From a virus (Duplodnaviria; Caudoviricetes): DNA of 41,350 nucleotides. The stretch is taken from positions 1 through 41,350 of the IMG/VR virus record IMGVR_UViG_3300037722_000155. One strand, written 5' to 3'. The notes beneath the pieces were generated by a model that was not told the origin of the DNA, made no database searches, and worked only from the letters and a program-made list of their open reading frames with translations. The position numbers were made by a program, and so were the translations under genes. Positions 1-41,350 of this stretch are shown here, in pieces; within the stretch, counting starts at the first letter, position 1, and every line of letters begins with the position of its first letter.

Positions 1-127
1 CCGTCCGGGCCGATCTTTGAATAGTGTTCATTGTTCATTGTTCATTGCTCAGTGTCTCCTTCGGATAGTTACTCATCGCTCACCGTCTCCTTTCACATTT
101 TTACCGTTCTAGCGGCAATCTCCCCTA
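1..127. repeat. Terminal overlap, identical to 41224-41350 (circular assembly)
   Basis: Exact 127-bp match of window start and end; 127 is a common assembler k-mer. Confidence 0.95.
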
Positions 128-329
128 GAAGGCTGGTAAATTCCCTTCTTTCTTTTGGTGTTGGTCCTCTGAGGGTTAGGTCTGCTCGGTAGACATTCAA
201 GCCTCCACAGTAGAAGCAGATTGCAAAGTCCCCGTCCCTTGGATGAGTGTCCCCTGCCAAATTCGTCGCACCACCCGCACCCCCTCCACAACGAGGACAG
301 ACAGCGGATTTGTTGGTCTTAAAAGACAT
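93..329 (-). CDS. Small Zn-finger-like hypothetical protein
   Basis: CPRCG and CFYCG pairs; packed in the leftward operon. Confidence 0.65.
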   Translation of the reverse strand: MSFKTNKSAVCPRCGGGAGGATNLAGDTHPRDGDFAICFYCGGLNVYRADLTLRGPTPKERREFTSLLGEIAARTVKM

Positions 330-344
330 CTTCGTACCAACCCT

Positions 345-614
345 TCAGAAGAACTCCGGCTTGGCGACCGATCGCACCAGAGCCATCAACCCCTGCTGCA
401 AGTGAGTCTTCGCTATAGCCCGCCATCTGCTGGCCTCGTCAAGAGCAGCATCGTGCAGCTCGTCTCCGTTCTTTCCCTCGATGTCATCATCCGAGCGGCA
501 CACATCGAGTAGTCCCTGCAATTCCTCGCCCTTCGCCTTGATCCGATTCATAAGGTCTATTTCGGACTGGTTCAGTTCACGGTATCCCTTAATTTTTCGG
601 TGCTGATTTTCCAT
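345..614 (-). CDS. acb2: Anti-CBASS protein Acb2 (cyclic oligonucleotide sponge)
   Basis: MENQHRKIKGYRELNQSEIDLMNRIK...WRAIAKTHLQQGLMALVRSVAKP matches the recalled Acb2 pattern; AAGGAG RBS. Confidence 0.9.
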   Translation of the reverse strand: MENQHRKIKGYRELNQSEIDLMNRIKAKGEELQGLLDVCRSDDDIEGKNGDELHDAALDEASRWRAIAKTHLQQGLMALVRSVAKPEFF

Positions 615-633
615 TTGATCTCTCCTTCTTCTG

Positions 634-954
634 TTAATCTATTCTAGCCACATCAAAACTGCCATCCTTCTGAAATATCCCCACCCAGGAGTATCTATAG
701 AAGACTACAGCCTCATCTCTGAGCTGACACCGAGCTAAGGGACTCATGTTGGGGTCTCCAGGATACACCAAGACATATTCACCCCTATGAATGAACCCGT
801 CAAAACTGTGCCATCCTCCCCCATGATGATAATTCTTATCTATCTGTTTCCATGCAGGGTCGGGATCATCCTCATCCAGCCAATAGGGTATATTCCCTAG
901 AGCCTCTGGGTCCATTTTAGGGTGTAGAAGCACCCATATAGGTCTTTTCACCAT
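634..954 (-). CDS. Conserved phage hypothetical protein
   Basis: ORF packing; YxHGGGW, YPGDP and DGSFDVARID motifs look conserved. Confidence 0.75.
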   Translation of the reverse strand: MVKRPIWVLLHPKMDPEALGNIPYWLDEDDPDPAWKQIDKNYHHGGGWHSFDGFIHRGEYVLVYPGDPNMSPLARCQLRDEAVVFYRYSWVGIFQKDGSFDVARID

Positions 955-1160
955 TCTTGTTCCCCCACTCTTTCATCGATCAGAACGGTCCCACGCCTAA
1001 ACCTCCCCTTAATATAGATTTTGAATTCCCCGTCTGCAAAAAGTTCCTTAACTTCCGGTGTAACGGGGACGAAATGAAGGATAGATCGATCCTCATTGTA
1101 GAGCAGAGCAGGGGGAGCGTCTTCGTTGCTGGCTAAGGGGAGTTGAAGTTTAAAAATCAC
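948..1160 (-). CDS. Hypothetical protein
   Basis: GTG start overlaps the upstream stop (GTGA). Confidence 0.7.
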   Translation of the reverse strand: MIFKLQLPLASNEDAPPALLYNEDRSILHFVPVTPEVKELFADGEFKIYIKGRFRRGTVLIDERVGEQEW

Positions 1161-1309
1161 GTGTAGTGGTTCCTTATTGTTTCTATTTCTAAATCAATTT
1201 TGTCGCGTAACCGTTCTAGAGTAGCCAATTTATCCTGCCACGGCTCACTTGTCGCCATGTAAGCCTCTAATAAGCTGGCGAATACTTCATCAATTGGGTG
1301 TTCACACAT
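1157..1309 (-). CDS. Hypothetical 50-aa protein (not in ORF track)
   Basis: MCEHPIDEVFASLLEAY...IRNHYT fills the gap and overlaps both neighbours. Confidence 0.6.
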   Translation of the reverse strand: MCEHPIDEVFASLLEAYMATSEPWQDKLATLERLRDKIDLEIETIRNHYT

Positions 1310-1601
1310 TCCTATGACTCTGAAATTCGTTCCACAACAGCTCCATAACGTCGTAGTTCGTATTTGTGAGGTCCATAAACACTTCTTTGGTTGCTTCTGG
1401 CTTTTTCATCACCAGCCAGGACAAAATGGCGGCGTTATTGAGTGCAACAAGAGTCGTAGCAGGGGTTTCCTCGACAGGGACAGAGGCCATTGTATTCTGA
1501 ACCAGCTTCCATAAGTGTCTGGTGTTTACGCTAGGAGATTTCTCGATTACTTCTTTCTCCAACGCCAGCATTTTTTCTAGAAATTCTTCTGTACTACTCA
1601 C
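1302..1601 (-). CDS. Hypothetical protein
   Basis: AGGAG RBS; first gene after the leftward promoter. Confidence 0.7.
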   Translation of the reverse strand: MSSTEEFLEKMLALEKEVIEKSPSVNTRHLWKLVQNTMASVPVEETPATTLVALNNAAILSWLVMKKPEATKEVFMDLTNTNYDVMELLWNEFQSHRNV

Positions 1602-1621
1602 TTTTATCTCCTATAGACGCC

Positions 1622-1687
1622 ATCACACATACTATATTATTACATAGCGGTACTTCGGTTGCAATTCAAACCCGCTCCGTGTACTAT
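1622..1687. promoter_or_regulatory. Divergent sigma70-type promoters sharing a palindromic -35 TTGCAA (1659-1664)
   Basis: + strand: TTGCAA-17-TACTAT (1682-1687). - strand: TTGCAA-17-AATAAT with TGn extension. Confidence 0.7.
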
Positions 1688-1708
1688 TGGGCTCCATTGG
1701 AGTTCAAT

Positions 1709-2104
1709 ATGAACGATGAAGGCAAGGTAGTTCGCTTCATTTCCAGGGAGGAGGCGATTGAGGAGGCCAAAGAGGAGTCCCATAGAGAGTATGTGGACCC
1801 TCTTCCCTACTCAGAAGTTGCTAGAGAGTGTAAGTCTCTCTCCAATCTCGCTGAGAGCGGAAATGGTAAGTCACGGATCAGTATTCCACGGACGTTTAAT
1901 CGGGAAGAGATTAAGACAGCCTTCGACGACGCCTTCCAGCTTGTGGGCGGAGTCCCAAGACTCGCACATTGGGCTGATGAGAACTACGGTGAGTTCATTA
2001 AGCTCTATGCAAGGATGCTCCCCACTTCTGCTAAGAGTCAGATGGAGCTGACTGGTGGAATTACGATCAATCACGTACTACCCAGAGGACCATTAGATGA
2101 GTGA
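1709..2104 (+). CDS. Terminase small subunit (probable)
   Basis: AFQLVGGVPRLAHWADENYGEFIKLYARMLP motif; first late gene; GGAG RBS before ATG 1709. Confidence 0.75.
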   Translation: MNDEGKVVRFISREEAIEEAKEESHREYVDPLPYSEVARECKSLSNLAESGNGKSRISIPRTFNREEIKTAFDDAFQLVGGVPRLAHWADENYGEFIKLYARMLPTSAKSQMELTGGITINHVLPRGPLDE

Positions 2105-2348
2105 CGAAAGAGAAGACCTTCGAAACACTTTGGAGAAGCTGATCGATGCTATCTGGCCAGGACCTCCCAGAGAACTTGATGATCTAGAGTACGATAAGCG
2201 ACTCTACCTACGAAATCGAGAAATGCAGAAAGAGCAGCCTGTGGCGGAGGACGTCCCTTTAGGGACTGGTATCGCTAATGAGGGTGCTGAGAAGATCAAA
2301 TCTCGACGACAAGCGATCGAGGATGCGATTGCGGCGGCTGGTGGATGA
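2097..2348 (+). CDS. Hypothetical protein
   Basis: Overlapping start and stop with neighbours. Confidence 0.65.
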   Translation: MSDEREDLRNTLEKLIDAIWPGPPRELDDLEYDKRLYLRNREMQKEQPVAEDVPLGTGIANEGAEKIKSRRQAIEDAIAAAGG

Positions 2349-2575
2349 AGGGGCCAGATAAAGGTCCTCGTATTCCGAACAGAAATGTCTATGTAATAAA
2401 GTCTGCTGACGACCTCCCCAGCGTTCTTTCTGAGTACGTCATCTACAATCTCCAGTATGATCCTGGGGAGGGCGCTGGCTTCTACATCACCCTAAACGGA
2501 ACGACTCTTACGAAGCTCACCTCTACCCAAGACTCTGCTGGTTATCCTCTGCAATTAGGGCACGCAGGTATCTGA
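2345..2575 (+). CDS. Hypothetical protein
   Basis: ATGA coupling. Confidence 0.65.
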   Translation: MKGPDKGPRIPNRNVYVIKSADDLPSVLSEYVIYNLQYDPGEGAGFYITLNGTTLTKLTSTQDSAGYPLQLGHAGI

Positions 2576-2576
2576 T

Positions 2577-2900
2577 ATGTCTTTTGACGGAAAAATTTTG
2601 GCTGAGGGACAGGTAGCCGCAAGCAAGACGACTGTCTACACTGTTCCAGCGAATACAGTTGTCTATATTAGTCAGATACTATTTTTCAATACGGCAGCCA
2701 CAACTGAAACCGTGACACTATATCTTAATCTCAGCGGAACCAGTCGGCAGGTTAAGAGATTTGTTTTGGATCAAAACGAATCTGCTGAAGTCATGGATAG
2801 TGGACAGAGATTGATCTTAGAGGCTGCGGACTTAATTGAAGCTAGCTCCACAAATGCAACTTCGGTTGATTTAGTGATTACGGGGGTTGAGGAAACTTAA
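2577..2900 (+). CDS. Putative virion decoration/structural protein
   Basis: Beta-rich TTVYTVPA...LILEAADLIEA pattern seen in small phage structural proteins. Confidence 0.6.
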   Translation: MSFDGKILAEGQVAASKTTVYTVPANTVVYISQILFFNTAATTETVTLYLNLSGTSRQVKRFVLDQNESAEVMDSGQRLILEAADLIEASSTNATSVDLVITGVEET

Positions 2901-3745
2901 TGTCTCGAGTCTATGATTCATCAGGGAACGAGCTAATAGCTGGGTCAGTTTCTAACCCAACCCCCACTCTGACATCTGTTGATCCGACTGGGGTCGGTAC
3001 TGGTGCCTCTGAAACCATTATCACACTAACCGGGACGAATTTTATTCCCTCGTCTCAGGGATATTGGGAAGGGGTGTCCAAAACAACTGTCTATATTAGC
3101 TCCACAACGTTACAGATGACTGTACCTTCTACGGATATGGACGAAGCCGGTACATTCGATGTGACTGTTGTAACACCCTCTCCCGGAGGTGGTACATCCT
3201 CCGCTGAGACTGTTTCCGTTATCGACAACATTGATTTGACTAGTTCACTAACTAATCTTGATGCGGAAGCCGGAGATGATACAGGATGGACGGTTGAGAC
3301 AGGAGCCCTCGGAGTGCGTACAGGGTCTCCAAGTCCGCATGGAGGCACATACTACTTTTATGGACCAGCCACACCCGAATACATAGCCAGCCAGCAATTT
3401 GATCTTTTATCTCTTAGTGGATTAAGTTCTTCTGATGTGGCAACTGGATTAGTAGAGATAACCGTAGACTGGTGGCAAGCGAGCTTTTCCGATAATGCAG
3501 CCCCGGATGATGAGGCCGAGATAATTCTTCGCTATTATGACTCAGGTATGAGCTTAATATCCTCGGATAACTCTGGCCTTGAGTGGGTAATCCCCGCCCA
3601 AATTTGGCAAGCCCGAAATCTTGTTAGCTCCGTCCCAGTAGATACTCAATACGTTGATTTAGTCATGCACGGATTTCGTAAACGAGGCAGCAACTTAGAT
3701 GGGTATTTAGATGACATTACTGTTTCTGTAGGAATTTCTAGCTAG
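2900..3745 (+). CDS. Ig-like (IPT/TIG) plus jelly-roll/carbohydrate-binding-like virion protein
   Basis: PTLTSVDP...ITLTGTNF...FDVTVVTPSPGGGTS (IPT); NLDAEAGDDTGW...GYLDDITV (CBM-like). Confidence 0.7.
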   Translation: MSRVYDSSGNELIAGSVSNPTPTLTSVDPTGVGTGASETIITLTGTNFIPSSQGYWEGVSKTTVYISSTTLQMTVPSTDMDEAGTFDVTVVTPSPGGGTSSAETVSVIDNIDLTSSLTNLDAEAGDDTGWTVETGALGVRTGSPSPHGGTYYFYGPATPEYIASQQFDLLSLSGLSSSDVATGLVEITVDWWQASFSDNAAPDDEAEIILRYYDSGMSLISSDNSGLEWVIPAQIWQARNLVSSVPVDTQYVDLVMHGFRKRGSNLDGYLDDITVSVGISS

Positions 3746-4221
3746 TGTCTTCAGTATACGACTCCTTAGGACGCAGAAAGCTGTTGATCCCTTGGGGGGC
3801 AATACCTAGTGTCCCAGCTTTTGTTACTGAAGTGGGGAACCTGACGGATCCCGGAGAGGATGCGGTTCTTGTTTGGGATGATTCTGCTGATGAATTTATC
3901 TTTCAGACATTGGGCGATTTTATACAGGACCAGACTGGTCTTTTCCACGGCTATGTGGATGCCAGTGTTGCCGCAGAGGTCCTCCCTACGGGCTGGACTG
4001 TGACTAATCCAGCAACCGGAAACTACGTCATAACCCACAATCTTAATCTTGCCGCAGCGACAGACTTACACGTTGTTGTGACTCCCATAGAAGCCGAGAA
4101 CACTGGTGTCCGTCCCAGCATTATAGACCTCACAGTTGATGCTTTTGAGGTTATGATGGACAACGATGTGGGGGACTCTAATTACGGATTTTTCTTTATC
4201 GCTGCTAGAACAACTGGCTAA
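3745..4221 (+). CDS. Putative tail-fibre-like structural protein
   Basis: LPTGWTVTNPATGNYVITHNL motif typical of fibre C-termini. Confidence 0.6.
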   Translation: MSSVYDSLGRRKLLIPWGAIPSVPAFVTEVGNLTDPGEDAVLVWDDSADEFIFQTLGDFIQDQTGLFHGYVDASVAAEVLPTGWTVTNPATGNYVITHNLNLAAATDLHVVVTPIEAENTGVRPSIIDLTVDAFEVMMDNDVGDSNYGFFFIAARTTG

Positions 4222-5624
4222 TGTCTGGTAGACAAATAAATGTCTACTACGAACCTAGAGAGCAGTTTGAAGCTTTCCATGGTCGGGAGGAACGGTGGGC
4301 TGCTCTGGTCTGCCATCGTCGTGCTGGTAAGACAGTGGCGTGCATCAACGACCTCCATACTCGAGCCTTATATACTCAGAAAAAGAATGCCCGGTTCGGG
4401 TACATTGCTCCCTTCTATCGCCAAGCTAAAGAAGTCGCCTGGATGTATCTAAAAGAGGCGACTAAAGATTCAGCAGTCAAGGTAAGAGAATCTGAACTAT
4501 CAGTGGAGCTGTTTAATGGAGCTAAAATTGCTCTATACGGAGCTGACAACCCTGACGCCCTTCGGGGTTTGTATTTTGACGGGGTTATTCTTGATGAGTA
4601 CGGTGATTGTCGCCCTAGTCTGTGGGCGGAGGTTGTCTTGCCTACCCTCGCCGATCGAAAAGGATGGGCAGTCTTCATTGGAACCCCTAAAGGAAAAAAC
4701 CACTTCTACGAAGTCAGAGAAAGAGCCAAGAGAGAGGACAACTGGTTCTACTTAGAGATTAAGGCGAGCACATCTGGTATTCTCCCTCAGGAGGAGCTAG
4801 ATGAGATGAAAGCTCAGATGAGCGAAGCACAGTACGAGCAGGAATTGGAGTGCTCGTTTGAAGCTGCGGTCATCGGAACCTATTACTCGCACATGATCGC
4901 CATAATGGAGGAACGCCATCTTCGTGGGGATATTAGGGACCCCCAAATTACGACAGTTCCATATGACCCAGATTTCGAAGTCTTCGCGGCTCAGGACTTA
5001 GGCTTCACCGATTCTACAGCTATCTGGTTCTGGCAAACTCGGCCAGATGGTCTGGCTATCATTGATTACGAAGAACATCATTCTGAGAATCTTCAATTCT
5101 ACTTCGAGTTGCTTCGATCTAAGGGGTACCGCTATAATACCATCTGGCTCCCGCATGATGCGAAAGCTAAGAGTCTGCAAACTGGTCGTTCAACCATTGA
5201 GCAGTATCTTCGTCAGGAGACCTATGGTGAAGATGGAGAGAGGGTCCAGGAGTTTCCGGCGCGTATCGCTCCTAAACTCTCTCTACAGCACGGAATCGAT
5301 GCTGTTAGATTTATCCTCCCGTATTGCTACATGGACAAGAAGAAATGCGCTATCGGAATTGAGGCTCTTAGAGCCTATAGACGACAGTATAATGAAGTCA
5401 CAAAAGCATTCACAGATAAACCCCTCCACGATTGGTCTTCGCATGGTTCGGACGCCTTCCGCATCTTTGCCTTGGTCGCTCGGGAGTGGGTTGAGAAACG
5501 AGGAGTGAGGGATGTTATTTCCAGCGCCCTCGGTCCTTTGAATTACTCATTCAGTTTGGAACAACTCTTTACCGAACGCGAAGTAGCGAAGGGTAAAGTC
5601 ATTCGCAGCAGGGCAAGAATATGA
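4221..5624 (+). CDS. terL: Terminase large subunit
   Basis: HRRAGKT Walker A, LRGLYFDGVILDE Walker B, DLGFTD and HDWSSHGSDAFR nuclease motifs. Confidence 0.95.
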   Translation: MSGRQINVYYEPREQFEAFHGREERWAALVCHRRAGKTVACINDLHTRALYTQKKNARFGYIAPFYRQAKEVAWMYLKEATKDSAVKVRESELSVELFNGAKIALYGADNPDALRGLYFDGVILDEYGDCRPSLWAEVVLPTLADRKGWAVFIGTPKGKNHFYEVRERAKREDNWFYLEIKASTSGILPQEELDEMKAQMSEAQYEQELECSFEAAVIGTYYSHMIAIMEERHLRGDIRDPQITTVPYDPDFEVFAAQDLGFTDSTAIWFWQTRPDGLAIIDYEEHHSENLQFYFELLRSKGYRYNTIWLPHDAKAKSLQTGRSTIEQYLRQETYGEDGERVQEFPARIAPKLSLQHGIDAVRFILPYCYMDKKKCAIGIEALRAYRRQYNEVTKAFTDKPLHDWSSHGSDAFRIFALVAREWVEKRGVRDVISSALGPLNYSFSLEQLFTEREVAKGKVIRSRARI

Positions 5625-7720
5625 GCGACCAACCGACTATCATCCAGTCTGAAAAAGACTATCGGAACACTCCGGGAGGTCAATATCAGCGGTGGCTGGC
5701 AGAAATGAATGCTGCCGATAAGAGAACCTCAGAGTGGCATAAGCAGGGAAATAGAATTCAGGCTCGATATCAGGACCGCCGTGGTATGGAGACCACTCGC
5801 GGGGCAGAGATGGATAACTCAAACCAGATGCGAGTTAATCTCTTCCATTCTAATGTCGCTACGCTCAAGTCTATGCTCTTTGGCAACATACCGAAAGTAG
5901 AGGTTGCTCGTCGTTATGCGGATGCCGATGACGACGTAGCGAGAGTCGGCAGCCTTATGCTCGGTCGTATGTTGAATAACTCCGTGTACTCCAAGGATGA
6001 GGGCATCCAGGAATGCTTCGGCCATCTGTTGGAAGACCGGCTCCTCCCCGGCCTCGCTGTTGCTCGTATTCGTTATGACTACGATAGCGAGGATCGAGAA
6101 GTTGAGGAGATGAAAGACGACGAGGGTAACATCCTTGCTGAGGGATACACCACATCTGATCTTCTTAAGGAGGATGCTCTGGTAGACTATGTTCATTGGG
6201 ATGATTTCCGATGGGGGTATGCTCGCACATGGAAAGAGGTTCCGTGGATTGCCTTCCGATCTTTCCTTACGAAAGACCAAGTAACTGATCGTTTCGGTGA
6301 GAATGTCGCTAATCAGTTAGAGTATAGTAAAAAGAGTGTGAAGATGGTTAGCGAAAAGCGACTGTCTTCAGATGAAGTGACTGATGCCCACGAACGAGCA
6401 GAAGTATGGGAGATCTGGGAGAAGAAAAAGAAGTGTGTCTGGTGGTGGAGTCGAGGCTACGAAGGTATTTGTGATAAACAGTCCGACCCGCTGGAACTCT
6501 ATGGCTTCTGGCCTTGTCCGAAGCCTTGGATAGCCAATCAAGTTTCTTCTATGTTTCTTCCCCAGCCAGATTTCGCCATTGCTCAGGATCTCTACAATGA
6601 GATCGACCAATTAGAGACTCGCATTGGCATCATTACTGAGGCGGTGAGGGTTGTTGGGGTTTATGATAAGAATGCTGAGGGCATAGCTCGTATGTTGACG
6701 GAAGGGTGTGAGAACGAACTCATCCCTGTGGATAATTGGGCTATGTTCGCAGAGAAAGGGGGAATTGAGGGACAAGTATCCTTCCTCCCCCTCAAAGATA
6801 TTTCGGAAGCTCTCTTGAAGTTGGTAGAGATGAGATCTGATGCGATGTCTTTGCTGTACGAAGTGACCTCTATGTCTGAGATCATGCGGGGTAAGGATGG
6901 CCCTGATCGGGAAACTGAGGGTGCGGCGAAGGGAAAACGTCGGTTTGCGTCTATTCGAGTCCAGGCTATGCAAGAGGAGTTCTCCAGGTTTATCTCTGAT
7001 TTGATGTGCCTCAAGGCAGAGGTTATTTCCAAGCACTTTGATCCTGCGACCATCATGAAGCAGAGCAACATTCGCCATACAGCGGATGCCAAGGCTGACC
7101 CACCGTTGGTCCAAGCTGCTCTTGATCTAATAAAGACTCCAGATGAGATGGGTTGGAGGATTGAGATCAAACCAGAATCCATCGCTATGGTGGATTACCA
7201 AGATCTTCAGGAGAGTCGAGTTAAGTTCCTTGATGCACTCTCTAAAGTTCTTCGTGGCTCCGCTCCTCTGCTTCAATTGGATCCGAGGGCGATGCCTGCC
7301 ATCATGGAGATGCTTAAATGGACTCTTGCAGGGTTCCGTGGTAGCCAGGAAATGGAGGGGGTTGTTGATCGAGCTATTGAGGAACTCAAGAAGCCGAAGC
7401 CGCCGGAGCAGGAGGACAATAGTGAGAAGATAAAGGCTCAGTCTGAGCGTGAAAAAGAACAACATGCTGAGCGTATGGAGAACCTCAAGCACCAAAATAA
7501 GATGAACGAACTTATGGCTAAAGCTGAGGCAGATATTGCAGAGTTGCGTCATGAACTCGAAACTCAGATGCAGTTGATTCGTGAAGAGGCTCTTAAGGAC
7601 ATCATGATTGAGCAAGCTCAAGCTGAGGCAGCTATGGAGCAGGATGACCACGAGACTACGAATAAAATCAAGGTAGAAAAGGCAAAGCCGAAGGTGAAGA
7701 ATGGCTCAGCTCGGACGTAG
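5621..7720 (+). CDS. Portal protein
   Basis: 699 aa after terL; helical with coiled-coil C-terminus. Confidence 0.88.
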   Translation: MSDQPTIIQSEKDYRNTPGGQYQRWLAEMNAADKRTSEWHKQGNRIQARYQDRRGMETTRGAEMDNSNQMRVNLFHSNVATLKSMLFGNIPKVEVARRYADADDDVARVGSLMLGRMLNNSVYSKDEGIQECFGHLLEDRLLPGLAVARIRYDYDSEDREVEEMKDDEGNILAEGYTTSDLLKEDALVDYVHWDDFRWGYARTWKEVPWIAFRSFLTKDQVTDRFGENVANQLEYSKKSVKMVSEKRLSSDEVTDAHERAEVWEIWEKKKKCVWWWSRGYEGICDKQSDPLELYGFWPCPKPWIANQVSSMFLPQPDFAIAQDLYNEIDQLETRIGIITEAVRVVGVYDKNAEGIARMLTEGCENELIPVDNWAMFAEKGGIEGQVSFLPLKDISEALLKLVEMRSDAMSLLYEVTSMSEIMRGKDGPDRETEGAAKGKRRFASIRVQAMQEEFSRFISDLMCLKAEVISKHFDPATIMKQSNIRHTADAKADPPLVQAALDLIKTPDEMGWRIEIKPESIAMVDYQDLQESRVKFLDALSKVLRGSAPLLQLDPRAMPAIMEMLKWTLAGFRGSQEMEGVVDRAIEELKKPKPPEQEDNSEKIKAQSEREKEQHAERMENLKHQNKMNELMAKAEADIAELRHELETQMQLIREEALKDIMIEQAQAEAAMEQDDHETTNKIKVEKAKPKVKNGSART

Positions 7721-8057
7721 GGCTTATAGATACAATAAAGAGACAGGAGAGATGGAGGAGTGTGTCCCTACTCCTCGCATCAAGACGGGTCGCATAGACG
7801 ACAATTTTGTCTCTCCTATTGATGGGTCTATTATTACGACTCAAAGGAAACTCCATGACCACAATCAGCGGAATGGGGTCGTGCAGGTCACACCAGAAAT
7901 CCAGCATGGGTGGGATCAGGCAAAGGCGAAGAGAGAAGATTTCTTTACTGGACACAAAGCTGGTAAGAATGAGCGCGTTGGGGCAATAAGGGACTCCATC
8001 GCTAAATTAGAATCTGGCTACAAGCCGAAAATAAGGAGAATGGACGATGCCCCCTGA
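7701..8057 (+). CDS. Conserved phage hypothetical protein
   Basis: SPIDGSIITT...HNQRNGV motif; lies between portal and scaffold. Confidence 0.7.
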   Translation: MAQLGRRAYRYNKETGEMEECVPTPRIKTGRIDDNFVSPIDGSIITTQRKLHDHNQRNGVVQVTPEIQHGWDQAKAKREDFFTGHKAGKNERVGAIRDSIAKLESGYKPKIRRMDDAP

Positions 8058-9216
8058 AGAACCCGTATCCGCTCGCGATGCACTTTCCGCCGCTTGGGAT
8101 GAAGCAGAAAAAGGAACAGAAGATGAAGGACTCGAAGCCCCCGGAGGAGACGAAGGGGAAGAAGCAGGGGGATCTGGTCAGGGCACCGAGGAGTCCGTTC
8201 GGCCTGAAGGAGAAGAAGAGGCGGGAGGAGAAGAAAAGAAGGAAGATCCTGATGAAGGCGGCGAGAAAAAGTCTGGTTCTCCAGAAGACAAGAAGGTTGC
8301 TAAATCAGAAGATCGGAAAGAATCTGATGGAGCTGATAGAAAAGAAGAAAAGCCCCTGGAGTCAAACGAGTCTCTAGAAAAGGCTCCTGTTTCTTGGAAG
8401 CCTGGAGTACGAGAACACTGGAAGGGTCTCCCCCCGGCTGTGAAGGCTGAGATTCATCGTCGTGAGACTGAGATTCAAACAGGGCTTCAGCAGGCAGCAG
8501 GTCATAAGAAACTTGCCACAGAGTATTATCAGACCGTCGCGCCATTTCAGAGTTTGATACAGGCTCAGAACTCTACTCCTGCTCAGGCTATACACAACCT
8601 AATGTCCACGGCTGCTCGCCTGACTATGGGGTCTTCTGCTGAGAAAGCGAAGGTTGTCGGAGAGATCATTAAGAACTATGGGGTGGATATCAGAGTACTT
8701 GACGAGCACTTGTCTGGTCAGGCTCCCTCAAAAGAGGATGAGACTACTTCCGCCATTCACCAAGTTCTGCAAAAGGAGTTGAAGCCATTTCAGGAGTTTA
8801 TGGGTAGATTCTCTCAACAAGAGTCTCAGATTACTGAGCAAGCAAATGCTCGGATTGCTCAGGATATCTCCGCCTTCCAAGCTGATTCGAAGAATGAGTT
8901 CTTTGAGGATGTTCGGGAAGATATGGCAGATCTTATGGAGCTCGCATACAACCGTGGTAGGGAAATGACTATAGAACAGGCTTACGAAAGAGCCTGTGCT
9001 GCTGATCCTGAGATTTCCAAAATTATACGACAACGACAAGAGGCTGCGGCGACTAGAGAAAATAAAGAAGCTGCGGAGAAGAAGAGAAAAGCAGCGTCTT
9101 CTCTGGAATCTGGTGGTGGGTCTGGAGAGAGAGGACCAAAGCAGAGGGATCCGAGTGATATGCGAGGGTCAATTCAAGACGCTTGGGATGCTCTGGAGAC
9201 CGGTCAGCGGGTGTAG
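8047..9216 (+). CDS. Capsid scaffolding protein (probable)
   Basis: Acidic disordered N-terminus, APVSWK...W motif, directly upstream of the MCP. Confidence 0.75.
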   Translation: MPPEEPVSARDALSAAWDEAEKGTEDEGLEAPGGDEGEEAGGSGQGTEESVRPEGEEEAGGEEKKEDPDEGGEKKSGSPEDKKVAKSEDRKESDGADRKEEKPLESNESLEKAPVSWKPGVREHWKGLPPAVKAEIHRRETEIQTGLQQAAGHKKLATEYYQTVAPFQSLIQAQNSTPAQAIHNLMSTAARLTMGSSAEKAKVVGEIIKNYGVDIRVLDEHLSGQAPSKEDETTSAIHQVLQKELKPFQEFMGRFSQQESQITEQANARIAQDISAFQADSKNEFFEDVREDMADLMELAYNRGREMTIEQAYERACAADPEISKIIRQRQEAAATRENKEAAEKKRKAASSLESGGGSGERGPKQRDPSDMRGSIQDAWDALETGQRV

Positions 9217-9246
9217 TTGCAAGTTCCTATATGAGTGTGTTACGCT
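9217..9246 (+). promoter_or_regulatory. Putative promoter for the major capsid gene
   Basis: TTGCAA-18-TACGCT with TGn extension. Confidence 0.55.
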
Positions 9247-9344
9247 GACCGCGCGTGATACGAACTAGGAATTTCCCAGCCTTCCGGCAGAGTTCCCCAA
9301 GATAGTTGCACGGATTCCCCTAACCCTTAACGGAGATTTTCTAT

Positions 9345-10313
9345 ATGGCATTTCCAAACGTAAGCGATTTGATCGCAACTACGATTGAGAGCCGTACGAA
9401 AGTCATCGCCGATAATGTCTCGGACAACAACGCAATCCTTGCGAAGTTGAAGGTGGGCAACCGGATCAAGACCTTCTCTGGAGGTACGAAGATCTATCAG
9501 GAGCTCTCTTTCGCTGAAAATGGGAACGCGGGTTGGTACTCGGGATATGATCTACTCCCCGTCGCTGCACAGGACGTCCTGTCGGCCGCAGAGTTTGGCA
9601 TCAAACAGCTTGCTGTTCCAGTTGTCATCTCAGGCCTCGAGATGTTGCAGAATAGCGGCAAGGAGCAGATGATTGACCTTATGGAAGGTCGTCTCGGCGT
9701 TGCGGAGTCCACAATGGCGAACTACGTCGCTGAAGGACTCTATTCGGACGGCACTGGATCGAGCGGTAAAGAGATCACAGGTCTCAATGCTGCACTTCCT
9801 GCGACTGTTCCTGCATCACAAACGGATACCTACGGGGGTATCGCTCGAGGAACTTGGGCGTTCTGGCGTTCCAAGTACACAGCCACGACTGTAACATCTA
9901 CCACTGTCCTCGCGGCGTGGAATACGATGTGGGCATCGTTGGTACGAAATTCAGATCGTCCTGATCTGATCATCGTCGATAACGTGATGTGGGGTGACTA
10001 CGTCGCCGCTCTTCAAGCGCAACAGCGGTTCACCGACCCGAAGGTTGGTAACTTCGGCTTCCCGACTATCAAGTACATGGACGCAGATGTTGTCCTGGAC
10101 GGAGGTATCGGTGGCAATATGTTCACGGACAGCGCGCTGTTCCTGAATACGAAGTATCTCCATTACCGGCCACATGCGAATCGCAACATGGTCCCACTTT
10201 CGCCAAACCGCAGACATGCGGTAAATCAGGACGCTGAGGTCCAGATTATGGCGTGGGCGGGTAATCTAACGTGCTCTGGCGCTCAGTTCCAGGGTCGCTT
10301 CAATGGAGCCTAA
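9345..10313 (+). CDS. Major capsid protein
   Basis: 322 aa; TTIESR..IADNV..NNA, GWYSGYD and GNLTCS motifs; optimised codons; GGAG RBS. Confidence 0.9.
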   Translation: MAFPNVSDLIATTIESRTKVIADNVSDNNAILAKLKVGNRIKTFSGGTKIYQELSFAENGNAGWYSGYDLLPVAAQDVLSAAEFGIKQLAVPVVISGLEMLQNSGKEQMIDLMEGRLGVAESTMANYVAEGLYSDGTGSSGKEITGLNAALPATVPASQTDTYGGIARGTWAFWRSKYTATTVTSTTVLAAWNTMWASLVRNSDRPDLIIVDNVMWGDYVAALQAQQRFTDPKVGNFGFPTIKYMDADVVLDGGIGGNMFTDSALFLNTKYLHYRPHANRNMVPLSPNRRHAVNQDAEVQIMAWAGNLTCSGAQFQGRFNGA

Positions 10314-10316
10314 ATC

Positions 10317-10814
10317 ATGACTATAGGAATCATTGGGGCTAGTGCAGACTCTGTCAAATCCACTTCTGAGCATAGGCTTGGTACACGGTTTACTGACACC
10401 AACGGAGTTGAGTATCTCTATTGCCAAGCTGATGGAGACCTGACCCCTGCGGGAGAAGCTGTGGCGCTTGCTATTGATGAGGACTATCAAGTTACCGAGC
10501 TTACGACAGCTCTGGCGCTTGTGGGTCATCGGATCGGCTGGGCTCCACAGGTCACTGTGACGGATGACGACTATTTCTGGGCTCGTATCTCGGGAACTTT
10601 TCCCATTCGTGTAGTAGCTCAGTGCGCTGCCGATATCCAATTGTACACGACGGCGACCGCTGGTGTTCTGGACGATGCGTCCGGCACTGGTTCGCTGGCG
10701 CGTATTGATGGTGTCGTCATCACTGCTGCTGCGGGTTCGTCTTCGGCCTCCGGTGCTGGTCTGGAGATAGACGCGCTCGTAACGAGTGGCGGAGCTTTCG
10801 TGGTTGCTGTCTAG
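10317..10814 (+). CDS. Capsid cement/decoration protein
   Basis: LGTRFTDTNGVEYLYCQA; Ala/Gly/Thr-rich; follows the MCP. Confidence 0.7.
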   Translation: MTIGIIGASADSVKSTSEHRLGTRFTDTNGVEYLYCQADGDLTPAGEAVALAIDEDYQVTELTTALALVGHRIGWAPQVTVTDDDYFWARISGTFPIRVVAQCAADIQLYTTATAGVLDDASGTGSLARIDGVVITAAAGSSSASGAGLEIDALVTSGGAFVVAV

Positions 10815-12217
10815 TGTCTGCTGCCCCGCAAGTGGGTGAAGTGGTCGGGGGCGCTGGTCGCCCCCGACCTTTTGGCAACCCTCTAAATTTCAAGATCTCT
10901 ACGAATGTTGAGTCTGAAAAGCTCTCAGAAAACGTAAAGATCAATACAGAGAAGGGGCTCCCCCTACTCTGGCCCTCTGAGTCTTTAAGGAATGTTCCCC
11001 TCATCATTGTTGGCGGGGGACCTTCACTTAAGGACTACGTGGAAGATATCCGTGAACTACAAAATCACGGAGCTTATGTCATGGGCTTGAACAAAGCCTA
11101 TCATTTTCTTGTTGAGAATGACGTCATTCCCGAGTATTTTCTCATGTCTGATGGGCGTGTGGAGAATATGCCTCTTAGTGAGGGAATCGACCCGGGGACG
11201 ATGTGTCTACTTGCAAGTCAAGTCCACCCAGATGTTGTTGAGGCCTTTGCTTCTCAGTACAGCACTTTTCTTTATCACCTGTATACAGACTCCACGAAGA
11301 TCGTTACTCAGAAAGACCCCGCTCCGAAGCCCTATATTCTCGCCCCTGTGGGGGTATCCGGATATTATGGGATCTACTGTGGTGCGACTATGGGGTACAG
11401 AAATCTTATCTGTTACGGTTTCGACTTCTCCTATGAGAATGGGGATCACCACGCTTTTGAACAGCCCCTGAATGATGATATGCAGATCATTGATGTCAAT
11501 TTCGGGGGGGAGACCTTCTATACGAATGGCATCATGGCCTACGCTGCTGAGAGATTCGCAGCTATGTCTACAGACCTCTATCGTCGGACAGGTACTCAGA
11601 TATCTGTATGTGGTCGAGGACTCCTTCCTGCCCTCCTGCTGGCCGGGAATGCTCGTGGTCAGATTGACGTAGAGGAGCGGGAACGGAAGAAATACCGGGA
11701 TATCTGGGCTACTGAGCAGTACGGAGAAGATTCCTCCCCCGGCATGGATCATGTCCAACTTGCAATGTTGAAGATGGATTGGTCTAAAGGGGATACAGTT
11801 ATTGATTTCGGGTGTGGTAAGGGCGAAGCTGTTTCCCTCCTGAGCTCCCTAGGATTCCAGGCTCGGGGTGTAGACATCGCCTCTAATGCAGTTGCTCATG
11901 ACATTCAGTTTACTGAAGTGTGTCTTTGGAATCTTCCTAAGGATATCCGGGCAGACTGGGGGTATTGCTGTGACGTGATGGAGCACATTCCCACTGAGAA
12001 GGTTCAGGAAACTTTGAAGTGCATTGCTGATGCAGTTGATAAAGGAATTTACTTCAACATTGCTACAGAGGATGATTGCTCGGGGGCGATGATTGGTTTT
12101 CGCCTACATCTTACGGTTATGAAAGCATCAGCCTGGACTGCTCTGTTGAAACAACATTTTTCACATGTTGAGGTTCTCGAAAGCGAATTCTCATCTATCT
12201 TCGTCTGCAAGAAATAG
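10814..12217 (+). CDS. Maf/DUF115 (MptE-like) domain fused to class I SAM methyltransferase
   Basis: IIVGGGPSL...GLNKAY...MSDGR...YGFDFSY in the N half; VIDFGCGKG and CCDVMEHIP in the C half. Confidence 0.8.
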   Translation: MSAAPQVGEVVGGAGRPRPFGNPLNFKISTNVESEKLSENVKINTEKGLPLLWPSESLRNVPLIIVGGGPSLKDYVEDIRELQNHGAYVMGLNKAYHFLVENDVIPEYFLMSDGRVENMPLSEGIDPGTMCLLASQVHPDVVEAFASQYSTFLYHLYTDSTKIVTQKDPAPKPYILAPVGVSGYYGIYCGATMGYRNLICYGFDFSYENGDHHAFEQPLNDDMQIIDVNFGGETFYTNGIMAYAAERFAAMSTDLYRRTGTQISVCGRGLLPALLLAGNARGQIDVEERERKKYRDIWATEQYGEDSSPGMDHVQLAMLKMDWSKGDTVIDFGCGKGEAVSLLSSLGFQARGVDIASNAVAHDIQFTEVCLWNLPKDIRADWGYCCDVMEHIPTEKVQETLKCIADAVDKGIYFNIATEDDCSGAMIGFRLHLTVMKASAWTALLKQHFSHVEVLESEFSSIFVCKK

Positions 12218-12226
12218 GAGAAAACA

Positions 12227-12829
12227 ATGGAAGCAGATATGGATCTCACGAATATGGCTATGGACATTGACCGTGGCCGACATTCTCGGTACGCGGGGGA
12301 TGATCATCTTCTGCTTCAGTTCTTCATGCAGCCCATCCCTAATGATGAGAAGTCTGCTAAGGAAGGACGACCAATTTTCGATGATGTGGAGATGATCCGC
12401 ATTATGGTTCCGGGGGATAAGGACAGCATGATCTGTCGCCCCATACATCCTGATGACAAACAACGATTTTCTCGCCAATACCAGTCTTGGAAGGCCAATA
12501 ATGACGGCGACGTTATTGAGGGCACCCCGCTCAGTGAGTGGCCGGTCATAACCCGAGCCCAAGTTGAGGAACTCAAGTTTTTCAATGTTCGTACAGTAGA
12601 GCAACTGGCGAACATCTCAGATGCGCATTCCCAGAAGTTTATGGGGATTCAAATGCTCAAGCAACGAGCTAAAGATTTCCTTGAGGCTGCGGGGGGTGCG
12701 GCCATTGGTACTGAGCTCCGTAGAGAGCTTGAAGCTAAAGATGCTGAGCTTGAAGTTCTTAAACAAGCTGTCGAGTCTCTCACAGCCAAAGTTGAGGCTC
12801 TAAGTGTTGAGTCTGAGGACGAAGATTGA
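12227..12829 (+). CDS. Conserved phage protein (head module)
   Basis: EGRPIFDD...PGD and GTPLSEWP...TVEQLA motifs; AGGAG RBS. Confidence 0.75.
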   Translation: MEADMDLTNMAMDIDRGRHSRYAGDDHLLLQFFMQPIPNDEKSAKEGRPIFDDVEMIRIMVPGDKDSMICRPIHPDDKQRFSRQYQSWKANNDGDVIEGTPLSEWPVITRAQVEELKFFNVRTVEQLANISDAHSQKFMGIQMLKQRAKDFLEAAGGAAIGTELRRELEAKDAELEVLKQAVESLTAKVEALSVESEDED

Positions 12830-13776
12830 GCGTAACTCGCTACATCACTGTTGAAGAGGTAGTAAATCGTGCTCTTAGCGAGTGCGGACTTCCCGAGTCA
12901 ACAGATGTCTTAGCCGACACCAATCTTGCCGTCGTGCAGATGCGTCGTCTTCTGACTACTTGTGGACAAAATCTGGTAGAAGCCCATGAATGGGAAATTC
13001 TTCGAAGAGAATATTCCAGGACCACGGTGGACGGAGATTACCTCCTTGAGATCTCAGCTCTTAGTGGTTCTCTGACCGTCGGTGAGACCGTCACTGGTGG
13101 ATCCTCAGGAGCGACGGGAACTGTAGTGTCCGTCAATACCGCTGAAAGTGAACTCTTCCTTGATACCGTATCCGGTGTCTTTACTGTTGGGGAAACCATT
13201 ACTGGAGGTACGTCCTCGGAGACTGCGACAGTAGACTTTGTCGTAGTTTCTAATGGAAACTTTCAACTACCAGATGACTTCGGGTATATGATTGATCAGA
13301 CCCATTGGGATCGTTCCAATGATGTGCCGATTGGGGGGCCTCTGTCTGCTCAGCAATGGCAATATCTGAAGGGCGGCAATCTGACCAGCCAGACTATCTA
13401 CGCCATGTTCCGTATCATGGAGAACAGATTTCAAGTATACCCGCAGCCTCCCCCGATTGGCTTGGAGCTATACTTTGAGTATATCAGTAGGAATTGGATG
13501 CAGGACGCTACTGTCTCCACTACCTATCATGATTCAGTTGAGGCCAATGCCGACATCGTGCTATTCAAGCCGACAATGATAGTCGCATACCTCCGTTTTA
13601 AGTTCCTTGATGCTAAGGGATTCGCGACACAGAATGCTGAAAACGCATTTGCGAAGGCTTACGCAGAGGCTACTGGCGGAAATAAGGGTGCTCCTATCCT
13701 CAATGTCGGTATGCGTCGTGGCGGAATCCACTTCTTAGATTCGAGGAATATACCGGTCACCGGCTACGGAGGATAG
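12826..13776 (+). CDS. Head-tail adaptor with an inserted repeat domain
   Basis: Position; W..L and LPDDF motifs; internal TVGETxTGGxS repeats. Confidence 0.7.
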   Translation: MSVTRYITVEEVVNRALSECGLPESTDVLADTNLAVVQMRRLLTTCGQNLVEAHEWEILRREYSRTTVDGDYLLEISALSGSLTVGETVTGGSSGATGTVVSVNTAESELFLDTVSGVFTVGETITGGTSSETATVDFVVVSNGNFQLPDDFGYMIDQTHWDRSNDVPIGGPLSAQQWQYLKGGNLTSQTIYAMFRIMENRFQVYPQPPPIGLELYFEYISRNWMQDATVSTTYHDSVEANADIVLFKPTMIVAYLRFKFLDAKGFATQNAENAFAKAYAEATGGNKGAPILNVGMRRGGIHFLDSRNIPVTGYGG

Positions 13777-13778
13777 GC

Positions 13779-15371
13779 GTGTCCGCTAGACCTCCGTTCC
13801 GAGCGCCTCAGATAGCGCAGACCATTCAGTCTGGGACCATACCGGCCCCAATCAACGGTATAAATTCTCTCCTCTCTCTGGCTCTCATGCAGCCTGGGGA
13901 TGCGATCTATACGGTCAACATTGACGCAACGACTCGAGGCTGTAAGGTCCGTCCTGGGTACTCAGAGTACGCGAATGGATTTTCCGGGGATGCTGTAAAG
14001 ACCATCGTGCCCTTTTCTGGATCAGAAGATGATAAAAGCGAGGACCGGCTGTTCGGGGTTACGAATAATGGGATTTACAACATCTCTTCAAGTACGACCA
14101 CCCCCACTAAGATGTGGGATTTTTCCACTAAGTCCTCAGAAGCGGGGTGGGCGTCATTTTCTCAGTTCGTTAATGATGGGGGAGATCATATTCTTCTCCT
14201 AACGGATGAAGATAATGGGCTCTATGCATATACTGAGTCTACCAATGTCTGGAATGTGCCCTCCATTTCTGGACCCACAAATGTCTTATCCTTCGTCGTT
14301 GTTTGGAAGGAACGGGTCTGGTATGTTGAGAAAGATAGTACGAATGCGTGGTACTCAGATCTTGGGACTTTTGCTGGCACTTTGACCAAATTCAACTTCG
14401 GTAGTAAATTCAGGGTTGGCGGCTACCTCGTGGCTCTGTATAGTTGGACTCTAGATTCTGGAGATGGACCTGACGACTATCTTGTAGCAGTTTCAAGTGC
14501 TGGGGACGTTGTTGTTTACGCGGGAACTGACCCTTCTTCCTCTAACACTTTCGGCGTGATTGGAAGGTGGTATATCGGTGACATGCCTGCGGGGAGGAGG
14601 ATCGGATCGCAGTACGGCGGCGACCTCCTCCTTCTTTCTACATATGGCCTCGTGCAGATGTCTGATCTCTTATCGGGCAAGAATCCCTTCACAACTGAAG
14701 GTAGCTTGAGTTGGAAGATACAGGCAGATCTCCGGGCAGAGATGGCACTCACCCGTAATTCTCGGGGCTGGGAAGTACAGATTCACCCCAGCTTAGCTCG
14801 TATTATAGTCTCATCTCCTAAGATGGTTGGTCAAGAATATAGACAGTTTGTGTATGAAATCAATCTTCAGGCTTGGAGTATTTGGGAGAAAATGCCCATA
14901 CTCACTTCGGTAGAGTATCAGGGCAGTTCTTTTTTCGGATCTTCAAGTGTCAAGGCTTGGGAAATTACTGGGAACCTAGATAATGTGACCTTAGCGTCTT
15001 CCTCCCCCTCTCTCATTACGTGGCGATTGCTCACCGCCTATAATGATCTAGGGATGCCTGAGCACTACAAGAAAGTGGAGTTCATTCGCCCAGTCATTAT
15101 ATCAGAACTGACTCCCGAATTAAGTGTTCGGGCATTCTTTGACTATGACTTGAGTGCAGTATCCGCAGCTTCCGTTTCCCCAGGGGTCGGTATCTGGGGC
15201 ACCGGACTATGGGGAACAGCGACTTGGGCTGGAGGCTCCCCTCGTACTCGCCCCCCTACGGGAGCCGGGGGAATCGGTAAGGTCGTAGCAGTCGGTATTG
15301 CAGGAGCTTCGCAAGCGAACACTACTCTCGTCGGTATAGGAGTTCACTTCAATGTTGGAGGTCAGCTATGA
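13779..15371 (+). CDS. Tail nozzle/packaged-DNA stabilisation protein (P22 gp10-like)
   Basis: 530 aa, beta-propeller-like, PAPINGIN start; position after the adaptor. Confidence 0.75.
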   Translation: MSARPPFRAPQIAQTIQSGTIPAPINGINSLLSLALMQPGDAIYTVNIDATTRGCKVRPGYSEYANGFSGDAVKTIVPFSGSEDDKSEDRLFGVTNNGIYNISSSTTTPTKMWDFSTKSSEAGWASFSQFVNDGGDHILLLTDEDNGLYAYTESTNVWNVPSISGPTNVLSFVVVWKERVWYVEKDSTNAWYSDLGTFAGTLTKFNFGSKFRVGGYLVALYSWTLDSGDGPDDYLVAVSSAGDVVVYAGTDPSSSNTFGVIGRWYIGDMPAGRRIGSQYGGDLLLLSTYGLVQMSDLLSGKNPFTTEGSLSWKIQADLRAEMALTRNSRGWEVQIHPSLARIIVSSPKMVGQEYRQFVYEINLQAWSIWEKMPILTSVEYQGSSFFGSSSVKAWEITGNLDNVTLASSSPSLITWRLLTAYNDLGMPEHYKKVEFIRPVIISELTPELSVRAFFDYDLSAVSAASVSPGVGIWGTGLWGTATWAGGSPRTRPPTGAGGIGKVVAVGIAGASQANTTLVGIGVHFNVGGQL

Positions 15372-15805
15372 AGGTCAACATAGTGGCTATGAGTACAGAC
15401 GATCAATGGAAATGGCTGTACGAGAGAGCTACCCCTACGATCACTCCTCGTAGCAAGGGTATTGTAGCTCAACGAGAGGATGGTACAATACTCGCCGCAG
15501 TGGTCTTTGATAGTTGGACGAGAACGAGTGGACAGGGTCACATCGCTATTGACAATCCTCTGGCTATTCGTCATGGGTTCTTACATGAGTTTATGGATTA
15601 TTTCTTCAATTTTTGTGATCGTAGGATTATGATCGGGCTGACTCCGTCTAATAATACGAAGTCCCTCAAGTTCAATAAGAAACTTGGATTTGTCGAGGTA
15701 TTTCGTATTGAGGACGGGTTTGACGAAGGCGTAGACTACGTGATTCAGGAACTCCGAAGGGAAAACTGTAGGTGGATAAATGAAAGATGCTCCCGCGCCG
15801 CCTGA
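15368..15805 (+). CDS. GNAT-fold acetyltransferase-like protein
   Basis: NTKSLKFNKKLGFVE motif; typical position before ejection proteins. Confidence 0.75.
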   Translation: MKVNIVAMSTDDQWKWLYERATPTITPRSKGIVAQREDGTILAAVVFDSWTRTSGQGHIAIDNPLAIRHGFLHEFMDYFFNFCDRRIMIGLTPSNNTKSLKFNKKLGFVEVFRIEDGFDEGVDYVIQELRRENCRWINERCSRAA

Positions 15806-16814
15806 CTATGTAGGCGCAGCCGAAGCGACGGCTGCCTCTGATCGTGAGATGCTGGAAATGCAGACTCGGGCTAACCGTCCGAATCAGTTCACCCCCTTTG
15901 GGTCCAGTGTTTGGAACCAGAATGCAGAAGGGGACTGGGCTCAGTACATAAATCTGGATCCGGAAGCTCAGCAATCTCTGGATAATCAGCAGGCGGTCAA
16001 CAATACTCGCTCTGGCACAGCCCTCGGTATGCTGGGTCGTATGGAGGGTGAGTACGGATCCCCCATGGACTGGAATAAGTTTCAGGAGTATGCGGGGCCA
16101 ATTGGGGGTTCCCAACACCGACAGGCTGCTGAAGACGCTGCTTACGGATCCGCCACTTCCCGACTCGATCCCCGCTTCGGTCAGATGCGTGAGTCTACTG
16201 AGGCGCAGTTGAGAAATCAGGGTCTGAAGCCAGGAGATGAGGCTTATGACACCGCAATGGGGAACCTCGGAAGGACGGAGAATGACGCGTACAATCAAGC
16301 TATGTTCTCTTCCATCCGTGAAGGTGGGGCAGAGGGTCAGAGAGACCAGTCCATGGACCTCACTGGTGCAAATTACCAGAATACTCTCCGTCAATCCCAG
16401 GTTGCTGAAGAAATGCAGCGTAGAGGGTTCAGTCTCAACGAGATAAATGCTCTCCTCTCTGGTCAGCAGGTCGGTATGCCGTCTATGCCTGGATTCACTG
16501 CGGCAGGTCGTTCACAAGGCGTAGATTACACCGGAGCCGCAAGTGCCGGACATCAGGCAAATATGGATGTCTTCAGTGCTGAGCAGGCACAGATGCAGAT
16601 GCTCATGGAGGGCGCTGGTAGTGCAGCAATGATGTTCTCAGATGTAAGGCTGAAGAGAAACATCCAGTTTGCTAGCATCTACAAAGGTCGATTCTGGTAT
16701 GTCTGGGATTGGGTCTGGGGCGGACGTGGACAGGGAGTTATCGCCCAGGAAAATTTAGATATAGCGATTCCTCATGAGAGCGGATACCTCATGGTTGATT
16801 ACGGGAGAATTTGA
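15780..16814 (+). CDS. DNA ejection/internal virion protein with C-terminal S74-like chaperone domain
   Basis: NQFTPFGS; Gln/Ala-rich; SDVRLKRNI...GVIAQE...VDY. Confidence 0.75.
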   Translation: MKDAPAPPDYVGAAEATAASDREMLEMQTRANRPNQFTPFGSSVWNQNAEGDWAQYINLDPEAQQSLDNQQAVNNTRSGTALGMLGRMEGEYGSPMDWNKFQEYAGPIGGSQHRQAAEDAAYGSATSRLDPRFGQMRESTEAQLRNQGLKPGDEAYDTAMGNLGRTENDAYNQAMFSSIREGGAEGQRDQSMDLTGANYQNTLRQSQVAEEMQRRGFSLNEINALLSGQQVGMPSMPGFTAAGRSQGVDYTGAASAGHQANMDVFSAEQAQMQMLMEGAGSAAMMFSDVRLKRNIQFASIYKGRFWYVWDWVWGGRGQGVIAQENLDIAIPHESGYLMVDYGRI

Positions 16815-17407
16815 TGTTGACACCAGAACAGGAAATGAGGCTCGCTGCTATGCGTGGTCGGGGAAATCCTAACCAGAGAATTCCTATGCAGCAAAGAGCT
16901 TCCATGGGTGGGATGCCCATGCCTGAATCTCCCATGCCTTCAGCGACTCCTGTGGCTCAGTCCGCCCCTGTCGCACCTGCTGGACCCGTCAACCCACAAC
17001 AGGTCCGCGTAGCGGGAGCTTCCCCTATGGGGTCTCCGAAACCGCAGGCTCCGGGAGTCGCTGGACTTCCTATGACTCCGCAAGGACCTCCCATGCCTCC
17101 GCAAGGACCACCGTCCCCATCTCGTCCTGCTCCAGGTGTGTTTGATTCTCTGGATGATGAAACTGCTCAGTCTCTCATGGGTCTAGGAGATAAAGAGCGA
17201 CAGATGAAGTATGCAGAAATGCTGAGAGATCAGGATGCTCCTTTAGGAATGCACGTTAATCAGGGCCGAACTTATGTTGCAGGAAATCCTCTGGCCCACG
17301 CTGCCTCGGCTTACGGCAAGTTCAAGGGTAAGAGAGACGCTGATCGCATAGGTGGTGAGCAAACTGAGGGTCGAATGAAGATATTGGATCTCTTAAGGGG
17401 GAGATAA
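16811..17407 (+). CDS. Pro-rich internal virion protein (putative)
   Basis: Coupled ORF in the ejection cluster. Confidence 0.65.
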   Translation: MMLTPEQEMRLAAMRGRGNPNQRIPMQQRASMGGMPMPESPMPSATPVAQSAPVAPAGPVNPQQVRVAGASPMGSPKPQAPGVAGLPMTPQGPPMPPQGPPSPSRPAPGVFDSLDDETAQSLMGLGDKERQMKYAEMLRDQDAPLGMHVNQGRTYVAGNPLAHAASAYGKFKGKRDADRIGGEQTEGRMKILDLLRGR

Positions 17408-18240
17408 TGCCGTCTCCATACGAAGTAGTCAGCAGTCAAGGACTCAGTAACTCTGAAATTCAGAAGATGTTTGCGGATAATCTTCGAAGAAATCGTGAAG
17501 TATCTCAGATCTCTTCTCTTACAGGTGACTCTAAGCTGGGAGAATTTGGGAATCGGTTGATGCAAGATGTTCAGAACCAAGAGGGGGATGCGATTGGTGG
17601 TCGTAATGCGGAGCTAAATCGTCAATCTACTCAGGGCTATTACGATCAACAAGCCTCGCAGAATTCTCTGGCTAATACGATGCGTATGCTGGAAATGCAG
17701 GAACGAGAGCGTCACAATCGAGCTATGGAGGGTAAGGACGCAAGTTCTGCTGCAAATCGCTTGGATGCGGATACTCGTAGATTGTCACAAGAGCTTACTA
17801 AGAACAATGTTCCTGAGATTCAGTCCGCAGTTAGTGAGATTGACAATCAGTTGAAGAAGTACGAAGACGGTAATCTTCCGGGTGTCGGTGGTCTGGCAAA
17901 TCTTCTCCCCTCCCTCGGAGCGAGTGGTCGGGAAATGCAGGACAGCATCGCCAAGATTAGGAACATTATCCTCAAGGCTCGATCTGGTGGTGCAGTTACT
18001 CCGTCCGAGGCTGACAGGCTCTTACAGGAGTTCTCCATGCGCGGCTTCAACACCGACGAAGATTTCATCAGGGCATGGGGAGACTTCAAACAAGCCTTTG
18101 ATATGGGAGTTGCGAATATATACGCAGGATACCCGGATGAAGTTATCCAGCAGCATTCGGAGAATCTGCAAAGGCAGACTGCCTCTAAAATTGAACAGAA
18201 TCCCCCCTCCCAGGGAGCGATCAACTGGAGTGATCTGTAA
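17407..18240 (+). CDS. Internal virion/ejection protein (putative)
   Basis: RSGGAVTPSEADRL motif; helical. Confidence 0.7.
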   Translation: MPSPYEVVSSQGLSNSEIQKMFADNLRRNREVSQISSLTGDSKLGEFGNRLMQDVQNQEGDAIGGRNAELNRQSTQGYYDQQASQNSLANTMRMLEMQERERHNRAMEGKDASSAANRLDADTRRLSQELTKNNVPEIQSAVSEIDNQLKKYEDGNLPGVGGLANLLPSLGASGREMQDSIAKIRNIILKARSGGAVTPSEADRLLQEFSMRGFNTDEDFIRAWGDFKQAFDMGVANIYAGYPDEVIQQHSENLQRQTASKIEQNPPSQGAINWSDL

Positions 18241-19889
18241 TGCCTGACGTCACACTCCCCAACGGAGTAGTCATTCGGGGTGTACCCGAAGGGACGAACA
18301 AGTATACAATCATGGAGAAGGCTATCTCCGGAGGCCTTGCTACGCCAGAAGATTTCGGACAGGAGAGTGGAGATGCTCTGGAGGGGTCGACTAAGCTGGG
18401 TCGACTTCGACTTGGTGTTGGTCGTGGTCTCTCCGCCACCGCTCGTAAAGCTGCTGATCTCGTTGGCCTGCACGATTACGAAGAAGGGGAGGGTGATAAA
18501 GAGCTTCTAAATACCGGCATGGGAATGACTGGAAATGTGGTCGGAGAGATCGCAGCCACTCTGCCTGTAGGTGCCGCAGCCGGTGGTGTTCTAAGGGGTG
18601 CCCGAGCCGCTACAGCCGCGTCGAGGGCACCGTCGGTACTAAACCGGGCCTTGGGTAGCGGTGTAACACGTGCGGCTGTCGAGGGCGGTACTACGGGGGC
18701 TCTTATTAGCAACCCAGAAGATCGAGGAGCAGGGGCCGCGCTCGGTGGAGTTCTTGGCGGGGGCTTGGGATTCGCGGGTAAACTCATTGGTGCGACAGTA
18801 CGAAAGGTCACTCCTGAGATCACGGACCAAGCCAAGAAACTCCAGTCTATGACTGGAACGTTCATCCCTCTCAGCCAAGCGTTGAAGCCTGGAATTGCTA
18901 AGCAGTTCTACGAAGCCTTCCTCGCTAACTTGCCAGGAGTGGGGGGAAAAATTAGGGGTCAGTACAAACACGCCCTAGATGATCTCCGTCGCTATGCAGG
19001 GGAGCAGGCGCATCCTCCCCGAGCGAATGTGTCTATCCGGGATACGGACAACATACGAGATGTCTTTGGTAAGTTAGAAGACTACTGGAAGACAGCCTAT
19101 GACGACATCAAGGGAGTCCCTATCAAACTCTTTGGTGGCGGGGGCAGGAATTTCAATGTTCCTAAAGCCGTTCGTGAGGCTATGGACCAAGCATCCGATG
19201 GGACCTTCGTCGTGCCCCAGGCTGGACAGACCGTCACAGGAGAGACGATACTGAACTTGAAGCGGGCAGCCCAAGAGCTTTTGGATGAGATTCCTAAGGG
19301 AACTTCTCTACGTCGGGGTCAGAGGAAAGAGTTAGAAGGCTTTATCAACCATCTTGAGGATACTCTTAAGACTAACCTAAACCCCTCAGGGAAGGGTAAG
19401 GGTCAGATGGCGCAGATCTACAACGACTATGTTGAAAAGACTCCCTACTACAAGACATATCAGGACATACTTGCTGCTGGAAGTAAAGCTGTTGCGAACT
19501 CCGAGTTCTCCCCGGCTCAACTCGCTTCCGCAGCCGGTCGCAGGGCAGGAAAGTCAGGACTGGCCGGGGGAGCGGATGACAGTGTGCAAGAGCTTGGGCG
19601 TCTGGGTTCAGAGGTATTACCCGACTTCCCCTCCCGACAGGGTCTGTTCCAAACAGTCGCTGCCCTCGGTATCGGTGGTGGAGCCATGTCTGGTCTTGGC
19701 GCTCCAGTAGCGGCGGGGACTGCTGGACTCATAGCTGGTGGGCGAGGTATGGCCTCCCCCACATTTCAGAAGTTACTTTCCGGACAGAAGGACGTACTGA
19801 AGCGATACGCAGAACAACTTAGGAAGGCAGGCTATTCCGGTCGTCAGCTTTCCGTAATTCTTGGAGAAGAAGCTAATGCCTCGCGATAG
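18240..19889 (+). CDS. Large DNA ejection protein (putative)
   Basis: MPDVTLPNGVVIRGVPEGT start; Gly/Ala-rich hydrophobic segments. Confidence 0.7.
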   Translation: MPDVTLPNGVVIRGVPEGTNKYTIMEKAISGGLATPEDFGQESGDALEGSTKLGRLRLGVGRGLSATARKAADLVGLHDYEEGEGDKELLNTGMGMTGNVVGEIAATLPVGAAAGGVLRGARAATAASRAPSVLNRALGSGVTRAAVEGGTTGALISNPEDRGAGAALGGVLGGGLGFAGKLIGATVRKVTPEITDQAKKLQSMTGTFIPLSQALKPGIAKQFYEAFLANLPGVGGKIRGQYKHALDDLRRYAGEQAHPPRANVSIRDTDNIRDVFGKLEDYWKTAYDDIKGVPIKLFGGGGRNFNVPKAVREAMDQASDGTFVVPQAGQTVTGETILNLKRAAQELLDEIPKGTSLRRGQRKELEGFINHLEDTLKTNLNPSGKGKGQMAQIYNDYVEKTPYYKTYQDILAAGSKAVANSEFSPAQLASAAGRRAGKSGLAGGADDSVQELGRLGSEVLPDFPSRQGLFQTVAALGIGGGAMSGLGAPVAAGTAGLIAGGRGMASPTFQKLLSGQKDVLKRYAEQLRKAGYSGRQLSVILGEEANASR

Positions 19890-20559
19890 TAGTGGAACGT
19901 ATACGCTCCCGGCAGGGAATCCCGTCGTTGCAGGGACTGCAATAGCGGTGTCGTGGGGGAATACAACGATGGACGACATAGCTGATGAGCTGACAGATTC
20001 GTTATCTCGTTCTGGTAAGGGGGGTATGTCCGTTGCTCTCCAGTTTGCTGATGGAGAAGTATCTGCCCCAGGTATTACGTTCGGTGAGGAAACTAGTTCT
20101 GGTCTTTATCGTGCGGGGTCTAACGACATTAGATTCAGCTTGGCTGGAACGGATAAGGTCCGTTGGACTGCTTCTGAAGTTATGGAGTTCAATATCTCCT
20201 CAGTATGGACATCTATTGAAGACATCGGTGGCACGGCTGAGCTAGCTCCAGTAGAAGTTTCTACTGCCCAGACTTTCGCCTTGGATGATGCTCAGACTTT
20301 CCAACTACTGACAGGTACGACCGATCGTGCATGGACAATTCCACCCAATTCATCTGTTGACTTCCCTGTAGGTTCGTGCATTATCGTAGGTTCTCGGGAT
20401 ATCGCGACCCTCACATTAGATCCTGATTCGGGGGTATCTGTAACTTCTCCCATCGGTCAGGGAAGTACGACTAGTCTTAAAGTCCCTCCTGGCGGGTCTG
20501 CTATGTTGATTCAGGTGCAGGATGATGAGTGGATGGTTACTGGGGATATATACGAGTAA
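19876..20559 (+). CDS. Tail fibre/adaptor protein
   Basis: MPRDSSGTYTLPAGNPVV N-terminal anchor; TIPPNSSVDFPVG...DEWMVTGD C-terminus. Confidence 0.75.
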   Translation: MPRDSSGTYTLPAGNPVVAGTAIAVSWGNTTMDDIADELTDSLSRSGKGGMSVALQFADGEVSAPGITFGEETSSGLYRAGSNDIRFSLAGTDKVRWTASEVMEFNISSVWTSIEDIGGTAELAPVEVSTAQTFALDDAQTFQLLTGTTDRAWTIPPNSSVDFPVGSCIIVGSRDIATLTLDPDSGVSVTSPIGQGSTTSLKVPPGGSAMLIQVQDDEWMVTGDIYE

Positions 20560-20978
20560 TGGCACTTAGAGGCATAATTCTAGCTCAGCGATTTACACGC
20601 ACCCGTCGTGTATCTAATTATGTCTGCACTTTGTCAGACCTAGGTTCTGGAGTCATAAGTGGCAATACTATTGCTTCGGGATGGAACAACTTTGCTGGGA
20701 GAGAGATTAGTAATCTTCTGGCAATTCCTGGTCTTTGTAATTTAGAACTTCAGATTAATGGTAGTGGATGGGGTAGCTTCCCCGCCGAGATGCCGCAGAA
20801 CTTTTTCACTAGCCTGATTGTCGATGATCCTGACGATACTCCAGTCACGTTTCTTTCTGCGGACGCTGCCACGTTCAGTAATTCTAGCAATACAGGTCTT
20901 TGGAGATGGGGTGATGGCAGTTCTCCTTTCTGGGCTGCTGGAGATGATTCTGAGAATAAGACGGTTCTGGTGCTGTGA
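20559..20978 (+). CDS. Putative tail-associated protein
   Basis: TAATG coupling to the fibre gene; beta-rich. Confidence 0.6.
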   Translation: MALRGIILAQRFTRTRRVSNYVCTLSDLGSGVISGNTIASGWNNFAGREISNLLAIPGLCNLELQINGSGWGSFPAEMPQNFFTSLIVDDPDDTPVTFLSADAATFSNSSNTGLWRWGDGSSPFWAAGDDSENKTVLVL

Positions 20979-21358
20979 TGGGCATACCATCACCAAGTCA
21001 TTTAACTCCTTTTCTTCCCCCTATGGACAAGAGATTACTGTGGGAGATACTCGTGGGCATATCTGCATTTTCTTTCTGGGTATTCATTATCTGGTTCTCT
21101 ATCTTTGCTCTTCCTGGGATAGCGAATGCTGACGATGTAGCCAGCCTTCGTAAGGATCAAAAAGAAGAACGTATTCTGCAAATCCATACTGAATTCTGCA
21201 GAGCTGAGCAGGGTAGTGATCAAGCGGAGTATTTTCTGCAACGTCGTAATGAATTGATTACCGAATACAGCAACATCACCAATGGAGTAGATCGATTCGA
21301 CACATCTAAGCTACCCCCATGTGATATACTACGCCCACAAGAAGTAAGAGGAGAATGA
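20975..21358 (+). CDS. Single-TM membrane protein (lysis-associated, putative)
   Basis: N-terminal hydrophobic helix, two Cys, directly before the endolysin. Confidence 0.55.
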   Translation: MMGIPSPSHLTPFLPPMDKRLLWEILVGISAFSFWVFIIWFSIFALPGIANADDVASLRKDQKEERILQIHTEFCRAEQGSDQAEYFLQRRNELITEYSNITNGVDRFDTSKLPPCDILRPQEVRGE

Positions 21359-21372
21359 TGTGAGGCCCGAGC

Positions 21373-21840
21373 ATGAAATTATTGGATTTCTTTGTCAAAT
21401 TGTTGAGCACCCTCAGCTCAAAATCAACGCCCCCGATGTCGACAAATACATCGCGGCCCGAGACTGGCTACGAAGAAAAGAACAGGAGGCCAAGGGTGGA
21501 CCTAAAATCGGGGGTTGACACAAGGGGCATCGTCCCCCAGCTTCTATTGGCTCTGATGGTTGCGAAATCGGTTTACGATAAGCGGGACGCAGAGTTTACA
21601 ATCACCTCTCTTTGTGACGGGCTACACAAGAGGCAGTCAGCCCATTACTCAGGACGGGCTGCGGACATCCGTATCTGGACTCTTGTTTCCGATTTTGACT
21701 GGAGCCAAATCAAAATGACTGAGGCCTCCGTTATCGCTGTCTCTATAGCTTCTGAGATTTCTAGTTTACTCGGAGAGGACTTTGATTGCATTGCTGAGAA
21801 GGACCATATACACTTGGAGTGGGACCCCAAAGTCGGGTGA
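21373..21840 (+). CDS. Endolysin, M15-like Zn peptidase
   Basis: ITS...SAHYSGRAADIR...DHIHLEW. Confidence 0.8.
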   Translation: MKLLDFFVKLLSTLSSKSTPPMSTNTSRPETGYEEKNRRPRVDLKSGVDTRGIVPQLLLALMVAKSVYDKRDAEFTITSLCDGLHKRQSAHYSGRAADIRIWTLVSDFDWSQIKMTEASVIAVSIASEISSLLGEDFDCIAEKDHIHLEWDPKVG

Positions 21841-22151
21841 AGCTTTGGAAGAAGGTACTTCTTAAAGTACCCAAAGTCGGGGCAGCGTACCGAGCTTTTC
21901 GTCTTCATAAGAAGGCAAAGCTCGCATATAAGCTCCGTAAATTATTGAAGATCATTGAAGAGGGAAAATTCAACATGCATATTTTCAAGTCAAAAACTAT
22001 CTGGTTCGGCATCACCCAAGAACTCTGGGCGTTGTGGGAGTTATTCGCCAATGGTGGAGCCATTGATGGAGATGTTATCCTCCCCGTACTAACCGGAATC
22101 GTCACCATCATTCTTCGTGCAGTAACCAAGGAGCCATTGAGTCAAAAATGA
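21837..22151 (+). CDS. Holin-like protein (alternative starts GTG 21837 / ATG 21975)
   Basis: KSKTIWF...IILRAVTKEPL two-helix pattern after the endolysin. Confidence 0.65.
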   Translation: MKLWKKVLLKVPKVGAAYRAFRLHKKAKLAYKLRKLLKIIEEGKFNMHIFKSKTIWFGITQELWALWELFANGGAIDGDVILPVLTGIVTIILRAVTKEPLSQK

Positions 22152-22555
22152 AAAACTTAATCTGGACCCTATTGATCCTACCAATCGTCGCGTTTGGTCA
22201 GGATTTTGAAGTCAACCTGTCGTGGGAAGCCCCCACAGAGAATGTTGATGACTCTCCACTTACTGATCTCGCAGGTTATACAGTCTATTGGGGAACGAGT
22301 GTTGGGGTCTACAGTGACGAAAGAGATGTCCCCTGTGCAGTTCCGGGTACTCTGGCTGACTGTGTTGTGGATATGTATGTCGTAGACGATGCAGTGATGC
22401 TTCCAAATACGACATACTATTTCGTCATGACGTCCTACAATGAAGCGGGTTTGGAGTCAGATGTATCTAACGTCGTAAATTATACGACCCCCAACACTCT
22501 GCCGCCCAATGAGCCGACAATTCTGAATGTGACTATCGTCGTCTCTTCTGGCTAG
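22148..22555 (+). CDS. Secreted fibronectin type III domain protein
   Basis: Signal peptide; LSWEAP...LAGYTVYWG...YYFVMTSYN..GLES..SN. Confidence 0.8.
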   Translation: MKNLIWTLLILPIVAFGQDFEVNLSWEAPTENVDDSPLTDLAGYTVYWGTSVGVYSDERDVPCAVPGTLADCVVDMYVVDDAVMLPNTTYYFVMTSYNEAGLESDVSNVVNYTTPNTLPPNEPTILNVTIVVSSG

Positions 22556-22878
22556 AACGGGGGGTCGTATCGATACTCATGCCGGGGGAGATCAGAATCT
22601 TCCCCGGCATCCTCGTCATAAAGAGCTATTCTTCTCTTTACTGCAACTTTCTCTTGCTTAGGATCAATGAGGTAGGTGCGGGGCTCTCTAGACCCGAGCT
22701 CTTTACCTATAGCTTCTAGCACATTCCCGACAGCGTTGGCGTGATTACTTAAAGACCTAACATCTAAAGCATCCCACTGAGCCTCGTGGTGTCTCAAGAC
22801 ATTAATGAGATGGCTGGTCGTCATCTTCTCCAGTAGGTGACGCTCACCCTTGTCGTCTATGTAGATTTTTGAGGCCAT
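22552..22878 (-). CDS. Hypothetical protein
   Basis: AGGAG RBS before ATG 22878; MTTSHLIN motif. Confidence 0.7.
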   Translation of the reverse strand: MASKIYIDDKGERHLLEKMTTSHLINVLRHHEAQWDALDVRSLSNHANAVGNVLEAIGKELGSREPRTYLIDPKQEKVAVKRRIALYDEDAGEDSDLPRHEYRYDPPF

Positions 22879-22981
22879 AAATTTTCTCCTATAAATTGGT
22901 GGGGAACGAACGGACCTGGTCCCCACCGCTTCCAGGTATAGGATTATCCTTCACGGATAGCCCCCGTTCTGGACCTTGACA

Positions 22982-23260
22982 CTAATCCTGATTGACATAG
23001 CCGGGACCAGCGTCTTCTCCCTTCTCAGCCTCTAAGACTTCGATGTACTTCCCAAGCTCGTGATGAGCTTTCCGTAAGTCCTGGAGACCGCCCTTCCGCT
23101 GCCAGCGGAACAGGTGTTTGGTGATCATGTACATGAACATATCCCACTTGGCGAGCCAAGCGAGATCCCAATGTTCGATTCCCACCCCGCAATGAGGGCA
23201 GGGGATCGCACCATCTTTGTAGTGCGACCCCCCTTCTTGCCGATCGTTTGCGGCTACCAC
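22982..23260 (-). CDS. DUF3310 (SaV/T7 gp1.7-like) protein, putative nucleotide kinase
   Basis: QEGGSHYK...KHLFRWQRKGGLQDLRKA. Confidence 0.8.
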   Translation of the reverse strand: MVAANDRQEGGSHYKDGAIPCPHCGVGIEHWDLAWLAKWDMFMYMITKHLFRWQRKGGLQDLRKAHHELGKYIEVLEAEKGEDAGPGYVNQD

Positions 23261-23382
23261 AGCAGGAACTTGCTGGCTTCCAGGACTACAATAGCCCAGA
23301 TAGCCAACTCAATTCTGACCGCTTGGGTCAGTCTCCGGCTCCGGTTCATTTTCCGAAGAATCGGATCGGTTGTTGCATTCAT
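23254..23382 (-). CDS. 42-aa membrane peptide (not in ORF track)
   Basis: AGGAG RBS; MNATTDP...ELAIWAIVVLEASKFLLW. Confidence 0.5.
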   Translation of the reverse strand: MNATTDPILRKMNRSRRLTQAVRIELAIWAIVVLEASKFLLW

Positions 23383-23887
23383 TTGTCAAATCTCCTATTA
23401 AACTACGAACACGTGAGGCTACAACCCCACTTGGTAATTTTAAGCTATGAAGGTGGGAAAGGCCATTATCCAGAACATAAAGAGCGTCTTGGTTCCCCAT
23501 TCGGATTTCCTTCCTCGCCTTGTAGCAGAGCTGAAGCATGTCCGCAGCCTTCAATACGACCTTTTCTTCTGGGGTAATTTCTTCGATCACAATACCTATA
23601 TCCAACAAGTATTGCCCCTCGATTCTATCGAGAAGTTTTTTCAGTTCTGGATAATCCCTCTTGGCGGGGAAGGGAGCGTCTCCGGTGTAATACTCTGCGA
23701 AATCATGAAGCAGAGCGGTGACGAGCAGTTCTCTGCTCGCGTTCCCATCTGTAATAATGAGACAGAACATGAGCACTCCGGCGGTGTGCTCCCCAACTGT
23801 TTCTTCAGAGCTAACAAACTCTGTGTGATATCGACGCACATGGAAGTTCTCAATGGTGAGTCGGCTTAGAAATACTTCTTCGCTCAA
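23309..23887 (-). CDS. HD-domain deoxynucleotide phosphohydrolase (YfbR/DatZ-like)
   Basis: RRYHT...GEH...LLHDFAEYYTGD...AAD; start uncertain (TTG 23887 chosen). Confidence 0.85.
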   Translation of the reverse strand: MSEEVFLSRLTIENFHVRRYHTEFVSSEETVGEHTAGVLMFCLIITDGNASRELLVTALLHDFAEYYTGDAPFPAKRDYPELKKLLDRIEGQYLLDIGIVIEEITPEEKVVLKAADMLQLCYKARKEIRMGNQDALYVLDNGLSHLHSLKLPSGVVASRVRSLIGDLTNECNNRSDSSENEPEPETDPSGQN

Positions 23888-24815
23888 CCCACTGGAGAGC
23901 TGCAAACTTCCAATCTTCTGCCCTAACTTTGCTGATCCATTCATCTCTATTCTCCCGGTCTAGGTAGGCTCGTATCATGGGGTAGCCGACACTGGTCACC
24001 CAATAAGTTCTAAATTCTTGCACTTGTGAATGGTAGACCATATCAATGCAATCAGCCATGAGGTCTTCGTAGGTCTCCCCACATACGAGAAGAGTATCGG
24101 GCTTTACTGTTCCATAGCAATCGTAATGGTCAGTAGTCTTTTTCAACTCCCTTCCATTCGGCATGTCTGGATAGAAGTGAAGGTTATTGGTGAAAACTCT
24201 GTAGTCCCCAATAGGTATCTTAGTTGAGAGCGCCACTAACTCGTGCAGATAAGTCATATGGACAGCATTCGCTCCCAGCATTCCCCACACCATGTCGTTA
24301 GATCTATTGCATACTGTCATATCTAAACCCCCGTTGACGTATCGGAAATAGATATGAGTATTGCAGGGTCGGTCGCTTGTCTTGGCATGGGCTCCGTCAT
24401 AGACGGGATCCCACATAGAGATCACGGCCTGTCTAGTGTTGGGGTCATGCTGAAGTAAATCAATGACATTACTAATTTGATCTCTTGGGTGTCGCCATCT
24501 CCACCCATAAGCTCCACGGAGTACCCCATCATCTGCGTACTCACTCATCCTCTTGTTGAATTGGCTGATCCACTCAGCATCATTTGACCCGGCCATCATC
24601 CAAATCCACTCAGCTACGTGAAAGAATGGGTTGGCATCACGGATGGGATCAAACAGAACTCTCTGTAGTGGGTATCTAATCGTTAAAAGGCTCGGGTAGG
24701 GAACAGTCAATACAGACCCATTCCGACTCTGTTCCTCAACCCACACGTTGCGGGCCTTCCACCACATCTCAGAGTATGCTCTCGGAACGTTAAGAGCGTT
24801 TATTTCTAAAATCAT
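23850..24815 (-). CDS. Thymidylate synthase-family enzyme, probable dUMP hydroxymethylase
   Basis: RDANPFFH, DRPCN, RSNDMVWGMLGANAVH, NNLHFY; Asn at the dUMP-specificity position. Confidence 0.85.
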   Translation of the reverse strand: MILEINALNVPRAYSEMWWKARNVWVEEQSRNGSVLTVPYPSLLTIRYPLQRVLFDPIRDANPFFHVAEWIWMMAGSNDAEWISQFNKRMSEYADDGVLRGAYGWRWRHPRDQISNVIDLLQHDPNTRQAVISMWDPVYDGAHAKTSDRPCNTHIYFRYVNGGLDMTVCNRSNDMVWGMLGANAVHMTYLHELVALSTKIPIGDYRVFTNNLHFYPDMPNGRELKKTTDHYDCYGTVKPDTLLVCGETYEDLMADCIDMVYHSQVQEFRTYWVTSVGYPMIRAYLDRENRDEWISKVRAEDWKFAALQWVERRSISKPTHH

Positions 24816-24943
24816 GCTTGTAACCTACTGTTTTATAAGGCATTCTTAACCACTTTGCGTCGAAGGCGTCGGGGTAACGGGCAATAGCATGGCCTTGCCC
24901 ATACCCCGATTTAGCCTGTCGATGCGTCTGAGTGGGCCTATTT

Positions 24944-25789
24944 TTAGGTCTTACCTGGATATTTGCGCTTGCTGCGCCCGGTGCCAGTCAAGACCCGACA
25001 ATACTTATCAAACTCACAAAGACAGTTCTGTAGGTCCTGCATGTGGATGTCCCCTACAGTATCGAATATTCTAGGTCGCACATACTGGGCGACTTCTTCT
25101 ATGTCTTGCTGATACGTTCTTGCTGTAACCCTTCTGTCGTGGAACCAAGCCAAACCTCTAAGTGATCCAGGTCCGGGAGCAGAGAATGTCCACCAATCTT
25201 CAGCCTCCGCAAGGGGATGATTCGGAGTATTCTTAAGATCTGCAATAATCTGCGCAGATAGGAAGGAGCCAATTCCATCCATACGTTGAAGTTCAACGTG
25301 ATAGCCTCTACAGGTGTCGACATCAACAAGGGGTAGTCGTCTTGCCGCCTCAGTAAGAACTCCGATACAGTAGTCCAACTTAGGCATCTTCTGACCATGA
25401 GTGGTAATGACATAAGCTCCTCCCCAGATTTTCCTTCCTCTCTCCTGTTCTCCTCGGAGAATTCCCTCAACGTACCCCAAGTCTGAAGTCCTCAACCATC
25501 CAAGAATAGCAGCCAGAGTAGGTGGCCAGTTGAATATACGAGCAGCGACCATCGCTAATTCATAGTTCTGAAAATACTCTGACTTGTAGTTATCACGAAT
25601 CCATCGAGTTACCCTATCGTCCTCCCGATGGACATTGCAGAAGTAAGTCTCCTGGAATACCCAGTCCGTGCTCCACGGCTTCGGTTCATCATGTTCTTTA
25701 AGAACTCGTATCTGTTCCCTCTCGAGAATCCAGTAGACCAGCAACTCCGGCTTCGTATAATCTTTTCCATTGACCTGTAAAATCGACAC
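24944..25789 (-). CDS. 5-hmdU DNA kinase-like protein (helical domain, formerly aGPT-Pplase1)
   Basis: YWILEREQIR..PWSTD..F...FCNVHREDDRVT, RIFNWP, PGPGS.RGL, QNCLCEFDKY; GGAGGAG RBS before GTG 25789. Confidence 0.85.
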   Translation of the reverse strand: MSILQVNGKDYTKPELLVYWILEREQIRVLKEHDEPKPWSTDWVFQETYFCNVHREDDRVTRWIRDNYKSEYFQNYELAMVAARIFNWPPTLAAILGWLRTSDLGYVEGILRGEQERGRKIWGGAYVITTHGQKMPKLDYCIGVLTEAARRLPLVDVDTCRGYHVELQRMDGIGSFLSAQIIADLKNTPNHPLAEAEDWWTFSAPGPGSLRGLAWFHDRRVTARTYQQDIEEVAQYVRPRIFDTVGDIHMQDLQNCLCEFDKYCRVLTGTGRSKRKYPGKT

Positions 25790-26516
25790 GCTCTCCTCCC
25801 ATCCAATTATTCTTGGCTTTCTTAACTTTTGCTTTGATATAAGGCCCGAAACGTTCCTCCAGCCAGTAGCAGGCTTCGGCTTGCATTTCGGGAGTTCTGT
25901 AGTCTGAGCAGCCACCTGGAGCTTGGCAAGTTCCCCAGTCTACGCAGAAATCTGTTATCAGCTTATTCCCCTGTCCCCGACTCAACAGCGTAGCGTTGAG
26001 GATGACGTCCGCTAGTATGGGGAAGCGATACAGGTCAGGTATTTGCCCAATCATACTACGATTTAGTCCCTGCACACATATCACTTTCCCGTTGACTTTG
26101 TACGGGACGGGAGCGGTGTGTCCCATCTGTCTGGGGTGGACTCCCACCAGTGCGGTGTCTTCCAGTAACTGACGAATCATACTAAGACAGTCAGGCATCC
26201 AGTAATTTACTTCATCCCTAGTCTTAATGGTCTGAAGTCCTACAGTTCCGTTGTCCCGCATAACCCGACGGCTGAACACGAGATCATCGTCCAGTATAAG
26301 ACACTTCTGTTGATCGTCCCCCATTCCATCGTATAGAATCCATTCCATCTTTCTGCTGTAGTTATCCACATAGGGGGGGACTTGTATGGTGGGGATACCT
26401 CCGTGGTCTTCCCCTTCAGGGCAGACTAGGAATGTTTGGGGTCTCCAGCTATCGGGAATAGATTCATAGGTCCGCTGATTACCGACACGGCCTCGAGTCA
26501 TTATATAGATGTTCAT
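25698..26516 (-). CDS. GREB1-like/TET-associated (TAGT) glycosyltransferase
   Basis: IYIMTRGR, ILDDDL (DxD), GGCSDYRT, QWKRLY. Confidence 0.75.
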   Translation of the reverse strand: MNIYIMTRGRVGNQRTYESIPDSWRPQTFLVCPEGEDHGGIPTIQVPPYVDNYSRKMEWILYDGMGDDQQKCLILDDDLVFSRRVMRDNGTVGLQTIKTRDEVNYWMPDCLSMIRQLLEDTALVGVHPRQMGHTAPVPYKVNGKVICVQGLNRSMIGQIPDLYRFPILADVILNATLLSRGQGNKLITDFCVDWGTCQAPGGCSDYRTPEMQAEACYWLEERFGPYIKAKVKKAKNNWMGGERVDFTGQWKRLYEAGVAGLLDSREGTDTSS

Positions 26517-26535
26517 CTTTCAATCCTCAGGTCAG

Positions 26536-26567
26536 AAAAAGCCCTGCCTCCGGGAGAAGGCAGGGCT
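26536..26567 (-). terminator. Rho-independent terminator
   Basis: AGCCCTGCCT/AGGCAGGGCT stem followed by a T-run. Confidence 0.8.
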
Positions 26568-26588
26568 CAAAAACGCCGTCGTGGGGGA

Positions 26589-26951
26589 CTACTTGGCGTC
26601 GGGCTTTGGGGCTTCCGGGGGTGCTGTCAGGGTACAGGCACCATCCTGAACGAAGAACCGTAGCCAGCCTCTGGCAGGGTCCTTCATCTTCTTGGCAGAT
26701 TCGGCAAACTGCTCGACAGTCTTGCCGTTCGCAGCTTTCAGAAGATCGTACCATTCTCCGCGTTGTCCGCGGTATTTCTTTTCGGTTTCGACCACGGTAA
26801 TTTTCGCAGTAGGGGCGAAGCCGTAATCTTGTCGGGGGGCTCGTTCTTTCTTCTCGCCGTTGGTCGCTTCGTCTCCCTTCCCAGAGGCTTTGTTCTTGTC
26901 GGAAGTCGGTGGCTTGCTCGGCGGGGCGGATGCTTTGGCTTCTTCGGCCAT
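26589..26951 (-). CDS. Small basic protein, paralogue of 40241-40501
   Basis: Own promoter, AAGGAG RBS and terminator. Confidence 0.8.
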   Translation of the reverse strand: MAEEAKASAPPSKPPTSDKNKASGKGDEATNGEKKERAPRQDYGFAPTAKITVVETEKKYRGQRGEWYDLLKAANGKTVEQFAESAKKMKDPARGWLRFFVQDGACTLTAPPEAPKPDAK

Positions 26952-26994
26952 GTTGTTCTCCTTGTTTGAGAATGATATTGTCAGTGACAGGGTC

Positions 26995-27023
26995 AGTATA
27001 AAGGGATACAGTCATGAATGCAA
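26995..27023 (-). promoter_or_regulatory. Sigma70-type promoter
   Basis: TTGCAT-17-TATACT. Confidence 0.75.
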
Positions 27024-27026
27024 CCC

Positions 27027-27389
27027 CTATTTACTCGGAACCTTAGTAATGTGTCCCGGATCGCAATAATTCAGAAAATTGGCCCATTTTAGGACATCTT
27101 CATCGATGTCGCCCCCAACATACATCATATCTACGTATGTCTGTATTCGCTGACTGAACGTTACCCCGACAAAGCTCACTTCTCTAAAAATCAACCATGC
27201 GGGAATGGTGTTGAATATGATATCAGAAGGTCCTCCAATCACATACCAAATCTTTCCTGTGATACGAATTCCTCGGGGGGTCTCTATCCCCGCTTTCTTC
27301 GCCCCTTCTACCATCGTTATTAGTGGAAAAGCTGTGAAGATTACGAAGGTCGACAGCAAGACCGTTGTTACAAGCCAGAAAATCCACAT
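27027..27389 (-). CDS. Membrane protein
   Basis: N-terminal TM; DIIFN...TFSQR...DPGH. Confidence 0.7.
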   Translation of the reverse strand: MWIFWLVTTVLLSTFVIFTAFPLITMVEGAKKAGIETPRGIRITGKIWYVIGGPSDIIFNTIPAWLIFREVSFVGVTFSQRIQTYVDMMYVGGDIDEDVLKWANFLNYCDPGHITKVPSK

Positions 27390-27390
27390 C

Positions 27391-28758
27391 TTATTTCTCC
27401 GTAATTTTTTCTAAGAGTCCGTCTTGAAATTCTTCTTTGTCGTTCAGAGTTTTCACCACATCCTCATCCTTTGTCCCCCTAGCAATGATCCTATAGACAA
27501 AAACTGACTCTTCTTTTTGCCCTTGACGATAGATTCTGGCGATGGCTTGTTCGTAGTGTTCATAGTTCCACGTTAGTCCGAACCAAATGATGTGATTACA
27601 GGCCTCTTGTAGATTTAGTCCGTGGGCCATGCTTCCAGGCTGGCAGAACATTACAGGGATTTCTCCTCGATTAAAGGATTGAATGTACTGATCTGCTGTT
27701 CTAGCGTCTGTACCAGCTCCAATAACAGGGGTATCGCTGCCGTAGCGTTGTAGAAGTCTCTGGAGGTCATGATTAAATTCGTACATGACAAGGGTTGGTG
27801 CTCCCTGAAGCTCCGCAAGGAGTGAATCAAGTGCTTCAAGTTTTGCATTATGTAGAGGTTTCCAGTTATGGGCCGAATCTGTATACAGTGCTCCATTTGC
27901 AACTTGTCGTAGCTTTCCTCCAGCGACTGCTGCGTTTGCTGCGATGATAACGTCTTCTCCCCATTCTGCGAGGAACTCATCATCTAACTCCTTATAAAAT
28001 TCCCAAATCTTGGGGGGCATATCCACATAGATGTCTGTAGGGGGAGGAAGCTTCGGCATTCTGAGCCAATCCTCCGCCTTAAGTCTTATCAGTAGAGGGT
28101 CTATTCGGTCGAGTATTCGGTCAAATGACCCTTCCTTTAGCATGTAGTCATACTCCCTCCAAGCCAGTGTGTAGAAAAATTCATTTCGGTAGTGGGTAAT
28201 GAATCTTCCTAATGCCCTTCCTAGGTCTAGTATGAATGTTTGGCCGAATAAATCCAGCGCGCCGTTCGGTACGGGAGTTCCTGTGAGAATCCATCTCCTC
28301 CGAAACCGGGGGAAGTGATGTCTCATCAGTTTGAATCTCGCTGTTTGCGAGTCTTTGAACATCGTACTCTCGTCTACGCATAGAATATCCCACTCCCGCC
28401 ATCTTCTGGCTTTCGGATCATACAGCCATCTTAGGCCGTCAGGATTGATGATATGGATGTCAACGTCCATATCAAGGTGTTCTTGTTTCTTAGTGTCATG
28501 AATTACCGCGTAGGTGAGATCATGGAAGTTAGACCACTTCTCAATCTCACGAGGCCACACGGAATAGCATACCCTCAGCGGGGCCACGACCAACATCCTC
28601 TTAACGAGCCCTTTATCCTTTAGTATCTTGAAGGCGGCTAAGACTGTGGAAGTTTTCCCAAGACCGGGGTCGAAGAACAGGCCCGCCGAAGCTTGAGAGA
28701 GCATTAAGCGGATAGAGTTCTCTTGATAGTGATGTGGGGTCCAAATCCCAGAAGACAT
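27391..28758 (-). CDS. SNF2-family helicase
   Basis: DPGLGKT, CVDES, LTGTP, HGLNLQ, QAIARIYRQGQ. Confidence 0.92.
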   Translation of the reverse strand: MSSGIWTPHHYQENSIRLMLSQASAGLFFDPGLGKTSTVLAAFKILKDKGLVKRMLVVAPLRVCYSVWPREIEKWSNFHDLTYAVIHDTKKQEHLDMDVDIHIINPDGLRWLYDPKARRWREWDILCVDESTMFKDSQTARFKLMRHHFPRFRRRWILTGTPVPNGALDLFGQTFILDLGRALGRFITHYRNEFFYTLAWREYDYMLKEGSFDRILDRIDPLLIRLKAEDWLRMPKLPPPTDIYVDMPPKIWEFYKELDDEFLAEWGEDVIIAANAAVAGGKLRQVANGALYTDSAHNWKPLHNAKLEALDSLLAELQGAPTLVMYEFNHDLQRLLQRYGSDTPVIGAGTDARTADQYIQSFNRGEIPVMFCQPGSMAHGLNLQEACNHIIWFGLTWNYEHYEQAIARIYRQGQKEESVFVYRIIARGTKDEDVVKTLNDKEEFQDGLLEKITEK

Positions 28759-29023
28759 CTAAAATCCTCTTTATTTCTATTTCGTTATCAGACCAGAAAG
28801 CTGGTACGAATCGTGATTGTAGCAGTCCTAACCGGAAAAGCTGAAGTTTCTTAGGCTTCTCTCTTTCTTTCTTACACTCAATGTAGACGTGTAGTCCCCA
28901 ACGATTAATGAATACTCGGTCAGGGAATCCGTTAGACTTAGCGGGAGAGATCTTAAAGCTGACATACCCGTGGGTCGCAGAGTACTCTGTGGCGGTTTGC
29001 TCAATTGAATTCTCTAACTTCAA
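28613..29023 (-). CDS. VRR-NUC nuclease
   Basis: LENSIE...GFPDR...YIECK...LQ; TTG start coupled to the upstream stop. Confidence 0.8.
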   Translation of the reverse strand: MKLENSIEQTATEYSATHGYVSFKISPAKSNGFPDRVFINRWGLHVYIECKKEREKPKKLQLFRLGLLQSRFVPAFWSDNEIEIKRILDVFWDLDPTSLSRELYPLNALSSFGGPVLRPRSWENFHSLSRLQDTKG

Positions 29024-29700
29024 AATGAACAAGGTCCTCCATTGTGCTTGCTGAATTTGCACCAACGACAAGAGAACGAAGGGTTGGCTGGGAAGTACTC
29101 ATCCCTCTCAATCATTTCTATCTTGTCCTTCACCAGAAGAGCAATCATATCCCCCAACATCCCTCGGTAGTAGTCAGTAGATGCTATCTTCACTAAGTCC
29201 ACGTAGATATTAGTGACACGGATATGCTCTATATCTGGGACGTTTATAAGAGCGAGTATCCCATAGAAAGCTCTTTGAGCAACGTGGTCCTGGTAGATCT
29301 TCCCAGTCTTATGGTCATAGACTGTAGGGATGTCATTGATCTCAGGCTTCGGCCTAATACGGAGATCAATGATACCTCGAATATAGACATCTGGGTCATC
29401 ATAGTCACATGGCTCAAACTCACGAGTGGCCCCCATCTTCTCCTCGGGGAAGCACTCAAAATTAGCCCGAAGTCCCATAAAGAACTGACCATAGGTCTTG
29501 TGTATGTCCGGATGAAGCTGCTCTGTCTCTCCAAGAATATAGTCCTCAATGGTTTTATGGATCTCTGTCCCTCTCTCCATCGCTGGGGAGGGAAGGGAAT
29601 CAACCTGAACCATATCTATGTAGGAGAATTTGAACTTTAACGGACACTGACTATACGTCGCTATCCTGCTGTATGAGTAAGGCCCGTAGAAATTACTCAC
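29020..29700 (-). CDS. PD-(D/E)XK (Cas4/RecB-like) exonuclease
   Basis: SYSRI...CP, RGTEIH, GIIDL, DHKTG, CRWC..C. Confidence 0.88.
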   Translation of the reverse strand: MSNFYGPYSYSRIATYSQCPLKFKFSYIDMVQVDSLPSPAMERGTEIHKTIEDYILGETEQLHPDIHKTYGQFFMGLRANFECFPEEKMGATREFEPCDYDDPDVYIRGIIDLRIRPKPEINDIPTVYDHKTGKIYQDHVAQRAFYGILALINVPDIEHIRVTNIYVDLVKIASTDYYRGMLGDMIALLVKDKIEMIERDEYFPANPSFSCRWCKFSKHNGGPCSF

Positions 29701-29924
29701 GAATCCAATGCCTCGCCCACAGTAATCCCCTTCATGCCTAGAGCACCTTCAGCTCTCCTAAGACGGAGATGTAGGTTCTCCAACATCATACTGACACATA
29801 AAAAAGGATGCGCCACCATGACTTCTTCGTCTATATAGAGCCCCATATCCTCAGCTATACCCCGAGCCTTGTCTCTTATGAATTGCTCAAGCTGTTTTGG
29901 ATCAGTAGGAATATTCGTGCTCAC
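29697..29924 (-). CDS. Hypothetical protein
   Basis: Coupled ORF. Confidence 0.6.
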   Translation of the reverse strand: MSTNIPTDPKQLEQFIRDKARGIAEDMGLYIDEEVMVAHPFLCVSMMLENLHLRLRRAEGALGMKGITVGEALDS

Positions 29925-31701
29925 GTTTAATCTCCTTTAGTGAACCCCATGTTTCCCCTACGAAACCTTCCGATCTCATAGGTACGTCAAATAACTCTTG
30001 GTCCATGGCATGACGAAGCTGAGTCATTTCGTATTGCCAGCTTTCTGCGGGAGCAGAAGCATTGATTTCATCATGCACAGTCGCCATGAACACAGCGTCC
30101 TGCTTGTACTCCTCCCACCAGTCATTTATGACTTCCTTAGTTTGATCTGCCGCACTTCCTTGGATTAGATAATTCAGCAGCTTGTACTCAAAGCTTCTAA
30201 AGACCCCATTCACCGGCTTCCCCTTCTCGGCGTAGTATGGTCTGCCTCCCCATGTGGTTATGTGCCCACCAGACTTACCTCGAAGCCGTGTAGCAGCCGC
30301 GAGGCTATCAACCCCCGGCATAGCCTTAAGGTATGCAGTCCGTATTTCGAAGGCCTCTGAGCGGCTTCTGCCAAGTTGTAGAGCAAGCCCCGGTGCGCCC
30401 GCGCCATAGATAATGCTGAAGCCGGTTATCTTTACGTCTTTACGATCATAAAGAATACCGATCATCACATTAATCATCTGTCTAGCTTGCTCATGTGGGT
30501 CGAAGAAGGGGTCGGAGCGATAAGCCTCCATAAGAGTCCCATCTTCAAAGTGAGCAAGAATACGGATTTCCTGAGAACTAAAGTCTCGCTTAATCCATAG
30601 ATGCCCTTCCTCCGGCAAGAGGTAATCCCTCATATTCGGTAGGGGAGGAAGTCCTTGTGGTATGTCGTGCTTGAACACGTTCGGAATATTTTGGAAGTTG
30701 GGGCGGGAAGAGGACAGCCTCCCCGTCCTAGTTCCGCTGTGCCCATGCTCATCATTCGCTACTTGATTCCATGAAGTATGGATTCTTCCATCCTCCTGGC
30801 TGAAACCCTCCCATGGAGTCATGAAAGTGCCCAGACAGGTGGACATTGTAGAACGATAAACTAAAAGGCTGAGTAAGGAGGGGTCACGAAGTCCTGCAAG
30901 GAGATTATCCTTAGACGTGGACTTGCGACCTTTCGGCGTATATCTCCAAGTATGGACAGCGTCCGCCTTTTCAAGCGCATCTGCCAGTTGGATGCCGGAA
31001 TCGATGTTGAAGGGCTCAGCATCAAGTGCAGTGAAGATTCTTGTATCGGCATCCGATAGTGCCCGACCACAAACTTCAATGTCACTCTGTAATCGCCCAC
31101 GGTCAACACGTATTCCGATCTGGCTACTTTCTGTAAGCTTGGGAGCGAGCCTTCTTTCTCTATCATAAGGTTCACTAGGGACTGAAGGATGCAGGTGGTC
31201 AAATAGTTGTCTGGTACGTAGAACGTCACCCTTGGCGTACTTCGCCACCAAAGGGACCGGAGCGCGACATATATAAGCTCCTGCTGTCTTCGGGGTAGCT
31301 TCAGCAACGTTCGCAAGTATCCAGGCATGGAGTTCATCTTGTTCCTCCGGTGGGAAATCAAGGTACCTGTCCGCTAGATCTTTAAGATGTAGGGAAGGAG
31401 AATATGGGTCAGCGATAAAAGACAAAAACAGAGTATCATGCACACGAGTCCAGTTAGGAGTCGGGACACTAAACCATCTCGTTGCGACAGGAATATCAAA
31501 GCCCCACCCGTTATGAAATAGAAGACTATAACGAGTATCCCCAAAATAGACTGAAAGAAATTCAGCCATTCTGTCCCAGTCTGTGACATAGGTAGGCTCC
31601 TGACCATCAAGGTAGATGGCGAGACCGACCGGTCTGGGCGGTCTCGCCATCGGGTTCCCGTCAATGGCCTCCGTTTCGAAGTCCAATGTGACGAGTGACA
31701 T
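29902..31701 (-). CDS. polA: Family A DNA polymerase with 3'-5' exonuclease
   Basis: DFET/HN..FD/YAKGD exo motifs; TGRLSS, DFSSQEIR, RxxxKxxxFxxxYG, IQGSAAD, VHDE. Confidence 0.95.
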   Translation of the reverse strand: MSLVTLDFETEAIDGNPMARPPRPVGLAIYLDGQEPTYVTDWDRMAEFLSVYFGDTRYSLLFHNGWGFDIPVATRWFSVPTPNWTRVHDTLFLSFIADPYSPSLHLKDLADRYLDFPPEEQDELHAWILANVAEATPKTAGAYICRAPVPLVAKYAKGDVLRTRQLFDHLHPSVPSEPYDRERRLAPKLTESSQIGIRVDRGRLQSDIEVCGRALSDADTRIFTALDAEPFNIDSGIQLADALEKADAVHTWRYTPKGRKSTSKDNLLAGLRDPSLLSLLVYRSTMSTCLGTFMTPWEGFSQEDGRIHTSWNQVANDEHGHSGTRTGRLSSSRPNFQNIPNVFKHDIPQGLPPLPNMRDYLLPEEGHLWIKRDFSSQEIRILAHFEDGTLMEAYRSDPFFDPHEQARQMINVMIGILYDRKDVKITGFSIIYGAGAPGLALQLGRSRSEAFEIRTAYLKAMPGVDSLAAATRLRGKSGGHITTWGGRPYYAEKGKPVNGVFRSFEYKLLNYLIQGSAADQTKEVINDWWEEYKQDAVFMATVHDEINASAPAESWQYEMTQLRHAMDQELFDVPMRSEGFVGETWGSLKEIKREHEYSY

Positions 31702-32432
31702 CAGTATTTCTTTTTCTTATTGTCTTCCTTGGCTTCTTCCCGTTCTTCCGGCGGGGTAAGATCGTAGGGCTGACACAGAGTGGTCAGTGCCATGTCAATT
31801 TTCCCAGCAATGTGACTGAGAGCCTCATCGGGAAGTTTACTGATGGGTTCAAAGAACACCTGGAACTGAAACTTTGGGTGTGGCTTCACGTAGATCTTAG
31901 TGATCATCCCCCACGGTGCTCGTAAATGAGCTGAAGCAAGGACGTTCACATAGGTACCGAAGTTTTTCACAGATGTGACGGGGATGGATAGCAGAGCCAG
32001 TTCCGCATTCGCATACTCTGCTGGATTATCCAGGGCAGGCATCAAGGCCAGCTTACGACGCTGACCACAAGCCTTCCCCTTTCCCCTCTTAGCAGATCCG
32101 AATTTGTCAGCCCAACAACCATCACACGAAGCATTCTGAGGCTCCACAATGTCGCCATGAGGTACCATGTTGACCCCGTCTGTTGATTGGGCATAGCAGG
32201 TCGGGGGGTACTGGACATCAGGATCAAAGTCCTGTTCGTAGTATGCCCTCTCGTGGATATGGGCGATAATCACAGCCTCCATTTGATTATCCTTATAGGG
32301 CTGGTCCTGATATGATAAGATACCAGAACGAAGGCTGATTCGGCTTAGAGCTGGACGCTCATGCTTAGCGATATCTTTGGCGTCTTGTGCTAATCGATCT
32401 TCCCAATTAACAACTTCTTTTGACTCAGACAT
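31701..32432 (-). CDS. Putative ssDNA-binding/replication protein
   Basis: Upstream of the polymerase; C..C...FGS...GKAC motif; charged tail. Confidence 0.6.
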   Translation of the reverse strand: MSESKEVVNWEDRLAQDAKDIAKHERPALSRISLRSGILSYQDQPYKDNQMEAVIIAHIHERAYYEQDFDPDVQYPPTCYAQSTDGVNMVPHGDIVEPQNASCDGCWADKFGSAKRGKGKACGQRRKLALMPALDNPAEYANAELALLSIPVTSVKNFGTYVNVLASAHLRAPWGMITKIYVKPHPKFQFQVFFEPISKLPDEALSHIAGKIDMALTTLCQPYDLTPPEEREEAKEDNKKKKY

Positions 32433-32467
32433 TACACAACTCCATGGTGAGGTAACAACGCATCAAC

Positions 32468-32497
32468 AGTATAACATAATAATGTAATGTCGTGCTA
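32468..32497 (-). promoter_or_regulatory. Sigma70-type promoter for the replication operon
   Basis: TAGCAC-18-TATACT with TGn extension. Confidence 0.6.
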
Positions 32498-33133
32498 GTG
32501 AAAAATGTTCGGGTCAGGCAACTCCATGGCTTCTCGAGTGAAGTCCAGCCCATACTTTTCATAGACAGGAAATAGATCTGAGAAATCCCCTACGACAAAT
32601 TTAGAGGGTTGGACCCAAGTATGATCCACAACTTTCGCTAGTTCTTCTTGCTTATCTATATAGAACTGAGCATAGTCCTCCCAACGACCTGTTGGTCCTG
32701 GGTCTTTCATAAATGGTGCTCGTTCCAACGAATCGACTACCTTCTCAAGCGGCCTATCTGTAAAGACCCAATGAGCGTTGGGAAATGCTTTCTGGTAGAC
32801 TTGCCAGATTAAAAGAGCTTTTGAGTTCTTGTAGACCCAAGGCTGGTCTATCCAACCTTCCCTACGAATAATGCGAAATACGTTCTCTCTTAAGAAAGGC
32901 TCCGGCTGTAGCTTATCCGTTCTTAAGTCCCCTTGGCCGAGTTTGCTAAGACCTCTACGACTAAGCAGAGGTTTACAAATCTTTTCTCGGAGAACAATGT
33001 GCTCGTAAAATCCCTTGGGATTATACTCAGTTCCTGGAACACATCTCCCGTACCACGCTCCAGACAAAGCAATGAGTCCAGTAGTTAGAGAAGTTCCGGA
33101 TCTTGGCGGTCCTGCGACTATAATTGGGTCCAC
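32495..33133 (-). CDS. Sulfotransferase-family (PAPS-binding P-loop) protein
   Basis: IIVAGPPRSGTS, NPKGFYE, WVYK, R...VVDSL. Confidence 0.8.
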   Translation of the reverse strand: MDPIIVAGPPRSGTSLTTGLIALSGAWYGRCVPGTEYNPKGFYEHIVLREKICKPLLSRRGLSKLGQGDLRTDKLQPEPFLRENVFRIIRREGWIDQPWVYKNSKALLIWQVYQKAFPNAHWVFTDRPLEKVVDSLERAPFMKDPGPTGRWEDYAQFYIDKQEELAKVVDHTWVQPSKFVVGDFSDLFPVYEKYGLDFTREAMELPDPNIFH

Positions 33134-33146
33134 GATCTTTCTTCCT

Positions 33147-33174
33147 AAAAAAGAGCCGTCAGTTAAGACGGCTC
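33147..33174 (-). terminator. Rho-independent terminator after the AAA ATPase
   Basis: GAGCCGTC/GACGGCTC stem plus T6. Confidence 0.8.
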
Positions 33175-33190
33175 AAAAGAGAACTAAGGC

Positions 33191-34645
33191 TTATCCCGCC
33201 GCTATTCCCTCAGACTCCGGTAGTGCAGGAACCTTTTTCGTAGTTTCGTAGCGTCCATTAAGGGATCCGCGTACCACCTTCGCCAATGCCCTGTCGAGCT
33301 CAGGCTCTGGGGCATCAACTTTAGGCTCCAGCAAGCTGAGTTGCTTGGTCATCGTCCTAGCTGCGATCATCAATGCCTCAGCAGAGAGGTTCGTAACGAT
33401 GCCCCCCGGCTCAGTCAGACTTAGTTCGGAAAGCTTTGCTCTCTTCACCACTTCCGCAAGTATCGCCGGGATGTGACCAGCCAGCTCCCCACCGACGCTG
33501 GACAGATCAGTACTCTCGTCAATAGCCTCAGCGCCGTAATGTCGAATGAGTCGTTCCGCCGCCTCAGCATCGGGTGCCGTGACTTCAATAACTGCATCCA
33601 GACGCCCCGGCCGAAGCATGGCGGGGTTGATATTCTCCAGGAAGTTAGTGGTGAATACCACTATGATGTTGCTGCTCTTCCCGTCAATACCATCCACAAT
33701 ATTCAGCAAGTCATCCATCCGGACTGACCGCTCCCCCCGCATGACTCGATCGATATCCTCGCAGAAGATGACACAGGCTTTGTCCGAGTACTGCCTGCCG
33801 AATTGAATGGCGTCCTTCAGCTCATCTGCACGGGGAACGTACAGATATGTGACTCCGTTCTTAACTGCGAGGTTTGCCGCGACCGCCGCTGCAAGCGTCT
33901 TTCCCGTACCATATTCACCGCCCAACAGGACGCCACGCTTCACGGGGATGCCGTTAGCGATACAATCCTCGGACCGAGTGATTGGTGTGAATAGATTGGT
34001 CTTTATCGCTGCTTCGAGGTCTTTGGCAAAGATGAGTTGATCAGGTGTGACGTCAGTACGTAGGAACTGTACTACGGGGATCGGAAGAAATTCCCCATCA
34101 TCATCCCTGAACCGCATTGAAATAGCTGCTCCGGAATAAATGCTCCCCTTACGCAGCTCTACGGCTACTTTCTCGAAGAGTTCCTCAACCAAGTCCTCAT
34201 CTTTCCTGCGCACAGACGCGGTGAGTCTGAATATGATTAACCCGTCTTTCCGCGTGTGCCCTGTCTGCATATATCCCGTTGTACCAGGAATGCCGAATTG
34301 ACCCCAAGGGACTTGCCTCGTCTTCTGATACGCGACCTCCACACCAATCATCTGCGGAGGAGTTTCTCCAAGGAAACCGGGAATGGGTCTATGCGGAACC
34401 CACCCGTAGTGCTCTTTCAGCACGGTTTGGAGCGCAAGAGCACCATCCCAGACAAAAGCATTGAAGTCACGTGTGATATCAATCTCCTGACTGAGATATT
34501 TCTTGCGGTCTTTGAGAAGAGTAATCGCGTCATCGATGTCCATGTCATCGGGAAGCATAAGCTGACCCCGATGATGGATTACCTCTGCACGATGCACTTT
34601 CTCAGCTAAGTCCCCAAGGGACTTTTGGTTTTCACTCACTATCAT
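33191..34645 (-). CDS. AAA+ ATPase (classic AAA clade)
   Basis: GEYGTGKT, IFCEDID, TTN...PAMLRPGRLD. Confidence 0.92.
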   Translation of the reverse strand: MIVSENQKSLGDLAEKVHRAEVIHHRGQLMLPDDMDIDDAITLLKDRKKYLSQEIDITRDFNAFVWDGALALQTVLKEHYGWVPHRPIPGFLGETPPQMIGVEVAYQKTRQVPWGQFGIPGTTGYMQTGHTRKDGLIIFRLTASVRRKDEDLVEELFEKVAVELRKGSIYSGAAISMRFRDDDGEFLPIPVVQFLRTDVTPDQLIFAKDLEAAIKTNLFTPITRSEDCIANGIPVKRGVLLGGEYGTGKTLAAAVAANLAVKNGVTYLYVPRADELKDAIQFGRQYSDKACVIFCEDIDRVMRGERSVRMDDLLNIVDGIDGKSSNIIVVFTTNFLENINPAMLRPGRLDAVIEVTAPDAEAAERLIRHYGAEAIDESTDLSSVGGELAGHIPAILAEVVKRAKLSELSLTEPGGIVTNLSAEALMIAARTMTKQLSLLEPKVDAPEPELDRALAKVVRGSLNGRYETTKKVPALPESEGIAAG

Positions 34646-34674
34646 TCTCCTTTTGATGTTGTGGGCGGTGAAAA

Positions 34675-35178
34675 CTAATGGTGTTTTGGATTCTTGAATA
34701 CTTCATCCAACCGCTTAATGACTTCATCCATCATTTCGTCAGTGGAGGCTAGTGAAGGATCCCCTATGGCAGCGGAAGCTAGTTCGGTGGCTTTGAGCAC
34801 TTGCTCCCTAACTTTCTCGGCTTCTGCCTGAAGCTCTGGGGGGAATTGGGTGGCGTACTCGTGCTTGAATACGATTCCCTGTATGATCAGGTTCATACGT
34901 AAGGAATTCTCAAAGGTTTTGAGACCGCTTAGGACGGTCTCTCTCAGCCACTCGCTCAGAGACTCTTTAACCCCGCAATCCTCTTCGCAGTCCCTATGGT
35001 CGTTTAGCTGTTCAATAGCGAATAGGGTCATTGCCTGACTCGTCATAGCAGACAGTAGCTCGCAAATCCGACCCTGTTGCTCTAGTGGCAACCCTTTGAA
35101 AGTCTGTATTGCGATCGCAATAAGCTCCCCCTCGAAACCTAACTTAGTAATGACCCCTGCGTCCAAACGTATCGTCAT
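34675..35178 (-). CDS. Hypothetical protein
   Basis: ORF packing. Confidence 0.7.
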   Translation of the reverse strand: MTIRLDAGVITKLGFEGELIAIAIQTFKGLPLEQQGRICELLSAMTSQAMTLFAIEQLNDHRDCEEDCGVKESLSEWLRETVLSGLKTFENSLRMNLIIQGIVFKHEYATQFPPELQAEAEKVREQVLKATELASAAIGDPSLASTDEMMDEVIKRLDEVFKNPKHH

Positions 35179-35179
35179 C

Positions 35180-35371
35180 CTAGTGTCCTTCTACTAATGC
35201 CTCATTGAAGCTTTGAATTTCCCCAATTACGAAGTCATCGCTGCCAGTCACCTCTTTAAGAATGTCAAGGTGCTTTTCCGCGGAGTTCTCCATAAAAGCC
35301 TGACGGCTCGGGGTCCCAATAACCCGCTTTCCATCGCGGGAAATAATTAAGAATCGCTGCAACTTGTTCAT
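35180..35371 (-). CDS. Hypothetical protein
   Basis: ATGA coupling. Confidence 0.6.
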   Translation of the reverse strand: MNKLQRFLIISRDGKRVIGTPSRQAFMENSAEKHLDILKEVTGSDDFVIGEIQSFNEALVEGH

Positions 35372-35460
35372 AAGATCACCAGCAACACGATCGCGATGAC
35401 TAGACCAACCAGGAAGAGCCTATCAGCTCCTACGTTCCAGTTTGTATCCTTGTCTTTCAT
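35368..35460 (-). CDS. 30-aa membrane peptide (not in ORF track)
   Basis: MKDKDTNW...LFLVGLVIAIVLLVIL; first ORF after the promoter; ATGA overlap. Confidence 0.5.
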   Translation of the reverse strand: MKDKDTNWNVGADRLFLVGLVIAIVLLVIL

Positions 35461-35480
35461 AGTTACGATCCTAGGATGTT

Positions 35481-35587
35481 ATCACACTAAGTACATTATT
35501 ACATAGCACCACCGGAACCACAATGGGAATAGAGTAAAGAGTTATGTAGTTCCCCCCGCACGTATGTAATAATATAAAAGGTGTGAT
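35481..35587. promoter_or_regulatory. Divergent promoters, each with TATGTAATAAT-N7-GTGTGAT
   Basis: - copy 35481-35505 (TTGTGG-17-AATAAT); + copy 35563-35587. Confidence 0.7.
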
Positions 35588-35608
35588 AAGGTCATATAGG
35601 AGGCCAAT

Positions 35609-35773
35609 ATGAGTAAGCAAGAAGCTAGACCGGAAATGACGCCGGAAGTATGGGATGCACTGATTATTCTGTGTCATAACGTCAATTTTTCCGGCAATTC
35701 CATGGGTGTTGTAGAGGCTGCCATCAATTTAGTTCGTATAGTTGAAGAGGAGTACGAAGATGTCTCTACATAG
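35609..35773 (+). CDS. Hypothetical 54-aa protein (not in ORF track)
   Basis: AGGAGG RBS; MSKQEARPEM...EDVST. Confidence 0.65.
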   Translation: MSKQEARPEMTPEVWDALIILCHNVNFSGNSMGVVEAAINLVRIVEEEYEDVST

Positions 35774-36119
35774 AAATCTAAACTTAGAAGCAACCATGGA
35801 ATCTACAATGAATGATCTTGGTGTCCCCACCCACATTCGACAAGGACTTATCTGGTACATTCTGTACGGAATTCCCCCTGGTGGTTTCCTACAGGCAGTC
35901 ATCCAAAACGATCTTAAGATGTCTTTTGCGAAAGCAGATCACATTAACCAATCGCGAATGTTCAACATTGTGAATTGGATGTACAATAACGCTCCGCATA
36001 CTTGCTGGGGAAGTTCGGAAGCCTTCAAGGAGTGGATTGAACATCGCGGTATTTTAGGAACTATTGAAGGAGACTTTGAGCATGAACGCACCGATACTCA
36101 TCCTGACGCTGATTCTTGA
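35760..36119 (+). CDS. Conserved phage hypothetical protein
   Basis: GIPPGGFLQAVIQNDL...AD..N...P..CWGS motif. Confidence 0.75.
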   Translation: MSLHRNLNLEATMESTMNDLGVPTHIRQGLIWYILYGIPPGGFLQAVIQNDLKMSFAKADHINQSRMFNIVNWMYNNAPHTCWGSSEAFKEWIEHRGILGTIEGDFEHERTDTHPDADS

Positions 36120-36258
36120 TGCTGCCTTCCTTGTCATTATCGCAATGCGGGCAGACGAAGCTGAGACATTCAGACAAATGAAAAGGAGATACCCCTATGT
36201 CTGGGAAAACACAACCGAAGAAGAAATCCGCCGGGCGCTGTATAACAGAAGGATGTGA
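36082..36258 (+). CDS. Small membrane protein
   Basis: AAGGAG RBS; N-terminal TM. Confidence 0.55.
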   Translation: MNAPILILTLILDAAFLVIIAMRADEAETFRQMKRRYPYVWENTTEEEIRRALYNRRM

Positions 36259-36424
36259 CAAACCTATTCACTGTCTAGGTTTGTGTCTAAACTGTTATCA
36301 GTTTGATCGGTATTGGACCAAGTTTAAGAATGCGGCTGAGCGCCGCAAACGGATGAAGGATCTTGAGCTGTACCAAACTAGGATGGAGGCTATACAACCT
36401 CCAAAACTAAGGAGTGTGAAGTGA
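36197..36424 (+). CDS. Small Cys-rich (Zn-binding) protein
   Basis: C...GC...H..GLC..CY; AAGGAG RBS. Confidence 0.65.
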   Translation: MSGKTQPKKKSAGRCITEGCDKPIHCLGLCLNCYQFDRYWTKFKNAAERRKRMKDLELYQTRMEAIQPPKLRSVK

Positions 36425-36774
36425 CGATCTTATATTCCGATAAGCTCCTTGGTCTCTGGTATGCAGAGATTCCCCCGGGGAATATGTTCACCGCCTTGGA
36501 GACCACAGACACTGGGTTCCATTTAATCACAAGACTTAGGATCTATAAAGACGATAAAGTCTTTGATTCTGAGGATGAAAAGACTTGGTACGAAGTCTTT
36601 TGCGACACAAAAAGCTACGACGAGATGGTAGACAGCATTCGTAAGATGATGAGTGGAGCTCCTGGTGTTGGCAGAATTTACGAACTGCTGCGAGAAGACA
36701 AGACTGTGAACGAGTTCTTTGAAGAGTGGACCTCTCTGCCATTTATCCACAAGGAAGTACACAAAAGACACTGA
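36421..36774 (+). CDS. Hypothetical protein
   Basis: GTGA coupling; AAGGAG RBS. Confidence 0.7.
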   Translation: MTILYSDKLLGLWYAEIPPGNMFTALETTDTGFHLITRLRIYKDDKVFDSEDEKTWYEVFCDTKSYDEMVDSIRKMMSGAPGVGRIYELLREDKTVNEFFEEWTSLPFIHKEVHKRH

Positions 36775-36785
36775 ACACATCCTGC

Positions 36786-36814
36786 TTGCACTCCTACCCC
36801 TCTGACTATATAAT
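36786..36814 (+). promoter_or_regulatory. Sigma70-type promoter
   Basis: TTGCAC-17-TATAAT. Confidence 0.8.
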
Positions 36815-36847
36815 TACATAACTGATAGGGTACTAGGAGGTTCAATC

Positions 36848-37537
36848 ATGAATGACGAAATCGAACGTATAAAAGACCGCATACGCAAGATGTTGTCGAT
36901 GGCGAATGACAAGGCCAACATCAACGAGAGTGCGGTGGCCGCAAGCATGGCGGAGAAGCTGATGCGAAAGTACCAGCTTGACATGTCCGACATCGAGATT
37001 GAGAAACTTGATGCACGGGATGCCAACAGCGAGTACGAGTATACTGGCCGGTCCTGCCCACTATGGAAGCAGAACCTCGCCGTTGTACTCGCCAATCTCA
37101 ATGACTGCCAAGTTCGCTACTCGAATCACGGGGAATATTCCCAGGGATTCCTTTTCCAGGGTGTAGGACCTGATCCCGTGGTGGCAGCTGAGATCTACAA
37201 GTACCTTGTTAATGAGGTAGAGCGTCTAGCCAAGGCATCCGTATCCGGGCGCAAGGCGATTAACAGCTTCAAGATTGGAGCCAAAGACACTCTGTGTCGC
37301 CGCTTGCGGGAGCTTAAGGCTGAGCGTGACGCACAATTCGCCGCTAGTTCCACAGGGACCGCTCTGGTAGTCCGTAAGAAAGACATCATTGAGGATGTCT
37401 TTGGTCAGGCCCAATACGGAAAGGGTAGTGGCGGAGCCAGAAGTGATTGGGAAGGGTATTACGCTGGGAAGCGCGCCGCTGAGGGGATCAATCTTAGCGA
37501 TCAGATCAGCGGCACCAAGCACACTCAATTAGATTAG
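36848..37537 (+). CDS. DUF2786-domain protein
   Basis: IRKMLSMA...NESAVA...AEKLMRKY; SF..G; GY.AG. Confidence 0.82.
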   Translation: MNDEIERIKDRIRKMLSMANDKANINESAVAASMAEKLMRKYQLDMSDIEIEKLDARDANSEYEYTGRSCPLWKQNLAVVLANLNDCQVRYSNHGEYSQGFLFQGVGPDPVVAAEIYKYLVNEVERLAKASVSGRKAINSFKIGAKDTLCRRLRELKAERDAQFAASSTGTALVVRKKDIIEDVFGQAQYGKGSGGARSDWEGYYAGKRAAEGINLSDQISGTKHTQLD

Positions 37538-37620
37538 ATAACCCTTGTAGCTCCCCCGCCCACGGCTGTATTATGTAATGCCCCCTGCAATTCAGCAGGC
37601 GGTTCTCTGGGGGAAGATGG

Positions 37621-39714
37621 GTGACGGCCACATTTGAATGGGAAGGATTCACAGAACAAAGACAATACTTAGCGAATAGGGGGATAGATGACATAACACT
37701 TCAGCGTATGAAGGTTGAAGTGGTAACAGCTCACAAACTTACCGAGCTAGGATTTAAATTCCACGAAACAGCCAATCGCGCTATCCTGTGGAACATCAGA
37801 GATATTTCAGGCAAACCGACTCAAAAGTACGGAGCCAGAGTATTCTACAATAAGGGGTTCGCCCCAGAAAATAAACGACCTAAATTTTTGACTCCGAAAG
37901 GTCAGATCCCTGGGGTCTATTTCAGCCCATTAGCTCGCTGGGACAAGATGGAGTACGGGCAGAACGTATACATCTGCGAATCATTCCTTAAGGCTGATAT
38001 CGCATGTATGCTAGGGTTCCACTCTGTCGGCGTCAGCGGCTGTTGGGGATGGCTCTACAAGAATCAATTGAATTGGGATTTTCAGAAAATCCCTTGGCGA
38101 GACATGGGGCTGGTTCCAGTCATATGTTTCGATTCAAATGTTCACCCTGAAACTCCCCTCTATGGCTCTGCCACCAAGTTCCGTGCTCAAATGGACATGC
38201 TGGTCCACATTGATTCTACCAGCATTATAGAACTTCCCCCACAAGAAGCTGATCCTCGTAAGGATTGGGGGCTGGATGATTTCTACCAGGAGAAGGGGAG
38301 GCAGGCCACGCTTGATTTTCTTAACAGTGAACCGACTCGACTCCCCTCCGAGCTGCGGCAGTATCTTAAAGAAATGAATGATCGAGTGGTGTTTGTCAAA
38401 GAATTGAGTCGAGTAGCAGACATAGAGAGTGGTATACTCATGTCTCGTGGCAATTTTGAGGATATGAATTATGCTAACATCATGGCAGAAAATGCAGAGG
38501 GTAAGGTGGTCCCTGTCGCCAAAGTATGGACACGCTGGGATAAACGAAGAGAAGTCAAGAAGATTGGCTATTATCCTGGCGAGGAGCGTGTGGTCGATCC
38601 AGAGTATTACAATCTCTGGAGAGGAATGGGATGTGAGCCTAAGATGGGTGATGTCTCTCTGTTTACTGATTGGATCAACGCTGTATTCCAATCTGAAATG
38701 GAGCGTGATTTCTTTTTGGACTGGTGGAGTTGGCAACTTCAGAATCTTGGCGGGAAGCTGACAACAGCTCTGGTCATGGTGGGAAAGAGTGGTATCGGTA
38801 AGGGCTGGATGACTGACTTGGTGCGTCAAATATTCGGTCAGGATAACGTGGCTCCTATTGATCTATTCACCCTTGGGCGTCAGTTCAACGGGGACTATGC
38901 GACAAAGCAATTAGCGATAGTTGAGGAGTCTGATCAGCTTGCGAGTCGTGGTGGGGGAGTAATCTATAACAAGCTGAAGGACATGATAACTAATGAATTC
39001 GTCAGAGTTGAACGGAAGGGCATGGACGCTTTTACCGTAGAGAATAGGGTCAATCTATTTCTCCAGGGGAATAATATTGACATATTCAAGATAGATGAGT
39101 TTGATAGGAGGCTGGCCGTGCTTGAGCTGGTGGACAGACATGGAGTCATACGGAATAAGTCAGACTATTGGATTCCTCGCTGGCGTTGGGGGAGGGAAGG
39201 AGGGGCAGCCATTGTCTACGGGTTTCTGCTATCCCGTGATCTAAGTAATTTCGATCCTCAAGGGGAAGCCCCGATGACTGAGGCTAAGCGGGATATGGTA
39301 GAGATGACACATGCTCCAATAGACCAGTGGGTGTCGGATTTAATGAGCGATCCTGTAGGAGTTATGCAGGTCAAGGGGAGTGTGGTGGATGGGAGAATAC
39401 ACACCGCGAAGGAGCTGATGTGGGTGTATATGGATGGTAATGTTCCACTATCGGAAATAACTCGAGCTGATACAATGAAAATGGTGAAAGCTCTTAAAAA
39501 CGCTAGGATTCCGGTTGCCAATGGTGGCCAGAAAATAAAGCTTGGCAACCTGAGTCAGCGTTATTTTCTGATAAATGGGGGTGTAGAGGGAGATAAGAGT
39601 AAAAATTGGTCAAAGGAGGGGGAAGAAAGAGTGTTTTGGAAAGCTCTGGTTGCCAGTGGGCAGGGTCAGGTTGCCAGCGAGAGTGGTGTTGGCAACCGGA
39701 ATACGAAATTTTAA
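37621..39714 (+). CDS. Primase-helicase (TOPRIM/DUF3854-like plus SF3/DUF5906 helicase)
   Basis: ICES..KA, G..G...W, ICFDSN, GLDDF; GKSGIGKG, IVEE, N...DRR. Confidence 0.88.
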   Translation: MTATFEWEGFTEQRQYLANRGIDDITLQRMKVEVVTAHKLTELGFKFHETANRAILWNIRDISGKPTQKYGARVFYNKGFAPENKRPKFLTPKGQIPGVYFSPLARWDKMEYGQNVYICESFLKADIACMLGFHSVGVSGCWGWLYKNQLNWDFQKIPWRDMGLVPVICFDSNVHPETPLYGSATKFRAQMDMLVHIDSTSIIELPPQEADPRKDWGLDDFYQEKGRQATLDFLNSEPTRLPSELRQYLKEMNDRVVFVKELSRVADIESGILMSRGNFEDMNYANIMAENAEGKVVPVAKVWTRWDKRREVKKIGYYPGEERVVDPEYYNLWRGMGCEPKMGDVSLFTDWINAVFQSEMERDFFLDWWSWQLQNLGGKLTTALVMVGKSGIGKGWMTDLVRQIFGQDNVAPIDLFTLGRQFNGDYATKQLAIVEESDQLASRGGGVIYNKLKDMITNEFVRVERKGMDAFTVENRVNLFLQGNNIDIFKIDEFDRRLAVLELVDRHGVIRNKSDYWIPRWRWGREGGAAIVYGFLLSRDLSNFDPQGEAPMTEAKRDMVEMTHAPIDQWVSDLMSDPVGVMQVKGSVVDGRIHTAKELMWVYMDGNVPLSEITRADTMKMVKALKNARIPVANGGQKIKLGNLSQRYFLINGGVEGDKSKNWSKEGEERVFWKALVASGQGQVASESGVGNRNTKF

Positions 39715-39870
39715 GTGGCTGAATTGCAAGGTAATCTTTGTAGTTAAGTTGCCAAGTTGCCAAGTTGTTATCGATATACCTACCCTTACATGTATATGTG
39801 TTCTAGAGCTTATGATATAGCTAATATATACCGGCGTAGGTTTTGCTTGGCAACCGGCACCTTGGCAACC
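39513..39870. repeat. Nine GTTGCCA/TGGCAAC iterons, putative replication origin
   Basis: Copies at 39513, 39542, 39648, 39669, 39689, 39747, 39755, 39847 and 39862 around an AT-rich core. Confidence 0.7.
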
Positions 39871-40240
39871 TGGAACAGTCTGGATGGGTGTTCGAAGCTG
39901 TCGTAATCCCCCCTGTTTTGCTCAGAATGGAGTGTAGTTGAGAGTCTTAGACTCAAAACATTTATTTCGATGGAACGGTGAAGCTTGGGCTTCATATAGA
40001 CTCCATTAACATTCATTTAACATAATTATGCGCATAAAAATCACTTAACATAATGCATCTTAGATTATGTTAAATACGAGTTAACATAATGCATCTTTGC
40101 CTATGCAGTATCCGTGCCAAAGATGGGCTTAGAACATTAAATTTTGGTAATGTTATTATGTAATATCAGCCACACTTGGACATTTAGATGGTGCATACTG
40201 ATCACACTGGCAATGACGCCAGCATATAGGAGACTGACAA

Positions 40241-40501
40241 ATGACTACTAAAGATAAGGTGCAAACCATCAAGATCGTCACCGGTGCCAAGGTGAATTTT
40301 CGCAACGGCTCCGCCCGCGCCGAGTATTATGCTCGCCTAAAGGCTTATGACAAAAAGCCGCTGGTGGATTTCGTGGCCAGCGTGGAAAAGGATCCTCCCA
40401 GCGTACCGAATAAAGGTAAGCTCGCTGGCAAGCCAGAGCCTGTCACGGGCTGGATCTCTTGGTTCACCCGGAACGGGTATGCCGAGATTGTGACTGCCTA
40501 G
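40241..40501 (+). CDS. Small basic protein, paralogue of 26589-26951
   Basis: AGGAG RBS; terminator follows. Confidence 0.8.
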   Translation: MTTKDKVQTIKIVTGAKVNFRNGSARAEYYARLKAYDKKPLVDFVASVEKDPPSVPNKGKLAGKPEPVTGWISWFTRNGYAEIVTA

Positions 40502-40513
40502 TCACGGAGATCT

Positions 40514-40542
40514 GAGGGCGCTCTGCGGAGCGCCCTCTTTCT
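40514..40542 (+). terminator. Rho-independent terminator
   Basis: GAGGGCGCTC/GAGCGCCCTC stem plus TTTCT. Confidence 0.8.
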
Positions 40543-40666
40543 GTGCGTGCGATTTAACATAATGCATCGGGGAGTATTATGTTATATCCCCCATTATGTT
40601 AAGTCGCTAACGACGAGTCCCCCTCTCATTGACCCCAACCAATACAAAAAAGAGTACTCCACTCAC

Positions 40667-40718
40667 TCACATATTCGATGAATCTGAGCTAAGTTCACAC
40701 ATTCGATGAATCTGAGCT
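40667..40718. repeat. 24-bp direct repeat, two copies
   Basis: TCACAYATTCGATGAATCTGAGCT at 40667 and 40695. Confidence 0.85.
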
Positions 40719-40814
40719 TATTTCTTAACTATAGTGAAATGAGCGAGCAAACACTCATTCATTCTTTTCTCCTCCTCTTTCTGCTCATCATCGCTCGGTG
40801 TCTCCCATGTCCAA

Positions 40815-41261
40815 TTACTGACTGGCGCGCACGGCGCGAACGAACCCGCTGTAGCGTCGGAGGATCCAGTTCGCGTAGCCGTCGTTGAAGTTGACGCTCC
40901 ACGCGCAGTCGCCCGGGGAGGGCGCATACACGGTTGACGTCCAGAACCAATCGCTCGGGCAGTCGGGGAAGAAACGGATATCGATCGCCGGCCCGTACTG
41001 TGTGTCATCGATCAGCGTAACGAGTTCAGCGCGCGTCGGGATCCGCCAGCCATCCAGCCATCCAGGCCAGACAGCCAGGCGCGATGCCTCGAGCGCGACG
41101 GCGATTCTCGCCTCGGTGTCTTCCGACCAGTCCTCTACCCTGATTGATTCAACGGCCCAGGTCAGGCCGGTCGTGTCGTCGCGGACGGCGATCCAGTCCG
41201 ATGCCTCTTTGTCGAGAGCCTCACCGTCCGGGCCGATCTTTGAATAGTGTTCATTGTTCAT
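40815..41261 (-). CDS. DUF1566 (Lcl C-terminal, C-type-lectin-fold) protein
   Basis: D..TGLTW, WRIPTRAELVTL, WFWTST, AW.V.F..G, VRAVR. Confidence 0.85.
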   Translation of the reverse strand: MNNEHYSKIGPDGEALDKEASDWIAVRDDTTGLTWAVESIRVEDWSEDTEARIAVALEASRLAVWPGWLDGWRIPTRAELVTLIDDTQYGPAIDIRFFPDCPSDWFWTSTVYAPSPGDCAWSVNFNDGYANWILRRYSGFVRAVRASQ

Positions 41262-41350
41262 TGTTCATTGCTCAGTGTCTCCTTCGGATAGTTACTCATC
41301 GCTCACCGTCTCCTTTCACATTTTTACCGTTCTAGCGGCAATCTCCCCTA
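41224..41350. repeat. Terminal overlap, identical to 1-127
   Basis: Exact match. Confidence 0.95.

Follow-up and report, generated by a model that had tools for sequence, protein, structure and literature searches.

In the minus-strand gene cluster at 22982..26516 of a 41,350-nt phage genome (hereafter the window), a dUMP hydroxymethylase would supply 5-hmU and a glycosyltransferase would add a sugar directly to its hydroxyl, yielding a base-J-like base, a reading of the sequence to which we assign a probability of about 65%. We build it on gene identities, folds, the absence of a kinase and of a clade-2 AADT, and a single gene slot in which glycosyltransferase and kinase replace each other, all of which the analysis shows. 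The features discussed below, all on the minus strand, are as follows.

22982..23260, minus strand: DUF3310-like small protein (phrog_5839, 7e-9)
23309..23944, minus strand: accessory HD-domain 5'-deoxynucleotidase, YfbR-like (PF12917, 1e-13), start possibly TTG 23887
23850..24815, minus strand: thymidylate-synthase-family (TS) enzyme, predicted dUMP hydroxymethylase (37.5% identity to M6 gp58)
24816..24943, minus strand: aGPT-Pplase1/TS spacer, predicted to form a hairpin and bearing a conserved TAAAACAnnnGGTTAC motif
24944..25789, minus strand: aGPT-Pplase1 (PF18723, 1e-32; M6 gp55 family), AADT/HhH-glycosylase fold
25698..26516, minus strand: GT-A glycosyltransferase (GT), TAGT-like, 272 aa (phrog_842, 6e-21; TAGT profile, 3e-36)
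29902..31701, minus strand: family A DNA polymerase (PF00476, 8e-56), same replication module
32495..33133, minus strand: viral sulfotransferase-family protein (PF13469, E 0.0075; Atlas 0.98 to Sulfotransfer_3 clusters)

A 127-nt terminal repeat and a completeness of 100% mark the window as a whole phage genome, and the phage, uncultured and from soil and sediment, carries a widespread gene set. Parts of the window were present in 24 public soil and sediment runs, with at least half of its words in 12 of these, of which one may be the run that yielded the window; no RNA runs were among the listed public runs containing window DNA. Four sequencing runs compared with the window revealed no indels, and a single contig from the runs covered 23366-27500. 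The five genes were adjoining and co-oriented, as an earlier note on this DNA had described; they were also conserved, and the family A DNA polymerase was syntenic in relatives.

That note had also proposed a glycosyltransferase of the GREB1/TAGT kind, an assignment with which the phrog_842 match, a profile built from seven phage GTs (the TAGT profile above) and the predicted structure all agreed. The model (pLDDT 92.7) matched a GT-A fold with Z 12.4 and rmsd 4.0 over 205 aligned residues, and carried the R..DDD..acidic base motif; across an alignment of 90 sequences DDD76-78 and D170 were invariant and R8 nearly so. The third motif read ADV, with Ala replacing Glu, as compared with ED[YF] in characterised enzymes. 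Neither PF20691 nor any other Pfam family matched the window GT itself, whereas many of its relatives at 45-60% identity carry PF20691. The member for which phrog_842 is named puts a second sugar on an already glucosylated base, which, like the Ala and the missing Pfam match, speaks against the proposed reading. In its favor, glycosylation of 5-hmC in DNA is known for phage GT-A enzymes that bear an R..DDD..ED motif, and these are similar to the glucosyltransferase of base J synthesis (bioRxiv 2023.12.21.572611). In DNA containing 5-hmU, the window GT is predicted to place its sugar on the 5-hydroxymethyl group.

The earlier note had this GT standing where an amino-acid:DNA transferase would be expected; instead, it occupies the slot of the kinase. 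The aGPT-Pplase1 alignment was used to retrieve 80 loci; TS was present in all 80, TAGT in 60, a P-loop kinase in 14 and both in none, while four of the other six had a GT-B-like gene and two were cut. Searches of whole records found PF18748 in 5/5 kinase-type versus 0/44 glycosyltransferase-type records, and PF18724 in 0/49, with a positive control. On a quick tree of 90 rows, from which a motif filter left out eight loci, the kinase label needed eight changes, at least six of them forced by well-supported branches; the aGPT-Pplase1 proteins of one kinase locus (L188) and one locus with two TAGTs (L181) were 90% identical. Outside the TS/aGPT-Pplase1 setting this mutual exclusion breaks down, as TAGT and kinase occur together in TET-type clusters (L100, L116). 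In DNA, the 5-hmdU kinase targets the 5-hydroxyl of 5-hmU (PMC8989533), so a GT that exchanges with this kinase most simply shares its acceptor.

The neighboring helical protein had been described as 5-hmdU DNA kinase-like, which our results contradict. Its likely start is GTG 25789, giving 281 aa, chosen by the ribosome-binding site and the median length of relatives (278 aa); the longest ORF extends to 25915. It matched PF18723 over its full length (113.9 bits, cut-off 25), and hhalign aligned it with M6 gp55-type proteins at 100%; M6 gp55 belongs to PF18723 and M6 gp54 to PF18748. No match to 5-hmdU DNA kinase profiles was obtained with hhalign, and the alignment to AADT was not significant (E 0.14). 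The best structural match of the model was the AADT PaMx11 gp46 (8z2m; Z 10.6, rmsd 4.1, 210 aligned), which ranked first but within 1 Z of Mag1 and DUF2419, a score that helical folds can reach by arrangement; the top 25 structural rows were all AADT, HhH glycosylases or DUF2419. Foldseek returned nothing below E 0.001, and a sequence search of the PDB returned nothing. An invariant Cys lies in QNCLCEFDK; the Cys motif is kept in 100/101 aGPT-Pplase1 sequences, and the position of the AADT catalytic Glu, four before the Cys (E243/C247 in gp46), is Gln in 95/101; the equivalence of the two Cys residues comes from motif register and the non-significant hhalign alignment, not from residue-level superposition. 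Modelled in this way, the helical protein is a clade-1 AADT-fold paralogue and no kinase. An AADT homologue among the ORFs, which the earlier note had set against its own proposal, is present in this loose sense, with clade 2 absent.

The fold invites an alternative that we consider unlikely, namely that aGPT-Pplase1 is a true group transferase and that the GT, or the kinase in sister phages, only turns the hydroxyl into a leaving group, which an amine or other nucleophile replaces, so that the final base is no glycoside. Besides the AADT fold and the conserved Cys motif, it draws on a weak PF18724 match to the phiJL001 aGPT-Pplase1 gene (E 8e-4), on the glutamyl-thymine of SP10, a phage in which no clade-2 gene was detected (PMC5889632 Table 3), on Goe26, which has a kinase fusion but no PF18724, and on five kinase-type records lacking a clade-2 AADT. 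However, M6 gp55 is not required for the glycinyl product (PMC8989533), Gln replaces the catalytic Glu, and two whole records have TAGT and TS without aGPT-Pplase1. Moreover, sugar-tailoring genes among the cluster neighbors of relatives (epimerase, SIS isomerase, PfkB kinase and, in RSL1, a nucleotidyltransferase, a sulfotransferase and an APS kinase) make little sense if the sugar is discarded; their presence fits a sugar retained on the base. For direct glycosylation, aGPT-Pplase1 would not be required at the sugar step. No GT-aGPT-Pplase1 fusion was found among 22 long homologues, a weak result, as such a fusion would fall near their 533-aa lower limit.

It is likewise improbable that the DNA contains plain 5-hmU or thymine and that the GT acts on a protein of the virion, on the host surface or on the nucleotide before it enters DNA. 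About 65% of phage GT contigs had no base-modification neighbor, the fold matches of the window GT were protein and polysaccharide GTs, and sulfotransferase and MptE-like/methyltransferase genes outside the cluster could also fit action elsewhere. On the other hand, aGPT-Pplase1 and TS adjoined the GT in 27/27 of the closest GT loci, more distant GT relatives adjoined TET/JBP (seven loci), and the GT exchanges with a DNA kinase, which together favor DNA as its substrate.

Profile searches of the complete genome found no 5-hmdU DNA kinase (PF18748; M6 control positive), no PF18751, no match to kinase profiles in 959 six-frame segments, no clade-2 AADT (PF18724), and no PLP or radical SAM enzyme; Tet_JBP had no match among the 68/174 ORFs scanned by Pfam. 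Within these scopes, and for AADT as regards clade 2, the genes that the earlier note had failed to recognise are indeed lacking, and of the three models it had proposed searching, TAGT matched through the profile of phage GTs but not through PF20691, and 5-HMUDK and AADT of clade 2 gave no match. The AADT result rests on Pfam searches because Pfam detects divergent AADTs (L096, L100, L116) that escaped a home-built profile of five AADT sequences. These results bear on the route originally proposed, in which phosphorylation of 5-hmU would fall to the helical protein and the GT would replace the AADT to give a sugar-phosphate-linked base. The Pfam name of PF18723 and the sugar-phosphate thymidines known in SP-15 and Carin-5 (PMC12686479) speak for this route, but it is very improbable given the AADT/HhH fold and the fact that kinase activity belongs to a separate P-loop domain, active alone. 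Since this kinase is absent, both 5-PmdU and a sugar-phosphate link are unlikely; of the two products suggested earlier, glycosylated 5-hmU is the best-supported reading and the sugar-phosphate-linked thymine is disfavored.

The TS-family enzyme had been credited with the dUMP-type Asn (RSNDMVWGMLGAN), and Pfam and an alignment with M6 gp58 concur. Residues D148-R-P-C151-N, RSND174 and N183 align with M6 gp58, and under published signature rules (PMC13326640) they comprise the catalytic Cys (C151), Asn at the N177 position (N183), Asp at the L143 position (D148) and Asp at the D169 position (D174). The enzyme is predicted to be dUMP-type and hydroxymethylating, not of the 5-hydroxy-dCMP type. 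TAGT-linked TS sequences had Asn at the N177 position in 78/80 (two unparsed) and Asp at the L143 position in only 58/80 (10 other, 12 unparsed). An ordinary thymidylate synthase in a phage with DNA unmodified at T would fit the retained Asn and a profile search that found no dCMP deaminase in the genome, but is hardly credible given the acidic L143 position, the M6/YuA enzymes as nearest cultured relatives and scores far under all NCBIfam ThyA cut-offs. The HD hydrolase named earlier was recovered as such, in 4/27 of the closest loci and missing in 23/27. The last gene, present in 27/27, can be called DUF3310-like: it had no direct Pfam match, and a weakly PF11753-positive protein shared 40% identity with it (E 3e-13).

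In the proposed pathway, the TS homologue would hydroxymethylate dUMP to 5-hydroxymethyl-dUMP, host kinases would form the triphosphate and the HD enzyme would lower the dTMP/dTTP pool, after which the family A DNA polymerase would build 5-hmdUTP into DNA in place of thymine. Glycosylation would follow replication, on DNA, and the GT-A enzyme would yield 5-(glycosyloxymethyl)uracil with neither kinase nor amino-acid transfer. We infer that the sugar is a common NDP-hexose or NDP-HexNAc from the host, because no sugar-synthesis gene was recognised in the genome, and the modification would presumably shield the DNA from host nucleases. Given that no dCMP deaminase was found and that HD is missing from most close loci, substitution may be partial.

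The cluster shares the dUMP hydroxymethylase clade, aGPT-Pplase1, the HD hydrolase, the DUF3310-like gene and an adjoining PolA with the hypermodification systems of M6, PaMx11, ViI, phiW-14 and SP10 (PMC8989533, PMC5889632), but has GT-A at the kinase position and lacks the P-loop kinase, PLP and radical SAM genes as well as the clade-2 AADT, so that the M6-type combination of kinase and clade-2 AADT is missing. T4 glucosyl-hmC and TET-associated phage GT-A systems similarly combine a hydroxymethyl pyrimidine handle with a glycosyltransferase, and GT-A and ThyS neighborhoods have been surveyed in silico (bioRxiv 2023.12.21.572611; PMC8256090); the characterised enzymes, however, act on cytosine, whereas uracil is the base indicated by the signature of the window TS. 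SP-15, YerA41 and Carin-5 also have sugar-bearing thymine derivatives, but with a pentyl-type linker, phosphate and a large gene block (PMC12686479), none of which was recognised in the window. The gene set is not new, having been noted in HTVC023P-type pelagiphages (PMC9599517), and TAGT, aGPT-Pplase1 and TS also occur in cultured phiJL001, RSL1 and LuckyBarnes; the earlier note knew of no characterised product for this gene set, and we likewise found no published measurement. All five window families are present in phiJL001, RSL1 has three GTs and LuckyBarnes two, no PF18748 or PF18724 match exceeded the cut-off in these three phages, and their GTs were only 24-29% identical to the window GT where matched. 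Iyer and colleagues, in 2013, reportedly named TAGT and aGPT-Pplase and predicted such neighborhoods, and an earlier prediction of exactly this pathway is likely.

The known occurrences of base J are in trypanosomatid-type eukaryotes. The window product would resemble base J as an O-glycoside of 5-hmU made on DNA by a GT-A enzyme, but with 5-hmU drawn from the nucleotide pool and not from JBP oxidation (trypanosomes use JBP and JGT), and with a likely defensive and not regulatory role. We found no literature report of simple glycosyl-5-hmU in phage DNA; if the reading is true, phage base J would be the missing viral counterpart and the GT a new DNA-labelling enzyme for 5-hmU. A modular slot for kinase, GT-A or GT-B would allow base chemistry to be predicted from genomes, and as the set is present in three cultured phages, this is testable now.

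A separate lead concerns aGPT-Pplase1, which has an invariant Cys in what may be the counterpart of the AADT catalytic motif, accompanies the hydroxymethylase and occurs elsewhere as a fusion with polymerase or primase, and may for these reasons be the sought-after enzyme that converts 5-hmU in DNA to thymine. Tentatively, and with the odds against it, we suggest a replication-coupled enzyme restoring thymine from unglycosylated 5-hmU via a cysteine adduct and an exocyclic methylene; the route from 5-hmdU in DNA to thymidine is an open question (PMC5889632). More doubtful is the extension to a large clade of ~40-kb phages with kinase-free base J or a sugar variant, in which aGPT-Pplase1, also in M6, phiW-14 and SP10, would reduce leftover 5-hmU in new DNA to thymine at the replication fork.

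Outside the cluster, the window has two modifying genes, the sulfotransferase and an MptE-like/methyltransferase gene. The sulfotransferase ORF was considered as the missing P-loop kinase and rejected, having a strong sulfotransferase signal and no kinase profile match. A role as tailoring enzyme is possible but unsupported, and we kept it out of the core because it was not found in 5/5 related genomes, in a search run without a positive control, or in other viral contigs. Palindrome avoidance in the window was mild and uninformative, and a scan for promoters and terminators gave a result at chance level. The TAAAACAnnnGGTTAC motif occurred once in the window, at 24820-24835, and a comparable aGPT-Pplase1/TS spacer was seen in ~13/21 of the related loci shown; this spacer, with its predicted hairpin, is a possible regulatory element.

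The glycosyltransferase (GT) of the cluster occupies a position that other phages fill with the P-loop 5-hmdU DNA kinase (PF18748). We surveyed gene co-occurrence, as the earlier note had proposed, in the best 80 of 535 loci retrieved with an alignment of aGPT-Pplase1 (PF18723, a clade-1 paralogue of the amino-acid:DNA transferase, AADT), representing 55 groups at 90% identity. The TS homologue was present in all 80, a GT-A enzyme of the TAGT family in 60, the kinase in 14, and TAGT and kinase together in none. Of the other six, three held a gene with weak, sub-cut-off Pfam matches to GT-B enzymes, a fourth held a gene that blastp places in that family, and two were cut. In whole records, PF18748 was found in 5/5 of the kinase type and 0/44 of the GT type, and clade-2 AADT (PF18724) in 0/49, of which 26 were at least 90% complete. 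A quickly built aGPT-Pplase1 tree (90 rows, with eight loci skipped) requires eight changes of the kinase label (at least six forced; shuffled mean 9.7), and a kinase locus (L188) and a locus with two TAGTs (L181) shared 90% identity in aGPT-Pplase1 and 84% in TS. Therefore, the kinase, a GT-A enzyme, and a GT-B enzyme substitute for one another at a single position of the cluster, a result new in this analysis, and the GT does not stand in the place expected of the AADT, contrary to the earlier proposal. The exclusion is broken in TET-type clusters: L096, L100, and L116 each combine TET/JBP, amidotransferase, TAGT, amidoligase, and AADT, the last two also with the kinase. The kinase's target in DNA is the 5-hmU hydroxyl (excerpts of PMC8989533), from which we infer the same acceptor for the GT.

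The TAGT assignment of the GT is supported by a match to phrog_842, a profile match of 3e-36 to seven phage GTs (6/7 shown to be Pfam-TAGT-positive), and a model with a GT-A fold (pLDDT 92.7; Z 12.4), with DDD76-78 and D170 invariant. The TS homologue, 37.5% identical to M6 gp58, has D148, C151, D174, and N183, the last being the dUMP-type Asn noticed earlier. By the signature rules in the consulted part of PMC13326640, which separate dUMP-specific hydroxymethylating homologues from the D169N 5-hydroxy-dCMP type, its signature is that of the former. The HD hydrolase also held up, as a YfbR-like gene, and was present in only 4/27 closest loci, the DUF3310-like gene being present in 27/27. A search of the genome for kinase and AADT, as suggested earlier, gave no match to PF18748, PF18751, or PF18724, with positive controls. 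Likewise, none of our profiles (kinase, AADT, PLP enzyme, radical SAM, Nmad5, and dCMP deaminase) had a significant match among the window's 959 six-frame segments, bearing out the reported lack of PLP and radical SAM enzymes.

The gene set is real, conserved, already known, and widespread, and its chemistry is only predicted. The cultured phage phiJL001 has all five gene families, as in the window; in RSL1 and LuckyBarnes, likewise cultured, the set comprises TAGTs, aGPT-Pplase1, and TS. All three lack the kinase and clade-2 AADT. The combination has also been remarked on in HTVC023P-type pelagiphages (PMC9599517). In the pathway we propose, dUMP would be converted to 5-hmdUMP, phosphorylated by host kinases, incorporated into DNA by PolA, and directly O-glycosylated with a host NDP-sugar, which would protect the DNA from nucleases. 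Phage GT-A enzymes resembling the base J glucosyltransferase have been shown to glycosylate 5-hmC in DNA (bioRxiv 2023.12.21.572611, in part). Base substitution may be partial, since dCMP deaminase was not found and HD is often absent. No study that measured glycosyl-5-hmU in the DNA of a phage was found in the literature searched, which included parts of PMC11472151, PMC12686479, PMC7824862, PMC13229309, PMC8256090, and PMC11946847, with most subscription papers outside its scope.

Sugar-tailoring genes adjoin the same cluster in several relatives (L112:12640-14063; L087:14393-14869; L131:2454-3380; L133, L167, and L106), encoding PfkB kinase, SIS isomerase, HAD phosphatase, epimerase, and radical SAM/SPASM proteins. 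RSL1 (L007:5235-13629) has three TAGTs, a nucleotidyltransferase, a sulfotransferase, and an APS kinase beside aGPT-Pplase1 and TS, which points to a cultured phage whose DNA carries a sulfated oligosaccharide base. A pyrimidine-dimer-glycosylase-like gene (PF03013) lies just upstream of the cluster in 19/91 representative loci, including L112:8224-9174, and was not seen in the window.

The helical protein, labelled kinase-like earlier, proved to be aGPT-Pplase1. The Pfam title of PF18723, '5-hmdU DNA kinase, helical domain', most likely stems from fusions such as Goe26 gp145 and SP10 gp186 (the latter in PMC5889632 Table 3), and excerpts of PMC8989533 describe the gp186 kinase domain as active on its own and M6 gp55 as dispensable. 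In M6, gp54 is PF18748, the kinase, and gp55 is PF18723; the labels of the two M6 paralogues in PMC5889632 Table 3 are the reverse of those in PMC8989533 and of the Pfam assignment here. The model of the window protein (pLDDT 94.9) was closest to AADT gp46 (Z 10.6, rmsd 4.1, 210 aligned), followed by HhH glycosylases and DUF2419. The proposed absence of an AADT stands for clade 2 (PF18724), but is qualified by this structural match.

The case we make for aGPT-Pplase1, also new in this analysis, is that it returns 5-hmdU in DNA to thymine, a role we regard as tentative and rather unlikely (probability roughly 0.3). According to sections of PMC8989533, virions of SP10, phiW-14, M6, and ViI lack 5-hmdU, which is converted to modified base or thymine, and the enzyme for the latter was stated to be unknown in 2018 (PMC5889632, in part). 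In favor of this role, the aGPT-Pplase pair or clade-1 gene occurs in these four phages and not in SPO1 (PMC5889632 Table 3), AADT plus borohydride yields thymidine (PMC8989533, same sections), and a Cys in register with the AADT catalytic Cys is present in 100/101 aGPT-Pplase1 sequences. Moreover, among 80 GT-anchored loci, aGPT-Pplase1 was found in 63/66 with TS and 0/14 without (TET/JBP in 7 of these 14, five of the seven on contigs <9 kb; 64/77 neighbours scanned). Among long homologues (P0241-P0262), mostly single records and some possibly gene-calling artefacts, the joined partner is a family A DNA polymerase or primase/helicase in 20/22, a kinase in one, and a TAGT in none. Against it, aGPT-Pplase1 is absent from P26218, MW202897, and record G012, nine loci (L030-L038) have it without TS in the retrieved flank, the AADT catalytic Glu position is Gln in 95/101 sequences, no reductant-binding domain was seen, and without a kinase the phage has no phosphate to serve as leaving group. 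P-loop kinase, aGPT-Pplase1, and TS occur together in L135, L136, L137, L143, and L173 (whole records G003-G007) and in L026-L029; clade-2 AADT is absent from G003-G007, of which four are at least 96% complete. Such phages may retain 5-PmdU, or aGPT-Pplase1 may serve them as the transferase.

The cluster lies at the end of a minus-strand replication module (PolA, PD-(D/E)XK nuclease, SNF2 helicase) in a complete 41 kb tailed-phage genome with a 127 nt terminal repeat. Other features of the genome were as follows.

345-614: Acb2/Tad1 hairpin-domain gene (PF24729, 1e-20)
10814-12217: MptE-like and methyltransferase protein in the virion module, with weak likeness to flagellin-modification PseD
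24816-24943: non-coding conserved spacer with hairpin and TAAAACAnnnGGTTAC motif, immediately before TS
26536-26568: terminator-like hairpin with a T run, immediately preceding the GT gene, read from the sequence and absent from the terminator scan's list
26589-26951: small basic protein matching no known family, its gene adjoining GT on the upstream side in most of the close relatives
32495-33133: gene of the viral sulfotransferase family, lying upstream of the polymerase gene

The first is likely an anti-defence signal sponge. The MptE-like gene was found in 1/5 relatives and the sulfotransferase-family gene in none of the five checked. The nearest capsid proteins are those of Stenotrophomonas phage BUCT555 (69%) and Myxococcus phages Mx9 and Mx8. 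Four sequencing runs aligned to the window showed substitutions and no indels; overall, at least part of its sequence was found in 24 soil and sediment runs, with at least half of its words in 12, one of them possibly the source run.

Follow-up and report, generated by a model that had tools for sequence, protein, structure and literature searches.

XerD-binding sites outside dif, known as XDS, were reportedly described in the Bacillus subtilis terminus by Karaboja and colleagues in 2021. At the XDS of the B. subtilis terminus, XerD unloads Smc–ScpAB, and an artificial XDS array blocks Smc–ScpAB translocation (as cited in the excerpted text of PMC11840125). Within dif, position 8 of the XerD arm is conserved and positions 6–7 vary (PMC2731167, in excerpt), and the inner TTATG is the part required for FtsK-driven reactions (PMC9226527, in excerpt). 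Mobile elements without a recombinase of their own can also bear Xer-type DNA, as do the IMEX phages (CTXphi, TLCphi with XafT; same excerpt of PMC9226527), and pdif modules hold a small gene between Xer-like sites; as far as the excerpted sources go, both require paired XerC/XerD arms around a central region. The phage locus analysed here also places a small gene between Xer-like words, in this case dense arrays of lone XerD-type arms.

The locus lies in a 41,350-nt stretch of DNA, the window, which is a complete and circular phage record with a 127-bp terminal overlap. Seven words matching TTATGTTAAAT with at most one mismatch were found at the coordinates and on the strands given in a preliminary description of this DNA, all of them within 40015–40604, and there are none elsewhere in the whole window. 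The enrichment over shuffled DNA that the description had proposed as a check was confirmed, with seven words compared with 0.40 expected window-wide and 0 of 100 shuffles reaching seven. Local dinucleotide shuffles yielded means of 0.042 words for the upstream array (four words, 66% AT) and 0.003 for the downstream array (three words), and in neither case did any of 2,000 shuffles reach the observed count.

The upstream array opens with an exact word (40015–40025, − strand), adjoined with no spacer by the palindrome TTATGCGCATAA (40026–40037). It continues with a one-mismatch arm (40043–40053, −) whose innermost base differs in three of four runs, an exact arm (40065–40075, +) that stands head-to-head with it across 11 bp, and another one-mismatch arm (40079–40089, −). 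To these we add an eighth, weaker copy absent from the preliminary description, a promoter-proximal arm with two mismatches (40156–40166, +) that lies 38 nt before a −10-like hexamer and whose position is conserved. Downstream, an exact arm (40552–40562, −) is followed by two one-mismatch arms (40577–40587, + and 40594–40604, +), the second of which, TTATGTTAAGT, is the usual last copy in relatives. As had been described, the two clusters lie on either side of the gene at 40241–40501 and its intrinsic-terminator-like hairpin with T tail (40514–40545, +; the hairpin itself at 40514–40537). Damaging variants occur in two imperfect arms in some runs, and no difference is listed in the three exact arms. 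Weak look-alikes at 32469 and 36816 coincide in part with −10-like promoter hexamers and are left out of the arm count. Beyond the last arm, on its 3′ side, 40648–40720 contains short direct repeats (ACTCCACTCACTC; TTCGATGAATCTGAGCT, doubled).

We built a profile from 181 TTATG sites within 450 bp of the gene at 12 loci found by protein similarity, leaving the other positions free, and compared it with a hand count of 34 beta-, gamma- and deltaproteobacterial dif sites in the excerpted Table 1 of PMC2731167. The base preceding the arm is A in 148 and G in 26 of the array sites, compared with A in 28 and G in 4 of the dif arms. Position 6 is T in 173 (dif, 31), position 7 is T in 93 and A in 81 (dif, 24 and 7), position 8 is A in 173 (dif, all 34) and position 9 is A in 158 (dif, 33). 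Position 10 is A in 109 and G in 53 (dif, A in 25, C in 5 and G in 4), and position 11 is T in 112, C in 36 and A in 26 (dif, T in 31); here the match is weaker, with T in 62% of array sites compared with 91% of dif arms. The signal fades past position 11, to 0.11 bits at position 12, and the profile held when one locus per deep branch was used (96 sites). When sites were anchored on the outer part of the arm instead, the two inner T positions were kept in 160 and 161 of 164. Four common phage words account for 101 of the 181 sites, and each of the four has an identical arm in the excerpted Table 1 of PMC2731167.

The array repeat shares with dif an 11-bp arm with an invariant inner TTATG, A at position 8, a variable position 7 and a purine before the arm (PMC2731167 and PMC9226527, both in excerpt). 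It differs from dif in lacking a XerC arm or 6-bp centre and in its many copies, where dif is one. Because the XerC arm and the centre are missing, the arrays, judged by their sequence, are not a member of the dif, IMEX or pdif classes. With the XDS they share dif-like XerD arms that lie outside dif and without a XerC arm; the XDS have a non-recombination role. In contrast to the XDS, the arrays described here belong to a tailed phage and are dense and two-oriented, with 8–22 copies around one gene and an arm of proteobacterial type. We consider XerD to be the probable binder of the arrays. Recruitment of host XerD, as proposed in the preliminary description, thus gains indirect support from a consensus kept in relatives, the profile match and arrays that occur without the cassette gene. 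The phage likely modifies thymine, which could hinder XerD binding.

When we searched for relatives by the cassette protein alone, 26 loci were obtained, 24 of which were confirmed by the family profile (L050 and L294 were dropped); four of these were duplicates, leaving 20 distinct loci. The conservation in related phages that the preliminary description had proposed as a check is borne out: 12 of the 20 have arrays on both sides of the gene, an array locus being defined by at least two arms on each side within 500 bp. Array loci hold up to 10 arms upstream and 9 downstream, and arrays are kept down to 37–40% protein identity. The other eight distinct loci have no arm or one (L297, L298, L299, L303, L304, L305, L306 and L315), with the caveats that the upstream flanks of L303 and L304 are short, that L305 and L306 overlap, and that the gene of L315 is partial; the arrays are therefore dispensable. 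Scans for the motif alone added four family members with arrays (L093, L117, L180 and L245). In the protein tree, array-bearing and array-less genes stand side by side on several deep, unresolved branches, and many array loci belong to one clade. The cassette gene follows the primase gene in relatives and usually stands directly before the gene for the small terminase, TerS.

Arrays were also found beyond this gene family. When 24 records were searched with the alignment of the family, the five known carriers gave matches and the other 19, all array-bearing, gave none. Seven of the 19 are at least 90% complete; some of the non-family records have only two or three arms, or arms that look like tandem repeats. 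We scanned 64 selected proteins at the 19 loci without the cassette gene and found the arrays upstream of head or packaging genes in five and after a primase gene in one; 14 of the 19 have no link to packaging genes. Across IMG/VR, the triple-copy pattern as such is not enriched (about 280 stretches compared with about 410 for the reversed word). At a local GC content of at least 0.40 it is enriched: the arm word gave 33 of 125 triple arrays and the reversed word 6 of 123. Requiring a further copy on the opposite strand at the same GC threshold left 14 for the arm word and 0 for the reversed one, the 14 including family members. At L260, L139 and L219, 11–26 arm-like words are spread over 0.6–5 kb, with no family match in the locus. 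In an unrelated phage (L227, approximately 2500–2610), XerD-arm-like words are interleaved with TTATGCACA, which we take to be DnaA-box-like.

The window belongs to a podovirus-like phage present in sediment and soil metagenomes. Its portal protein is at most 39% identical to those of cultured phages, with Mx8 and Mx9 nearest; we found no cultured relatives of the cassette gene or region, and a search at one mismatch gave no arm in two portal-level relatives. Structural genes occupy the + strand (1679–22555), and replication and DNA-modification genes the − strand. Thymidylate-synthase-like, 5-hmdU DNA kinase and glycosyltransferase-like genes (23850–26516, −) make it likely that the phage replaces and hypermodifies thymine; the 5-hmdU DNA kinase (HMUDK) was found in all five relatives searched. 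The thymine-hypermodification cluster, which also includes an HD nucleotidase, and a paralogue of the cassette gene beside it lie within 23309–26951 (−). Elsewhere in the window, an Acb2/Tad1 hairpin-domain protein, likely an anti-defence nucleotide sponge, is encoded at 345–614 (−), and an MptE-like protein fused to a methyltransferase lies within the structural operon (10814–12217, +). The region of an Lcl_C (DUF1566) gene at 40757–41261 is strain-variable: sequence is inserted or replaced at 40757 and 40929.

To the left of the cassette is a primase/helicase gene (37621–39714, +; phrog_1156, DUF5906), at whose end lie origin-like GTTGCCA repeats (39514–39875). Nine of the genome's 14 GTTGCCA copies fall within 39514–39869, and these repeats are likely the origin. 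As their motif differs from the arms, the XerD-like arms do not appear to be origin repeats.

Contig depth in metagenomic runs hints at a terminal position of the cassette. It is covered by a short contig in six of eight runs, and in all six informative runs this contig is 1.6–3.4 times as deep as its left neighbour (41.7/14.0, 16/4.7, 9.3/4.6, 30.2/17.8, 14.1/6.6 and 12.2/7.6), where each contig has a single depth value, which does not measure copy number, and the runs possibly stem from few campaigns. The same contig is also deeper than its right neighbour in six of six; the remaining runs, X1 and X3, gave long contigs and are uninformative on depth. In X2 and X4 the depth ratio exceeds twofold, and co-occurring strains that share only the cassette could mimic such an excess. 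The depths fit a putative terminal redundancy of roughly 39.9–40.6 kb that holds the cassette (39900–40623, rough boundaries drawn from contig depth only). Contigs break at 40576/40601 in six of eight runs, as would be expected if other strains carried one more 17-bp copy. A run of C residues (40619–40623, +) is a candidate end of the terminal repeat; in 12 of 17 array loci it comes straight after the last arm, and array-less relatives have it as well. In L117, L299 and L297, GCGAAGC words, which form a very stable mini-hairpin, are repeated between the origin repeats and the cassette, near the inferred left boundary. In T5- and T7-like phages, the pre-early terminal regions enter the cell first, are unusual in their word content and carry a promoter for the host polymerase; those regions avoid host target words, whereas here a host binding word accumulates.

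The spacing of the arms was surveyed at 18 loci with 251 sites. Head-to-head pairs are 10–15 bp apart in 45 of 67 cases and direct repeats have a period of 17–20 bp in 51 of 107, values that fit separate footprints of about 17 bp. The best explanation for these arrays, to which we assign a probability of roughly 0.55 from the sequence evidence, is a non-catalytic coat of host XerD on a terminal, first-expressed cassette. Single XerD molecules would bind the arrays as the DNA enters, coating both flanks of the small gene as monomers, with neither cutting nor recombination. Since the cassette would lie in the terminal repeat, an array would come to lie close to either end of the DNA as it enters, and the coat could form a barrier that shields the ends and the first gene from SMC-type complexes, end-degrading nucleases or silencers. 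The promoter-phased arm may in addition aid transcription of the cassette gene. If XerD binding holds, the arrays would by analogy work like the artificial XDS array; that they serve specifically for SMC unloading, which the preliminary description had also suggested, is a more tentative proposition, which we think doubtful.

The cassette protein itself is likely to bind DNA, which makes it the main rival binder. P0001, encoded at 40241–40501 (+), is a basic protein of 86 residues with a winged-helix-like fold predicted from weak matches. Its model has a pLDDT of 85, and the best match is the PriA winged helix (Z 5.6, rmsd 2.9, 67 aligned), accompanied by many winged-helix rows at Z 4–5; no Foldseek match was obtained at E ≤ 0.001, and no Pfam or PHROG match. 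FtsK-gamma is not among its best 50 fold matches, which excludes nothing. The family comprises 160 clusters with basic tails and includes fusions to HNH, NOV_C, MrcB_N and AAA_5 proteins; with its nuclease-domain fusions, it may read or shield modified DNA.

P0001 could bind its own flanking arrays, for autoregulation or as an end coat, in which case the likeness to XerD arms would be convergence or mimicry. The predicted winged-helix-like fold favours this, as does the fact that arrays in the family always bracket the gene, even where TerS is more than 1 kb away (in the window and in G024), and that one arm is phased to the gene's promoter. Moreover, residue 76 of the cassette protein follows the arrays: Thr76 is present in 17 of 17 array-bearing but 2 of 10 array-less proteins, with Val or Ile in 8 of the 10, although this link may be a marker of ancestry. 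Against it, homologues 46–62% identical have no arrays, and the predicted recognition helix shares 13 of 15 residues with that of array-less L297 but only 6 of 15 with that of array-bearing L117. The paralogous clade likewise goes without arms. In the window this paralogue, P0158 (26589–26951, −), has promoter- and terminator-like signals of its own and no arms within 450 bp; a second, paralogous gene was found, as in the window, in each of five relatives searched, and none of seven paralogues has an arm within 450 bp. Similar arrays in the 19 records without the family also speak against P0001, and binding by it would leave the 12-position match to XerD arms unexplained. The preliminary description had named this gene as one motif binder that would overturn its own reading; that alternative is weakened by the array-less homologues and the helix comparison, yet it accommodates Thr76, and we regard it as possible but doubtful.

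Transcription offers another role for the arms, one that is compatible with a XerD coat. XerD, or another host protein that reads the same word, might act mainly as a transcription factor, with an arm at about −49 to −39 activating a promoter that lacks a good −35, and the remaining copies raising local concentration or blocking silencing. At 13 of 16 loci, 37–38 nt separate the start of a + strand arm from a −10-like hexamer, assigned by a loose pattern, that is not accompanied by a good −35. In the window the inferred hexamer is CATACT (40194–40199, +), with no good −35 at 17 bp, and a scan for promoter consensus made no call for the cassette promoter. An arm phased in this way lies where a class II activator or an UP element would be expected. 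Of all the copies, however, the proximal one is the most degenerate and is A-rich, and by the UP-element consensus it may simply be such an element; moreover, half of the sites lie behind the terminator, a stretch that in the window separates convergent genes.

Also in favour of a transcriptional role, in many relatives GA/TC is nearly absent from the cassette gene (about 0.004 compared with about 0.1), as would be expected if it were read first from modified DNA. The excerpted part of PMC13458397 places thymine hypermodification mainly at TG or TC, so a GA/TC-poor gene looks as if it had been kept legible on modified DNA as this enters the cell. In the window, GA/TC depletion of the cassette is mild (65 compared with 95 expected). 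The GA/TC-poor cassette genes are those of L047 (1084–1332), L296, L298, L299, L303, L307 and L311–L313; the protein of L047 contains a single Glu and lacks Asp altogether, and L299 and L305 each carry two tandem homologues, one GA/TC-poor and the other not. We rejected 7-deazaguanine (TGT/DpdA) as the basis of GA avoidance (0 of 5 genomes). On balance, a mainly transcriptional function seems unlikely.

Recombination by XerC/XerD, whether to resolve multimers, to excise or exchange the cassette or to join both ends, finds encouragement in the exact XerD arms, in one XerC-like palindrome and in the arms at 40079 and 40552, which are direct repeats sharing one hexamer. The palindrome TTATGCGCATAA does abut the first copy as reported, and it agrees in 11 letters with the Methylococcus XerC arm of the excerpted Table 1 of PMC2731167. 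This zero-spacer arrangement is unique to the window (one of 67 head-to-head pairs) and is not kept in relatives. As the preliminary description had noted, there is no canonical dif, in which a XerC arm lies across 6 bp (6–8 bp in plasmid sites): none of the 251 sites has a XerC arm at 6 bp, the sole 6-bp spacer among the 67 head-to-head pairs separates two XerD-type arms, and XerC-type words are rare in the flanks of the gene. The dif centre, by comparison, is 6 bp in all proteobacteria analysed, according to the excerpt of PMC2731167. The hexamer TGCATC is indeed present after three copies, but it does not hold as a fixed sequence: 40092 C>A and 40565 C>T occur in two of four runs, and in relatives the central hexamer carries information only in its last one to three bases. 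We therefore rejected TGCATC as a conserved centre; a 15-mer scan gave 40 single hits, mostly chance.

Further observations point the same way. Contigs that skip the cassette, the excised form looked for on the suggestion of the preliminary description, are absent from eight of eight runs, although contigs drop rare variants. With no XerC arm at 6 bp, spacers of mostly 10–15 bp, no conserved hexamer and no excised form in the eight runs, the multimer resolution and cassette exchange that it had proposed both lack support. Its statement that the phage has no integrase holds, as 0 of 5 genomes (the window and four relatives) encode a tyrosine recombinase (PF00589), with a control positive in 14 of 14 genomes. 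We found no complete dif-like attP or paired pdif sites and no integration site or prophage with arrays, and a genome scan, which likewise revealed no host, returned one weak match that the family profile did not confirm. A hairpin (single-stranded attP) form was rejected at z = −1.8, with 9 of 200 shuffles folding equally well. The word GGGNAGGG, which we take to be KOPS from its consensus, occurs 13 times on the + strand and once on the − strand of the window, the strongest bias of 42 letter permutations. Its polarity was rejected as a family trait, the ratios in six relatives being 4:9, 1:2, 3:2, 3:5, 5:5 and 2:5, and this lack of conservation further counts against recombination, which we judge very improbable.

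Least credible of all is that the arrays are packaging signals bound by TerS: they stand directly upstream of its gene in most relatives and near head genes in the five unrelated loci noted above, but the word is common to unrelated phages, TerS in the window starts about 2.3 kb away, and TerS similarity does not predict arrays, given that array-less L303 has a TerS 53% identical to that of the window, as array-bearing relatives do (52–63%), and G024 has arrays with a TerS only 37% identical.

Searches of main article texts, mostly outside subscription journals, found no paper on arrays of lone XerD arms in tailed phages. The borrowing of XerC/XerD by phages for recombination is already known, and lone-arm arrays conserved in divergent tailed phages suggest another use for XerD, a nearly universal host protein, namely that of a simple coat bound to DNA. 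The array is a compact natural substrate of about 600 bp for XerD roles outside dif, such as SMC blocking, end shielding and promoter activation, and is testable with E. coli XerD, with no need for phage culture; the arm variant could help to predict hosts. In its most extended form, which we put forward only tentatively and think more probably wrong than right, the XerD-coat reading would have thymine-hypermodifying podoviruses load host XerD on both DNA ends at entry, where one XerD would activate the first gene and the arrays would clear the phage ends of defence complexes, SMC-type or end-sensing. If true, XerD would be a general non-catalytic host factor of lytic infection, convergently used by many unrelated phages.
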